From the NCBI RefSeq assembly GCF_006345805.1, contig NC_043021.1, forward strand, positions 15,314,001 to 15,378,000: a stretch of 64,000 nucleotides of DNA, read 5' to 3'. The translations under genes were made by a program, and so were the position numbers. How positions within the stretch are numbered: the stretch's first letter is position 1; each line of letters starts with the position of its first letter. The notes below the pieces were generated by a model, which saw only the letters and a list, made by a program, of their open reading frames with translations, made no database searches and was not told where the DNA came from. Origin of the DNA: Octopus sinensis. Taxonomy: Eukaryota. Shown here piece by piece: positions 1 through 64,000 of the stretch.

Positions 1-272
1 TCTATCGGTCTCTTTTGCCGAACCGCTAAGTGACGGGGACGTAAACACACCAGCATCGGTTGTTAAGCAATGCTAGGGGGACAAACACACACACATACAC
101 ATATATACATATATACGACAGGCTTCTTTCAGTTTTCGTCTACCAAATCCACTCACAAGGCATTGGTCGGCCCGGGGCTATAGCAGAAGACACTTGCCCA
201 AGATGCCACGCAGTGGGACTGAACCTGGAACCATGTGGTTGGTTAGCAAGCTATTTACCACACAGCCACTCC
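1..272 (-). mobile_element. tRNA-headed CORE-like SINE, family A, young subfamily (3' end cut by window edge)
   Basis: Near-identical to copies at 15497, 24585, 38110 and 52175. Pol III A/B-box-like head (TGGCTGTGTGG...GGTTCAGTCCC on minus), a (A)TCTTGGGCAAGT CORE-like block, and an internal (TA/CA)n tract. Confidence 0.85.
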
Positions 273-279
273 TTTACTA

Positions 280-499
280 TATTTCTTTACTACCTACAAG
301 GGGCTAAACACAGAGGGGCCAAACAAGGACAGACAAACGTATTAAGTCGATTACATCGGCCCCAGTGCGCAGCTGGTACTTAATTTATCGACCCCCGAAA
401 GGATGAAAGGCAAAGTCGACCTCGGCGGAATTTGAACGGCAGACGAAATACGGCTACGCATTTCGCCCGGCGTGCTAACGTTTCTGCCAGCTTGCCGCC
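280..499 (-). mobile_element. SINE family B (Meta/MESC-like domain GCCTTTCATCCTTTCGGGGTCGATAAATTAAGTACCAG)
   Basis: Matches more than 20 other copies in the window. Head GGCGGC(A/G)AGCTGGCAGAAACGTTAGC, B-box-like GTTCAAAT, tail GTAAAGAAATA. Confidence 0.85.
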
Positions 500-565
500 T
501 TATTACCAGCTTGCCGCCTTATGTTTTTATATATAAATAAAAGCCTGTGTGTGTGTGTGTGTGTG

Positions 566-742
566 AGGTGCAGGCATGGCTCTGCCATTGAGAAACTTGC
601 TTCCTAACCCTGTGATCTTGAGTTCAGTCTCCTCACTGCATGGCACCTTGGGCAAGGACCTTTCAATATTTGTCGCAGGCTGACCGAAACTATGAGTGGA
701 TTTGATTGATGGAAACTGAAAGAATCCTGTTGTATTTATTTA

Positions 743-775
<33 letters not shown>

Positions 776-930
776 CTGTGTGTGTGGTGTGTGTGTGTGT
801 GCCCTTGTCTTGACATCATATAATGATTGTAAATGCGTATCACCACCCTACAAATGAGGTTGTTTCCAGTCTACTGTGAAAATATGTCTGGTCATGCAGA
901 AAGATTACTTTTCTTGGAAATTGGTGAGGT
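566..930 (+). mobile_element. Diverged SINE: family A head with the alternative tail
   Basis: GGCACCTTGGGCAAG and GGAAACTGAAAGAA blocks, then the TTGACATC...TTGGAAA...GGTGAGG tail also seen at 30793-31210 and 42940-43350. Confidence 0.65.
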
Positions 931-1419
931 TTGTTTTCTTTGTACATCATGATCTCAATTTTAGTAAAATTTATAAATTATTATCCCTATTAAGGTAGTA
1001 ATGATAGCTCACTAGCCATTTAGCTGGGTGCTAGGCATAACAACTGCTTAAAGGGGCACTACAAAAAAAAAAAAGGAAAAAATGGGTTAAGAACCATTGA
1101 CTTAATCCATCACCTGGTTTAACACCACCACCTGGTCCTTGGGTTCTTTAGTTGAGCTCACCCTGAAGCAATCATTTGGGCCAGGTTACCAGTTTAAGGA
1201 TCCATTTCTCCCTCCTTCTCATCATTCTTGTCGGATCTATAAAGATTCAGGGGCACTGCCGTCTCTCTTGGCTACAACATTAAAAAGGGAAAAGTCAATA
1301 TTTGTGAAATGTAGTTTATCTAAGGCTTTGAGCCTATTTGGCTGCTGCTCTTACCAATTTGAGCAACTTTGTGGTGGTTCCTTTGTTGGCCTGGGCTTCT
1401 TTTGTTGAATTTTTGAACA

Positions 1420-1820
1420 AGTTTTGAGGGTTAGGATTAGGATAGTTTTTAGTGAATTTAAGGGGCTGGTAGACAATTTTGAGTTTTAGGAGCTTGTAGG
1501 GATATTTTTCAGTGAGTTTTAGGAATTGGCAAAGAATATTTTGAGTGAGTTTTTGTGAGCTAGAAGGGGTAATTTTGAAGAAGCTTTAGGGGTAATTCTA
1601 GTGAGTTTTGTGGGCTGGAAAGGGTAATTTTGAGTGAGTATTAGGAATTTACAATGATAATTTTGAGTGTTTGGTGGGGCTGGAAGTGATAATTTTGAAA
1701 GAGCATTAGGGGTTAGTAGGAAATATTGAATGAGTTTAAGGGACTAGTAGGGGTAATTTTAGTGAATTTTGTGAGCTGGTGGAGAATTTTGAGTTTTGGG
1801 GGTTAGTAAGGATAATTTTC
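1420..1820. repeat. Degenerate G/T-rich minisatellite (~30-35-bp unit GGGTAATTTTGAGTGAGTTTTAGGGGCTGGTAG)
   Basis: About 12 recurrences of AATTTT(G)AGTGA(G/A)TTT...GGGCTG/TAG with very few C residues. Confidence 0.7.
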
Positions 1821-2278
1821 TTGGTATTTCTTCAGCATTGTTGTAAGATATTGTAATTCTCTGTGAGAGCAAGAAAAGAAATAGAACAATGCTAGCCTGC
1901 CAGCCAACCAGCCACACGGACATTCAGCGGTGCACACTATAATTGCATGTGAGAAGAAGAAGAAGAAGAAGAAGAAGAAGCAAAAGAAAGTTTTATAATT
2001 ACAAGATGATACAAATAATTGTGAAGATATAATTAACTCCGGTCATTAAACATCAGATCTGCTATTTCCTCTTAGTGAACCGATTTGTTACATCTAGTCA
2101 CTTAGTACATTAATAGTCCACTATGTCTCTGCGATACCTTCATGCATGCTGCCTCTTTGATAGGACATCCTTTTCTTTCTCTCTCTCTCTCTGTTGGTCT
2201 CTCTTTCTCTCTTGTTTATTCATGTGTCCCTCTCCCTCCCCACTCTCTGTTTTGGTCTCTTGCACTTACAACCTCTCA

Positions 2279-2318
<40 letters not shown>

Positions 2319-2449
2319 AAGTGTTTATGTATCTGTATGGGTAAATGTGTTTGTGTATGTATTGTATCCAAATGTGTGTTTGTATGTATGTTTATAATCT
2401 CTCTCATATATCATCATCATCATCATTGTTTAGCGTTCGTTTTCCGCGC

Positions 2450-2487
<38 letters not shown>

Positions 2488-2501
2488 CATACATATACAA
2501 T

Positions 2502-2550
<49 letters not shown>

Positions 2551-2850
2551 TGCATATGTGTATATAATATGTATTACACGGGTATACACACAACTGTGTA
2601 TGTATCCCAGATTGCTGTTCTAAGATTTCTTTTGATACCTCTAAACTCTACTAATCCATCAGCTGGTGGCTGATATTATATTATTATATGGTTGTACAGT
2701 GTGTAATCTTATTTGTTGTTTCATCCACCTCCATCCTATTCCTATAATTGAAAGGTGGTGGTGGTGGCGGTGGGTCTTTTGAGAGTATTTTCAACAAGGA
2801 AACGGTTCCTTTTCAACAGCATGCAAACTATTATTTGGTTGTGCCTGCCA

Positions 2851-3243
2851 CCATCATCGAACCATCATCATCATCATCATCATCATCATTGCTGTTGTAT
2901 GCATGTTTATAGTCACCATCATTAATGCTGTCATCGTTATAATCACCACCACCACCACCACTACTACCAACATCATTATTCTCAATGTCACCACCAGCAG
3001 CAGCAGCATCATAATCATCATTGTCATCATCATCATCATCATCATCATCACCACTATCATCATCCTGATTGTCAACAGCAGCATAATCATCATTGTCATT
3101 ACCACTGCCACTAACATCATCAACACCACCACCATCATTGTCATCACCATCATCATCATCACCACTATCATCATCCTGATTGTCAACAGCAGCATAATCA
3201 TCATTGTCAACACCACCACCACCACCATCATTGTCATCATCAA
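2851..3243. repeat. Compound (CAT/CAC/CAG)n trinucleotide tract with an internal duplication
   Basis: The block ACCACTATCATCATCCTGATTGTCAACAGCAGCATAATCATCATTGTCA occurs twice (~3050 and ~3161). Confidence 0.85.
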
Positions 3244-4072
3244 TATCCTGGTCTGCTCAGATAACGCCGAGGTCGACTTTGCCTTTCATCCTTTCAGGGT
3301 TGATTAAATAAGTACCAGTTTATGTGCTAGGGTTGATGTAATCGACTTAATCCCTTTATCTGTCCTTGTTTGCCCCCTCTATGTTTAGCCCCTTGTGGGC
3401 AATAAAGAAATACAATGTCCCTGTCTGTATTGTCAATGTCATTCTCACGCATAGCCTTTACCATCTACCATAAAGTTGATGTTATGGTTGCAATCATCCA
3501 CCATGTAGCAGTTGTCTCCATCCACCATGTGACCATTGCCATCTTCTTCTGTGTATCATTGTCATCATCACCTACCTTATAACCATTGTTACTGTTCACC
3601 ATGTAGCAAAGAAAATTGTTGTCCTCCACCATGTAGCTGTAATTATCTTCCACCATATAATTCCTTTTGCCTTCTAGTCACCCAGTTTTCCAGTCAAGAA
3701 ATCCTTATTCATTTCTGGAGGATATTGTTATATTTTGAAACATTGTTACTTGTGCTCATATTTAACCCCAGCTAATTCTTATCAAGGCATTCTATCTGTA
3801 CTTCTATCTTTTGGGAGTTATGTCTAATTATCTAATGTGCCTTTTCTTTATTTAAGATGGTATTTCAGATGTAATGTGTGGGTGATTCAGCTATTACCTC
3901 TAGCAGATTGAGCAACCATGTAGATGTACTCTTGTGGGTGCTTTGTCCTGTGTTAACACTCAGTAAACCAATGCTTGCAATTTGTTCCTTAGCATACCGT
4001 TTCTCTTAGGGAGATAGGTGCCCCCTCTCCAGGGGCTGTAAGGATTGAAAAGGGGGCAGAAAAATGCAATAT

Positions 4073-4276
4073 CTAACCCTTCTATCACCATATTTCTGTT
4101 AAAATACACTGCCTCTCTCTTAATTAATTTTGAAGAATTTAGTAAAATAACTTTATTAATGAAACTGATGTTTGGAACATAAATTAACATAAATGTTTTA
4201 ATTCAGAGCACTTTGGAGCAGGAAGTTTGTATCGTAGAACAAAGGGTGGTTTTGGATGGGTTGGTATTAAAAAGAT
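4073..4276 (+). mobile_element. MITE family G (piggyBac-like ends TAACCCTTT...AAAGGGTTA), diverged
   Basis: Same body (ACCATATTTCTGTTGAAATAC...TTTGGAACATAAATTAACAT) as copies at ~11000-11645, 15381-16007, 22016-22162, 45417-45640 and 61885-62130. Confidence 0.65.
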
Positions 4277-4852
4277 GAATAAAAATTAAGATGATTTTCA
4301 GCCTTTTAAAATTGTCAGAGAAAGATTGAAGAGTCATCATTGTTTTAACTCCACTTTCCCATACTTGCATGGGTTAGATGTTTAGAGTTTATTGAGGCAG
4401 ATTTTCTAGTCAGTTGTCCTTCATGTTCCTGACCCTCACCTGTTTCCAAGCAAGGTAATTTTCTCTTAAGGACAGACATGTTTTTGCAGAATATTGGAAA
4501 TGAGTGACATCCATTTACAACAACTATACAATGTCAGGACAAGGACACACATATGCACACATACACACACACATACACACACACACACACACATTGTATA
4601 TAGGCAAATCAAAGATAAAAAACAGGAAAAACAACAAAAAAAAAATCAATCAGCTGTAGAAAGTGAATATATTTGATTGACGCTCAGTGAAAATTTTAGA
4701 TGGGAAAATATAGGAGTGGAAATGATGTTATGAGCATGGACCTTTGTTGGAGAGAGGAAAAAAGTTCAGAGAAGAAGAAAAGGAGGAAGGAGCACGTGTT
4801 GTTACATGGCTGAAAATGTGTGTGTGTATGACAGGCTGCTTTCAGTTTAGAT

Positions 4853-5132
4853 CAGTGGTTCCCATACATTTTCAGGGTGCCACCTCCTTGGTTCTAAGGC
4901 CACATACCTAGTGCCCCCCCCCACTCACCATCACAGTCATAGACCATTTTCTGCAGCAAATTCAAAACAACAGTATTTCACAAATAGAACTTAATTAACC
5001 CATTATTATTTTCTTTTTTTACATCTATTGCCCCATTTTGGTCACCCCATTATTGCCCCATTTTTCTTTAATGTCCTCCTGACTTTTCCACCACCTTTAG
5101 CAGGCTGGTACCACCCATTTTGGGAACCACTG
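4853..5132. mobile_element. hAT-type MITE
   Basis: TIRs CAGTGGTTCCCA / TGGGAACCACTG; 8-bp TSD GTTTAGAT (4845-4852) and GTTTAGAC (5133-5140). Confidence 0.8.
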
Positions 5133-5933
5133 GTTTAGACATATATCACAGGCTTCTTTCAGTTTCTGCCTACCACATCAGCTTAAAAAAGCTTTGGCCA
5201 ACCCAGGGCTTAGAATAGAAGACACTTGGTCATGGTGCCATGCACTGGGACTGAACTGGAAACCATGCTGTTGGGAAGCATACTTTCTCAATCCTATAAC
5301 CACACATGTGTCTATCGAAGCAAAATCTTCCTTTTTTTTCTCCCTCGTTTACTAAGATATGAAGAGCAGACAAACTTTCACTAATAATTTAGTGAGTGGT
5401 GGAGGTGGTGTGGATAGGACTGTGCTTGGGCAGTTTGAGAACCACTGTCTTGGCATTTGTGATGCTGGCCATCTTAGGAAGTGCTTACAGATGCTGTTAC
5501 TACAACAACATAGTTTATGGTCTTTGCACAAGTCGGCATATATCAGAAATGTTACAGTTTTTCTCTGAGTAGATAATCACTTCTAGGAGATAACTGTGGC
5601 ATTTATAGTGTAATAGTTTTAAAAACCCATCATTTCAATTTGAGGTTGTCAGAAATTATGAAATGAAGAACATTTGCGATTCTGACGGTTGCTGTTTCCA
5701 TACCTCTGTCTGTCTGAATTTTGCTCCCCAACCCTCCTCTCAGTTAAAATAATACACGTGTTAATATCTCTTGCAGATGAGGAAGTAGGGACCAGATAGA
5801 GTATAAGAACTATATTTATACCAATTGACTACCTAGATTGTTTTGACTGATATATATATGTGTGTATTTGTGTGAGTGTATATATATATATATATATATG
5901 TGTATGTATATATGTGTATATATTTATATGTAA

Positions 5934-5976
<43 letters not shown>

Positions 5977-7129
5977 TATATACACATATATATACATATA
6001 TTTGTGTGTGTGTATATATATATATATATGTATGTATATTGTTTGGCTGATAGCCAGTGCATAACCAGCTAACCTAGATTTTGCCAAACCCAACTTGGCA
6101 TTCACAAATCTTGAAGAAGAGCAAAAAGGTAAAAAATATAAAAATAAAAATAATATTATTACCTAATTATTTATGTTCCTGTTAAGCATAAACCATCGAA
6201 AACAAAAACAACAAAAAAAAAACAACAGCAAAGAACAACAAAAATAATATCAAAATCAAATCAAATCAAAACCACAAAAAAGTAAGTAATTCCTTTTCTT
6301 TCTAAAACAGACCAATAGTAAAAGACTTCTTACAGGTTAACTCTTATTTTGGTAACAGTAGCTTATAAATAGAATGTCTTAGAACAGCAGTCTCCTACCT
6401 TCTTTTATTTTATTAGTTAGGCACTGGGATTTACTAATTCTTCCGTTTTTTTCCTGAATTTTTTTTATTGGTTTCTATTTTTTATTATTGTTGTGATTAA
6501 TTTTTTTTTTTTTTGGTTTCTTCACCTGTTAGTGTTTTGAATAAAAGATGGTGTTATTTTTGTAAACTGTGTGAAATTCAATAATGAAACAATTCACCAC
6601 TAAGAAGGAAAATAGCAGAGGAAAAAAAATACTAGTAAATGTTTTTCAAGCCTTTATTAAGACCTTATTTAATAAATGGGTTTTTAATTAACCACGGCGA
6701 GTTCGTTAATGAGCAAAACATTGTGTAACATGCTAATTGAGTGAGAATCTTTACAGGTTAAAAGAAAAAAATAGCTCTGTATTTGCTGGGATTTCAACCC
6801 TGCATTTATTGATCTGGGTTAGGAACAGGTATGGCTGTTTACTTCTCAACCTAGTGGCTTCAGGTTCAGTCTTATTGCTTGGCACCTTGGGCAAACCGTG
6901 GGCAAGTGTTTTCTATTTATAACCTCTCAGGTTGGCCAAAGCCATGTGAATGAATTTGGTAGGTGGAAACTGAAAGAAGCTCTCTATGCATGCAAGTATG
7001 TGTCTGTGTGTGTGTGTTGTTCATGTATCTTTGTCTTGTAAACAAATGTCATTCTGAGTGAGTTCATAGGAGTTTCAAAAGATGATTAGGGTCCACAAAA
7101 ACAGTTCCTGCCTGTATTTGTAAGCCACC

Positions 7130-7395
7130 ATATGTGACCAGTGGCAGGTCATCCTCCCATGTTACATTTTCTTGTCACAGCATGCCTACATAGTCCAACA
7201 CCACCAGGAAGCTCCCAGATTCTGGAATAGACTCCACCTGGAATTCATCATTGCCCTTCAATTAGATGGGTTATGGCCCTAGCACTGTCAGTGTCAGACA
7301 TGTCTGCATTGGGTGGCCCTACCTGGGACTTGAAGTCCTCGATCGCATGTCTCTGACACTCACCTGTTTAACCTTCCCACCATGATGAGGTCAAG
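7130..7395 (-). mobile_element. RTE/BovB-like LINE 5'-UTR fragment (or RTE-derived non-autonomous element)
   Basis: Minus strand reads ACCTCATCATGGTGGGAAGG...CCCAGGTAGGGCCACCCAATGCAGACA. This resembles the RTE 5' end CCTTGTCGTGG...GGTAGGGCCACCCA as recalled. Confidence 0.45.
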
Positions 7396-8337
7396 GGTTG
7401 GGCTTGGAGGGTGAATTCCATTACAAGACAACAGACAATTGTCACCATTATATAAGTGTTACTATTTCAGGTACAAGACCAACAATTTTGAGGGGAGGGG
7501 ATTAGTCAATACTATTAACCCCAGTTTTGGACTGATACATTATTTTGTTGACCCTGGAGGGATTAAAGGCAAAGTTTATCTTGACATGATTTGAACACAA
7601 AATGTAAAGAGCTGGAACAAGTAACTCCGAGTGTTCTTGCCAATGCTCAAGTAATTCTGGCAGGACCAGCAGTGTTAAGAAGAACGGGTTAGTTTATTCT
7701 GCTGACCTCAGTACATAACTGGTACCAATTTTATCGATCCTGGTGGAATGAAAGACCAAAGCTAACTTTGGCAGGATTTGAACTCAGAATATAAAGAGCC
7801 AGAAGAAACACTGCATGACATTCTGTCTGATGTTCTTAATGATTCTACCAAGCCACCACTCTTGATGATGATGATGATGATGGTGGTAGTGGTGGCAGAG
7901 GTAGTGACAATGGTGGTGACAATGGCCATCATTGTTATTTTGCGTAACATTTCTGCTACTTTAAATAGTCAACAATTTCCTGAACGGGTTCTATTTTCAG
8001 ACTCTGTCAGGATATTTAATCTCTCTGTGGGTCCCTTGATAGGTATCACCATCAAGTCAACACATTGAATCAGCTGGGTGTTGCTGTACTATTAGTGCAA
8101 TGGGATCTTTTAAAAGATTTCTTTATCGTATTTATTTACAAGATTTTGAATTGTTTTACAAAACTAGTATGGGTGGAGTGTATTTAAAATTTTTTAAAAA
8201 TCATTACTTTAAAATCTATTTACATATCATTGGGCCAAATTTCCCCCTTCTACCCCCATCCCCAGCATAGATGCCACTCCTTAATAACTACTGAGCTATG
8301 AAATGGAAGCAGTTTCTTGTTTTTGCCTTGGCAGATC

Positions 8338-8900
8338 AAGGTGCGTGGTTTAGTGGTTAGGGTGTATGTCTTATGATCATAAGGTCATGGACTTTGATTC
8401 CCAGTGACACATTATGTCCTTGAGCAAGGTACTTTATTTCACATTGCCCCAGTCCAGTCAGCTGGCAAAAATGAGTTGTACATGTATTTCAAAGGGCCAA
8501 CCATGTCACATTCAGTGTTTAATTTTTTTATTGCACACAAGAGGCTAAACACAGAGGGGACAAACAATGACAGACAAAGGGACTAAGTCGATTATATCAA
8601 CCCCAGTGCGTAACTGGTACTTATTTAATCGACCCCGAATGGATGAAAGGCAAAGTCGACCTCGATGGAATTTGAACTCAGAACGTAACGGCAGACGAAA
8701 TACAGCTACGCATTTTGCCCGGCGTACTAACGTTTCTGCCAGCTCGCCACCTTCAGTGTGTCATGCTGAATCTCCTTGAGAACTACATTAAAGGTACGCA
8801 TGTCAGTAGGGTGCTCAACCACTTGATGTTAGTTTCACGAGCAGGCTGTTCCATTGATCAAATCAACTGGATCCCTTGTCATTGTAACTGACAGAGGGCC
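8338..8900 (+). mobile_element. tRNA-headed CORE-like SINE (C' type) interrupted by a family B SINE
   Basis: Head TGGTTTAGTGGTTAGG, CCTTGAGCAAG core, and the same tail as 21604-21986. Other copies at 31222-31505 and 35912-36217 (minus). Confidence 0.75.
8520..8751 (-). mobile_element. Full-length SINE family B nested in the C' SINE
   Basis: TSD TTCAGTGT at 8511-8518 and 8752-8759. Confidence 0.85.
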
Positions 8901-9248
8901 AGGACAGACCAATGAGATCAGAAGTGCTGTCTGCGGCCTTCAGAAAGGCTTGACCTTTTAGTTATTATTGTATAAGTTGAACTGAATTGTCTTGGTATAA
9001 ATGGTATATAGTTACTCACAAACACACCACAACTGTTATCCCACAGATGTGCTGTTGTTTCACTTTGTCCTTTCAACTACAACTAAGTGCAGGTATGCGG
9101 ACGTAGTAAGAAGTTTGCTTCCCAACCATGTGGTTTCAGGTTCAGTCCCACTGCAGAGCACCTTTGGAAAGAGACTTCTACTATACTCCCAGAGTGATCA
9201 AAGGTTTATAAGTGAATTTGGTTGACAGAAACTGAAAGGAGCCCATTA

Positions 9249-9290
<42 letters not shown>

Positions 9291-9559
9291 TTTATAATTA
9301 ATGAATAATTATAATAGAGGGTACACAAAGTACCAGCTTGCTAGAAATAAGAATTGAAATACTCAAACAAGCCACCAAACTCACTGAAAATCATAACAGA
9401 CCAACAGATATTTGCAACAGATATTAAATGAGTTGAACTAGTGAGGATGTCTTTACATGATTACTCAATCATTTAGAAACAGCAGCTAAATCTGCATCAA
9501 ATTACACCCTTGCTATTTTATAAAAGTCACCTCACTGCATATTGTGGCCACAGGTGGAT

Positions 9560-9612
9560 TGTCTTTGATTATAGGTCTGTATAGTCAGGGCTGACCTAGG
9601 GCCATGTATGTT

Positions 9613-9659
<47 letters not shown>

Positions 9660-9946
9660 ATGTACTTGTATGTATGTCCTTGTAAGTATGTATATATATA
9701 TGGATGTATAAAACAGAATTTTTAATGTTTTGAAGTGTTTTTGTCTCCTATATATTCTAAGTTAAAAAACTGTCAAGGTGGACTTTGTCTTTGATTATAA
9801 GTCTCTATAGTCAGAGCTGACCTAGGGCCATGTATGTGTGTGTGTGTGTATGTACTTGTATGTATGTATAGAACAGGAATTTTTGTTTTGCAGTGCTTTT
9901 GCCTCCTATATATTCTAAGTTAAAAAACTGTCAAGGTGGACTTTGC
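9560..9946. repeat. Local tandem duplication (2 copies; microsatellite length differs)
   Basis: TGTCTTTGATTATA..TCT.TATAGTCAG.GCTGACCTAGGGCCATGTATGT ... CTCCTATATATTCTAAGTTAAAAAACTGTCAAGGTGGACTTTG occurs twice. Confidence 0.85.
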
Positions 9947-11009
9947 CTTTCATCCATTCAGTGTTAGCAGTCAAATAATGAAAGCTATTTTAAAAAAATA
10001 CCCCTATGCTCCACCCCTTTCTCTAATGCACGGGTCTGTGCCTAAGAAACGATTATTAATATTTTACTAAGTGGAATTCACAAGTAGAGAAAATGATAAT
10101 TAGCTCTTAACGAGAATTGAGGGAGAGAGAGCGAGAGTGCGTGCGTGCACGCGCACTCATAATTCTTGAAGATATCATTGTATGCATGCATTCACACACT
10201 TACGCACACTTAGTGAAACACACAGATATGCACATGTACACATGCTTACATACACACACACATACACACTTAGTGGTACACACATGCAAACCACACATTC
10301 TTATGTATACATACACTTATGCATACACACACACACACTAGTGCTGACATTCCTTTAAAAAATATTTGGAACAACTTTCCTCCATAATGTTTTGATAAAT
10401 ACTGCTCCAATTATGCTTTTTGATAAAAATGGGTTTGGAAGAGTTTTGAATTAATAAATGATTAAATACAGAAGAAAATATCAATACTTTTTTGATGAGT
10501 TATCTGCTTAATTTCGTTAATAAACTGTTGTTGAAAGAGAGCTTTTGAGTAATAATCATTATGAAAATATTTCAACAAAAAAAAAAAAAAAAAAAAAAGA
10601 AAGAAAAAGAAAATGGTAAGAAAGAAAGAACAACAGCGAAAGATCATTCAATGTTCCTGAAATAAATTTTCTTGAAGAGGGAAAATTTTATTCTGATAGA
10701 ATTTCTAGCGTGTTCTGACTAAATGATTGAGTTTTTCCAAGCATTTGTATTAACTCGATTGTGAATAGCTAACATCACCATTAGAAGCTAGTTTCATAAT
10801 TTTCCAATAACTTTGGCTTCTCTGTTCTTTTATTACTTCTTCTTATTGATTTCACTCATCGGTGATCATTCTAGAACACTGCCACTTTCTAGCGTAGAGT
10901 CCATTTCGTCGACCTTGGTACTCGTTTGTATCGACCCTGTAAGCGTCGGTCAGTTCAAGGCGAAGTAGACCTCAGAAGAATTTGAATTCAGAGCATGAAA
11001 AGACGTCAA

Positions 11010-11648
11010 CAAATATTAATACATTTGTTGAAACACACCATCTTTGTTTTAACTGATTTTGAAAATAACGAAGAATTCAGTAAAATAGTAATTATTATAA
11101 TCATCATCAAACATAAATTAACATGAAGTTTCAAGTTAGATCTCTTTAAAACAGGAAGTTCGTTATGCAGACCCAGGGGCAGTTTGGTGAGAAAAAGGCT
11201 TAACCATTTATTAACCATATTTCAATTGAAATACACAGCCACTTGTTTTAATTAATTTTGAAAATTAAGAAGAGCTTAGTAAAATAAGTTTCTTATTATT
11301 AAGTTGTACAAGGAACATAAATTTAACATGAAATTTTGATGGAAGGTTTTTTCATTTAGATCACTTTAACCCTTTTGTTACCCTATTTGTATTAAAATTA
11401 CAATGTCTTTGTTTTAATTTGTTTTGAAAATAGGAAAGACTTTGATAAAAATAACTTTGTCCATTTTTAAGATGGTGTTTGGAATATAAATTAACAGGAA
11501 ATTTTGATGGAAGGTTTTTAGATCACTTCAGGGGGTTTGTCTCAGAGAAACAGGAGCAGTCTTAGACAGATTCGTATCAGAATGGTTGACGCTTTCTTTA
11601 CCATATTTCTGTTGAAATACACTAAACCTTTGTTTTAATTAATTTTAA
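11010..11648 (+). mobile_element. Head-to-tail cluster of ~3.5 MITE family G copies
   Basis: Repeats of ACCATATTT...GAAATACAC...AGTAAAATAA...ACATAAATTAACATGAAATTTTGATGGAAGG, with AAAGGCTTAACC and TTAACCCTTT junctions. Confidence 0.7.
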
Positions 11649-11652
11649 AAAG

Positions 11653-11802
11653 GCGTCGCTGTGTGGTAAGAAACTTGCTTCCCAACCACATGATTCTGAG
11701 TTCAGTCCCACCGCATGGCACCTTGAGCAAGTGTCTTCTACTATAGTGTCATACTAACCAAAGCCTTGTGAGTGGATTTGGGATATGGAAACTGAAAGAA
11801 GC

Positions 11803-11838
<36 letters not shown>

Positions 11839-12100
11839 CACACATACACACGCACGCACGCACACACACACATTATATATATACATACATGCACACACAC
11901 ATACATATATGCATGTTTGTATATATTTACACGTGTGTTTGTCCTCCCCCTGACCTCCGCCATTGCTTAACAACTGATACTGGTGTGTTTATGTCCCCAT
12001 GGCTTAGCAGTTTGGCAAAAGTGATCAATAGAATAAGTCCTGGGGTTGTTTACTTTGACTAAAACCTGTCAAGGTGGTGCTCCAGCATGGCCACAGTAAA
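11653..12100 (+). mobile_element. SINE family A, near full length
   Basis: Head, core, internal microsatellite and GCTCCAGCATGGCCACAG tail are all present. Confidence 0.8.
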
Positions 12101-12204
12101 AAAAAACTCAAAATATGATCATGGTTGGCCTCAGGTGGGCTTTTATCAAACGGGCTAACGATCAAATATTAAATACATGATTATGCTCCTTCACCCCACA
12201 GTAC

Positions 12205-12650
12205 TTGACTGGCATTTTATTTACCAACCAACGAAAAAGCTGCAGAGCAAAGTTGTCCCTATAGCATGCAAACTCTGAACGTAAGGGGATGTAACTAAAT
12301 ACCAAACGGTGATTTGTTCACCATGTTACCAATTCTGCAACATGCCAGCTCTTGCTGTAACCGAATATTAATGAAATTAGTATTACAGTTGCTGGGTGAG
12401 GTCGTTAATTTAAAGTTGTGTGCTCCAGTAGGTAACCGGTATTTTATTTGCCAGTCCTCGAAGAAGCTGCATAGCAAACTTGTCCCTATTGCATGCAAAC
12501 TCTGAATGCAAGGGGATTTAGCTAAATACCAAATGGTGATTTCTTCATCGCGTTACCGATTCTGCAACACACCAGCTCTTGCTGTAACCGAATATTAACG
12601 AAATTAATATTACAGTTGTTGGGTGAGGTCTTTAATTTAAAGTTGTGTGA
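12205..12650. repeat. Tandem duplication, ~227-bp period, 2 copies
   Basis: AGCTGCA.AGCAAA.TTGTCCCTAT.GCATGCAAACTCTGAA ... GGGTGAGGTC.TTAATTTAAAGTTGTGTG occurs twice, with scattered substitutions. Confidence 0.85.
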
Positions 12651-13351
12651 TAGTGGCTGCAATATAATCCCAGGAAACGTGGAACAAAAGGGAGGCTAAA
12701 GCTAGTTAATCAGGCTGATTGGATCATCTGTGTCGATGGAGAAACACAGATATTAAAATATCAAAGCAACACGGCTTTCACTTTTGGCACTCGCTTTTCT
12801 CTCTGATACATGTTTGGTTGTGTAACATGCAATCTGTAGGAATATATGGAAAATGCTAATTTCATCAAACTAATTGAATTCACCAAAGCTTCTCCTTCCA
12901 CTTTCCATTATGAGAAAAATTCCCCAGGTTATAGCGGAGTGGTGGGTGGCTAGGGGTGCTACACACACATGTGCATGCGACCCTCTCCTTCCCAACTTGT
13001 GTTGAATTACTTATTAAAGGGGAAATCAGTGGAAATGATCTGCTTCCATTGCCTTGGAGTTTGTGTTGCCTGGTGATATGTCTCAGAGGAAACGGTTATT
13101 AAATGTTTCCTGATAAACTCTGTCAAGAGAGAGCAAACAGGAATATTCTGTGGCAGGAATGATTCAAACTTTGCCGTTCCCAAACAAAGATTCTTCACAT
13201 TAATGTCTATTTATAAAAGGAGATTAAGAAACGTGTTCCATATTTGCTGATGATACTGTCCTTAGTTCTACCAATGTGTTTAGTTTTTATTTAACCCTAG
13301 ATTAAAATGAGCTCCACCCATGGCCACCCTTTCATTTTCCCAGATGTAGTC

Positions 13352-13563
13352 TTAACTCTTCAGCATTTAAACCAGCCATATCTGCCTCGAATATTCTACC
13401 TGTTTTATATTATAACTGACCAGATCTGACCTATCACACCTATTCCACAATGTCATTCTCAAAGTATGCAATCACATCATTGAAATCTCAAAGCTATGAG
13501 CTAATGCCTGATTGGTTAAAAACAATGTGTATAAATAAAATAATCTGAATGCTAAAGGGCTAA
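13352..13563 (+). mobile_element. MITE family H (TTAA-flanked, piggyBac-like)
   Basis: Same body as 55233-55451 and 18325-18533; ends TTAACTCTTCAGCATT ... AATGCTAAAGGGCTAA. Confidence 0.7.
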
Positions 13564-13892
13564 AGATAACATTATCCAATGTGGCCTTCCCTTTTTCTTT
13601 TATCATTGTATAATATGATCTCAGAGTAATGTGGCTGCTATTTCAAGTGTCCACATAAAGGCCCCAACAATTTATTCCAGGAATGTCATATTGGTTTAAC
13701 TCCTTCATTACCAAATTTCTCCCAAATCACAATGCTTTTTGTTTCAGTTACTTTTTGAAAGTAATGAATTTAGGATAGAATAACTTTGTCGTTATTGTAG
13801 TGGTGTTTGGGACATGAATTAGCCTGAAATGTTGATGGAAGATTTTGATTTATACCACTTTACTGTTTTAGTTACCATATATATTTTGAAAT

Positions 13893-14150
13893 ATGCTGGC
13901 ATGGGCTGGATGGTTTGACAGGAGCTGGCAACACCAGGCTTCATTATTTTGGCATGGTTTTTACAGCTGGATGCCTTTCCAAATGCCAACAACTTTACAG
14001 AGTGTATTGAGTGCTTTTTATGTGGCACCAGCACAGGTGCTTTTATGTGACACCATCGCAGGTGCTTTTTATGTGGCACCAGTACTGGTGCTTTTTATGT
14101 GGAACCAGCACTGGTGCTTTTTATGTGCTTTTCCTGTGGTACCAGCACTG
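13893..14150 (-). mobile_element. Repeat family D (SINE-like) with internal ~24-bp tandem units
   Basis: CAGCTGGATGCC(C/T)TTCC...GCCAAC block followed by 5-6 GTGCTTTT(T)ATGTGGCACCAGCAC units. Confidence 0.7.
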
Positions 14151-15496
14151 ACAACCTTACAGAAAGACAAAAAAAGACAAAGGCCCCTCGACTTACAAAA
14201 GCCTGAAGGAGACAGGCTTTAGACGGTTTTAAATAATATATGTAATTCCTATTAAATGTGTTGAGTGCTCTTTTCTTTCACTCGTCCACTCACTTGTATG
14301 TGTGTGTGTATGTATGTATGTATGTATATATATAATATGTCTGTAAAAGATATAAACTATTGGTTATATATGACTAAATGCAGAATGCATGTATGTTTCA
14401 CCATTATATAGCAGTGAAAGGGATAAGCCATCAGTGACAAAAAAAGCAAAAACAAAACTAGTGACACTTTCTTGTTACCGTTTTTGCCGCCAGGAATGCA
14501 GTGAATCAGTAATTGGGCTATTCTGGAATCTTGGAACCCATGATAGTGTTACTGTTTACTAATTGCGATAGATAACAAAATGAATAGGGAAAAAAAAAAA
14601 AAAAAGTTGGTGGGTACTGTTATCCATTCTGTTTCGAAAGCAGATGCAAAAATTGTCCATTATTTCTTCTGAATACTGCTGTAAAAATCAAAAAAAGCGT
14701 TCTTTTAAAAACAAACCAATATCGAAAATGGTGCAGAAGTTGGAGTGTGTCAGAGAGAATTGGAGAGGTAAACTAAAATATGGTTGATTATAATATTTGT
14801 TGTTGTTGTTGTTTTTTAAGCAAAAAACAACAAAACAAAACAAAAAAAAAATGAAAAAAAAAAATGAAAAAGCAAATTTTCAAGACTATTGAAGCTTGCT
14901 TATGAGCAAGGAAATTAATGGTAAGGAATCTATATTTGGATATTGATTCCAACATTGACGGTGGCATTCTTTGAATAAAGTATCACCGAAGGTTATAAGA
15001 AATTGAAATACAGGAAATGGCTGCCTACATCTCCAAAAACTATGCTTGTCATTCATTTGTAGGTTACAATAAATAAATAAGTGCTTTTAGTTCTAAATTT
15101 CGAAATTTATATTTATAATATGCATGCCTTTCTTCCCCGTCCCCCATCCATCACACATTTGCATTCTCTCTCTCTCAAATTCACTCACTCATTGTGTTTC
15201 TCTCCCCTAACATTTAAAAAAAAAAACTATCTTTGGTTCTGGCATCTTTTTATGTCAAAATAATTCTTTTTCGGAATTTTAGATTTTGCAATTTCAGTTT
15301 TTTTCTTCAGTATTCCTGGAAATATTTCTCCATTGTTCTTTGTGCTCTTGGCAAGATTCTTCTACCACAGTGAAAATCTTTAAACTGTTTTGGTACCAAC
15401 CTACCTGAGACTGCCTCTGATTCTACAATACAGACTCCCAGTTCTAAAATGGTCTTAATTAAAACTTTCCTACAGAATTTCATTCCAATTTATGTT

Positions 15497-15896
15497 ACTC
15501 TTTACTCTTTACTCTTTTACTTGTTTCAGTCATTTGACTGCGGCCATGCTGGAGCACCGCCTTTAGTCGAGCAAATCGACCCCGGGACTTATTCTTTGTA
15601 AGCCCAGTACTTATTCTATCAGTCTCTTTTGCCGAACCGCTAAGTGACGGGGACGTAAACACACCAGCATCGGTTGTCAAGCAATGCTAGGGGGACAAAC
15701 ACTGACACACACATATACATATATATACATATATACGACAGGCTTCTTTCAGTTTCCGTCTACCAAATCCACTCACAAGGCATTGGTCGGCCCGGGGCTA
15801 TAGCAGAAGACACTTGCCCAAGATGCCATGCTGTGGGACTGAACCCGCAACCATGTGGTTGGTTAGCAAGCTACTTACCACAGCCACTCCTGCGCC
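15497..15896 (-). mobile_element. Full-length young SINE family A inserted in a family G MITE
   Basis: (GAGTAAAA)n tail and TSD TATGTT (15491-15496, 15897-15902). The MITE halves at 15381-15494 and 15900-16007 rejoin across it. Confidence 0.9.
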
Positions 15897-16153
15897 TATG
15901 TTCTTAACATCAGCTTAATAATGACAAAGTAATTTTCCTGAATTTTTCAATATTTTCAACATGGATTGAAACAAGGTATTTCAACAGAAATATGGTAACA
16001 GAAAGGTGAAACTTTTTTCTACTTACCTGTTTGAGACCATTCCCAATACTATGCTACACATTTCCTGTTCTAAAGTGTGCTAAATTAAAACTGTCCATCA
16101 AATTCCATTTTATTTTATGCGCCAATAGTGATAAATTTATTTTATGGAATTCT

Positions 16154-16288
16154 TTATTACTGCCTCCGCCTTAGTAAAGGTGGAGGTATTGTTTTGAGTC
16201 ATGTTTGTTTGTTTGTCTGTGGACAATATATCTCAAGAACCGCTGGAGGGATTAGGATGAAACTTTCAGGGATGTTTGGCCTCATGAC
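16154..16288 (+). mobile_element. Helentron-associated (HINE/DINE-1-like) 5' fragment
   Basis: T-rich start, a GCCTCCGCCTT-loop-AAGGTGGAGGT hairpin, a (TGTT)n/GTCT microsatellite, then GATT..GATGAAACTTT. Confidence 0.55.
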
Positions 16289-17382
16289 ATTGACTGCAGT
16301 GCTCTACTGGTACTTATGTTATCAGCCCCCAAAATATAAATGGTAAAGTCAATCTTGGCAGAATCTGAACTCAGACTCTGACTGTAGAGTCTGAAGGAAT
16401 GCTGCTAAACATTTTGTCCATCAAACTAATGTTTCTGCTAGCTTGCCACCTTAAAATATTTCCTATTTCTGAGTTTGCCAGAGTATAAATAATAATAATA
16501 ATAATAATCATCACCATTCGACTACTAAGCTCATTTATCAAAATATCTACTTAACGCTGCTAAATACAGACACATTAAATATATATTAAGTCCATTTCTG
16601 ATATTGTCTCTCTGTTTTGCTTTGCTATCTTTGGTATCAGTTACAGTTTTAAATCTGGCTGCTCTAGCTTTTACTTCTTGATTGATTGCTACAGTGACAA
16701 TCCTCCCATGACACCCACATTTTGCGTTGTTTATGAAGTTGAGTTAGGCTAATTTCATTTCGTTCCCCGAATGGATGGAAGATAGTTAATTCCAGAAGGG
16801 TTGGTTGACTCCGGAACATTAAGGGATGTTACTAAATAACACTTTCAAATTTTGGCACAAGGCCAGCAAATCCAGGGCAGGAGACAAGTTGGGGTCACAT
16901 TGACCCCAGTACTCAGCTGGTACTTATTTTATTGACCCTGAATTGGTGAAAGACTAAGTCAACCACTTGGTCTGTTATGTACTCTAGCAACATGTAAGCT
17001 AATGAGCAGGCCTCGATGTGGTGTTTCAACCTACTAGAAATAGCAGCACAATCTCTTTCAAATCACACTCTACCATCTTTAGAGAAAAGGAGAAATATAG
17101 TGGGTAATGAAGTCCAGAGTAGGGAGACTGTACTCAACAGAGATGGTCATGGCTTCAGCCACTTTTGATGAACAGAGAAACAAAAGCTGAAAGTATTCAG
17201 AAAATGAACACCCATGTATAAGCATTTAGATATTTATGTATTTACTAAATGAATTTACATGGAGTACAAAAAAATACAGAAAACTAAGGGAGAGAGAGGC
17301 ATGTTTCTGGGAGTTTGGAATTATGCAGTCGTTGTAATGTCCATAATTAACTGATGGAATGTGCAATATGTATATATTTCAA

Positions 17383-17592
17383 AATGTAACCAAATTTCGA
17401 TCATTGGCAATTTTTTTCCTCCATCTTCCTTTTCTGTTGGACTTTCCTCCATCTCCTGTTTCTGACGAAGAGCTTTGCTCGAAACGTAAAACTACCTTTC
17501 GTTCCTTCCCTGAGCGTCTGCTAATACTTTGCATGTACCACGTCCTCACGTTGTTGCTTTTTTCTTGTGTTTTTTCTTTTTTTTTTATTAAC
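17383..17592 (+). mobile_element. ~200-bp hammerhead-bearing element, family E1 (Penelope pLTR/retrozyme-like)
   Basis: Homologous to 53281-53487 and 59597-59803 (minus) and weakly to 4600-4810. Ends in (TA)n. Confidence 0.7.
17458..17492 (+). ncRNA. Minimal type I hammerhead ribozyme motif
   Basis: GUUU-CUGACGA-A-GAGC(UUU)GCUC-GAAA-CGUA/AAAC: helix I GUUU:AAAC, 4-bp helix II, palindromic ACGU helix III, GUA cleavage triplet. Confidence 0.75.
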
Positions 17593-17609
17593 TGTATACA
17601 TACATATAT

Positions 17610-17658
<49 letters not shown>

Positions 17659-19149
17659 GCACACACACACACACACATATACATACACACACACATATGA
17701 GGGGGTGCTGAAAAGTTCCTGGCTTTAAGGGTTTTGGGAAAGGCCTAGTTGGAGGCCCAACATTCCAAGATCTTTTACAGGGCTTAGAAAGACTGAAGGA
17801 CCGCTGCAATAAGTGTATGAATCTGAGAGGTGAATAGGTTGAATAAAATCATAATTCACTGACCTTCTTGTATATTCTTTTACCTGAAGCCAAGAACTTT
17901 TTCTGCACCCCATCATACACACACACACACCATCATTATTTAACATCTGTTCTCCATGCTGGCATGGGTTGGATGATCTGAAGGAACTAACAAACCAGAG
18001 GATTGCATCAAACTCTACTGACTGCTCTACATGGTTTCTACTTCTAGATGCACTTCCCACTTTGCAGAGAATACTGGGTGCATTTTAGATGCACATATAT
18101 ATTCTGGTTGTGCATCTGTGTTGCTGTCTCCATGCTTCGATATCACATGATAGTTGTAAGCTAGTGTCACTGTCGTATGAGCATTGTCCTTTGTTATAAA
18201 TCTGCTGAGAAAACATGTCTTGTCATGGGGAAAATTTTACCTTATTTGGAAACAGTTGAGTGTTGGCAACAGGAAGAGCATCTGGCTGTAAAAATTCTTA
18301 TCTCAACGAATTCCATCTGATTCATCTGGGCATCAGATTTCTCTGTCACATCTAGAGCTTAATTATTCACATTGTTTTGAATCAATCATGTATTATCTGA
18401 AGGTCTTCAAGGTTTTGATGCCGTGAATGTTTATTTGTAGGGTTGGTGTGAGAGACTGCATATAGCCATTTTGAACACAAAACAGGCAGAATATTTGGGC
18501 CAGATGTGGGCCAGTTTAAATGCCAGGGGTTAAGATGTACAAGCACAAAGTTGAACAGCACTAAAAATGCACTTGCATTTGGCACTCTACCATTTCTCTT
18601 GATGCTAGCACCTCTCAATGACAAGAAAACTGAAGCAAAGAAAGAATATTGATTGTCAGACACAAGACAAGAATTCATTTTCTGTTGTGTAAATTTACAT
18701 GTTTGGAGTGCATTATCTGAGCAACACTATTTCCTTCTTTCATTCTAACACATCGTTATTAGCAGTTCTTTGATGATGATAAATAAATTATAACTGGCTA
18801 ATTATTTTGTCTCTGCTTTAGATTTTCCACACCAGTTATATTAACAGAATTCTTGTAAAATTTATTTCTACTCTGGTTTGGTTAGGTTTGGTTTTGTGTA
18901 ATGTGGGGTATGGTTTGGTTTGGTGTGGCATGTGATTTTCGTGTGATTTATTCTGCTATTGTAATGGTAAGTTTTGCCATTTCTTTTCAAAAGCATCTGT
19001 TTTCTTGTCTGTACTGTTTCCTCTGTTGGTGCTTAATATTAGATGTGAATAAATATTACATCTAACGTACAAGTTGCTTTCTTCTACTTCAATGGCTTTG
19101 TTTGTTTTTGTGATTGTTGATTAATTAATTAAATAAATCATTTATTTGA

Positions 19150-19552
19150 AGGCTCGAGCATGGCTGTGTGGTTAAGAAGCTTGCCCTGCAACCATGCAGT
19201 TTCAGGTTCAGTCACACTGTGCAGCACCTTGGGCAAGTGCCTTGTACTATACCCCCGTGCTGACCACTGTCTTGTGGGTGAATTTGGTAGGCAGAAACTG
19301 TGTGGAAGCCTGTCATACATTTGTGTGTGTGTGTGTGTGTGTGTCTGTGTCTGTCTATGTGTTTGTCCTCTCCACAGCTTGACAACCAGTGTTGGTTTGT
19401 TTACATCCCAGTAACTTAGCTTCTCGGCGAAAATGTTTGATAAAACAAGTACCAGACTTTAAAATAAGTACTGGGTTCCATTTTTTCAACTAAACCCATC
19501 ATGGTGATGCCCCAGCATGGCAACAGTCCAATGCCTGAAGCAAGAGATAAAA
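19150..19552 (+). mobile_element. SINE family A, diverged full length
   Basis: Head, CACCTTGGGCAAGTG core, (GT)n and tail all present. Confidence 0.8.
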
Positions 19553-20263
19553 GATTTTTTCCAGATGAAGTATATAGATGAATAGTGTATTGTAGAACCA
19601 TTGTCTATTAGTTGTTGATGTGTTTTGACCCCAGGCAAGCCCTGATCAAGCAGAGCTCTGATCTAAGTTGTTCCAGCCACCATCTTACTGTCTTTTAATA
19701 TATCAGGTTCATTGTTCAGTGTACCCTTCTTTATTTCAAACAGTAGTATGTGACTTAGGGTGCGATTTAGTTTCTATATCTAGTCAATCAAATGACCATG
19801 CAGAGTTTCCTTTTGTCTCCTGTGTTTCTTTTACATTACATTTATTAATTTTTTCCATGATAGCATGAATACATATTGTTGAAGTGTTGTTTTGCAACCT
19901 GATGGATGCACTTGCTGTTGCTAACCCTTACCTGTTTTTCCAGCAAAATGTTATTTCATTTTTGTATGTCTTCAAAAGTACAAAGCTACTAGACATTTTG
20001 TTGACAGAGAAACGACAGTGGAGGGCATTGACAATAGCGCATGTGCCATGTGATTACAGATTGTAAACATCCTTGCAGACATGCTTGCATGCATGCATGC
20101 ACATGCACACATTCATACACACACATCACATCACATCACAAAGCACCTCCCATGTACTTTTACAAGGTGAGGAATACTAGAGACTTTATAGTTTCAACCT
20201 GCTAACTTTCATTGGACTGTGGTACATTTGGGTTCATCTCGGCTTTATATTGCCAAATGTAGC

Positions 20264-20307
20264 ACAGTCTGATGAAGGTTAGCAGACAGAAACTTTGAAG
20301 TCACAGT
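20264..20307 (+). ncRNA. Degenerate type I hammerhead-like motif (third family)
   Basis: ACAGU-CUGAUGA-A-GGU(UAGCAG)ACA-GAAA-CUU(UG)AAG-UC/ACAGU. Core is intact, with mismatches in helices I and II. Confidence 0.45.
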
Positions 20308-20369
20308 CACTCCTCTTTTTTGTAAAAGTGCAACATACACACACACACACCACACACACACACACACAC

Positions 20370-20409
<40 letters not shown>

Positions 20410-21603
20410 AAAAGCATTGAGTCTTTGTTCAGTTCAGTGTTGAATTGTTTTTGTTATAACTTGACATAAAAACTAGTATTGATAAATATGTCTGAGTGTG
20501 TGTGTGTGTGTGTGTTTTCATCTAACTTGAAGGTATTTTATATATTACTGTTTTTTTTTGTTGTTTGTTTTGCTTATTTAATGATGTTTGTTAGTTAAAA
20601 AAACAACAGACAGACAGATGAATCCTTCATGAGAAATGATTGCAAAACTTATCGACTGATATAAAGTAAAGAGAATCACATGACTGTCTGGGTCTATACA
20701 AGATTGTAGGGGTTTTCGGAGAGAGAGAGTAACGAAGTAATGAAAATATATTTGGTGATGAATCGATATCTGAGTAAATAACAGTTTTTAATAATGATTC
20801 CTAACAATATTTGAATAAATATTATTTCCTAAGTTTTTTTTTGTTTTTGCTCTTTTATTTTTAAGTTCTTTTTTTACAACTTCTGATTTGCACAACAGGC
20901 AGCTTAATGAAAATCCTGCTTTGATGCTGGTGTTGATTGCTGATATTGTTTAGTCCTGGGCTGGCTGTGAAGAAGAAGAAGAAGCAGACTGATGATTAAA
21001 GGCATTCCAACCATGGCCATCTCATTCTCACACACCTTGTGTATCTAGGACTGCATCATCCAATGCACCCAGCTTTTTTAAAATTTTTATCAAAGCACAA
21101 TGTAATTTGGTTGAGATTTAACTACCATTTTTAGCAGGTCGAGTGACCACTTGGATACTCCTTTCTGATTTTTGTTGCTATTCTGTTGCAACTCCTCCTC
21201 CTCATTATTATTATTAAGGCAGTGAGCTGGCAGAATCGTTAGCTCACCGGGCAAAACACTTGTAATTTCATCTATCTTCATGTTTTGAGTTCAAATTCTG
21301 CTGAGGTTGACTTTACTTTTTATCCTTTTTTGGTTGATGAAATAAGTACCAGTTGAGCACAGGGGTTGATGTAACCGACTTAAACCCAAATTTCAGGTCT
21401 TGTGTCTATAGTAGAAAGGATTATTATTATTGTTGTCAGTAGTGGTGGAAAAGGACAAGTGTGGTAGGTGCTTTGATAGGTTAGTAGATGAACTGTGAGG
21501 CTGGACTTGCATCCTGTCAAAAGATTTATGATGCACCCTTGACCAAGACAGCAATTTCAATGGTCAAGTCTACTTAGCTTTAAGTAGGGAATATGAGTGG
21601 TAT

Positions 21604-21986
21604 GGAGGCGCAATGGCCCAGTGGTTAGGGCAGCGGACTTGCGGTCATAGGATCGCGGTTTCGATTCCCAGACCGGGCGTTGTGAGTGTTTATTGAGCGA
21701 AAACACCTAAAAGCTCCACGAGGTTCCGGCAGGGGATGGTGGTGATCCCTGCTGTACTCTTTCACCACAACTTTCTCTCACTCTTACTTCCTGTTTCTGT
21801 TGTACCTGTATTTCAAGGGGCCGACCTTGTCACTCTCTGTGTCACGCTGAATATCCCCGAGAACTACGTTAAGGGTGCACGTGTCTGTGGAGTGCTCAGC
21901 CACTTACACGTTAATTTCACGAGCAGGCTGTTCCGTTGATTTGGATCAACTGGAACCCTCATCATCGTAACCGACGGAGTGCTTCC
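21604..21986 (+). mobile_element. Full-length tRNA-derived SINE family C
   Basis: tRNA-like head GGAGGCGCAATGGCCCAGTGGTTAGGGCAGCGGAC...GGTTTCGATTCCC; perfect 11-bp TSD ATGAGTGGTAT (21593-21603, 21987-21997). Confidence 0.9.
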
Positions 21987-22476
21987 ATGAGTGGTATGAT
22001 TACTATTCTATTCTCTTCCATCAAAATTTTATGCTAGTGTATGTTCCAAGCACCAGCTTAATAAAGACAAACTTATTTTGCTAAATTCTTTTGAGTACTT
22101 TCAAAATTAATTGAAACAAAAAGTAATGTATTTTATCAGAAATATGGTAACAAAAGGGTTAAATATAAGCATTAATATTGTAAGGCAAGAGACTTGGTCT
22201 TGTAGAACCAGAAGCAAGATGGTGGTGAGTTGTATTTGGTTTCCAAATGAGAACTTGTTTGACTTTGCTATAGAAAAACAAACAGCTTTCCAGTTAGTAG
22301 TTAGTGTACTGCTGTTACCTGTATAGTAACTTAATTATTACTACGTATAACTAAACATACCTGTAAATCTTGTTAAGTTTAAACTGACTGACCAGGTAGC
22401 CAGATAAACTGAATGTTACTAATGCACTAGTGTGTTTATGTAGTGCACTGCATATATATATCTGTGTATGTATATA

Positions 22477-22858
22477 TCTCTCTCTATATAAACGGCAGTT
22501 TGTCTGTGCGTTTTCTGTGTATCTGTTTTCTCGTACCCTCACTCTGACCACGGCTTTCAACCGATTCTGATGAAACTTGACACACACATAGCCCAATGTC
22601 ATAATTCAAAACTAATGCAGCGAAAATTTTGAAAAGTTCCCCCAGTTCTGAAAAAAATCGATAAATTCGACATGGGGTCGAGAATCAGAAACCCAAACCA
22701 CAGACCGTCTAGGGGACGCAACTCCACCTTTTTTAACTCTCAAAAAAAATTTACCATCATTTTTTCCCCATTTTTTTCTATTTTTTGGCTATAACTCTCT
22801 AAAAATGCTTTATAGTTATTTCCCTTACAAACCTGAGCAACGCCGGGCGATACTGCTA

Positions 22859-22859
<1 letters not shown>
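22477..22859 (+). mobile_element. Non-autonomous Helitron
   Basis: A|TC 5' end, subterminal hairpin CCTGAGCAACGCCGGG, 3' CTAG|T, no TSD; sits between (TA)n tracts. Confidence 0.75.
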
Positions 22860-22892
<33 letters not shown>

Positions 22893-24146
22893 GTATGTAT
22901 AATTTAGTTTATTGCCTTCAGTATCTGGGGGTTATTCATCATTGTTCTTATTTATTATTTTTCTCCATGCTTACGTGGTTTATCAGGTTTACTCCACTAA
23001 ATCTGTCACCAAACAAATCACGCAAGAAATACAACTTTATCCATATCGGATTCTGTAACTAAATCAATAGATCATAATAGCCCAATGCCCTAATTAAAGC
23101 CGGTTAGATATTCGTTTATGTCTCACTTGTCAGCTATCATATATCTTACATCATCATTTTTATGTCTGTTTCTTCACGGTGGAGTAAATCTCAGTGTGTC
23201 AACACTCAGCGCTCTGTCTTCCATCATTAAATGCCACACACAGCAACAAAGACAAAAGCAAAAAAAAAAAAATAAAAAATAAAAAAATCCCAAACCGGCC
23301 ATCTTTGTTTTTGTGTATGTCATGTATTTTTTTTTTGTTTCATTTGTTTGTTTTGGCTTCTCCTTTTTGCTTTTCGCAAGACAAATAGTTTAACCCCCCT
23401 CCAATCATATATTTGAATTTTCTGCTTGAGTTCCAAAATCCGAAACATGCCTCAATAATCGATTATATTTTGTTGTCATTATCATCATCATTGCTGCTCT
23501 ATAGCCTTCAGATCAGCCTTGCTGGAGAAGAGCATAAATTGTATTCCAGCTGCGACTATCTTGCCCCCCCCCTCTCTCACTCTCTTTTTCTCTTCCAGCT
23601 ATGAATTATCTAGGACTCTGATACAAGTGCATTTGTTTTCATTTTATTTAAATGATAGGGTGTGATGTGAAAGATATTTGGCTGCACTTTCTAGCAGGCT
23701 CAGTGACTTTGCAGAAGCTGTCTCTCACTGAACTAACTAATTATCTGTATTAACTATAGGTGTGGTGGAAATGAAAGTTGTAGTATTGGCCACTTTATGT
23801 AGGGATATTACTGATGTGGGGACATACAAATGTAAATGTTTGGGGTCCTTTCTAATGTGGGTGATGTTACTGATGTAAACGTGTGAGGGCGTTATTTATG
23901 TAAGGGCATTTCTGAGATCAAGGGTCTGTGTGTGGACTTAATTTAGTAATGACACACTCACAAATATATTGAGGTCAGTGAAGTAAACTCACCAACCCAC
24001 TGCTAGTATGGTCACTATTTATAGTGACTGATAACTGTGGTACCTGGTTACAGTTAAGTTTTAAGTTACTGTTGTACCATTTGAGAGTTATGCAATGTTA
24101 CTGATAATTTATGAATGAGTATCTACTCAGCAACCCATCACCCCTC

Positions 24147-24233
<87 letters not shown>

Positions 24234-24283
24234 CATATCATCATCATCATCATTTAACGTCCGCTTTCCATGCTAGCATGGGT

Positions 24284-24315
<32 letters not shown>

Positions 24316-24369
24316 CATATATATGTATATATATATACATATATATATATATAATATATATATATATGT

Positions 24370-24404
<35 letters not shown>

Positions 24405-24476
24405 TAGTCCAACCCATGCCAGCATGGAAAGCGGATGTTAAACGATGATGATGATGATGATATATATAAAAGAAAA

Positions 24477-24584
24477 TAAATGGCACAACGAAGTACCGAT
24501 ATTTACTGGAAAATAGCGAACGTAATAAATACGACGCTAATGTATAGCTTCACTGTAAATATCGGTACTTCGTTGTGCCATTTA
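24477..24584. repeat. Perfect 30-bp inverted repeat with 48-bp spacer (MITE-like foldback)
   Basis: TAAATGGCACAACGAAGTACCGATATTTAC (24477-24506) and its exact reverse complement (24555-24584). Confidence 0.9.
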
Positions 24585-24997
24585 CTCTTTACTCTTTACT
24601 CTTTTACTTGTTTCAGTCATTTGACTGCGGCCATGCTGGAGCACCGCCTTTAGTCGAGCAATTCGACCCCGGGACTTATTCTTTGTAAGCCCAGTACTCA
24701 TTCTATCGGTCTCTTTTGCCGAACCGCTAAGTGACGGGGACGTAAACACACCAGCATCGGTTGTCAAGCAATGCTAAGGGGACGAACACAGACACACAAA
24801 CACACACATACATATATATACATATACATATATACGACAGGCTTCTTTCAGTTTTCGTCTACCAAATTCACTCACAAGGCATTGGTCGGCCCGGGGCTAT
24901 AGCAGAAGACACTTGCCCAAGATGCCACGCAGTGGGACTGAACCCGGAACCATGTGGTTGGTTAGCAAGCTACTTACCACACAGCCACTCCTGCGCC
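24585..24997 (-). mobile_element. Full-length young SINE family A
   Basis: Near-identical to 15497-15896; ATTTA lies on both flanks. Confidence 0.9.
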
Positions 24998-25077
24998 ATT
25001 TATTTACTTTTATGTATAATTTTACCCTCACGGGCTATCCTTTACTGGAAAGCAGTACTCTCATATTGCATTACTAT

Positions 25078-25129
<52 letters not shown>

Positions 25130-25796
25130 CATCATCGTATGTCTGTGTTAAAACACCTGAAAGTCATAGACAGGTGAGATAACTCACCCCAGATCCCATT
25201 TAGGAGTGAGGAACATCGATGTTTTGCCATTTTTGTGGCTTATCACCATCACATGCATGAACTGAATTGAGGGTGGACTGAATTGCCAGTCCATAACTAT
25301 ATACAAATTTATCTTGATTTAGCTGTGAGGCCGCATCATTGCCTCAAGGACCAAGAGTTTTGTACACTGCACTTCGTTAAAAAGTGGCCTTTTGTAAATG
25401 TGAAGCTGCACACAAAACTCTCGTCCCTTCAGTCACTCGTGTAACTTGCACAGTTGAATAAAAAGTGCATGTGTACACACACACACACACAGTGGCATCT
25501 TGCGTCTGAGTAGGTTGGGGTGGGGTGGGGTGGGGGTGAGGTGGGGGAATTATGTTAAGTGTACAGGTGTTTATGGGTTACTCTGTTACTTACACTACTA
25601 ACGAGCATGGAGCAGATAGTGTACCATTGATTTCAACAACTGGAACGCTGGCTGTTGTAAACCGACACCAGATCCATAATTTCCTTCAGAAGTAAAATAT
25701 TCAGCTGGAGTGAAAGAACACAAGAGAGAATTTGATTGAGGAGTTTAGTGTCTTCTACTACTTCTTTTTTTGCCCCCCACCCTCCTCCACCTTTGA

Positions 25797-26334
25797 CTTT
25801 GCCTTCTTCTTCTTTGCCTTCTTCTTCTTTGCCTTCTTCTCCTTCTTCTTTGCCTTCTTCTTCTTTGCCTTCTTCTTCTTTGCCTTCTTCTTTGCCTTCT
25901 TCTTTGCCTTCTTCTTTTTCTTCTTCTTCTTCTTCTTTTCTTCTTCTTTGGCTTCTTCTTCTTCTTTGCCTTCTTCTTCTTTGCCTTCTTCATCTTTGCC
26001 TTCTTCTTCTTTGCCTTCCTCTTCTTTGCCTTCTTCTTCTTTGCCTTCTTCTTCTTCTTTTCTTCTTCTTCTTCTTCTTCTTCTTAGCCTTCTTCTCCTT
26101 TGCTCCTTCTTCTTTGCCCTCTTCTCCTTTTTCCCCTTCTCCTTTGCCTTTTTCTCCTCTGCTCTCCTTTGCCGTTTTCTTCTTTGCTCCTTCTTCTTTG
26201 CCCTCTTCTCCTTCTTTTCCCCCTTCTCCTTTGCTCTTCTTTGCCTTCTTCCCTTTCGCTTTCTTCTCCTTTGCTCTCTTCTTCTTCTTTGCCCTCTTCT
26301 TTGTTTTTGCCTGTTTTGTCTTCTTCTTCTTCTT
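25797..26334. repeat. Polypyrimidine (CTT)n / TTTGCCTTCTTCTTC satellite
   Basis: 12-15-bp units built on CTT triplets that degenerate rightwards; ~540 bp with almost no A on the + strand. Confidence 0.9.
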
Positions 26335-26619
26335 TGAGGAAATTTAAGTGTCTTTCATCCATTGGCGAAGGATGGTCGTTGATGGAGGGAGGGCACAGTA
26401 AATAACAAACAATAATTAGTGAGAAGTTTATTTTATATAATTATTTATTTATTAACTCTTATGATTATACTTTCTAGGGAAATTGTGGAGGGGGAATAAA
26501 AAGTCCAAAATGATAATGATTTAGATAATTTTCGGATTTTTTAAAAAGTTATTTTTGAAATTACTTTGAATAAATTCATGTAGTCGTGGAAATGGATTAA
26601 CACTTTTTTTTATTTATTT

Positions 26620-27075
26620 ATTTCCTTCTCTCTCTTTCCCTCCTCTCTCTCTGCCCTTCTTTCTATCTATTTTCTGCACATATCTTGCTCTTTCTCTCTT
26701 ATTCTCCTCTCCCGTATCTTTCTGTTCTGTTTTTTTCCACCTGTGTGTTCCCTCTCCATCCTTCTCTTTCTCTTGTTCTCTCTCTCTCTCTCTCTCTCCC
26801 CCCTCTTTTTCTCCCTTATCTTACCTCTCTCTTTTTTTTCCCAACTGTCTATTCCCTCTCTGTCCTTCTCTCGCTCTTTCTCTCTCACTTTCTCCCCTCT
26901 CTCTTACTCTCCTCTATCTTACTCTTCTCTTTTTTTCCCAACTGTCTATTCCCTCTCTGTTCTTCTCTTGCTCTCTCACTCTCTCCCCTCTCTCTTACTC
27001 TTCTGTTTCTCCCAGCTGTCTATACTCTCTCTCCCTTCTCTCTCTCTCTCTTGCTCTCCATTCCCTCTCTCTACC
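26620..27075. repeat. CT-rich low-complexity tract with 2-3 higher-order ~100-bp units
   Basis: TTTTTTCCCAACTGTCTATTCCCTCTCTGT...CTCCCCTCTCTCTTACTC is repeated. Confidence 0.75.
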
Positions 27076-27722
27076 TGACATTAATTTAAAACTAAATTTA
27101 GAACAATTTTTTCTTCTCCTAATTTGAGTGTTGTCTGTGATTTGAATTTTAAAGCTTTCTGATGTCAAATGGAATTAAAGCATGACGTGTACGTATAGTT
27201 TTGACTGTGAAGTGCATCTACACTGCATCCAGAATGTGTGTAGAGAGGGTGCATAGTTTTGCACAGCAAATACAAGTGCATGTATACTACATCCAGCATG
27301 TGTATGAGGTGCATAGCTTTGTAGTTGTATGGTATGCAATGGCAAGCAAACAAGCACACATACAGCCAAATTTAGAAGCTGAATGACATGTATGCATTTG
27401 TGTGTAATTACACAAAAAAAAAACCCAAAAAAACTTTTGGCCTTTTTGAAGCATTAAAGTTAACTTGTTTTTGGAAATAAAAATTTGCTCCGATTTTTCA
27501 ATTATGTAATCTGGATGTATAGGATACAAAACATTTCATGATTAATAATAGAAATTTTGCACCAAAAGGAAAACAGGAATGATTTGGTTTCAATAAGAGA
27601 TTTAGTGTTGTGGCAGTTGTTTAACCCCAGGTCAGCTCAAAGGTGTTTCAGCCATGATCATATGGGTTCTTTTTCGGTATGTCTACTCCAGTGGTTCTCA
27701 ACCTTTTTGCCACCCACCTGAG

Positions 27723-27953
27723 GGTGGTGAGCTGGCAAGATCATTAGCACACTGGGCGAAATGTTTAGCAGTATTTCGTCTGCCATTACGTTCTGAGTTC
27801 AAATTCCGCTGAGGTTGACTTTGCCCTTTATCCTTTCGGGGTCGATAAATTAAGTACCAGTTACGTACTGAGGTCGATGTAATCGACTTAATCTGTTTGT
27901 CTGTCCTTGTTTGTCCCCTCTGTGTTTAGTCCCTTGTGGGTAGTAAAGAAATA
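27723..27953 (+). mobile_element. SINE family B, full length
   Basis: Family B head, domain and tail. Confidence 0.85.
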
Positions 27954-28071
27954 GATGGTGCTTTGGTAAAAACTTCCCTTTTTCAAGTTATCTAAGTTGA
28001 AATCTTCCTTCAGAATTTCATGTTGATTTATGTTGCAAACACTAGCTTAATAATGACAAAATTATTTGATT

Positions 28072-28352
28072 GAAACTCAGAACATAGTGGCAGATGAAAT
28101 ACCTATTTCTTTACTACCCACAAGGGGCTAAACACAGAGAGGACAAACAAGGACATACAAACGGATTAAGTCGATTATATTGACCCCAGTGCGTAACTGG
28201 TACTTATCTAATTGACCCCGAAAGGATGAAAGGCAAAGTCGACCTCGGCGGAATTTGAACTCACAACGTAATGCTCAAATTCTGCCGAGGTCGACTTTGC
28301 TTTTCATCCTTTGCAGATGAAATACCACTAAGCATTTCACCTGGTGTGCTAA
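28072..28352 (-). mobile_element. Rearranged or nested SINE family B copies with an internal inversion
   Basis: Minus copy 28104-28270, an inverted piece 28275-28311, and CAGATGAAATACC repeated at 28091 and 28314. Confidence 0.75.
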
Positions 28353-28768
28353 CAGTTCTGCCAGCTTTCTACCCTAACAAAAATATAATAATAGAAGGGT
28401 TAAAGTCCACTATTTTGTCTGGCTTTATTTGCCCCAAACAGTTGAATAAAGCACTAATGGAATGCAGTATACATCTGCCTGAAATGTCGAGTGGAATGTG
28501 CCCGTCTCCGTCCTTCAGATACTAAATTAGGACCTCGTTACCAATGTAACTGACTGTGGTATTTTCATTGGAACGTTGGAAGGCTTATTTCTGGCATTTT
28601 ATTTTCTCTCTTTTATTAACTGTATTATTAAAAAAACAATGTTTTAGCAGCTTTTTTTAGTTTCTATTTGTTCCAGAGGTTCACAAATTTATGAAAATAT
28701 TTTCAATACAATGTTGAAGTAAACCTGATGGTATTTGTACTGTGTCGCTCCTTTGCCCATATCATGTC

Positions 28769-28808
<40 letters not shown>

Positions 28809-29000
28809 TTTATTATTGCTATTGTTATTATTATTATTGTTATTTTTATTATTATTATTATTATTATTATTGTTTAAATAGTTATGGGTGTTTTGGTGCT
28901 ATGCCTAGAAATAGCTCAGCTCAAGAATGTATATATTGTTAGTTTTTGTGGAATTGGTTTTTTTTTTAAATAACTCTCAATAAGAATTTGTACAACTGTG

Positions 29001-29035
<35 letters not shown>

Positions 29036-32000
29036 ATGCAGTTGTAGAAATTCCTGTTGAGAGTTGTATGTATGTGTGTGCATATTTGTGTGCGTGTATG
29101 TATATAAGGTGGCCATTTGGCATACATAGTAGAGCAACTGTTAGAATATTTTGTAGTACTTTCTCCAGTTTTCTGCACTACAAGTTCAAATCTTGCCAAT
29201 ATCAACTTTGCCTTTCATTCCTCCATGGTCAGTTTTTACCAGTCAGGTACTGTGGTTGAAGGACTTGACTAAACCCCTCCTTCAAATTGCAGGCCTTCTA
29301 CCTTTATTAGAAACGAATATATTTCCCTGAGTTTATTCTTTCCAGAAAGACTACAAGGTGTGATTTAAAGGAATTTGATTGTTATTTCTAGCATTTTGAT
29401 CTCCTGTGCAGAGACTTTCTCTCCCCATCTTCATTACTATTATGCTATTACGCTTGAATTAATTTTTGAAGGGATTTAATTATTTCTAACATTTCGGTCT
29501 CCTGTGAAGAGGCTCACTTGCCCTGTTGGCTCTTATACCTTCATCTTTATTATGTTGTTATCATTTTGGCTGTTTATGTTTTGAGTTCAAATCCCACCAA
29601 TGTCAACTTTATCTTTCATCTTTTCAGAATCAATAAAATAAGGATCTGTCATGTACTGGGGGTCAATGTAATTGATTAGCTCCCTGCCTGCAAATTTTCA
29701 GGCCTTGTGTCTATAGTAGAAAGAATTAATTTTTGACAGAATTTGGTTGTTATTTTTAGCATCTCGATCTCCTGTGCAGACACTCTCTCTCTCTCTCTCT
29801 CTCATCGGCTTCTGCATTTTCATCATTATGTTGTTGCTTAAATTAATACATTTTTACCATTGTGTGAATCTTGTCATGATGTCTTTGGAATTTGTTTTCT
29901 TCACATTGTCTTTCTTTGAGACATGTTCTTGTCATACTGGCCTTTCCATAATTGCTTCGCGTTGTCAAGAATTGAAATATCTTTATCGGTTTCCATATCT
30001 TGTATTTCCTATTCTATCTGTTAGAAATAATGTCGAATGTAATTTTAAGTTGGAATTCCATTCACTGATATCTTCAAGAAAGGACTGGCTTTAAATATTA
30101 TAACTTCCATCTACTGCTTTTTAATAGTTTCATTTTTTACTTTAACTCATTCCTTCTTCTCTGATCTGTAAAATTGTTGTGTGACAGATTAAAGAAATTT
30201 CAAAACCTGCCCATGTAACACCCACCCACACAAATACAGGTGCCACGTAAACAGTACTCGGTCCACTTCGTAAAGTGGGTGGTGTTGAGAAGGGCATCCA
30301 GTTGTAGAAACCATACCAAAGCAGACAGTGGAACCTGGTGTGATTTCTGGCCTTTACCAGCTCCTATCAAACTGTTCAACCGTTGCCAGCATGGAAGATG
30401 GACATGAAGTTATGATGATTTTATATAGACATTGGAACTCAGAGGGGATGACAGGACCACGATTCCTGGTGGTTTTCTGTGCTTGAAAAGACACATCAAG
30501 CTAAGTAAAAGTGTGGTTGCCCTTGCATAGAGGCTTGTCCCCGGTCGCCCTCTCCAGCTGTACATCCCTAATCCTGCAGGTTCATAAGTGCTGGTGCCAC
30601 GTAAAAAGCACCTGTGCCAGTGCCTCGTACAAGCACCCAATACACCCTGTAAAGTGGTTGGTGTTAGGAAGGGCATCAAGCTGTAGAAATCATGCCAAAA
30701 CAGATGTGGAGTCTGAACAGCCCTTCAGTTGGTCAGCTCCTGTCAAACCGTCCAACCCATGCCAGCATGGAAAACATGTTAAATGATGATGATGTGGCTG
30801 TTTAGTAAGAACTTACTTCCCAATCACATGGTTCCAGGTTCAGTCCCACTGTGTGCTATCTTGGGCAAGTTTCTTCTATTATAGTCCCAGATTGACCAAA
30901 GCTTTGTGAGCGAATTTTGTAAAGGCAAACTGCATGGAAACCTGTCTTGTGTGTATATAGATGTATGTTTGTGTCTCTTTGTCTTAACATCACAGAGGCA
31001 TAAATGAATGTCACCATAATACAAGTGATGTCTTTCATTTTCTAATATGTGAGAATATGTTTGGCCTTGGGAGATATTACTTTAACTTGGAAACAGGTGA
31101 GGGTTGGCAGCAGGAAAGGCATTCAGCTGTAGAATATTGACCTCAATGAAATTCTGTCTGACCCATCCATGCAAGTGTGGAAAAAAGGAGGTTAAAATGA
31201 TGATGATGATAAACTGGCCCTCCATTGGTTATGATGGTGTGGCTTCCAGTTGATCCAATCAGCAGAACAGCCTGTTTGTGAAATCACTGTGCAAGTGGCT
31301 GAGTACTCCACAGGCATGCCTATCCTTAATGTGCTTCTCACAGAGGTTCAGCATTGCACAGAATGTGTCAAGGCTGGTCCTTTGAAAAATAGGTACAACT
31401 CATTTTTGGCAGCTGAGTTGAGTGGAGCAACATGAAATAAAGAGTCTTGCTCAAGGATACAGTGCACTGCTTGGAAATGAATACAACCTTATGATCTTGA
31501 GCCATGCATTTTCAGTAAAATGATGATAGGATATAACTATTGTATAACATCCATCCTTTTACTATTGGTAGGATATTTTTGAGATATTGACTGGCGGAAT
31601 CGGATCATCTTATATAATCACTCTGTAAATGGGAAACCTTGTTGTCAGCCCAGGAACTGAGGCAAATATAGATATGTGTCTTTGTTGAAAGACCAGAGTA
31701 TTTTTAAGTGTGAATTCTTGGCATGCAATCAGTCACCTCTAGCACCATTAGCATCAAAGTCACTGGGTTGTTAGTGTATTAATTATATCTATGACTAAAA
31801 CCTGTGACCTATGATTGAATTGTTATTTCTGCTAGCTTCTCTCTCTCTCTCTCTCTCTCTCTCCCTCCACACACACATGCGCGCACACACACACACGCAT
31901 ACACACAGGCATGCTGACACAAAGTCTTGCAACCTCATTCAAATAATAGAAGATTTATAGTTGTAAGTCCCTTGTACTGACTCCTTGCCTGTTTCACCTC

Positions 32001-32654
32001 TGACGACCTCAGAAAGCCCCATACTTAACTAAACCTAAAGTATAGCAATTACAACAATTAGTATATTTGGGACCCCATGCACACACACACACACAGAGTC
32101 ACCTAGTAAATTATATACAAAAATAGTGACTCATTTTCTGAAGTCACTGGCATAGATGTTTTCATCTCTCTCTCTGTACTTCTGTGCATTGTTACCTATA
32201 AATATTTGAACCTCTCTCCTCAACGGGTGATCTCTCTCTAACCACTGTTGTGGTTATGGAGGTGGTATTCATGCCATTGGAATTAGATTACCTCCTTCTT
32301 CCTGCCTTGAATTCTAATTGCAGCTGTCATTCCACAAGTGTCTCAATATTTTAAAAATAGCTCCTTCTCCTCCGTCAGGTGGACATAAAACTAGTTTTCT
32401 GTCAACAATAGATTCTGTACCACTAATTGACTCTCTCTTTCTCTCTCACTCACTCCTCAACCACCTCTCTCTTCAGTGAATCTCTTGCTATGAGATACAA
32501 ATTTATATCTGCCAACATCTGTACAATGATTGGTGATTGTACTACAAGCTTTTCTGTCTATATTTTATATATATATATATATATATGGGGAGAGAGAGAG
32601 AGAGAGAGTGAGTATCTGTTTTACATCATTTAAAATTTTTTTTTCTGCATTAGG

Positions 32655-33345
32655 TACAGGTGTGGCTGTGTGGTAAGATGGCAGCAGGCTGGCAGAAATG
32701 TTAGCACACTGGGCGAAATGCTTCGCGGTATTTTGTCTGCTGTTATGTTCTGAGTTCAAATTCTGCCGAGGTCGACTTTGCCTTTCATCCTTTCGGGGTC
32801 GATAAATGTTAGCACACTGGGTGAAATGCTTAGCGGTATTTCGTCTGCCGTTATGTTCTGAGTTCAAATTCTGCTGAGGTCAACTTTGCCTTTCATCCTT
32901 TCAGGGTCGATAAATTAAGTACCAGTTACACACTGGGGTCGATGTAGTCAACTTAATCCCTTTGTCTGTCCTTGTTTGTCCCCTCTATGTTTGTGGGCAA
33001 TAAAGAAATAAGAAGGTCGCTTCCCAACTACATGGTTCTGAGTTTAGTTCCACTGCATGACACCTTATTACTATAGCCTCTGGCAGACCAAAGCCTTGTG
33101 AGTGGATTTGGTAGACAGAAACTGAAAGAAGCCCATCATATATGTGTGTGTGTGTGTCATTGTTTGTTCCCCCACCACTGCTTGACAACTGGTGTTGGTG
33201 TGTTTACATCTCCATAACTTAGCAGTTTGGCAAAAGAGACCAATAGAATAAGTACCAGATTTTAAAAAAGAAGTACATTTGACTAAAACTTCAAGGCTGT
33301 GCCCCAGCATGACCACAGTCTAATGACTGAAACAAGTAAAAGGTA
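32655..33345 (+). mobile_element. SINE family A interrupted in its head by a family B SINE (32681-33012) with a duplicated 5' half
   Basis: GTGGTAAGA|B element|...AATAAGA then GCTTCCCAAC continues family A. The B head unit AAATGTTAGCACACTGGG...GGGTCGATAAA occurs twice. Confidence 0.8.
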
Positions 33346-34211
33346 AAAGCTTAAATGATGGTATGATGCACCAGGTTCCACCAAACCCAATTCTTGGAAA
33401 TGAAATCACTTGTTGTGAGTACCAATATTTTGGTATTGGTCTGTGTTGGTATTACTGTTGGTGGAATTGGTGTTACTGTTAACGGTATTGGTGATGTTGG
33501 TATTGGGAATATTGTTGGTGGTGTTAGTGTTGGTGCTAGGGGTGGTGTTAAAAGTGGCAGCTGGTACTACTGCTGTTGGCCACTGTTTGTGGTATTAGGG
33601 TTGGTGATGTTGGTGGTAGTGGTGTTGTGATATTGGGATTTTCTGGTTGTGGTGCTGATGGGGCTGGCGTTGGTGATAGTGGCATTGGGGTTGGTGGTGT
33701 TGGTACTGTGTTGTTGCTGTTGATATTGGTGATGGTGGTGCTGTTGGCAGTGGCGTTGACGTTCATTCATTAATAATTCAACACAAAATCATCCCCACCC
33801 CTACACCTTTAGTAATTTTTTAAATATTTTTATCATCATTTTACACAGTTTTAGCTCCTCGTGACAAAAGTCTAAATCCGTCCTTATCCATTGTCCATTG
33901 TAGCTGCGACAACTCATTAAACTTTAATCTCAAACAAATCCTAAGTCCTCAGTGTAGGGGGTTGTTGGATGTGGACATATCTTTAAACAAGAAACTGGTT
34001 CTTTTTTTCTTTGTGGTTCTACAAAGAGGAGTGATTTGATATTGGTGTTTCCTTATTGATTTCTTTCTTATCCTGGTCAAGTCTGCACTTGTTGGCAGCT
34101 CACTCAAGCAGACGCTATTTTCATAAAGACCATTTATTCTAACTATAATATTGTGTTGTTGATTAATTCAGTTTTTAATGTTCCACCAATTCTGTGAATG
34201 TTTCTTATAAT

Positions 34212-34258
<47 letters not shown>

Positions 34259-34430
34259 TTTTAAAGTAACAGCCAAGATTCTAATATAAACAATATTTAA
34301 TGAGTATGCGTTTGTAAACAACAAATTGAAATCTACAGACTCACTGATGGAGAATCAAATTGATGGGAAGATGATGCTATTTACACTGCATTGAGTTCAG
34401 AGTTCACACACACACACACACACACACACT

Positions 34431-34488
<58 letters not shown>

Positions 34489-34867
34489 CACACACACACA
34501 CACACTCTCTCTCTCTCTCTCATACACACACACACACACACACATTGAAACATACACATTTATACATGGACATGTGCAGGCATAGCTATGTGGTTAAGAA
34601 GTTTGCTTCCCAACCATGAGGTTTTGTGTTTAGTCCCACTATATTGAACCTTGGGTGGGTGTCTTCTACTAAAGCCCTGAGCTGAGCAGAGCCTTGTGAG
34701 TGGATCTGGTTGGTGGAAACTGAAAGAAGCCTGTGTGTGTTGGAGTGGTTGGCATTAGGATGAGCATCCAGCAGTAAAAACCATGCCAAATCTGATTGTG
34801 CTGCTGTCCAGCTTACCAATTTCAATCATACCATCTAACTCATGCCAACATGGAAAGCAGACACTAA

Positions 34868-35155
34868 ATGGCCCAGTGGTTAGGGCAGGGGACTTGCAGT
34901 TGTAGGATCGCGGTTTCGATTCCCAGACTGGGCGTTGTGAGTGTTTATTGAGCGAAAACACCTAAAGCTCCACGAAGCTTCGGCAGGGGGTGGTGGCGAG
35001 CCCTGGTGTACTCTTTCGCCGCAACTTTCTGTCACTCTTTCTTCTGTTTGCTTGCATTCTGTTTGTCATTTGAAGGCTAAAACAATGCGAAGCGCATTGT
35101 GATCAGCGATGTGTAGTGACATCTGATAGCCTGGTCGGTCACGGTGATCACGGGG
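34868..35155 (+). mobile_element. SINE with family C head and a different 3' tail
   Basis: First ~170 bp match 21612-21790; the tail TTGAAGGCTAAAACAATGCG...GGTCACGGTGATCACGG is unrelated to that copy. Confidence 0.75.
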
Positions 35156-37530
35156 ATATATATATTTGTATATATATATATATATATATATAGATATAGA
35201 TAAATGTATGTGTTTGTTTGTGACTCCATGTCTTGACATCACAGGGAAGTTGAAGATGAGTGTCACTGTCATTCATGCATGCAGAGTCCCTCGTTTCTAG
35301 TCTTCTGTTTAAAAGATGTCTGGCCATGGGAGGAATATTACATTTCCTGTGCGGGTTGACTGGAGGAAGGATATCACCCATGGAAAATCTGCCTCATGAA
35401 ATTCCACCTGACCCTTGCGAACCTGGAAAAACTAGGCATTTAAACAATGTTGATGATGATCATGGCACACACATACACATGGATGCACATACATAAAGGG
35501 CAGAATAAGACATGTCAAGGAATATTTTGCCTGACCTTCCCACAGTTCTGCCAATCCAGTGCCCTGGATTGCTACTTGGTAGTCTTTTTTTTTTTGATTG
35601 ACCCACCAAAAGGATGAAAGAAAAATTTTGTCTTGGTAGGATTTGAACTCACATCGTAGAGCATCAGAACAAATGCAGCAAGCATTTTCTATTCAATTCT
35701 CTAACAACTCTTGTCACCTTGTACAATGAATCAGCTTTATTGAGCTAATTAAATTAATTAATTAACGAAACTATTGATTTCTAACATAAGTACCTGTAGT
35801 CTTATTTATATGGGATTAGGAAGGGTGTATTACATTAATTTACAGTGAGGATGGTGTGGCGTGGATGGGTGCATGGGGTTTAGGATGTGACGTGGGGTGG
35901 TTTGGCCTGGTGATGACAAGTGTTCCAGTTGATTTGATCCCTGGAACAGCTTGCTTGTGAAATTAATGTGTGAGCGGTTGAGTACTCCACAGACATGTAT
36001 ACCCTTAACATAGTTCTCAGGGAGATTCAGCATGACACAGAATATGACAAGGCTGGCTCTTTGAATTACTGGTGCAACTCATTTTTGCCAGCTGAGTTGG
36101 CTGGAGCAACGTGAAATAAAGTGTCTTGCTCAAGGACACAACACAACACTGAGAATTGAACTCACAACCTCGCGATTGTGAGCCAAATACCCCTAACCAC
36201 TAAGCCATGTGCCTTCACATGGAATGGTTTAGAGTGGTGTATTGTGGTTTATTTTGTTGTGGTAGTGTTGGAGAACCGCAATAGGAATTACTTACGCGTA
36301 AACCCTTGGTCCAAACTGCTGCTGGTATTAACTGACAGAAACATTAGCACGCCGGGTGAAATGCGTAGCCGTATTTCGTCTGCTGTTACGTTCTGAGTTC
36401 AAATTCCGCCGAGTTCCACTTTGCCTTTCATCCTTTCGGGCTCGATTAAATAAGTACCAGTTGCGCATTGGGGTCAATATAATCGACTTAATCCGTTTGT
36501 CTGTCCTTTTTTGTCCCCTCTGTGTTTAGCCCCTTTTGGTTAGTAAAGAAATATGTATTAACTGTGTACATCATTGTGTGTGTGTGTGGTGGGGGGCAGC
36601 GAATGAAGACTCGTTATAATGAAAATGGAACTCATTATGAAGGTACAGTTTTGAATGAAGAGAGTCATGTTGAAGCATTTTACATTTTGAAATTGCGGGG
36701 GGGGGGAACCCCTCCAAAAAAAAAACAAAAAGACAAACAAAACGTTTGCCTGCTTCCAATGGGAGAAGATCAAGGTAAACCAGGTATAATGGTGGTGGTG
36801 ATGGTGATGGTGGTGGCGGTGGTGGTACAACTCGGCACATGAAAGTGGCTGTGGATATTGAGATAACACTTTAACAAGTCTCTAAGTGATGTCTGCTGCA
36901 GAAAACAGATGATTGCGATCATATGGGAATAATAATAATAATAGTAGTAGTAGTAGTAGTGGTAGCAGCAACAGTACTACTACTACACCAATAGAACAGT
37001 TAAATGGTTTCTGATTGGTGTGTCTGTCAGTCATGGTAAGAACAATGAAGAGAAAACAAAGAGGTTTATAGTTATATCTAACTTTCATTCTCTCTCCTTC
37101 TTCATCCTCCTTCTTCCTCATTCGTCTTCATCTTTTCTTTCTCTTCTATTGTTCTTCTCTCTTCTTCAATTCTCTTTCGCTATGCCATGCTAGGAATCTC
37201 TGTTCTCTTATTGGCCTCGAAAGCTCCTCGGTGCAATGTTCTGTGCTGTCTCAACCAATAACAACAAAGTAGTCATTTGTAATTAAAAAAACATCTATCC
37301 TTGTCATAGTGAGCTGAACACTCCCTTAACCCAGCAGTTCTCAACAAAGACATACACACAAATAACATATAGAGTGTAGCTGTGTGGTAATCAGTTTTCT
37401 TCCAAACCACATGTTTCCAGGTTCAGTCCTACTGTGTGGCACTTTGGGCAAGTGTCTTTTACTACAGCCTCAGGTCAACCAAGGTCTAGAGTGGATTTGG
37501 TAGACAGAAACTGAAAGAAGCCCATCATAA

Positions 37531-37566
<36 letters not shown>

Positions 37567-38011
37567 TCCTTCACCAATACTTGACAACTATGATTGGTAT
37601 TTTTATGCCTCTAGAACTTAGCGGGTCAGCAAAAGAGATCAATGTTGGTTATTTCTCAAAATTCCATGAGACATATTCAAGCTTGACTGTGTGGTTAAGA
37701 AGTTTACTATGCAGCCACATGGTGGCAGGTTCAATTCCATTGTGTGGAACCATGGGTGTCTCCTGCTACAGCTCCAAGCCTACCAAATCTTTTTGTGTGA
37801 ATTTGGTAAATGGAAGCCTGTCACGTGTGTGTGCGTGTGTATTAGAATATGTTCATTTGGCAGAAAGTTACAGAAATGATTTGAAGACTGAGAGCTTTGT
37901 GAAGTGTTATGCACAAAACTCTTGGCCCTTGAGTCACTTTAGTAACTTTATGTTGATCACAATTGATAAAGGCATGCATATATGTGTGTGTGAGTGTGTG
38001 GGTATATATAC

Positions 38012-38043
<32 letters not shown>

Positions 38044-38072
38044 TTGTATATGTAAGCGTATTTATGTGTGTA

Positions 38073-38109
<37 letters not shown>

Positions 38110-38519
38110 TCTCTCTTTACTATTTTACTTGTTTCAGTCATTTGACTGCGGCCATGCTGGAGCACCGCCTTTAGTCGAGCAAATCGACCCCGGACTTATT
38201 CTTTGTAAGCCCAGTACTTATTCTATCGGTCTCTTTTGCCGAACCGCTAAGTGACGGGGACGTAAATATACCAGCCAGCATCGGTTGTCAAGCAATGTTA
38301 GGGGGACAAACACAGACACACAAACACATACACACACATACATATATATATATATACGACAGGCTTCTTTCAGTTTCCGTCTACCAAATCCACTCACAAG
38401 GCATTGGTCGGCCCGGGGCTATAGCAGAAGACACTTGCCCAAGATGCCACGCAGTGGGACTGAACCCGGAACCATGTGGTTGGTTAGCAAGCTACTTACC
38501 ACACAGCCACTCCTGCGCC
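38110..38519 (-). mobile_element. Full-length young SINE family A
   Basis: Near-identical to 15497-15896. Confidence 0.9.
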
Positions 38520-38536
38520 TATATATATATATAAAT

Positions 38537-38736
38537 AAAGGGAAAGTTTATGAAAATAAACAAAAGACGAAGGCAGGTGGTGTACAAACAAACAAATGTA
38601 TTAGTATAGTGCTCAGGAATAGAAAAAGTCTTTTACGTTTCGAGCCTCCGCTCTTCTACAGAAAGATACACAGAAAAAAACAAGGAGAGAAACAAGGAGA
38701 GACAAAAAAATGTGTATAGTAGCTAACGATCTATCA
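38537..38736 (-). mobile_element. ~200-bp hammerhead-bearing element, family E2
   Basis: Homologous to 40451-40634 and 54782-54958 (plus); abuts (TA)n at its 3' end. Confidence 0.7.
38629..38666 (-). ncRNA. Minimal type I hammerhead-like motif with variant core CUGUAGA
   Basis: UCUUU-CUGUAGA-A-GAGC(GGAG)GCUC-GAAA-CGUA/AAAGA; perfect 5-bp helix I and 4-bp helix II. Confidence 0.6.
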
Positions 38737-40510
38737 CACACGTGGACATTTAAACATATGTACATTTATATGCAATACCCAGAAAAATACAGAGTGAAAG
38801 TACCACAGCAGTGGATGGACAAACATAGAGAAATAGAGACACTGCCAATTATATTTGTAGATAGTTTCTGATACTGAGTTCTCCAAAGGTAGAGAGGGGT
38901 GTAGTTAGTTAATTCATCTTCTATGCTTCAAAGATTTTTGTTTATTGATTCTTGAAGGATGAAAAGCAAAGTTGATCTAACCTTGGTGGGATTTTGGACT
39001 CAGTCCCTTAAAAGAATGTAACAGAACACCACAAGGCATGCCACTTTTCCTGCCTTTTATTCTTTGCCTTTTGCTTTTTCTTTTTACTTGTTTTGGTCAT
39101 TTGACTGTGGCCATGCTGGAGCACAATCTTGCAGGGTTTAGTCAAACAAATCATTCCCATTATATATTCATTGTTTCTTCTTCAATCTGGTATTTATTCT
39201 ATCAGTCACTTTTGCTGAACTGCTAAGTTATGGGGGTTGTAAATGAACTGACACCAGTTGCCAAGTGGTGAGGGAAAGGGACTAACACACACACGCACGC
39301 ACAATGGGCTTCTACACTTTTCTGTCTACCAAATTCTTTCACAAGGCATTAGTCGGCCCGGGAGTATAGTAGAAAACAAGATGCTGCATAGTGGGACTGA
39401 ACTCAAAACCACATGGCTGCAAAGTGAGCGTCTTAACTACACAGTCATACCTGTCCTTTATTTATGAATTTTTGATATTAATTCTTCACAATAAAAACAA
39501 AAACAAAAAACAAAATCAAAGCGTGTGAGGAAGCAACACCTTATTGAAATGAATTGATTACAATTGATCTTTATTGATTTATTAGAGGTTATATTTCTTA
39601 CAGTTAGCAATTGATTCCTCACCCCCTTAACTCTACCCCACCCACCCTCACAGTTGAGAAAGAAAAATATGTTATTCTGAAGAATCTAATGAAAATCTTT
39701 AACCCCTCCCCTCTATTTTTATGTTTATTTAATTTTTTTTTTTACTCTTCCATAGATTTGTCTTGTGTCTTCTCTAAATGGTAAATGTTTTGTCGAAAAC
39801 AATTGCTTTGTTTCATTTCCTTTTTGGTCTTTTTTTACTTCGATAAAATAACGTGCCATTTGGTTTTCTAGTAATTATTCGTGGAGTTAAAAAAAAACAA
39901 AAAAAGGCGGGAAACATAATAGAAATATAATAAAATAAGAACAAAAATTTTTGAAAATAGAAACAGACAAAATCTGTGGCACAAAAGAATTAATTTCACT
40001 CCTTGAACCAAGAAGAAAGTTCAATCATTTAATTTTTATATCCTAATCAAGAATTCCAGTTAAAAGTTGACTATCGTAACTCTTAGGGTGACAGTGTCCA
40101 CACTTGCTTTGCTTAGCATCTGTTGTTGCCATTCTTGCCCTTCCCCTGATACTTCATCTCTGTGAATAGTTTAGATCTTCATCATCATCGTTATTATTCT
40201 TGTGACATCTTCTTTTCTCTGCTTGTACAAGTCATAAGAGAATATGTAGAGGCAGAGTTTTTTTTGGCCAGATGTCCTTCCTGTCACCAACCTCTACCTG
40301 TTTTGCAGTGAAGTAATGAATTACTGGTTTATTGATTACATCAGTGTTTCTCAACTTTTTTTTACCCTTGCGTAACCCTTAAAATAAATTACATGTCTCA
40401 AGGAACCCCTGCACAAAAAAAATTATATACTAATATCTTTCTCATATTCTTATCGTTAGCCACTACACACATTTTTTTTCTCTCCTTGTTTTTTCTTTGG
40501 TTTCTCAAAA

Positions 40511-40544
40511 TCTGTAGAAGAGCGTAGGCTCGAAACGTAAAAGA
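40511..40544 (+). ncRNA. Hammerhead-like motif, E2 copy (5' strand of helix I decayed)
   Basis: U-CUGUAGA-A-GAGC(GUAG)GCUC-GAAA-CGUA/AAAGA. Confidence 0.5.
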
Positions 40545-40654
40545 ATTTTTCAATTCCTGAGCGTTATACTAATACATCTGTTTGTTTTGTACACCACCTG
40601 TCTTCGTCTTTTGTTTTTTTCGTAAACTCTCCCTATATATATATATATATATAT

Positions 40655-41460
40655 GGTGGTTGTCTACTCCTTATGCAGAGTTTGACCACCTCCTGTAGCT
40701 ACGCCATAGAACCATCATGGCATCTTATGTGGCTTTTTAAACCAGACAATGTTCTGAAAAGCCACCCACATAGATTGCATATCCGATTTGGACCACCAAG
40801 AGCTGAAGATAAATTCTGATCTTTGTGGATCTTAAAATGTCCTTTGAGGCTTCTGTCAGATTTGCAAACCTTCTGGTATACACTGTATTCAAAGCAATGC
40901 ACAGACATATAGGCAGAATAGTCAGTGGAGGTTCGTTTTCCATGGGTTTGCTAATGAAAGGTATGATCTGTCACAAACTGTGCACACAAAAAGGTCATTG
41001 TAATTCACCTTCTCGATTGTAACATTCTTCCTTAAATCTCTTTTGAGTCTTGCATGCGTTATCCTGGCCTCTTCAAATGCTTTCACTCCACTTTACACTT
41101 TAGTGTGCAGCTCGATCCGAAGCAAGGTTTTCTGTGTCCTTTGAATCCATTCCAAGTGACTTCATAGTAGTCCTTATGCCATCCTTAAACCTTTTGTTAA
41201 GTTTACGCTGACAGCATTTTGCCTCTGCAAGCTCACCATAAAACAGCTGTTTGGGCATGTGTTCATCCATCATTCAAATATGGCCATACCATCTCATTTG
41301 GTTTCTCAAAATCATAGCTTTAATTCAGGTGATGCTTGCAGATGCAAGAACATCTGTGTTTGGAGTAAAAGAACTCCATTTAAAAAAAAATGTGATGAAG
41401 GCATTTTTGGTGGAATTGTTCTTACAATTTAAAATGCCTTTCATAACAAGTCCATGGTTG
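40655..41460 (-). pseudogene. 5'-truncated RTE-clade (BovB-like) LINE fragment: C-terminal ORF region with C2H2 zinc finger(s), disrupted by stops and frameshifts
   Basis: Minus-strand translation by eye gives WTCYERHFKL*EQFHQKCL, QMRWYGHI*MMDEHMPKQLFYGEL...KRFKDGIR and CNLCGWLFRTLSGLKSHIRCH, all typical of RTE post-RT motifs. Confidence 0.8.
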
Positions 41461-42802
41461 TTATATTTTTTTGACAACAAAATACGTTAGATAGGATGAT
41501 GTCTATATTAGAATAACAAATAATATATCGTGCATGTACAGTAATATTATGATCATGAAATTAGCATTAGCTTATTTCACTCTTTCTCGCAGGACCCTTT
41601 GCGGAATCCTAGGGTTCTGGTTGAGAAACACTGGATTACATTAATCCAAGTCCTCAACTGATACTTTTTGCATTGACCCAAAAAGGATGAAAGGCAAAGC
41701 CAACTTGGCAGAATTTGAACTCGGAACAGAAAGCTGGAAGAAATGCCACCAAGCATTTTGCCCAGCACTGCAACGATTCTGCCAGCTCCAAGGTGGGGTT
41801 AATTGGCATTAACCTTACCTTGGATAACCCTTCATTACCTATGGTTCCATTTCTGCTAAAAGATCTTTCAGCAAGGCGTGTCTGTATTATCTGCCTTTCG
41901 GCAACAAATGAGTAACAATCGTAGTTGATGGCTGAATAGTTGGCATTTGGGCAAAACATCTAAGAATTCACAGAAAATGTCATCAGTTTTACACTTAGCT
42001 ATTTTTAAGTTTGTTATTTTGAAAGCCACATCAGGAAACTTTAGGAGTGGTGAATTACATAAAACAGATGATTCAACTTTCAAACCTTGGAATCTAAAAA
42101 GTGGTTCAATTGAAAGATGGTTTTGATATTGTAGTGTTTTTTTGCTGTTGTTTTTTTTTTATAATTATCTTAATAGATAATCTCTCTTCCACCTTTGGAA
42201 GGGTTGGCCTGTGAATTCTTCTGGCCTTATATTTTAGTTTGAGACTGTGATGGCCTTCAGTTTTGTAAGTTATTTGGAAAGCTGGTGAGAAAATATTACG
42301 CACACACACACACACTTGTTTACTTGCTTGTTTGTTTAATGTCTGGTTATTGTTTTTTCTTTCCATGCCATTATGGGTTCCTAGGGAGTTATTTAGGACA
42401 GGATCTTCCTGTCACCAATCCATATAACTTTTATCTTTGGTTTGTTTCAGTCATTAGACTGTGGCCACGCTGGGGCACTGCCTCGAAGAATTTTAGTTGA
42501 ATGAACAGGCTCCAGCACTTATGTTTTTTGTAAGGCTTAGTACTTATTCTATCAGTCTCTTTTGCTGAACTGCTAAGTTACAGTGACTACACCAACACCA
42601 GCTGCCAAGCAGTGGTGGGGGGTCAAACACAGACACACACACACACACACACAATGGGCTTCTTTCAATTTCCATCTACCAAATCCACTCACAAGGCTTT
42701 GGTTGGCCTGAGGCTATTGTGGAAGACACTTGCCCAAGGTGGGACAGAACTTGGAACCATACGGTTGGAAAGCAAACTTCTTACCACACATCCACGCCTG
42801 TG

Positions 42803-42863
<61 letters not shown>

Positions 42864-43509
42864 CTGAAAATATTTATAATATAGGTCCTTTTGCTTACAT
42901 GCCAACAAACTTCCAGAAATCTTTAAAATTCATCATACACGTGGTCTCTGGTTCAGTTCCACGTCATGGCACCTTGGGTCAGAAGTGTCTTCTACTATAG
43001 ATCCTGGCCAACCAAAGCCTTGTGAGTGGTAAGCAGGAACTGAAAGAACAATGTTGTATATCTAAATACATTGTGTGCTTGCTTGTCCACTTACGCACCC
43101 TTGTGTGTGTAACCTTGTTTTGGCATCATGTTATAGTCGTAGATGAGCATCACTGTCATACAAGCGGTGATGTTTGTTATCAGACTTCCATGTCTTGCCA
43201 TGGGGGAAATATCAACCTTGTTTGGAAATAGGTGGACACTGGTAACTGGATGGGTATCTGGCTGTAGAAAATGTGCCTCAACAAATTGTCTGCATGAAAA
43301 TGTAAGCATGAAAAGGTAACCATTGAAATGATGATGATTATGATGATGATAAATTGTATAAATTTAGATTATTGATAAAGAAAAATGGAAAGCGCTTAGT
43401 TCTTGTGCATAATATCCCCTTCTCCCTTTAATTTGTACAACTAAATATCTGGTGGGTAAAATGTATATTGTACACAAATGTGCCACCTTTGACATTTTTT
43501 TCCCATTTT

Positions 43510-43838
43510 AAGGCTCATTGGCTAGAACATCGGGCTCACAATCATGAGGTAGTGAGTTTGATTCCTGGACTGGGCTGCGTGTTGTGTTCTTGAGCAAGAC
43601 GCTTTATTTCATGTTGCTGCAGTTCACTCAACTGTAGAAGTGAGTTGTGATGTCACTGGTGCCAAGCTGTATTGGCCCCTTTGGACAAAATCAGTGATGT
43701 GGCGTGGCATGGAGAGGGGAAGCTGGGATTCATGGGTAACTGCTGGTCTTCCATAAGCCATCTTGCCCAGACCTGTGCTTCGAAGGGGAATTTTCTAGGT
43801 GCAATCCCATGGTCACTCATAACCAAAGGAGTGTCCTT
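43510..43838 (+). mobile_element. tRNA-headed CORE-like SINE (C'' type)
   Basis: GAGTT(C/T)GATTCC B-box, TTCTTGAGCAAGAC core and GGTGCAATCCCATGGTCA tail; also at 48835-49113 and 63700-64000. Confidence 0.75.
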
Positions 43839-44492
43839 AAACTATCATATACAGCTTTTCTACTTTGAATTGTTTCCTATCTCTCCATATATCTCACAAT
43901 ATAAACAAATTTCTAATATTTTTCAGATTGGGTGTCATCCTCATCCATTTTGCAGACCTTCACCTCAGGAGGCCTGCAAAATTTAAGGCCCCTCTCTGTT
44001 CTTCTTCCTTTTACTGACACCAAATAAATATAAACAGAAGAGAACATCACTTTGTTATTTCAAGATTATCACATTCACAAGATAAAATAACTTCTTTATT
44101 TTCAGTAAGCAAAATTATCTCTTATAACACCACACTCCGTGAATCTCACTTTATTGGGTTTTTTTTCATTTTTTCTCCTTGTTTTTTTTTTTGTTTTTTT
44201 TTCCATGAAGCCACCACACTGTTGTAATTAAATAAATATACCGTCTTATACAATTACCTGTATGTGTTGTTTGGTAAATTAATTCTTTTCCTCGAAGTCA
44301 GAGAACAATATATAATGGTTTTGAATGCTGCTTTCTTTTCGCTCTTGTTATTTGCTAGTGAAATCCTGTTTTGGAAAAACAACTTTTTTTTTTTTTATCT
44401 GGCTGCTTGTTTCTATGCATCACTTTATATACACACACACCTGTATACACTCATGCATACATATATATGCACACACACACACACAGGTGCGT

Positions 44493-47400
44493 ATACACAC
44501 ACACACACACACAGGTGCATATATATATACACACACACAAACACGTGGATATGCATATATATACACATGCTACACACTTGAACATACATAAACACATGCA
44601 TATACATATATACACATACACCCACCATTCACAAATACATATATATGTAAACATATCTGTAAGCCAATAAGGAAGGCTCTGTGGAATCACCTGACTTGCT
44701 AGAAATGGCAGCAAAATTTTCTTCATATTGCACCCTACTATTTAAAAAAGGGGAAGGATACATTGAATGATATAGTCCCAGATACACTATGTCTGCAAAA
44801 AAGAGAGAAAAAGGATAGTCTTATCTTGTAGTGTCTTTAATCATAAGTCCCCAAGTAATCAGGACTCACCAGGAGTTAGACAACAACAACTGCAAGTTGT
44901 CATCAATTAATACCTTTCTGTTTTACTGCCAGCATAGGTGTGACCATGATGGAGCACCCCATAAAAATATTTTTCTAAAGGAAACAACTGTAGTTACTTT
45001 TATGAAGGACAGGTAGAATTGTTGGCTCAGTGGATAAGATGCTTAGCAGCATTTCTTCCTGCTCTTTGTGTTCTAAGTTCAAATCTCACTGAGGTTGATT
45101 TTGCCTTTTATCCTTTTGGGGTTGATAAAATAAGATAACAGTCAAATACTATAATCAGCTTGGCCCCTCCCCTCAAAGATTGCTGGCCTTGCACTCTGCA
45201 ACAGACTGTGTTTTACTCAGAGGAGAAGTGTGATCTTGGTTACTTATATGTATGCTATGGTAACTGGTCTTATGAGTCCTGTGGCTCCAGAAAATAAAGA
45301 AGGACAAAATACTAATCATTAAAACTTGATATGTCTTAGCTGTTATATTCTACAGATCTCTGCTGACTTTATTCCTTCAAGGTAAAACGAGGTTAAAAGA
45401 ATGGAATTATTTAACCGACCCTTTTGATACCAACCTGCCTAAGACTGTCTATGCTGCTTTGATACAAACTTCATGCTTAAATTGATTGAAATTAAGACCA
45501 CCTTTCAAAATTTCATGTTGATTACTGTTCCAAACACCAGATTAATAATGACAAAGTTACTGTACAAAATTCTTCATCATTTTCGAAATTGGCGCAAAGG
45601 CAGTGTATTTCAGCAGAAATATGGTTGCAAAAGGGTTAAAGAGCTTTATTAATCCTTTTACTGCAGAAATCAGATACATCTACTCAAAATTTTGTTGCCT
45701 GTAACTGTGAAAGCAGTTTTATTTAGCAAACTATCTTTTGTTGAAAAATATCGTGTTTGAAACTATTTTATGTAGCGATATATCAAATTTATAAAGGCAA
45801 TGTGACTTACAGACAATACTGATCCTATTTCAGCAGGAGGGGTTAGTTGATTGTATTGACTCCAGTAGTCACTTGGTACTTAGTGTAAACAACTTTGAAA
45901 GGGTGAAAGGCCAAGTCAACCTTGGTGCAATTTGAACTTTGTATGTAAAGAGTCAAAAGAAATGCTGTTGGGCATTTTGTCTGACATGCAAGCAATTCTG
46001 CCAGCTTGCAGCGTTAATAATAATAACTGCCATTCTCCTCCTCATTGTTTTAATGTTCACTTTTCCACGCTTGCATGGGTGAGACAGAATTTTGATGAGG
46101 CAGATTTTCCATAGCTGGATGCCTTACTTGTCACTAACCCTCACCTGTTTCCATGCAAGCTAACATTCTCCCATGGCTGGACATGTGTTTTTCACGGATG
46201 ACTGGAAACAAACAACATCATTTATTAGACAATGCTGATAATTCACACCCAACACGTCAAGACAAGAGTTTACACACACACACACACACAGGTGCATATA
46301 TATATACACACACACAAACACGTGGATATGCATATATATACACATGCTACACACTTGAACATACATAAACACATGCATATACATATATACACATACACCC
46401 ACCATTCACAAATACATATATATGTAAACATATCTGTAAGCCAATAAGGAAGGCTCTGTGGAATCACCTGACTTGCTAGAAATGGCAGCAAAATTTTCTT
46501 CATATTGCACCCTACTATTTAAAAAAGGGGAAGGATACATTGAATGATATAGTCCCAGATACACTATGTCTGCAAAAAAGAGAGAAAAAGGATAGTCTTA
46601 TCTTGTAGTGTCTTTAATCATAAGTCCCCAAGTAATCAGGACTCACCAGGAGTTAGACAACAACAACTGCAAGTTGTCATCAATTAATACCTTTCTGTTT
46701 TACTGCCAGCATAGGTGTGACCATGATGGAGCACCCCATAAAAATATTTTTCTAAAGGAAACAAACTGTAGTTACTTTTATGAAGGACAGGTAGAATTGT
46801 TGGCTCAGTGGATAAGATGCTTAGCAGCATTTCTTCCTGCTCTTTGTGTTCTAAGTTCAAATCTCACTGAGGTTGATTTTGCCTTTTATCCTTTTGGGGT
46901 TGATAAAATAAGATAACAGTCAAATACTATAATCAGCTTGGCCCCTCCCCTCAAAGATTGCTGGCCTTGCACTCTGCAACAGACTGGTGTTTTACTCAGA
47001 GGAGAAAGTGTGATCTTGGTTACTTATTATGTATGCTATGGTAACTGGTCTTATGAGTCCTGTGGCTCCAGAAAATAAAGAAGGACAAAATACTAATCAT
47101 TAAAACTTGATATGTCTTAGCTGTTATATTCTACAGATCTCTGCTGACTTTATTCCTTCAAGGTAAAACGAGGTTAAAAGAATGGAATTATTTAACCGAC
47201 CCTTTTGATACCAACCTGCCTAAGACTGTCTATGCTGCTTTGATACAAACTTCATGCTTAAATTGATTGAAATTAAGACCACCTTTCAAAATTTCATGTT
47301 GATTACTGTTCCAAACACCAGATTAATAATGACAAAGTTACTGTACAAAATTCTTCATCATTTTCGAAATTGGCGCAAAGGCAGTGTATTTCAGCAGAAA

Positions 47401-48050
47401 TATGGTTGCAAAAGGGTTAAAGAGCTTTATTAATCCTTTTACTGCAGAAATCAGATACATCTACTCAAAATTTTGTTGCCTGTAACTGTGAAAAGCAGTT
47501 TTATTTAGCAAACTATCTTTTGTTGAAAAATATCGTGTTTGAAACTATTTTATGTAGCGATATATCAAATTTATAAAGGCAATGTGACTTACAGACAATA
47601 CTGATCCTATTTCAGCAGGAGGGGTTAGTTGATTGTATTGACTCCAGTAGTCACTTGGTACTTAGTGTAAACAACTTTGAAAGGGTGAAAGGCCAAGTCA
47701 ACCTTGGTGGAATTTGAACTTTGTATGTAAAGAGTCAAAAGAAATGCTGTTGGGCATTTTGTCTGACATGCAAGCAATTCTGCCAGCTTGCAGCGTTAAT
47801 AATAATAACTGCCATTCTCCTCCTCATTGTTTTAATGTTCACTTTTCCACGCTTGCATGGGTGAGACAGAATTTTGATGAGGCAGATTTTCCATAGCTGG
47901 ATGCCTTACTTGTCACTAACCCTCACCTGTTTCCATGCAAGCTAACATTCTCCCATGGCTGGACATGTGTTTTTCACGGATGACTGGAAACAAACAACAT
48001 CATTTATTAGACAATGCTGATAATTCACATCCAACATGTCAAGAGAAGAG

Positions 48051-48056
<6 letters not shown>
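44493..48056. repeat. Near-identical tandem duplication, ~1.78-kb unit x2 (44493-46270, 46271-~48056)
   Basis: Identical ORFs are offset by 1777 (44831/46608) and 1782 (45932/47714); junctions lie in (CA)n tracts. Confidence 0.95.
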
Positions 48057-48130
<74 letters not shown>

Positions 48131-48314
48131 ATTCAGTTTCTATCTATGAAATCTGTTGGCTTGAGACAAAAGTAAAGTTTTTGAGGGAATGATTCAGTTA
48201 GTATCACCAACCACACTTTTACACTATTTGACTGGTATATATTTTATCTATGCCGTAACAGAATTACCTGTTCTCTTAGCCATTATATTACAGTATTGAA
48301 ATTATATGTCAAAT

Positions 48315-48352
48315 CTGTTTTCATTTTTCTTTTCTTTATTTTTCAGGTAAGT
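48315..48352 (+). promoter_or_regulatory. Juxtaposed 3' and 5' splice consensus (candidate recursive splice site)
   Basis: TCTGTTTTCATTTTTCTTTTCTTTATTTTTCAG|GTAAGT in non-repetitive sequence. Confidence 0.45.
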
Positions 48353-48546
48353 CATCTTGTTGAGTTCTTCAGTTCTTACAAGGAATGAGTAACGGACATC
48401 AATTTTGGCAATTTGCTGTAATTTCTTCCTGATGGCAAAATACAATGACTGTAAAGGTTTTGATAATTTCTATTATTTATACCTTAAATGTTAATTCATA
48501 TTCCATAACGCTGGCTTACTTTTTTGGTAAATATACATATATTTAG

Positions 48547-48823
48547 GGGCAGGAGTGGCTGTGTGGTAAGTAGCTTGCTTACCAACCACACAGTTCCAGG
48601 TTCAGTCCCACTGCGTGGCACCTTGTGAAAGTGTCTTCTACTATAGCCTCGGGCTGACCAAAGCTTTGTGAGTGGATTTGGTAGATGGAAACTGAAAGAA
48701 GCCTATGTGTGTGTTTGTATGTCTGTGACCGATAGAATAAGTACTGGGGTCGATTTGCTCGACTAAAAGGCAGTGCTCCAGCATGGCCGCAGTCAAATGA
48801 CTGAAACAAGTAAAACAGTAAGA
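48547..48823 (+). mobile_element. SINE family A with an internal deletion
   Basis: Head and tail intact, middle shortened. Confidence 0.8.
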
Positions 48824-49124
48824 GTATATGTATATGACTCGCATATCATGAAGTAGTGAGTTCAATTCCCAGGCCAGGTTGTATGTTGTGTTCTTGAGCA
48901 AGACACTTTATTTCACGTTGCTTCAGTTCACTCAGCTGAAGAAGTGAGTTGCAGTGTCACTGATGCCAAGCTGTATCGGCCTTTGCTTTTTCCTTGGACA
49001 ACATCAGTCGCATGGTCTTTCACAAAAACAACTTTGCCTGGATTTGTGCCTTGGAGGGGAACTTTCTAGGTGAAATCCCATGGTCACTCATGACAGAAGG
49101 AGGTTTTTACCCTTTATAATATAT

Positions 49125-49565
49125 CATCATCATCATCATCATTGTTTAACGTCCGTTTTCCATGCTAGCATGGTTTGGATGGTTCAACTGGGGTCTGGGA
49201 AGCCAGAAGGCTGTGCCAGGCCCAGTCTGATCTAGCAGTGTTTCTACAGATGGATGCCCTTCCTAACGCCAACCACTCCGTGAGTGTAGTGGGTGCTTTT
49301 TACGTGCCACCTGCACAGGTGCCAGACGAGGCTGGCAAACGGCCACAATCGGATGGTGCTTTTTACGTGCCACCTGCACAGGTGCCAGACGAGGCTGGCA
49401 AACGGCCACAATCGGATGGTGCTTTTTACGTGCCACCTGCACAGGTGCCAGACGAGGCTGGCAAACGGCCACAATCGGATGGTGCTTTTTACGTGCCACT
49501 GGCACACAGGCCAGTCGGGGCGGCACTGGCAATGGCCACGTTCGGATGGTTCTCTTATGTGCCAT
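49125..49565 (-). mobile_element. Repeat family D containing a 63-bp tandem array
   Basis: (CAT)n end. Unit GGTGCTTTTTACGTGCCACCTGCACAGGTGCCAGACGAGGCTGGCAAACGGCCACAATCGGAT starts at 49292, 49355 and 49418, with a diverged copy at 49481. A sister copy at 54298-54495 has a single partial unit. Confidence 0.85.
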
Positions 49566-49894
49566 ATATATATATGGTTCTCTTACATGCCATATATACT
49601 GCATTGTCAGATAAATTTGTTCACTCCCACCCCTATTTATTCTAATTCTTATTTTTCATCAACAATTTTAATAAATCAGTCGATAATATATTTCCCTTCA
49701 TTGTTCATGACTTCTTGCCAATGTTCTGCTAGCTTGCCAATCCCCCTTGATGGTAGAAATCACCAAGTTTTGGCTCGATTCATCAAGCTATGTTTTCAGC
49801 TTGAGATATTCTGATACATATTTTTGTATATCTTATGACTGTACAAACTAGACTCCGATTACCTTACTGGATATTTATATATATATATAAAATT

Positions 49895-50230
49895 ATGGAG
49901 ATGTACTTGCATAGCAAGTGACTTGATCTGAGATCATGTGCTGAAACAAAAACTATTGCAGCGTGGAAGGTGTTTATAAGCCATTTAAAAACAAAAACCG
50001 TTTGATTCACTTCAACATTTATATTTAATTTGTCGAAATATTTTCATCGCTTTGAAACTGCGACCTGTTCACTGACTAAATTTCAGCACGAGATGCAGCA
50101 TGAAATTTTGCCAGTGAACAGGTCAAAGTTTCAAAGCGACAAAAATATTTTGATGAATTAAATCTAAATGTTAAAGTGAATCAAACGTTTTTTTTGTGTG
50201 GTTTTAAACACCTTCCATGCTGCAATTGTT
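49895..50230. mobile_element. Foldback element: ~135-bp inverted arms (49951-50087, 50098-50230), each with a hammerhead-like fold; Penelope inverted-pLTR-like
   Basis: TTGCAGCGTGGAAGGTGTTT pairs with AAACACCTTCCATGCTGCAA, GTTTGATTCACTT with AAGTGAATCAAAC, and GACCTGTTCACTG with CAGTGAACAGGTC. TA tracts lie on both sides. Confidence 0.8.
50027..50082 (-). ncRNA. Hammerhead-like motif with swapped G3-C8 core
   Basis: AAUUUAGUCA-GUGAACA-G-GUCGC(AGUUUCAAA)GCGAU-GAAA-AUAU-UU/CGACAAAUU. Confidence 0.55.
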
Positions 50231-50237
50231 ATATATA

Positions 50238-50683
50238 GGCGCAGGAGTGGCTGTGTGGTAAGTAGCTTGCTTACCAACCACATGGTTCTGAGTCCAGTCC
50301 CACTGCATGGCACCTTGGGCAAGTGTCTTCTACTATAGCCTTGGGCCAACCAAAGCCTTGTGAGTGGATTTGGTAGACGGAAAACTGAAAGAAGCCCGTC
50401 GTATATATGTGTATATATATATATATATATGTATGTATATATATATATGTATGTATATATATATATGTATGTGTGTGTTTGTGTTCGTGTGTCTGTGTTT
50501 GTCCCTCCAACATCGCTTGACAACCGATGCTGGTGTGTTTATGTTCCTGTAACTTAGAGGTTCGACAAAAGAGGCTGATAGAATAAGTACTAGGCTTACA
50601 AAGAATAAGTCCTGGGGTCAGTTTGTTCGACTAAAGGCGGTGCTCCAGCATGGCCACAGTCAAATGACTGAAACAAGTAAAAG
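50238..50683 (+). mobile_element. Full-length SINE family A
   Basis: GGCGCAGGAGTGGCTGTGTGG head through to the AAACAAGTAAAAG tail. Confidence 0.9.
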
Positions 50684-50748
50684 TGTATGCCTCTATGGTA
50701 ATTTGCTTTGATCTGATTGATCCGCCCCCTATCTCCCCTCTCTGTCTC

Positions 50749-50783
<35 letters not shown>

Positions 50784-50958
50784 GTATATTCTATATATAT
50801 ATATATATATATACCTATATATTATATATATAAAGATATAAATTCGGGGTCGATAAATTAAGTACCAGTTACGCACTGGGGTCGATGTAATTGACTTAAT
50901 CCGTTTGTCTGTCCTTGTTTGTCCTCTCTGTGTTTAGCTCCTTGTGGGTAGTAAAGAA

Positions 50959-50992
<34 letters not shown>

Positions 50993-52174
50993 CACTCTCT
51001 CATACTCCCATATGTCTATATATAATCTAGTATGTATTTACTTCAATATCCAGCTTGATTCTGTTTTCATACCTGCCTTAGTTGGGGCTACATTTATTCT
51101 ATATTGTTATGTTACTGCATTAAACCAGTCCCCCACCCCATTTTATTGTGTTCTCTGCTAATCGCTTTGCACAAGATAAATATTTTTGCTTCAGTTGCAA
51201 AATATTTATTCCTGTAACCGCTGTAAATGTGTGTGTGTATGTATATGTATAAATATGTGTACATTTAAATGTATGTACATATATGTGTATACATCTGTGT
51301 GTTTGTGTGTGTGTTTATACATATATATATATATATATACATACATATACATACATATATATATACATACATACATACACATCCTGTCTCATTAATTTTG
51401 CTTTTCTTTCTTTCACTTTCATCTCAGTTTTTCACAATCCCTCTTTTTCTCTCTCAATTTAAAGATTTGGACAAATATATCTCCAAGCCAAGACTTTTCC
51501 CAATATTATAATTGGCAATCTCTAATTATATTAAAATTAATTACATTTTCAATTTTATTTCTTCTTGGGGAAAAAAAAAAAAAAAGTCCTTCTTATTAAT
51601 TTTTCTATATTTTCAAAGATGGAAAGAAAGCAAAAAATTTTGAATTTTTTAATCGTTATTTATCATTATTTATTGTTTTTGTTTTTATGAAATAAGTGGG
51701 CTGGTCCTTTATTGTGTGTTTCTGTGTATATGTGTGCCTATGTGCGTGTGTGTGTATGTGTGTGTATGCATGTGTGTGTGATTATATGTGTATGATTGTG
51801 CGTATATGTATTTGTATGTGTATGCATTCATGTGTGTGTGTGTATGTATGTGTATATATGGGCGTGTATGTGTGTATATGTTCGGATGTGTATATGTAAG
51901 AGCAAGACAACCAGATTGGTCAGTGTATTATGGAACTACCTGTTCAATTCAAATCTATTTCCACAGTTTCATTGCTATTTGGGAGAAAGAACCCCTTTAT
52001 CTCTACATTAGCGTTCCACCTCATGCTAATGAATTAATTGGTCTGCTAGAAATGATAACCAAATCTTCCTTTAATAACACCCTAAATAGAATAATGAGAT
52101 AATGTGGTCCATTGACACTTCCAAAAGACAGGATGGTGATGACAGCAATGTATCTGATCTTGATCTGTTATATA

Positions 52175-52576
52175 CTCTTTACTCTCTTTTTACTCTTTTA
52201 CTTGTTTCAGTCATTTGACTGCAGCCATGCTGGAGCACCACCTTTAGTCGAGCAAATTGACCCCGGGACTTATTCTTTGTAAGCCCAGTACTTATTCTAT
52301 AGGTCTCTTTTGCCGAACCGCTAAGTGACAGGGATGTAAACACACCAGCATCGGTTGTCAAGCAATGCTAGGGGGACAAACACATACACACACACATATA
52401 TATACATATATACGACAGGTTTCTCTCAGTTTCCGTCTACCAAATCCACTCACAAGGCATTGGTTGGCCTGGGGCTATAGCAGAAGACACTTGCCCAAGA
52501 TGCCACGTAGTGGGACTGAACCTGGAACCATGTGGTTGGTTAGCAAGCTACTTACCACACAGCCACTCCTGCACCT
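52175..52576 (-). mobile_element. Full-length SINE family A (young subfamily)
   Basis: Shares the diagnostic GGTTGGTTAGCAAGCTAC with the copies at 15497, 24585 and 38110. Confidence 0.9.
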
Positions 52577-53239
52577 GTATATCTGTATAAAAGCATATCA
52601 ACATTTGTATAAAGGCATTTCAACATGCAAATAGCAGGGAATAAAATTGTTTAGTTGCAGGTTTGCAACAGGCCAGCCATAGTTCCTCTGGACTTTTGAT
52701 AGCAAGAGTGACAAATGAGTGTCTGTAAGTTCAAGCAGAACAAATATTACAAGGGATTTAGTTTATAAAGCACTGCTTTCTTTTTTTTTTGTTCTTTGTT
52801 TTTTTGAGTGGTGTGGTTTTATTGCCAGTATTTACATCTTCCAACAAAAGTGTGTGTGTGTATTGTTAGTAGCTTGTTTACCAACCACATGGTTCCAGGT
52901 TCAGTCACACTGCATGGTACCTTGGGCATGTGTCTCCTACTATAACCTCAGGTTGACCAAAGCCTTGTGAGTGGATGTGGTAGCCAGAAACTGAAAGAAG
53001 ACTGTTGTATATATATATATATATATATTGTGTGTGTGTGTGCGTTTGTATATCTGTTTGTCCCCCCACCATTGCTTGACAAACAATGTTGGTGTGTACA
53101 TCCCCGTAACTTAGCAGTTTGACAAAAGAGACTGATAGAATAAGTACTAGACTTACAAAGAATAAGTACTGGGGTCGATTTGTTTGACTAGAGGTGGTGC
53201 TCCAGCATGGCCACAGTCAAATAGCTGATGTAAATAATA

Positions 53240-53280
<41 letters not shown>

Positions 53281-53286
<6 letters not shown>

Positions 53287-53487
53287 ATCCAAACATGAAA
53301 ACACAAAGAGAAAACACAACAACACGAGGACGTGGAACAAGTATAGTATTATTGGATGCTCAGGAAAGAAGGAAGGCATAAAGTTTCGAGCGGAGCTCTT
53401 TGTCAGAAACAGGAAAGATTCAAAGGAAAGATTCAAAGAAGGGAAGACGGAGGAAAAAAATCACCAACAGTACACACACGGTCACAT
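53281..53487 (-). mobile_element. Family E1 element; hammerhead core mutated (CUGACAA)
   Basis: Very similar to 59597-59803; (TA)n on both sides. Confidence 0.7.
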
Positions 53488-53494
53488 TATATAT

Positions 53495-53548
<54 letters not shown>

Positions 53549-54264
53549 TTTTATGTCTCTTTTTCCATGCCGGCATGGGGTGGGACTGGCCAGAGGTTTG
53601 TGCTAGGTCCTTTGCTGCTGTTTTCCATGGTCTCTACAGCTGGATGCTCTTCCTAATGCCAACCACTCAACAGCGTACTGGGTGTTTTTATAAATAGAAC
53701 TCAAAAACATACTTTTAATTTATTTCTAATAAGCAGAACAATTAGAAAATACCATTCATGAAACTTTTAGCCCTCAAGGCACTTTTCTAGCGTTTTGCCA
53801 ATTAAAAGAATAAAAAGATGTATATCATTGTCATCGTTCTCCTCCTCATTTAACATGCATGTATGTATTACTGTAGCAATATGAGTAAATACATTGTGCA
53901 CTTTATTTAAGTTACATAAAAAATGGATTTGCCATGACTCTGGTTGATATTGATTCAAAGCAATCACAAAAGAGCTATGTAAAGTTTACATAGCAAATAT
54001 TATTTTAATGTCTGGTAGTTTGCATTAAGTAGATCTCCACCCACTTAATATACCATCGATATGTATGTATGTAAACAGTGCTGAATAGGAGACTTAGTCC
54101 TTTTATCACAACATTATAAGTTACATAATCTTTACACATGTTTCACTTGCAAATCTAATTTGTTATGCAGTAGTTGTGACACAGGCATGAAACACAGTAT
54201 CTTCAAGAAAGAAAAAAATAGTAATTTAACCTATTTATACCAACTTTAGGTGGTTGACAGTGCT

Positions 54265-54299
<35 letters not shown>

Positions 54300-54781
54300 C
54301 ATCATCATCGTTTAACGTCCGTTCTCCATGCTAGCATGGGTTGGACGGTTCGACCGGGGATCTGGGAAGCCAGAAGGCTGCACCAGGCTCCAGTCTTATC
54401 TGGCAATGTTTCTACAGCTGGATGCCCTTCCTAACGCCAACCACTCCGTGAGTGTAGTGGGTGCTTTTTACGTGCCACCTGCACAGGTGCCAGGCAATAT
54501 ATAGGGAGAGAGAGAGAAATAATGATCAAATAACACCTGGGTTCCTCTTATACTAACTCTTCGCAGACTTGGTCCTTGGTAAAGATTTCAGAGTGCGAGT
54601 TCAAATCATTTGAGTGCTATTGTTTTCTATATCGAATGTCTCTGGATCTCATCTGTTGAGTGCATGTGTGTGTGTGTACATACATACATACATACACATA
54701 TATGTACACACATACACACCACATATATTCTCCCCTTCTTCCTAGTTCTCCCATGTGACCCCTCTGTCCAGCATTTGCCAT

Positions 54782-54953
54782 GATAGATCGCTGGCCACTA
54801 AACCCTTTTTATTTTCTCTCCCTATTTATTTCTGTGTTCCTTTCTATCAAAGAGCATAGGCTCAAAACGTTAAAGACTTTTTCACTTCCGGAGTGTTAAA
54901 CTAATACATTTGTTTGTTTTTTACACACCCGTCTTTTGTTTTTTTGTAAATTC

Positions 54954-54958
<5 letters not shown>
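54782..54958 (+). mobile_element. Family E2 element; core decayed, helices I and II retained
   Basis: CTTT-CTATCAA-A-GAGC(ATAG)GCTC-AAAA-CGTT/AAAG, followed by (TA)n. Confidence 0.65.
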
Positions 54959-55003
<45 letters not shown>

Positions 55004-55232
55004 GTGTGTGTGTTTGTGTCTATGTATACACATAATGTTGGTCTTCTGTACAGTTTACATCAATTTGGTTTTCAAGCTTTTTGGTGAGGGTCCAAATTTC
55101 AGCACCATATAACAAAACCAACTCAAGTGTGGAGACAAACCACTTAATTTTCAATTTACGTGCCATCTAGATTTTACACAGTTTGTGACACACACTCCAG
55201 ACAAGTGCCTTTCACAAAGCAAAGTCCTTTAA

Positions 55233-55451
55233 CCCTTTAGTGTTCAGATTATTCTATCAAACATAATGCTTATTGATTCCCATTGACTTGAATTAATCAT
55301 GCATTATCTCATATCTTCAAGATCTTGATGGTGTAATTACTTAATGTAGAATAACATTGTAGGGTAGGTGTGAGGGCCTGGATCTGGTCAGTTTGAACAT
55401 AAAACAGATTAAATATTTTGGCCAGATATGGCCGGTTTAAATACTAAAGGG
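55233..55451 (-). mobile_element. piggyBac-type MITE family H
   Basis: TTAA|CCCTTTAGT ... ACTAAAGGG|TTAA: 9-bp TIR and TTAA TSD. Confidence 0.85.
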
Positions 55452-55804
55452 TTAATGAGCCACAGACTACTACCATTTTGATATCTATGCTTGTTTTGCT
55501 GAGAACATGGGGTACATTCTTGAGATCCATTCCAGAGAAGCCTGATATGTGTAGAACAGAGGATATTTCTCTTTGTGTCATTGCAGTGATATCCATGCTG
55601 ATATCTGTGCAGAAGTTTTCTCATTGGTTAACGATGGTAAAATAATGTAGGTTAGGCAAAAATGGTAAGAAAACATTTTGAATTAATGGTAATGATACAG
55701 CAAGGGGAAAGTAAAATGGTTCTTAAATTTATTGCATTTGCCATATATACGTATACGCATGCATATATAAAAGCAAACACATACATGCACGCACATACAC
55801 ACAC

Positions 55805-55865
<61 letters not shown>

Positions 55866-56429
55866 TGCACTCACACAGACACGAACATTTGCATACACAC
55901 ACACGTATATATACAAGCAAACTTACATATGCATGTGCTTACATGCATATATGCCTCCTTACATGCACATATTTACACATGCACATATGCATGTGTGCTC
56001 ACACACGCACACACATATATATATGCATGCACATACACACACACATGCATCATCTCCCCCTCCCTCCCTCATAAACATTTGAATAACTCACTTAAGGTTT
56101 CAGTTACTCAGCTCTATTCACATACCTGACTTTGGAGCAAAACAGCATAGAAGATAACCTGGCTAACCACCATCACCACCACCACCACCACCACCACCAC
56201 CACTAACAACATCAAAATACCATCAAAATGGTATTTGGTAGAAAAAATCAATAATATGTGATTTTTTTTTTTTGTATGAATACTGTCTTTATTGTCGTTT
56301 TACACTAAGGCAACATTAGAAAAAAAATAAATAAATAAGTGAAAGGAAAGAAAACCTGAAAAGGATGACAGTTTCATCTTAGTTAAATATTCTGTTTGGT
56401 GGCCATCGTTTGTTTCCAGTTTACAATAA

Positions 56430-56663
56430 TCCTTTCTGTTATAGGCACAAGGCCCCTGAAATTTTAAGGGATGGCACTGGTTGAATCATATTGATCCCAG
56501 TGCTTAACTGATATTTATTTTATTTACCCAAAAAGGATGAAAAGCATAATTGACTTTGGTGAAATTTGAACTCGGAACATAAAGACAGATGACATACCTC
56601 TAAGCATTTTGTCCAGTGTGCTAGCTGTTCTGCCAGCTGGTTAGTTAACAACAACAACAACAC

Positions 56664-56706
<43 letters not shown>

Positions 56707-58463
56707 TTCAAATTTTGGCACCAGGCCAGTAATTTTGGTGGGTGCAGGGTGGGGGATGGTCAATTACATTGACCCTAGTGCTTTACTGGTACTTAATATA
56801 TTGACTCGCAAAAGGATGAAAAGCAAAGTCAGCTTTGGTGCAATTGGAACTCAGAATGCGAAGAGAGGAAATGCTACTTAGCATTTTGTCTGTCATGCTA
56901 ATGATTCCGCCAGCTGGCCAGTTAGTAATAATGATAATAGTAATAATGATAATAATAATAATAATAATGAAGATGATAATCCTTTTTACTATAGGCACAA
57001 GGCCTGAAATTTTGGGAGAGGGAGCTAGTCAATTACATCGACCCCAGTGCTCAACTGGTACTTATTTCATCAACCCCGAAAGGAAGAAAGGCAAAGTTGA
57101 TCTCAGCAGGATTTGAACTCAGAGCATAAAGATGGATGAAACGCCGCTAAGCATTTTGTCCAGCGTGATAATGATTCTGCCAGCTTGCCACCTTAATAAT
57201 AATAATTTTAAATTTTGCCACAAGGGCAGCTATTTTGTGGGAAGGGGATGTGTCGATTACATCAACCCCAGTCGTCAACTGGTACTTGATGTATCGACCC
57301 CGAAAGGATGAAAGGCAAAGCCGACCTCGGTGGAATTTGAACTCAGAATGTAGAATGATAATAATTGAAGTTCACTTGACTAAAAAACAAATCCTTAAGA
57401 TGTCTAGAACGAGGTTTCAGATAGATCACCTTAAATTTCTGCACATTATTGCAATTTATGTTGGTAGTTTACAGATTGTTTGATTGTACTATTGATGCGC
57501 TGGTTGTTTCCATACTGTTCAATCAATAAGTATTTATTTTTAAGCTGTATTCACGTTCTCCCAGCTTCCCACTCTCTCCCTTGCCACTCCCCCATCATAC
57601 GAAGAAAATTACTCGCTGCTTAAAAGACCTCCTGTAATTTTTTCTAACAAATATTCATACCTTCATTGATGAATCTACACCATCGGCTGATTAATTCTAC
57701 ACGATCATCATCATGATCATCATCATCATTATTTAAGGCAGTGAGTTGGCTGAATGGTTACTGTGCCGGGCAAAATGCTTAACGGCATTTTGTCTGTCTT
57801 TACATTCTGAGTTCAAATTCTGCCAATGTTGACTTTGCCTTTCATCCTTTTGGGGGTCGATGAAATAAGTACCTGTTGAGCGCCGGGAACGATTTAATCG
57901 ACTAGCCCCTTCCGCTCCCCTAAATTTCAGGCCTTGTGCCTATAGTAGAAAAGATTATTATTATGATTGGTGGACATTAAATGATGATGATGATTATTAT
58001 TATTATTATTATTTAATGCAGCGAACTGGCTGAATCAGTACCACACATGTCAAAATGCTTAACGGCATTTCATCTGTCCCTACAGCCTGAGTTCAAATTC
58101 CACTGAGGTTGACTTTGCCTTTCTTCCTTTCAGAGTCAATGAATTAAGAACTGGTTGAGCACTGGGACTGATGTAATCAACTTTCCCCCTCCCCACCCAA
58201 ATTTATATATATTATATATATATATATATATATATTTCTTTACTACCCACAAGGGGCTAAACACAGAGGGGACAAACAAGGACAGACAAAGGGATTAAGT
58301 CGATTACATCGACCCCAGTGCGTAACTGGTACTTAATTTATCGACCCCGAAAGGATGAAAGGCAAAGTTGACCTCGGCGGAATTTGAACTCGGAATTTAA
58401 TGACAGACAAAATACGGCTACGCAGGTCGCCCGGCTTGCTAACGTTTCTGCCAGCTCGCCGCC
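56430..58463. mobile_element. Cluster of seven family B SINEs (4 minus in tandem, 2 plus, 1 minus)
   Basis: Copies at ~56430, 56705, 56978, 57205 (minus), 57735, 58017 (plus) and 58234 (minus), mostly separated by (AAT)n, (ATT)n or (TA)n tracts. Confidence 0.85.
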
Positions 58464-59018
58464 TTTTATATATATAGGTTATACTAAATGTCTGAAAAAG
58501 ATATAAGCAGTAGCAATACGGAATTGTAACATATAATTGCCAACAGGGCTATAAACGTCAGTAATACTGTCCTGTATAGGACACCAAACTTGGTTGGCAA
58601 TTATATATATATATATAAATTATATATATATTTTATAAATATATATATATAAATTATAAATATTATTACAATACAATAGTATTATTATCCAGCTAAATAA
58701 AGCACCGTAAAGGTAGAATTATTTCTCTGACATTCTTCTTAGAGGTAAGACGAAAATTTTTTGTTCGCCTCCAGCACACATCTTTGCCTCTATACATTAA
58801 GTGAAGGTCTACCCATCATCGAACAGTTATTGACTGCTATTTCCATTTAAAATTGGTACCTTGTTGTGCCACTATTTCATAATGGTAATTCCAAAGAACA
58901 TCAGCAGCAGAAACAGCTGTTAGATGGGATGCAGTCTTTTTGTAATTCATTAACAAATGATAATTGATGCAAATCAATTGTTGTTCATCAAGGTTATTTC
59001 CATTTTCTGTTTCAATTC

Positions 59019-59076
<58 letters not shown>

Positions 59077-59497
59077 AGTGGCTGTGTGGTAAGTAGCTAG
59101 CTTACCAACCACATGGTTCCAGGTTCAATCCCTATGTTGACCATAGCATTGTGAGTGGATTTGGTAGACGGAAACTGAAAGAAGCCTTTCGTGTATATAT
59201 GTATATATATATATGGGTGTGTGTGTGTCTGTGTTTGTCCTTCCACCATCGCTTGACAACCAATGCTGGTGTGTTTATGTCCCTGTAATTTTGCAGTCCA
59301 GCTAAAAAGACTGATAGAATAAATAATAAGTGTAGGCATGGGTGTGTGGTTAAGCTTGCTTCCAAACCACATTGTTTTGGGTTCAGTCCCACTGTGTGAT
59401 ACCTTGGGTAAGTGTCGTTTACTATAGCCTTGGGCCAACCAAAGCCTTGTGAGTGGATTTGGTAGACAGAAACTGTTAGAAGCCAGTTGTGTGTGTG

Positions 59498-59539
<42 letters not shown>

Positions 59540-59566
59540 ACACAGATGTGTGTATGTACTCTTGAT

Positions 59567-59596
<30 letters not shown>

Positions 59597-59598
<2 letters not shown>

Positions 59599-59803
59599 TA
59601 ATCCAAACATGAAAGCACAAAAAAAAAAACACAACAACACGAGGACGTGGAACAAGTATAGTATTATTGGATGCTCAGGAAAGAAGGAGGGTTTAACATT
59701 TCGAGCGGGGCTCTTCGTCAGAAACATAGGAGAAGGAAAGATCCAGAGAAGGGAAGACAGAGGAAAAAAATTTGCCAACGGTACACACGCGGTCGATGTC
59801 ACA
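59597..59803 (-). mobile_element. Family E1 element
   Basis: Homologous to 17383-17592 and 53281-53487; abuts (TA)n. Confidence 0.7.
59691..59725 (-). ncRNA. Minimal type I hammerhead ribozyme motif
   Basis: GUUU-CUGACGA-A-GAGC(CCC)GCUC-GAAA-UGUU/AAAC. Loop II differs from the 17458 copy while helices I and II are unchanged. Confidence 0.7.
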
Positions 59804-61884
59804 TGAATGTTGTAAATGAGCATCACCCTTATATAAGCAATATCATTCATTTCTAGTCACCTGCGAGAAATAAGAGAAATACATTGCCATGGGAAAGTTT
59901 TACCTTGCTTGGAAACAGTTGAGGATTGATGACGGGAAGGGCATCCAGCCATAGAAAATATGCCTTGACAAATTCCATCTGACTCGTAGAAGCGAGGAAA
60001 AGTGCACATTAAATGAAGAAGATAATTGATGATACATGTGTGTGTGTGTATCTATCTATTTATCTGTCTACCTATCTATCTATCACTCTATCTTCTAATG
60101 TATTCATAGGTGCATTTTCTATGAATATTTACTGAGTTTGTTGCTCTTTTTAATGAATTGACTTGGAAGCCTACATCAGAGTACAATTTCTGATTTCTGA
60201 ATGCCTACCACTTTTTTTAATTTTCTTTTCTTTTTTTTTTTTTTTTTTTTTTTTCCCCAATATAGAGACTCACCTAGTTTTTCCCCTCCAATTTCTGATG
60301 TTTAATCTACGGGACTTGCCACAATTTACCTTTGTCTATTGTTGTTGTTATTTCAGTAATGTTTTGGTTCGGAATAATAATATTATTCTCTCCCTCCCTT
60401 TATCACCTATATCCCTCTCTTTTCCCCTCTCTCCTTCTCTCTCCGGATATCGATTGGTACTTATTCTTACTGCAGGCGAGTAATGAAAGAATGTGTGTTA
60501 ATGTACCTTTGTGTGCATGTGTATATATAAGCCCATGAGTGTGTAATATATCTTCGAGTGTTCATATATGTAATACGTGTGTGTGTGTGTGTGTTGTATG
60601 ATGTATGTACATTATGTATGTGTATGTTCACAAGGTTTTGAATTTTATAAGTTGGTTTGATCTTTGTTCTATTAAAATGTAACCTACTGAAAAAATAATA
60701 ATATAATGTTTGCATTAACACAGCGAAAATTTACAGCCATTCACTAAACACTACCACTGCTGCTACTGCTCCTGCTGCTGCTACAATGCTAGTATAGCTA
60801 GTACTAAATCAGTCATGAATCTACAGGAAAATAACAAATACTACACACACACACACACACACACACCACACACACACACATATTATAATCGAAATAGGAA
60901 CTTTATAAATATATATCAGTAAAAACAAGAACACACACAAGCAGGCACACTCATACACACACACACAGACACACACACACTTATAAACGTATATTAGTAA
61001 AAACAGGAACGCACACACACACACATACACACACACACACAACCTGCATTTTAATAGATATATTAATAGAAAGAAGAAAAGGTATACATACAAACATTTC
61101 AATACAAGAACAACATAAGATATATATATGTATAGATATACACCTACTTCAAAGGAACAAGAACACAGACATACAATAGATTTCTGTATAAGTCAACAGA
61201 ATAGCTGTGCAGGCTTTCAACCCGCTAATAACAGCGCCTAAATTTCCCTCAAATTACACTACTATCTTAAAAACGAACACATTGTGTAATGTGGTTCTGG
61301 ATATATCTGAAACCCAAAAGACTGAATGGTCATGACTGGAATGCTTTTGATCACAGGCTTGCTTGCCTGGGGCTAAACAACAAAGGCAATAATAGATCAA
61401 AGTCTTTATTTTATATTTTCTTTGTTATTTTCGTAATAGTTTGGTTTGGTGGAAGAGGCTGTGTGTATATCCATTGTAGGCCCTCAAAGATCTGTGGGAA
61501 CTAGCTTGTGATCTTCTTGGACAAAACATGGTCCAGAGAGAATTCTAGGGGAGGGACCTACTTAGGAGGTAGGGCAGGTCAAGGTGAGTTTGTGTTTGTG
61601 TGTAGGGGGAGGGCTGGTAGTAGATGATGCAGTATGGGTTATGAGAGATGACAGGGGTTAGGGGTGTTGAGACCAGCCAGGTTAAAGGAACAAAGGTCAC
61701 TAGTAATGATTGACAGGGAGTGCAATGACTCAAGCACACCTGTGTGGATGAATGATTTTGATAACCAGTCAGTTGGGCGGCCTCTTTTGGAGGGGATGCA
61801 GTTTAAAACTCCTGTGTGTGTAGTAGCAGCAGTATCCAAGATGTGGGAGTTGTAATGCTATGTGACATCTGAGGAATTATATTT

Positions 61885-62130
61885 AAACCCTTTCATTACC
61901 ATATTCCTGTTGAAATCCGTTGCCCTTGTTTCAATTAGTTTTGAAAATAATGCAGAATTAATTGAAACGAGTTTGTCATTGTTAAGCTGGGCTTGGATCA
62001 AATTCCCATGAAATTTTGGTGGTAGATTTTAATTTGGATCAGTTTTAAACAGGAAATTCATTCGATATATTATCATAGATTGAAGGGCAGTCTCAGTGGG
62101 GGGGGGGGGGGGTTGATGTAAAAAGGGTTA
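61885..62130 (+). mobile_element. MITE family G, full length
   Basis: AACCCTTT ... AAAGGGTT termini and the family body. Confidence 0.75.
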
Positions 62131-62921
62131 GACTTACCTGTACTTTCATTTCTTACTTAAGTGACTGAATCCAGCATAAATAGCCGGTACTTGGTGTTGG
62201 TACAACAACAAAGCTATTGAATGTATTTTGATATTTACAAAATTCAATATCTTCATGTGCGCACACCCCACTCCCATCTCAGTCAAACCATCTAACCCAT
62301 GATGATGATATATAGGCTGAAGCACTTAAAATGATATGCACACACATATATGTTGGTATATATATGCATGTATATATATATATATTTCTACATACATTTA
62401 TACATGCACACATACACATACATGGCATAATAGTTAATTTAATGATAACATTTAATGCAGGGACCCTAGGGACCCTTGAAAACCTAACTACCCTAACACC
62501 TCATGCAGTTAACTCCACCAGTTGGTTTATTGCTGCCTTTTAGCAGGGTTCATTCTGTGGCAGGTATTCCAACCAGAACCCTTGTTTCCTACCTTGCCCC
62601 CCTTATTTCCCAGCGCAGATGCCGTGGTTGGACATCAGCCACATCACTTAGCGGCCCACTTGTTTGGGGAGTAGCGGCAGGAGAAAAAGCTATTATTGCT
62701 TTTGTTATTCCTCTTCTTGGCAAACCTATACAGACTTACCACTTAACAATGTCTAATGAAAGATTTCACAAAGTATTAACTATTGATAATTGTTATTTTA
62801 TTGTTTGGTTGGGCTTTTGGTTACTTTTTTTCTTTTATTGTTTCTAGCTTTAATAACTTAATGTATATATGTTGCACATGTGTGAGCATGCACATTCACT
62901 CACATTTGTACTTCTTTCCCC

Positions 62922-62939
<18 letters not shown>

Positions 62940-62955
<16 letters not shown>

Positions 62956-63225
62956 AGTCTCTCTCTTTCTATCTTTCTCTGTCCCCCTCTCTCTGACAGT
63001 CTCTCTCTTTCTATCTTTCTCTGTCCCCCTCTCTCTGACAGTCTCTCTCTTTCTATCTTTCTCTGTCCCCCTCTCTCTGACAGTCTCTTCCTTCCTATCT
63101 TTCTCTGCCCCCCTCTCTCTGACGGTCTCTCTCTGACAGTCTCTCTCTGACAGTCTCTCTCTCTGACAGTCTCTCTCTTTCTATCTTTCTCTGCCTCCCT
63201 CTCTCTGACAGTCTCTCTCTTTTCC
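62940..63225. repeat. 42-bp CT-rich minisatellite
   Basis: GAC(A/G)GTCTCT starts at 62953, 62995, 63037, 63079 and 63121, followed by shorter units. Confidence 0.9.
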
Positions 63226-63699
63226 TGCCACTCTCCTGGTCTCCGACTCTCCCCCTCTCTCTCCATTCTCATAATTAATTGTTTGACTGTAAAAAACATA
63301 ATTCTGTCAATGACTACAGTACATATTTGATCATTAAATGTCTGTTGATTTTTTTAGAAAAAAACTGTGTCATAGAAGTAAAGTGCATTCAGTTTTTCTA
63401 TGGAGCATTATTACATGTGGCCATAGGTTTTGGATTGTAAAAAAAAAAAAAACAAAACAAAAAAGACAATGGATTTGGATTATTTAAAAAAAAACAACTG
63501 ATTGTCTGCTTCTTGCATCGTAGCCCAACAATTGAAAAATCTGTGGCTTTGAAGGAAACAAAGATAATACACTGATGTGTCCTTCTTTTGTAATTTCATT
63601 CATGTGTGAGATGGGTTATAATTGCCATCATCACAATCACCATCATTGTCTGTTTTCCATGCCGGCGTGGGTTGGATGGTTTGAAAGGAACTAATAAGC

Positions 63700-64000
63700 A
63701 TCAGGCTCACAATCATGAGGTAGTGAGTTCGATTCCCAGGCCGGGCTGTGAATTGTGTTCTTGAGCAAGACACTTTATTTTCACGTTGTTCTGGTTCATT
63801 CTTTGCGAGCCCATGAAGGGGGATCTTAGTGAGTTCAATTCCTGGACTGGGCTGTGTGTTGTGTTCTTGAGCAAGACACTTTATTTTCATGTTGCTTTGG
63901 TTCACTTGTTGCAATCCCATGGTCATTCATGACCAAAGGGGGATCTTAGTGAGTTCAATTCCTAGACGTGCTGTGAGTTGTGTTCTTGAGCAAGACACTT
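63700..64000 (+). repeat. Tandem array of internally deleted C'' SINE units (~106-120 bp), running off the window
   Basis: TAGTGAGTTC(G/A)ATTCC...TTGTGTTCTTGAGCAAGACACTT starts at 63721, 63827 and 63947. Confidence 0.8.

Follow-up and report, generated by a model that had tools for sequence, protein, structure and literature searches.

The foldback at positions 49892-50230 of the window, the 64,000-nucleotide stretch of Octopus sinensis DNA analysed here, consists of two short copies of a pLTR, arranged head to head, from a Penelope-like element (PLE) of the endonuclease-positive kind. Each copy carries a motif that comparative sequence evidence identifies as a genuine hammerhead homologue, its core naturally swapped. 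The pair between positions 3 and 8 is Watson-Crick, its identity is G3-C8 and not the canonical C3-G8, and this is the state of the whole family, here called family A. Both motifs of the foldback are predicted to be inactive.

Structure of the foldback locus

The inverted repeat spans 280 bp in total, with arms at 49951-50085 and 50101-50230. By hand count the arms are identical in 112 of 135 alignment columns, and their ungapped core of 93 nt is 87% identical. The arm alignment and coordinates bear out the 280-bp inverted repeat with a motif in each arm that was described in an initial annotation of this DNA. The layout is the usual PLE arrangement of an inverted copy plus a tail, with the following parts.

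49872-49891, no strand: (TA)n target at the tail end, from the sequence
49892-49950, minus strand: tail of about 59 nt, on one of the two copies only, a PLE signature (PMC8557442, PMC11167929)
49892-50079, minus strand: long pLTR copy with hammerhead motif, 5′ leader, the first ~31 ORF codons and tail; 87% identity to a young copy
49982-49984, minus strand: start codon of the PLE ORF; in the tandem copy L251 a long frame begins at this ATG
50029-50079, minus strand: G3-C8 minimal hammerhead motif, decayed; predicted cut after 50036 (sequence and fold)
50080-50089, no strand: head-to-head junction with a short rearranged leader piece, from the sequence
50090, plus strand: extra G preceding the short copy, where the element has C (sequence comparison)
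50091-50230, plus strand: short tail-less inverted pLTR copy, its 5′ end exactly at the family hot spot; 77% identity to a young copy
50107-50157, plus strand: G3-C8 minimal hammerhead motif, predicted dead (sequence and fold)

The tail is likely the stretch between two RT start sites, and G50090 is likely a reverse-transcribed cap. A short TA run is also found directly after 50230. The ORF frame of the long copy is interrupted by a stop at codon 17, and no further family A copy or PLE ORF was found within the 64-kb window. The junction of this foldback is spanned by no other of 40 scored family candidates. The locus itself is an ordinary dead insertion.

The two arms had earlier been interpreted as a divergent ribozyme pair. 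We regard it as extremely improbable that the foldback is a functional, locus-specific device, be it such a pair or a regulated hairpin. RNA from either strand is predicted to fold into a very stable hairpin of about −150 kcal/mol, but in read-through RNA the arms pair together and sequester both motifs, which have moreover both decayed. Inverted tail-less copies are a standard PLE product (PMC8557442) and are common in family A. The foldback is thus an insertion by-product.

Two further repeats lie close to it. To its left is a 63-bp tandem repeat of 3.4 units (49292-49506). The right end is adjoined by a dispersed repeat (50230-50400), which we take to be an octopus SINE and which is 90% like a copy at 48538-48691, 1.7 kb upstream.

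The two window motifs

In both arms the order of elements is helix I, GUGAACA, an extra G, helix II, GAAA, AUAU, UU and helix I. For the minus-strand copy, the 5′ strand of helix I was mapped to 50079-50073 and the end of its 3′ strand to 50029, with G3 at 50072, C8 at 50067, the extra G at 50065 and U17 at 50036. Helix II (GUCGC/GCGAU) is followed by GAAA and AUAU. The 10.1-11.1 pair is G-U, where the family has G-C, and helix I contains two mismatches, the second of which is A50077 opposite A50031. The initial annotation, which had this copy keeping GAAA and helix II with an A-C mismatch in helix I, was correct as far as it went; one further helix I mismatch and the G-U pair have to be added. 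In the plus-strand copy G3 lies at 50114, C8 at 50119 and U17 at 50150. Here G12 has changed to A at a CpG (50141), a departure from the hammerhead core requirement, helix II (GUCAA/GCGAC) has two mismatches and helix I is damaged as well. The mapped coordinates agree with the change of GAAA to AAAA at a CpG and the damaged helix II noted before.

Neither window copy passes a hammerhead descriptor that gave 0 matches in 40 window shuffles, and their folding is no better than that of shuffles (z −0.9 and +0.9). An Rfam search of 45000-55000 returned no hammerhead match at E up to 10, only low-complexity miRNA models. Catalytic activity of the two copies is given hardly any chance.

G3-C8 is the family state

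The foldback arm gave 4075 first-look candidates in the 2.7-Gb genome, which a protein listed as Octopus vulgaris matches at 99% across the 102 aa that were searched. A strict motif pattern in which positions 3, 7, 8 and 9.1 were left open had 4526 exact matches, and the reversed control had 0. Among 100 listed of these 4526 matches, 95 are G3-C8 by hand count; the other five are two G3-G8, one G3-U8, one G3-A8 and one C3-C8. The proposal of a natural G3-C8 core conserved family-wide is upheld by this count. The pattern with the canonical core and the same helix II matched once genome-wide versus 4526 times for the open pattern, which confirms that a CUGANGA search is blind to the family. In 70 copies anchored downstream of the motif, 39 of whose underlying regions were hand-picked from listed rows 31-100, skipping most of those cut inside the core, G3 was present in 60/61 and C8 in 63/64 site-covering copies.

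The family majority has the core nucleotides U4, G5, A6, A9, G12, A13 and A14, the A15.1-U16.1 pair and H17. When family copies were compared, the combined consensus that had been assembled in the initial annotation proved to be the actual family majority. Large variation is limited to loop II, the flank and CpG sites, and loop II differs by subfamily. Of family A, two intact types were tested; both form helices I and II and leave the core single-stranded (MFE z −4.0 and −2.8). Conservation among the subfamilies of A covers the entire 3′ 250 nt, so constancy within the family does not by itself demonstrate selection on the motif. Four contig sets from four organisms had no alternative letter at core positions 3-9, a weak comparison because contigs collapse copies.

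The parent element encodes RT and GIY-YIG

An upstream walk through a (CATA)n tract reached RT and GIY-YIG remnants, and copies with long frames were recovered by a protein search that took no account of the motif. Locus L094 is a complete insertion unit composed of an inverted tail-less copy, RT, endonuclease, motif, tail and (TA)n. Locus L125 has an open frame of 1042 aa, a single ORF with RT and C-terminal GIY-YIG that includes YVDD and VYQIKC..C..YIG. L251 and L134 are tandems; L251 is organised as pLTR-ORF-pLTR, its ATG lying within the pLTR. The ORF of L251 starts 92 nt after G3, at the ATG that corresponds to window position 49984; the motif is therefore located in the 5′ leader of the ORF. 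Fifty loci were scanned, and in most of those reaching far enough the G3-C8 motif lies ~0.8-1.3 kb after the endonuclease; several had no motif within reach.

The family's own ORF was not recognised by Pfam. Among relatives, 6/22 match RVT_1 and 2/22 match GIY-YIG, and a structure search gave weak RT matches. A CX3CxxC linker (CQSNCAVC at residue 913) together with the (TA)n flanks at family copies points to the Neptune/Nematis type. The distance between RT motifs A and B is 128 aa in the L125 ORF (residues 487-615) and 128-130 aa over L125, P0001 and P0013 taken together, compared with 56-58 aa in P0088 and P0090, two PLE proteins of canonical type. The spacing, ~70 aa longer, would correspond to a fingers-region insertion in a clade of PLEs with a C-terminal endonuclease; canonical PLEs are described as having no fingers insertion (PMC8557442).

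Judged by these frames the parent family is autonomous, with both RT and GIY-YIG encoded. The PLE origin proposed initially is borne out by such ORFs linked to the motif (L094, L125, L251). Of the suggestion that the copies form a non-autonomous PLE or retrozyme family, one part has to be given up, since the parent is coding and not a retrozyme; what stands is that most copies are short, have a fixed start and are copied in trans. These short copies are non-coding pieces of the pLTR of the coding family. The family's 3′ ends are bimodal, with 29/69 near +125 and 34/69 near +180 in a partly picked sample, which matches the PLE tail signature (PMC8557442) and the two internal RT starts of PAc, a Poseidon element from Anolis (PMC11167929).

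Fixed 5′ end and extra G

Among 30 unselected copies, the start lies −25 to −5 from G3 in 22, further out in 3 and within the motif in 5. In an enlarged, partly picked sample 51/69 begin in the same zone and 7/69 extend beyond −26. The genome contains 639 copies with an A at −22, of which 100 were listed. By hand count 24 of those listed continue into upstream element sequence. In front of the other 76 the base is G in 50, C in 17 (templated), A in 7 and T in 2, two rows being a local duplicate. A script applied to overlapping material found G in 18/22, with mixed bases further upstream. At full-length L1 insertion junctions an extra G has been attributed to the cap (PMC11702581), and the promoter of Penelope is internal, immediately 3′ of the start site (PMC2377424). 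A capped transcription start at the A at −22 is likely from the pattern of copy ends, and many short copies would then be complete leader-RNA cDNAs and not random truncations. No earlier report of an extra G in PLEs was found in the available text of the literature searched.

Alternatively, the fixed 5′ end could be a 3′ splice site or an RT stop instead of a capped start. Sequence resembling a branch point, a pyrimidine tract and an AG is visible just upstream, and in D. virilis Penelope an intron ends at helix I (PMC4209133). However, the copies retain the AG, plus one added G that is preceded by unrelated sequence, and no common upstream exon was seen. Exons usually end in C or A at the position corresponding to the extra G, which also speaks against splicing. 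We therefore consider this explanation unlikely and retain the capped start.

A clean start at the cut site was found in 1/100 listed copies, and two more reach it via a palindromic junction. Since almost no copies start there, the RNA templates would have been mostly uncleaved, and uncleaved leader RNA as the source of cDNA implies a slow or conditional ribozyme. The rarity of cut-site starts fits a slow ribozyme and, equally, a dead one. A depth step near the cut site in contigs was set aside, since loop II variants and short copies confound it. The look-alike of a branch point with its pyrimidine tract and AG lies 15-40 nt before the motif in L251 and coincides with the 5′ hot spot.

It is doubtful that the short copies are a self-standing, SINE- or retrozyme-like non-autonomous family that is recopied from short copies. 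Short forms do predominate (the 7/69 beyond −26 come from a partly hand-picked sample), an internal promoter, if present, would let them be transcribed, and one foldback junction recurs in 11/100 listed rows (hand count), so that this form was amplified as a unit. Yet ORF-bearing copies include the same subfamily variants, the loci examined contained no tandem arrays of short units, and none of the other candidates among the 40 scored spans the junction of this foldback. The recurrent junction cuts into the core and is seen at many loci (e.g. L228, L231, L237) as a short palindromic derivative.

Relatives and covariation

Family C has 63% RT identity to family A and 599 matches for one pattern; outside microsatellites, no DNA similarity was found between the 3′ regions of the two families. 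In the same place family C has C3-G8, C9, the extra G and UU; one helix II pair differs on both sides, and G15.2-C16.2 replaces A-U. Helices I and II of family A recur in an old family B, there with U3-G8 or C3-G8. Twelve regions around family B copies contained no ORF, and its link to PLEs rests on 3′ sequence common to family C, seen by eye. Metagenome relatives have the motif about 100-130 nt after the ORF, as C3-G8 in L292 and as U3-A8 with C9 in L293. Among the nearest 35 of them (L291-L325) it was found in 3, and many contigs end near the ORF. The change of A9 to C, in family C (L173:2909-2958) with C3-G8 and at L293:2497 with U3-A8, is a second natural core change.

An alignment of 19 rows (10 family A types, 4 from C, 3 from B and the 2 window copies) had 91.6% paired cells, against 26-47% in slid controls. 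Both sides have changed in 7/15 pairs, including 3-8 and 15.2-16.2 as well as three pairs in helix I and two in helix II; this covariation comes from three aligned lineages plus two metagenome relatives, not from many independent events, and counts from shuffled alignments are therefore not to be read as probabilities. Folding, together with covariation in helices I and II, substantiates the minimal type I architecture that the initial annotation had put forward. The assignment as a hammerhead homologue follows from the relatives, which carry C3-G8 or U3-A8 in the same place with compensatory changes in helices I-III. In these relatives position 3 is a pyrimidine and position 8 a purine, so that a derived origin of G3-C8 is the simplest reading. 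The direction from C-G to G-C is a parsimony argument only; the midpoint root of the RT tree falls inside family A, with two long outgroups, and is unreliable.

A hammerhead descendant could by now be catalytically dead and be kept as a structure that binds RT or a host protein, or as part of an internal promoter. We regard this as possible, though well short of probable. Genomic copies stem from uncleaved RNA, and sister family C has the further core change A9C. In PAc, hammerhead mutants had no effect on insertion in vitro and no reads end at the cut site (PMC11167929), and the motif sits where Penelope has its internal promoter (PMC2377424). On the other hand, the 3-8 pair is Watson-Crick in three identities across the clade while U4, G5, A6, G12-A14 and U16.1 are fixed. 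A fixed core with a Watson-Crick 3-8 pair is expected from active-site geometry and not from a DNA element. The swap also needs two changes, and single-change states are rare (C3-C8 in 1/100 and G3-G8 in 2/100 listed).

Other hammerhead-like repeats were encountered. Another repeat family contributes two minimal hammerhead motifs with the canonical C3-G8 to the window, at 17462 (plus strand) and 59721 (minus strand). Further ones in the genome occur at L137, L144 and L180 and at L101 and L134, the types being U3-A8 and U at position 6.

Comparison with known systems

The minimal type I hammerheads of metazoan PLE pLTRs (Cervera and de la Peña 2014, PMC4209133) resemble those of family A in their pLTR location, the extra nucleotide between 9 and 10.1, G10.1-C11.1, a tiny palindromic helix III and their occurrence mostly as single dispersed copies with some opposite-strand pairs. 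That work reports a natural U3-A8, as does PMC3088659. Family A differs in its G3-C8, which is absent from the available text of PMC4209133, in a helix II of 5 bp and in a helix I of 7-8 bp. PAc (Frangieh 2024, PMC11167929) shares with family A the same swap, two RT starts early in the ORF, the tail and an uncleaved template. The swap in PAc is a laboratory rescue, whereas in family A it is the wild type of thousands of copies, and the ORF starts inside the ribozyme in PAc but 56 nt after the cut site in family A. From the Neptune/Nematis-type PLEs (Craig 2021, PMC8557442) family A differs in the A-B spacing of 128 aa, in DKS for DKG and in a tail of ~59 versus 30-40 nt.

Non-LTR retrozymes (bioRxiv 10.64898/2026.07.22.740005) are likewise short, non-coding and PLE-derived with a type I hammerhead. 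They are described as tandem arrays with a hammerhead per unit, in contrast to the dispersed or inverted pLTR copies of a coding family found here. Membership among retrozymes was considered and rejected, the short copies being of the same type as the ORF-bearing pLTRs.

In the available text of the literature searched (including PMC3884650, PMC6155905 and PMC13282606), G3-C8 was found as an engineered variant only and not as a natural one; older surveys, supplements and figures may show one. Searches of the available supplements gave no G3-C8 motif.

Proposed mechanism and significance

The reading that we consider quite likely is that of a PLE encoding RT and GIY-YIG with a G3-C8 hammerhead in its leader, whose intact copies would cleave slowly and only as a dimer or with the aid of protein, the window copies being inactive. 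Taken separately, catalysis by the intact type is somewhat less assured, although we lean towards it. The slow, partner- or protein-dependent cleavage is suggested by activity data on PLE hammerheads, the PAc rescue and a double-mutant scan. Minimal PLE hammerheads have low, dimer-dependent activity (PMC4209133, PMC6765202). In PAc, cleavage is protein-assisted and the engineered C3G/G8C partly restores the hammerhead (PMC11167929), and the G:C swap was the sole core rescue in a full double-mutant scan (PMC9901934). A cofold of two units gave a swapped helix II; the helix III of a double hammerhead was not obtained.

Transcription would start at the −22 site, and the hammerhead would form in the first 70 nt of the capped RNA. 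Reverse transcription by the element's own RT would use mostly uncleaved templates, begin at two internal positions, run up to the cap and insert at (TA)n targets; a second cDNA would account for the tail-less inverted copy. An RNA that is cut would lose the cap and about 58 nt of leader, or, if it is a tandem transcript with two motifs, would release RNA of unit length. More tentatively, the clade may tune its leader ribozyme by core-pair swaps, with G3-C8 as a slow decapping switch triggered by a dimer or by RT and with the G-tipped copies recording capped RNA that escaped it.

A swap that the literature searched shows only as a laboratory rescue is here the wild type of a high-copy, recently active retroelement. 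With G3-C8, three identities of the 3-8 pair have been seen in nature, and a single clade contains them all. G3-C8 escapes descriptors of the form CUGANGA or UUGANAA, so that PLE hammerhead counts, and claims that some PLE clades have none, may need rechecking. The extra-G hot spot places the likely start site without recourse to RNA data. Families A and C, both with long open frames, are a natural pair for asking what PLE hammerheads do.
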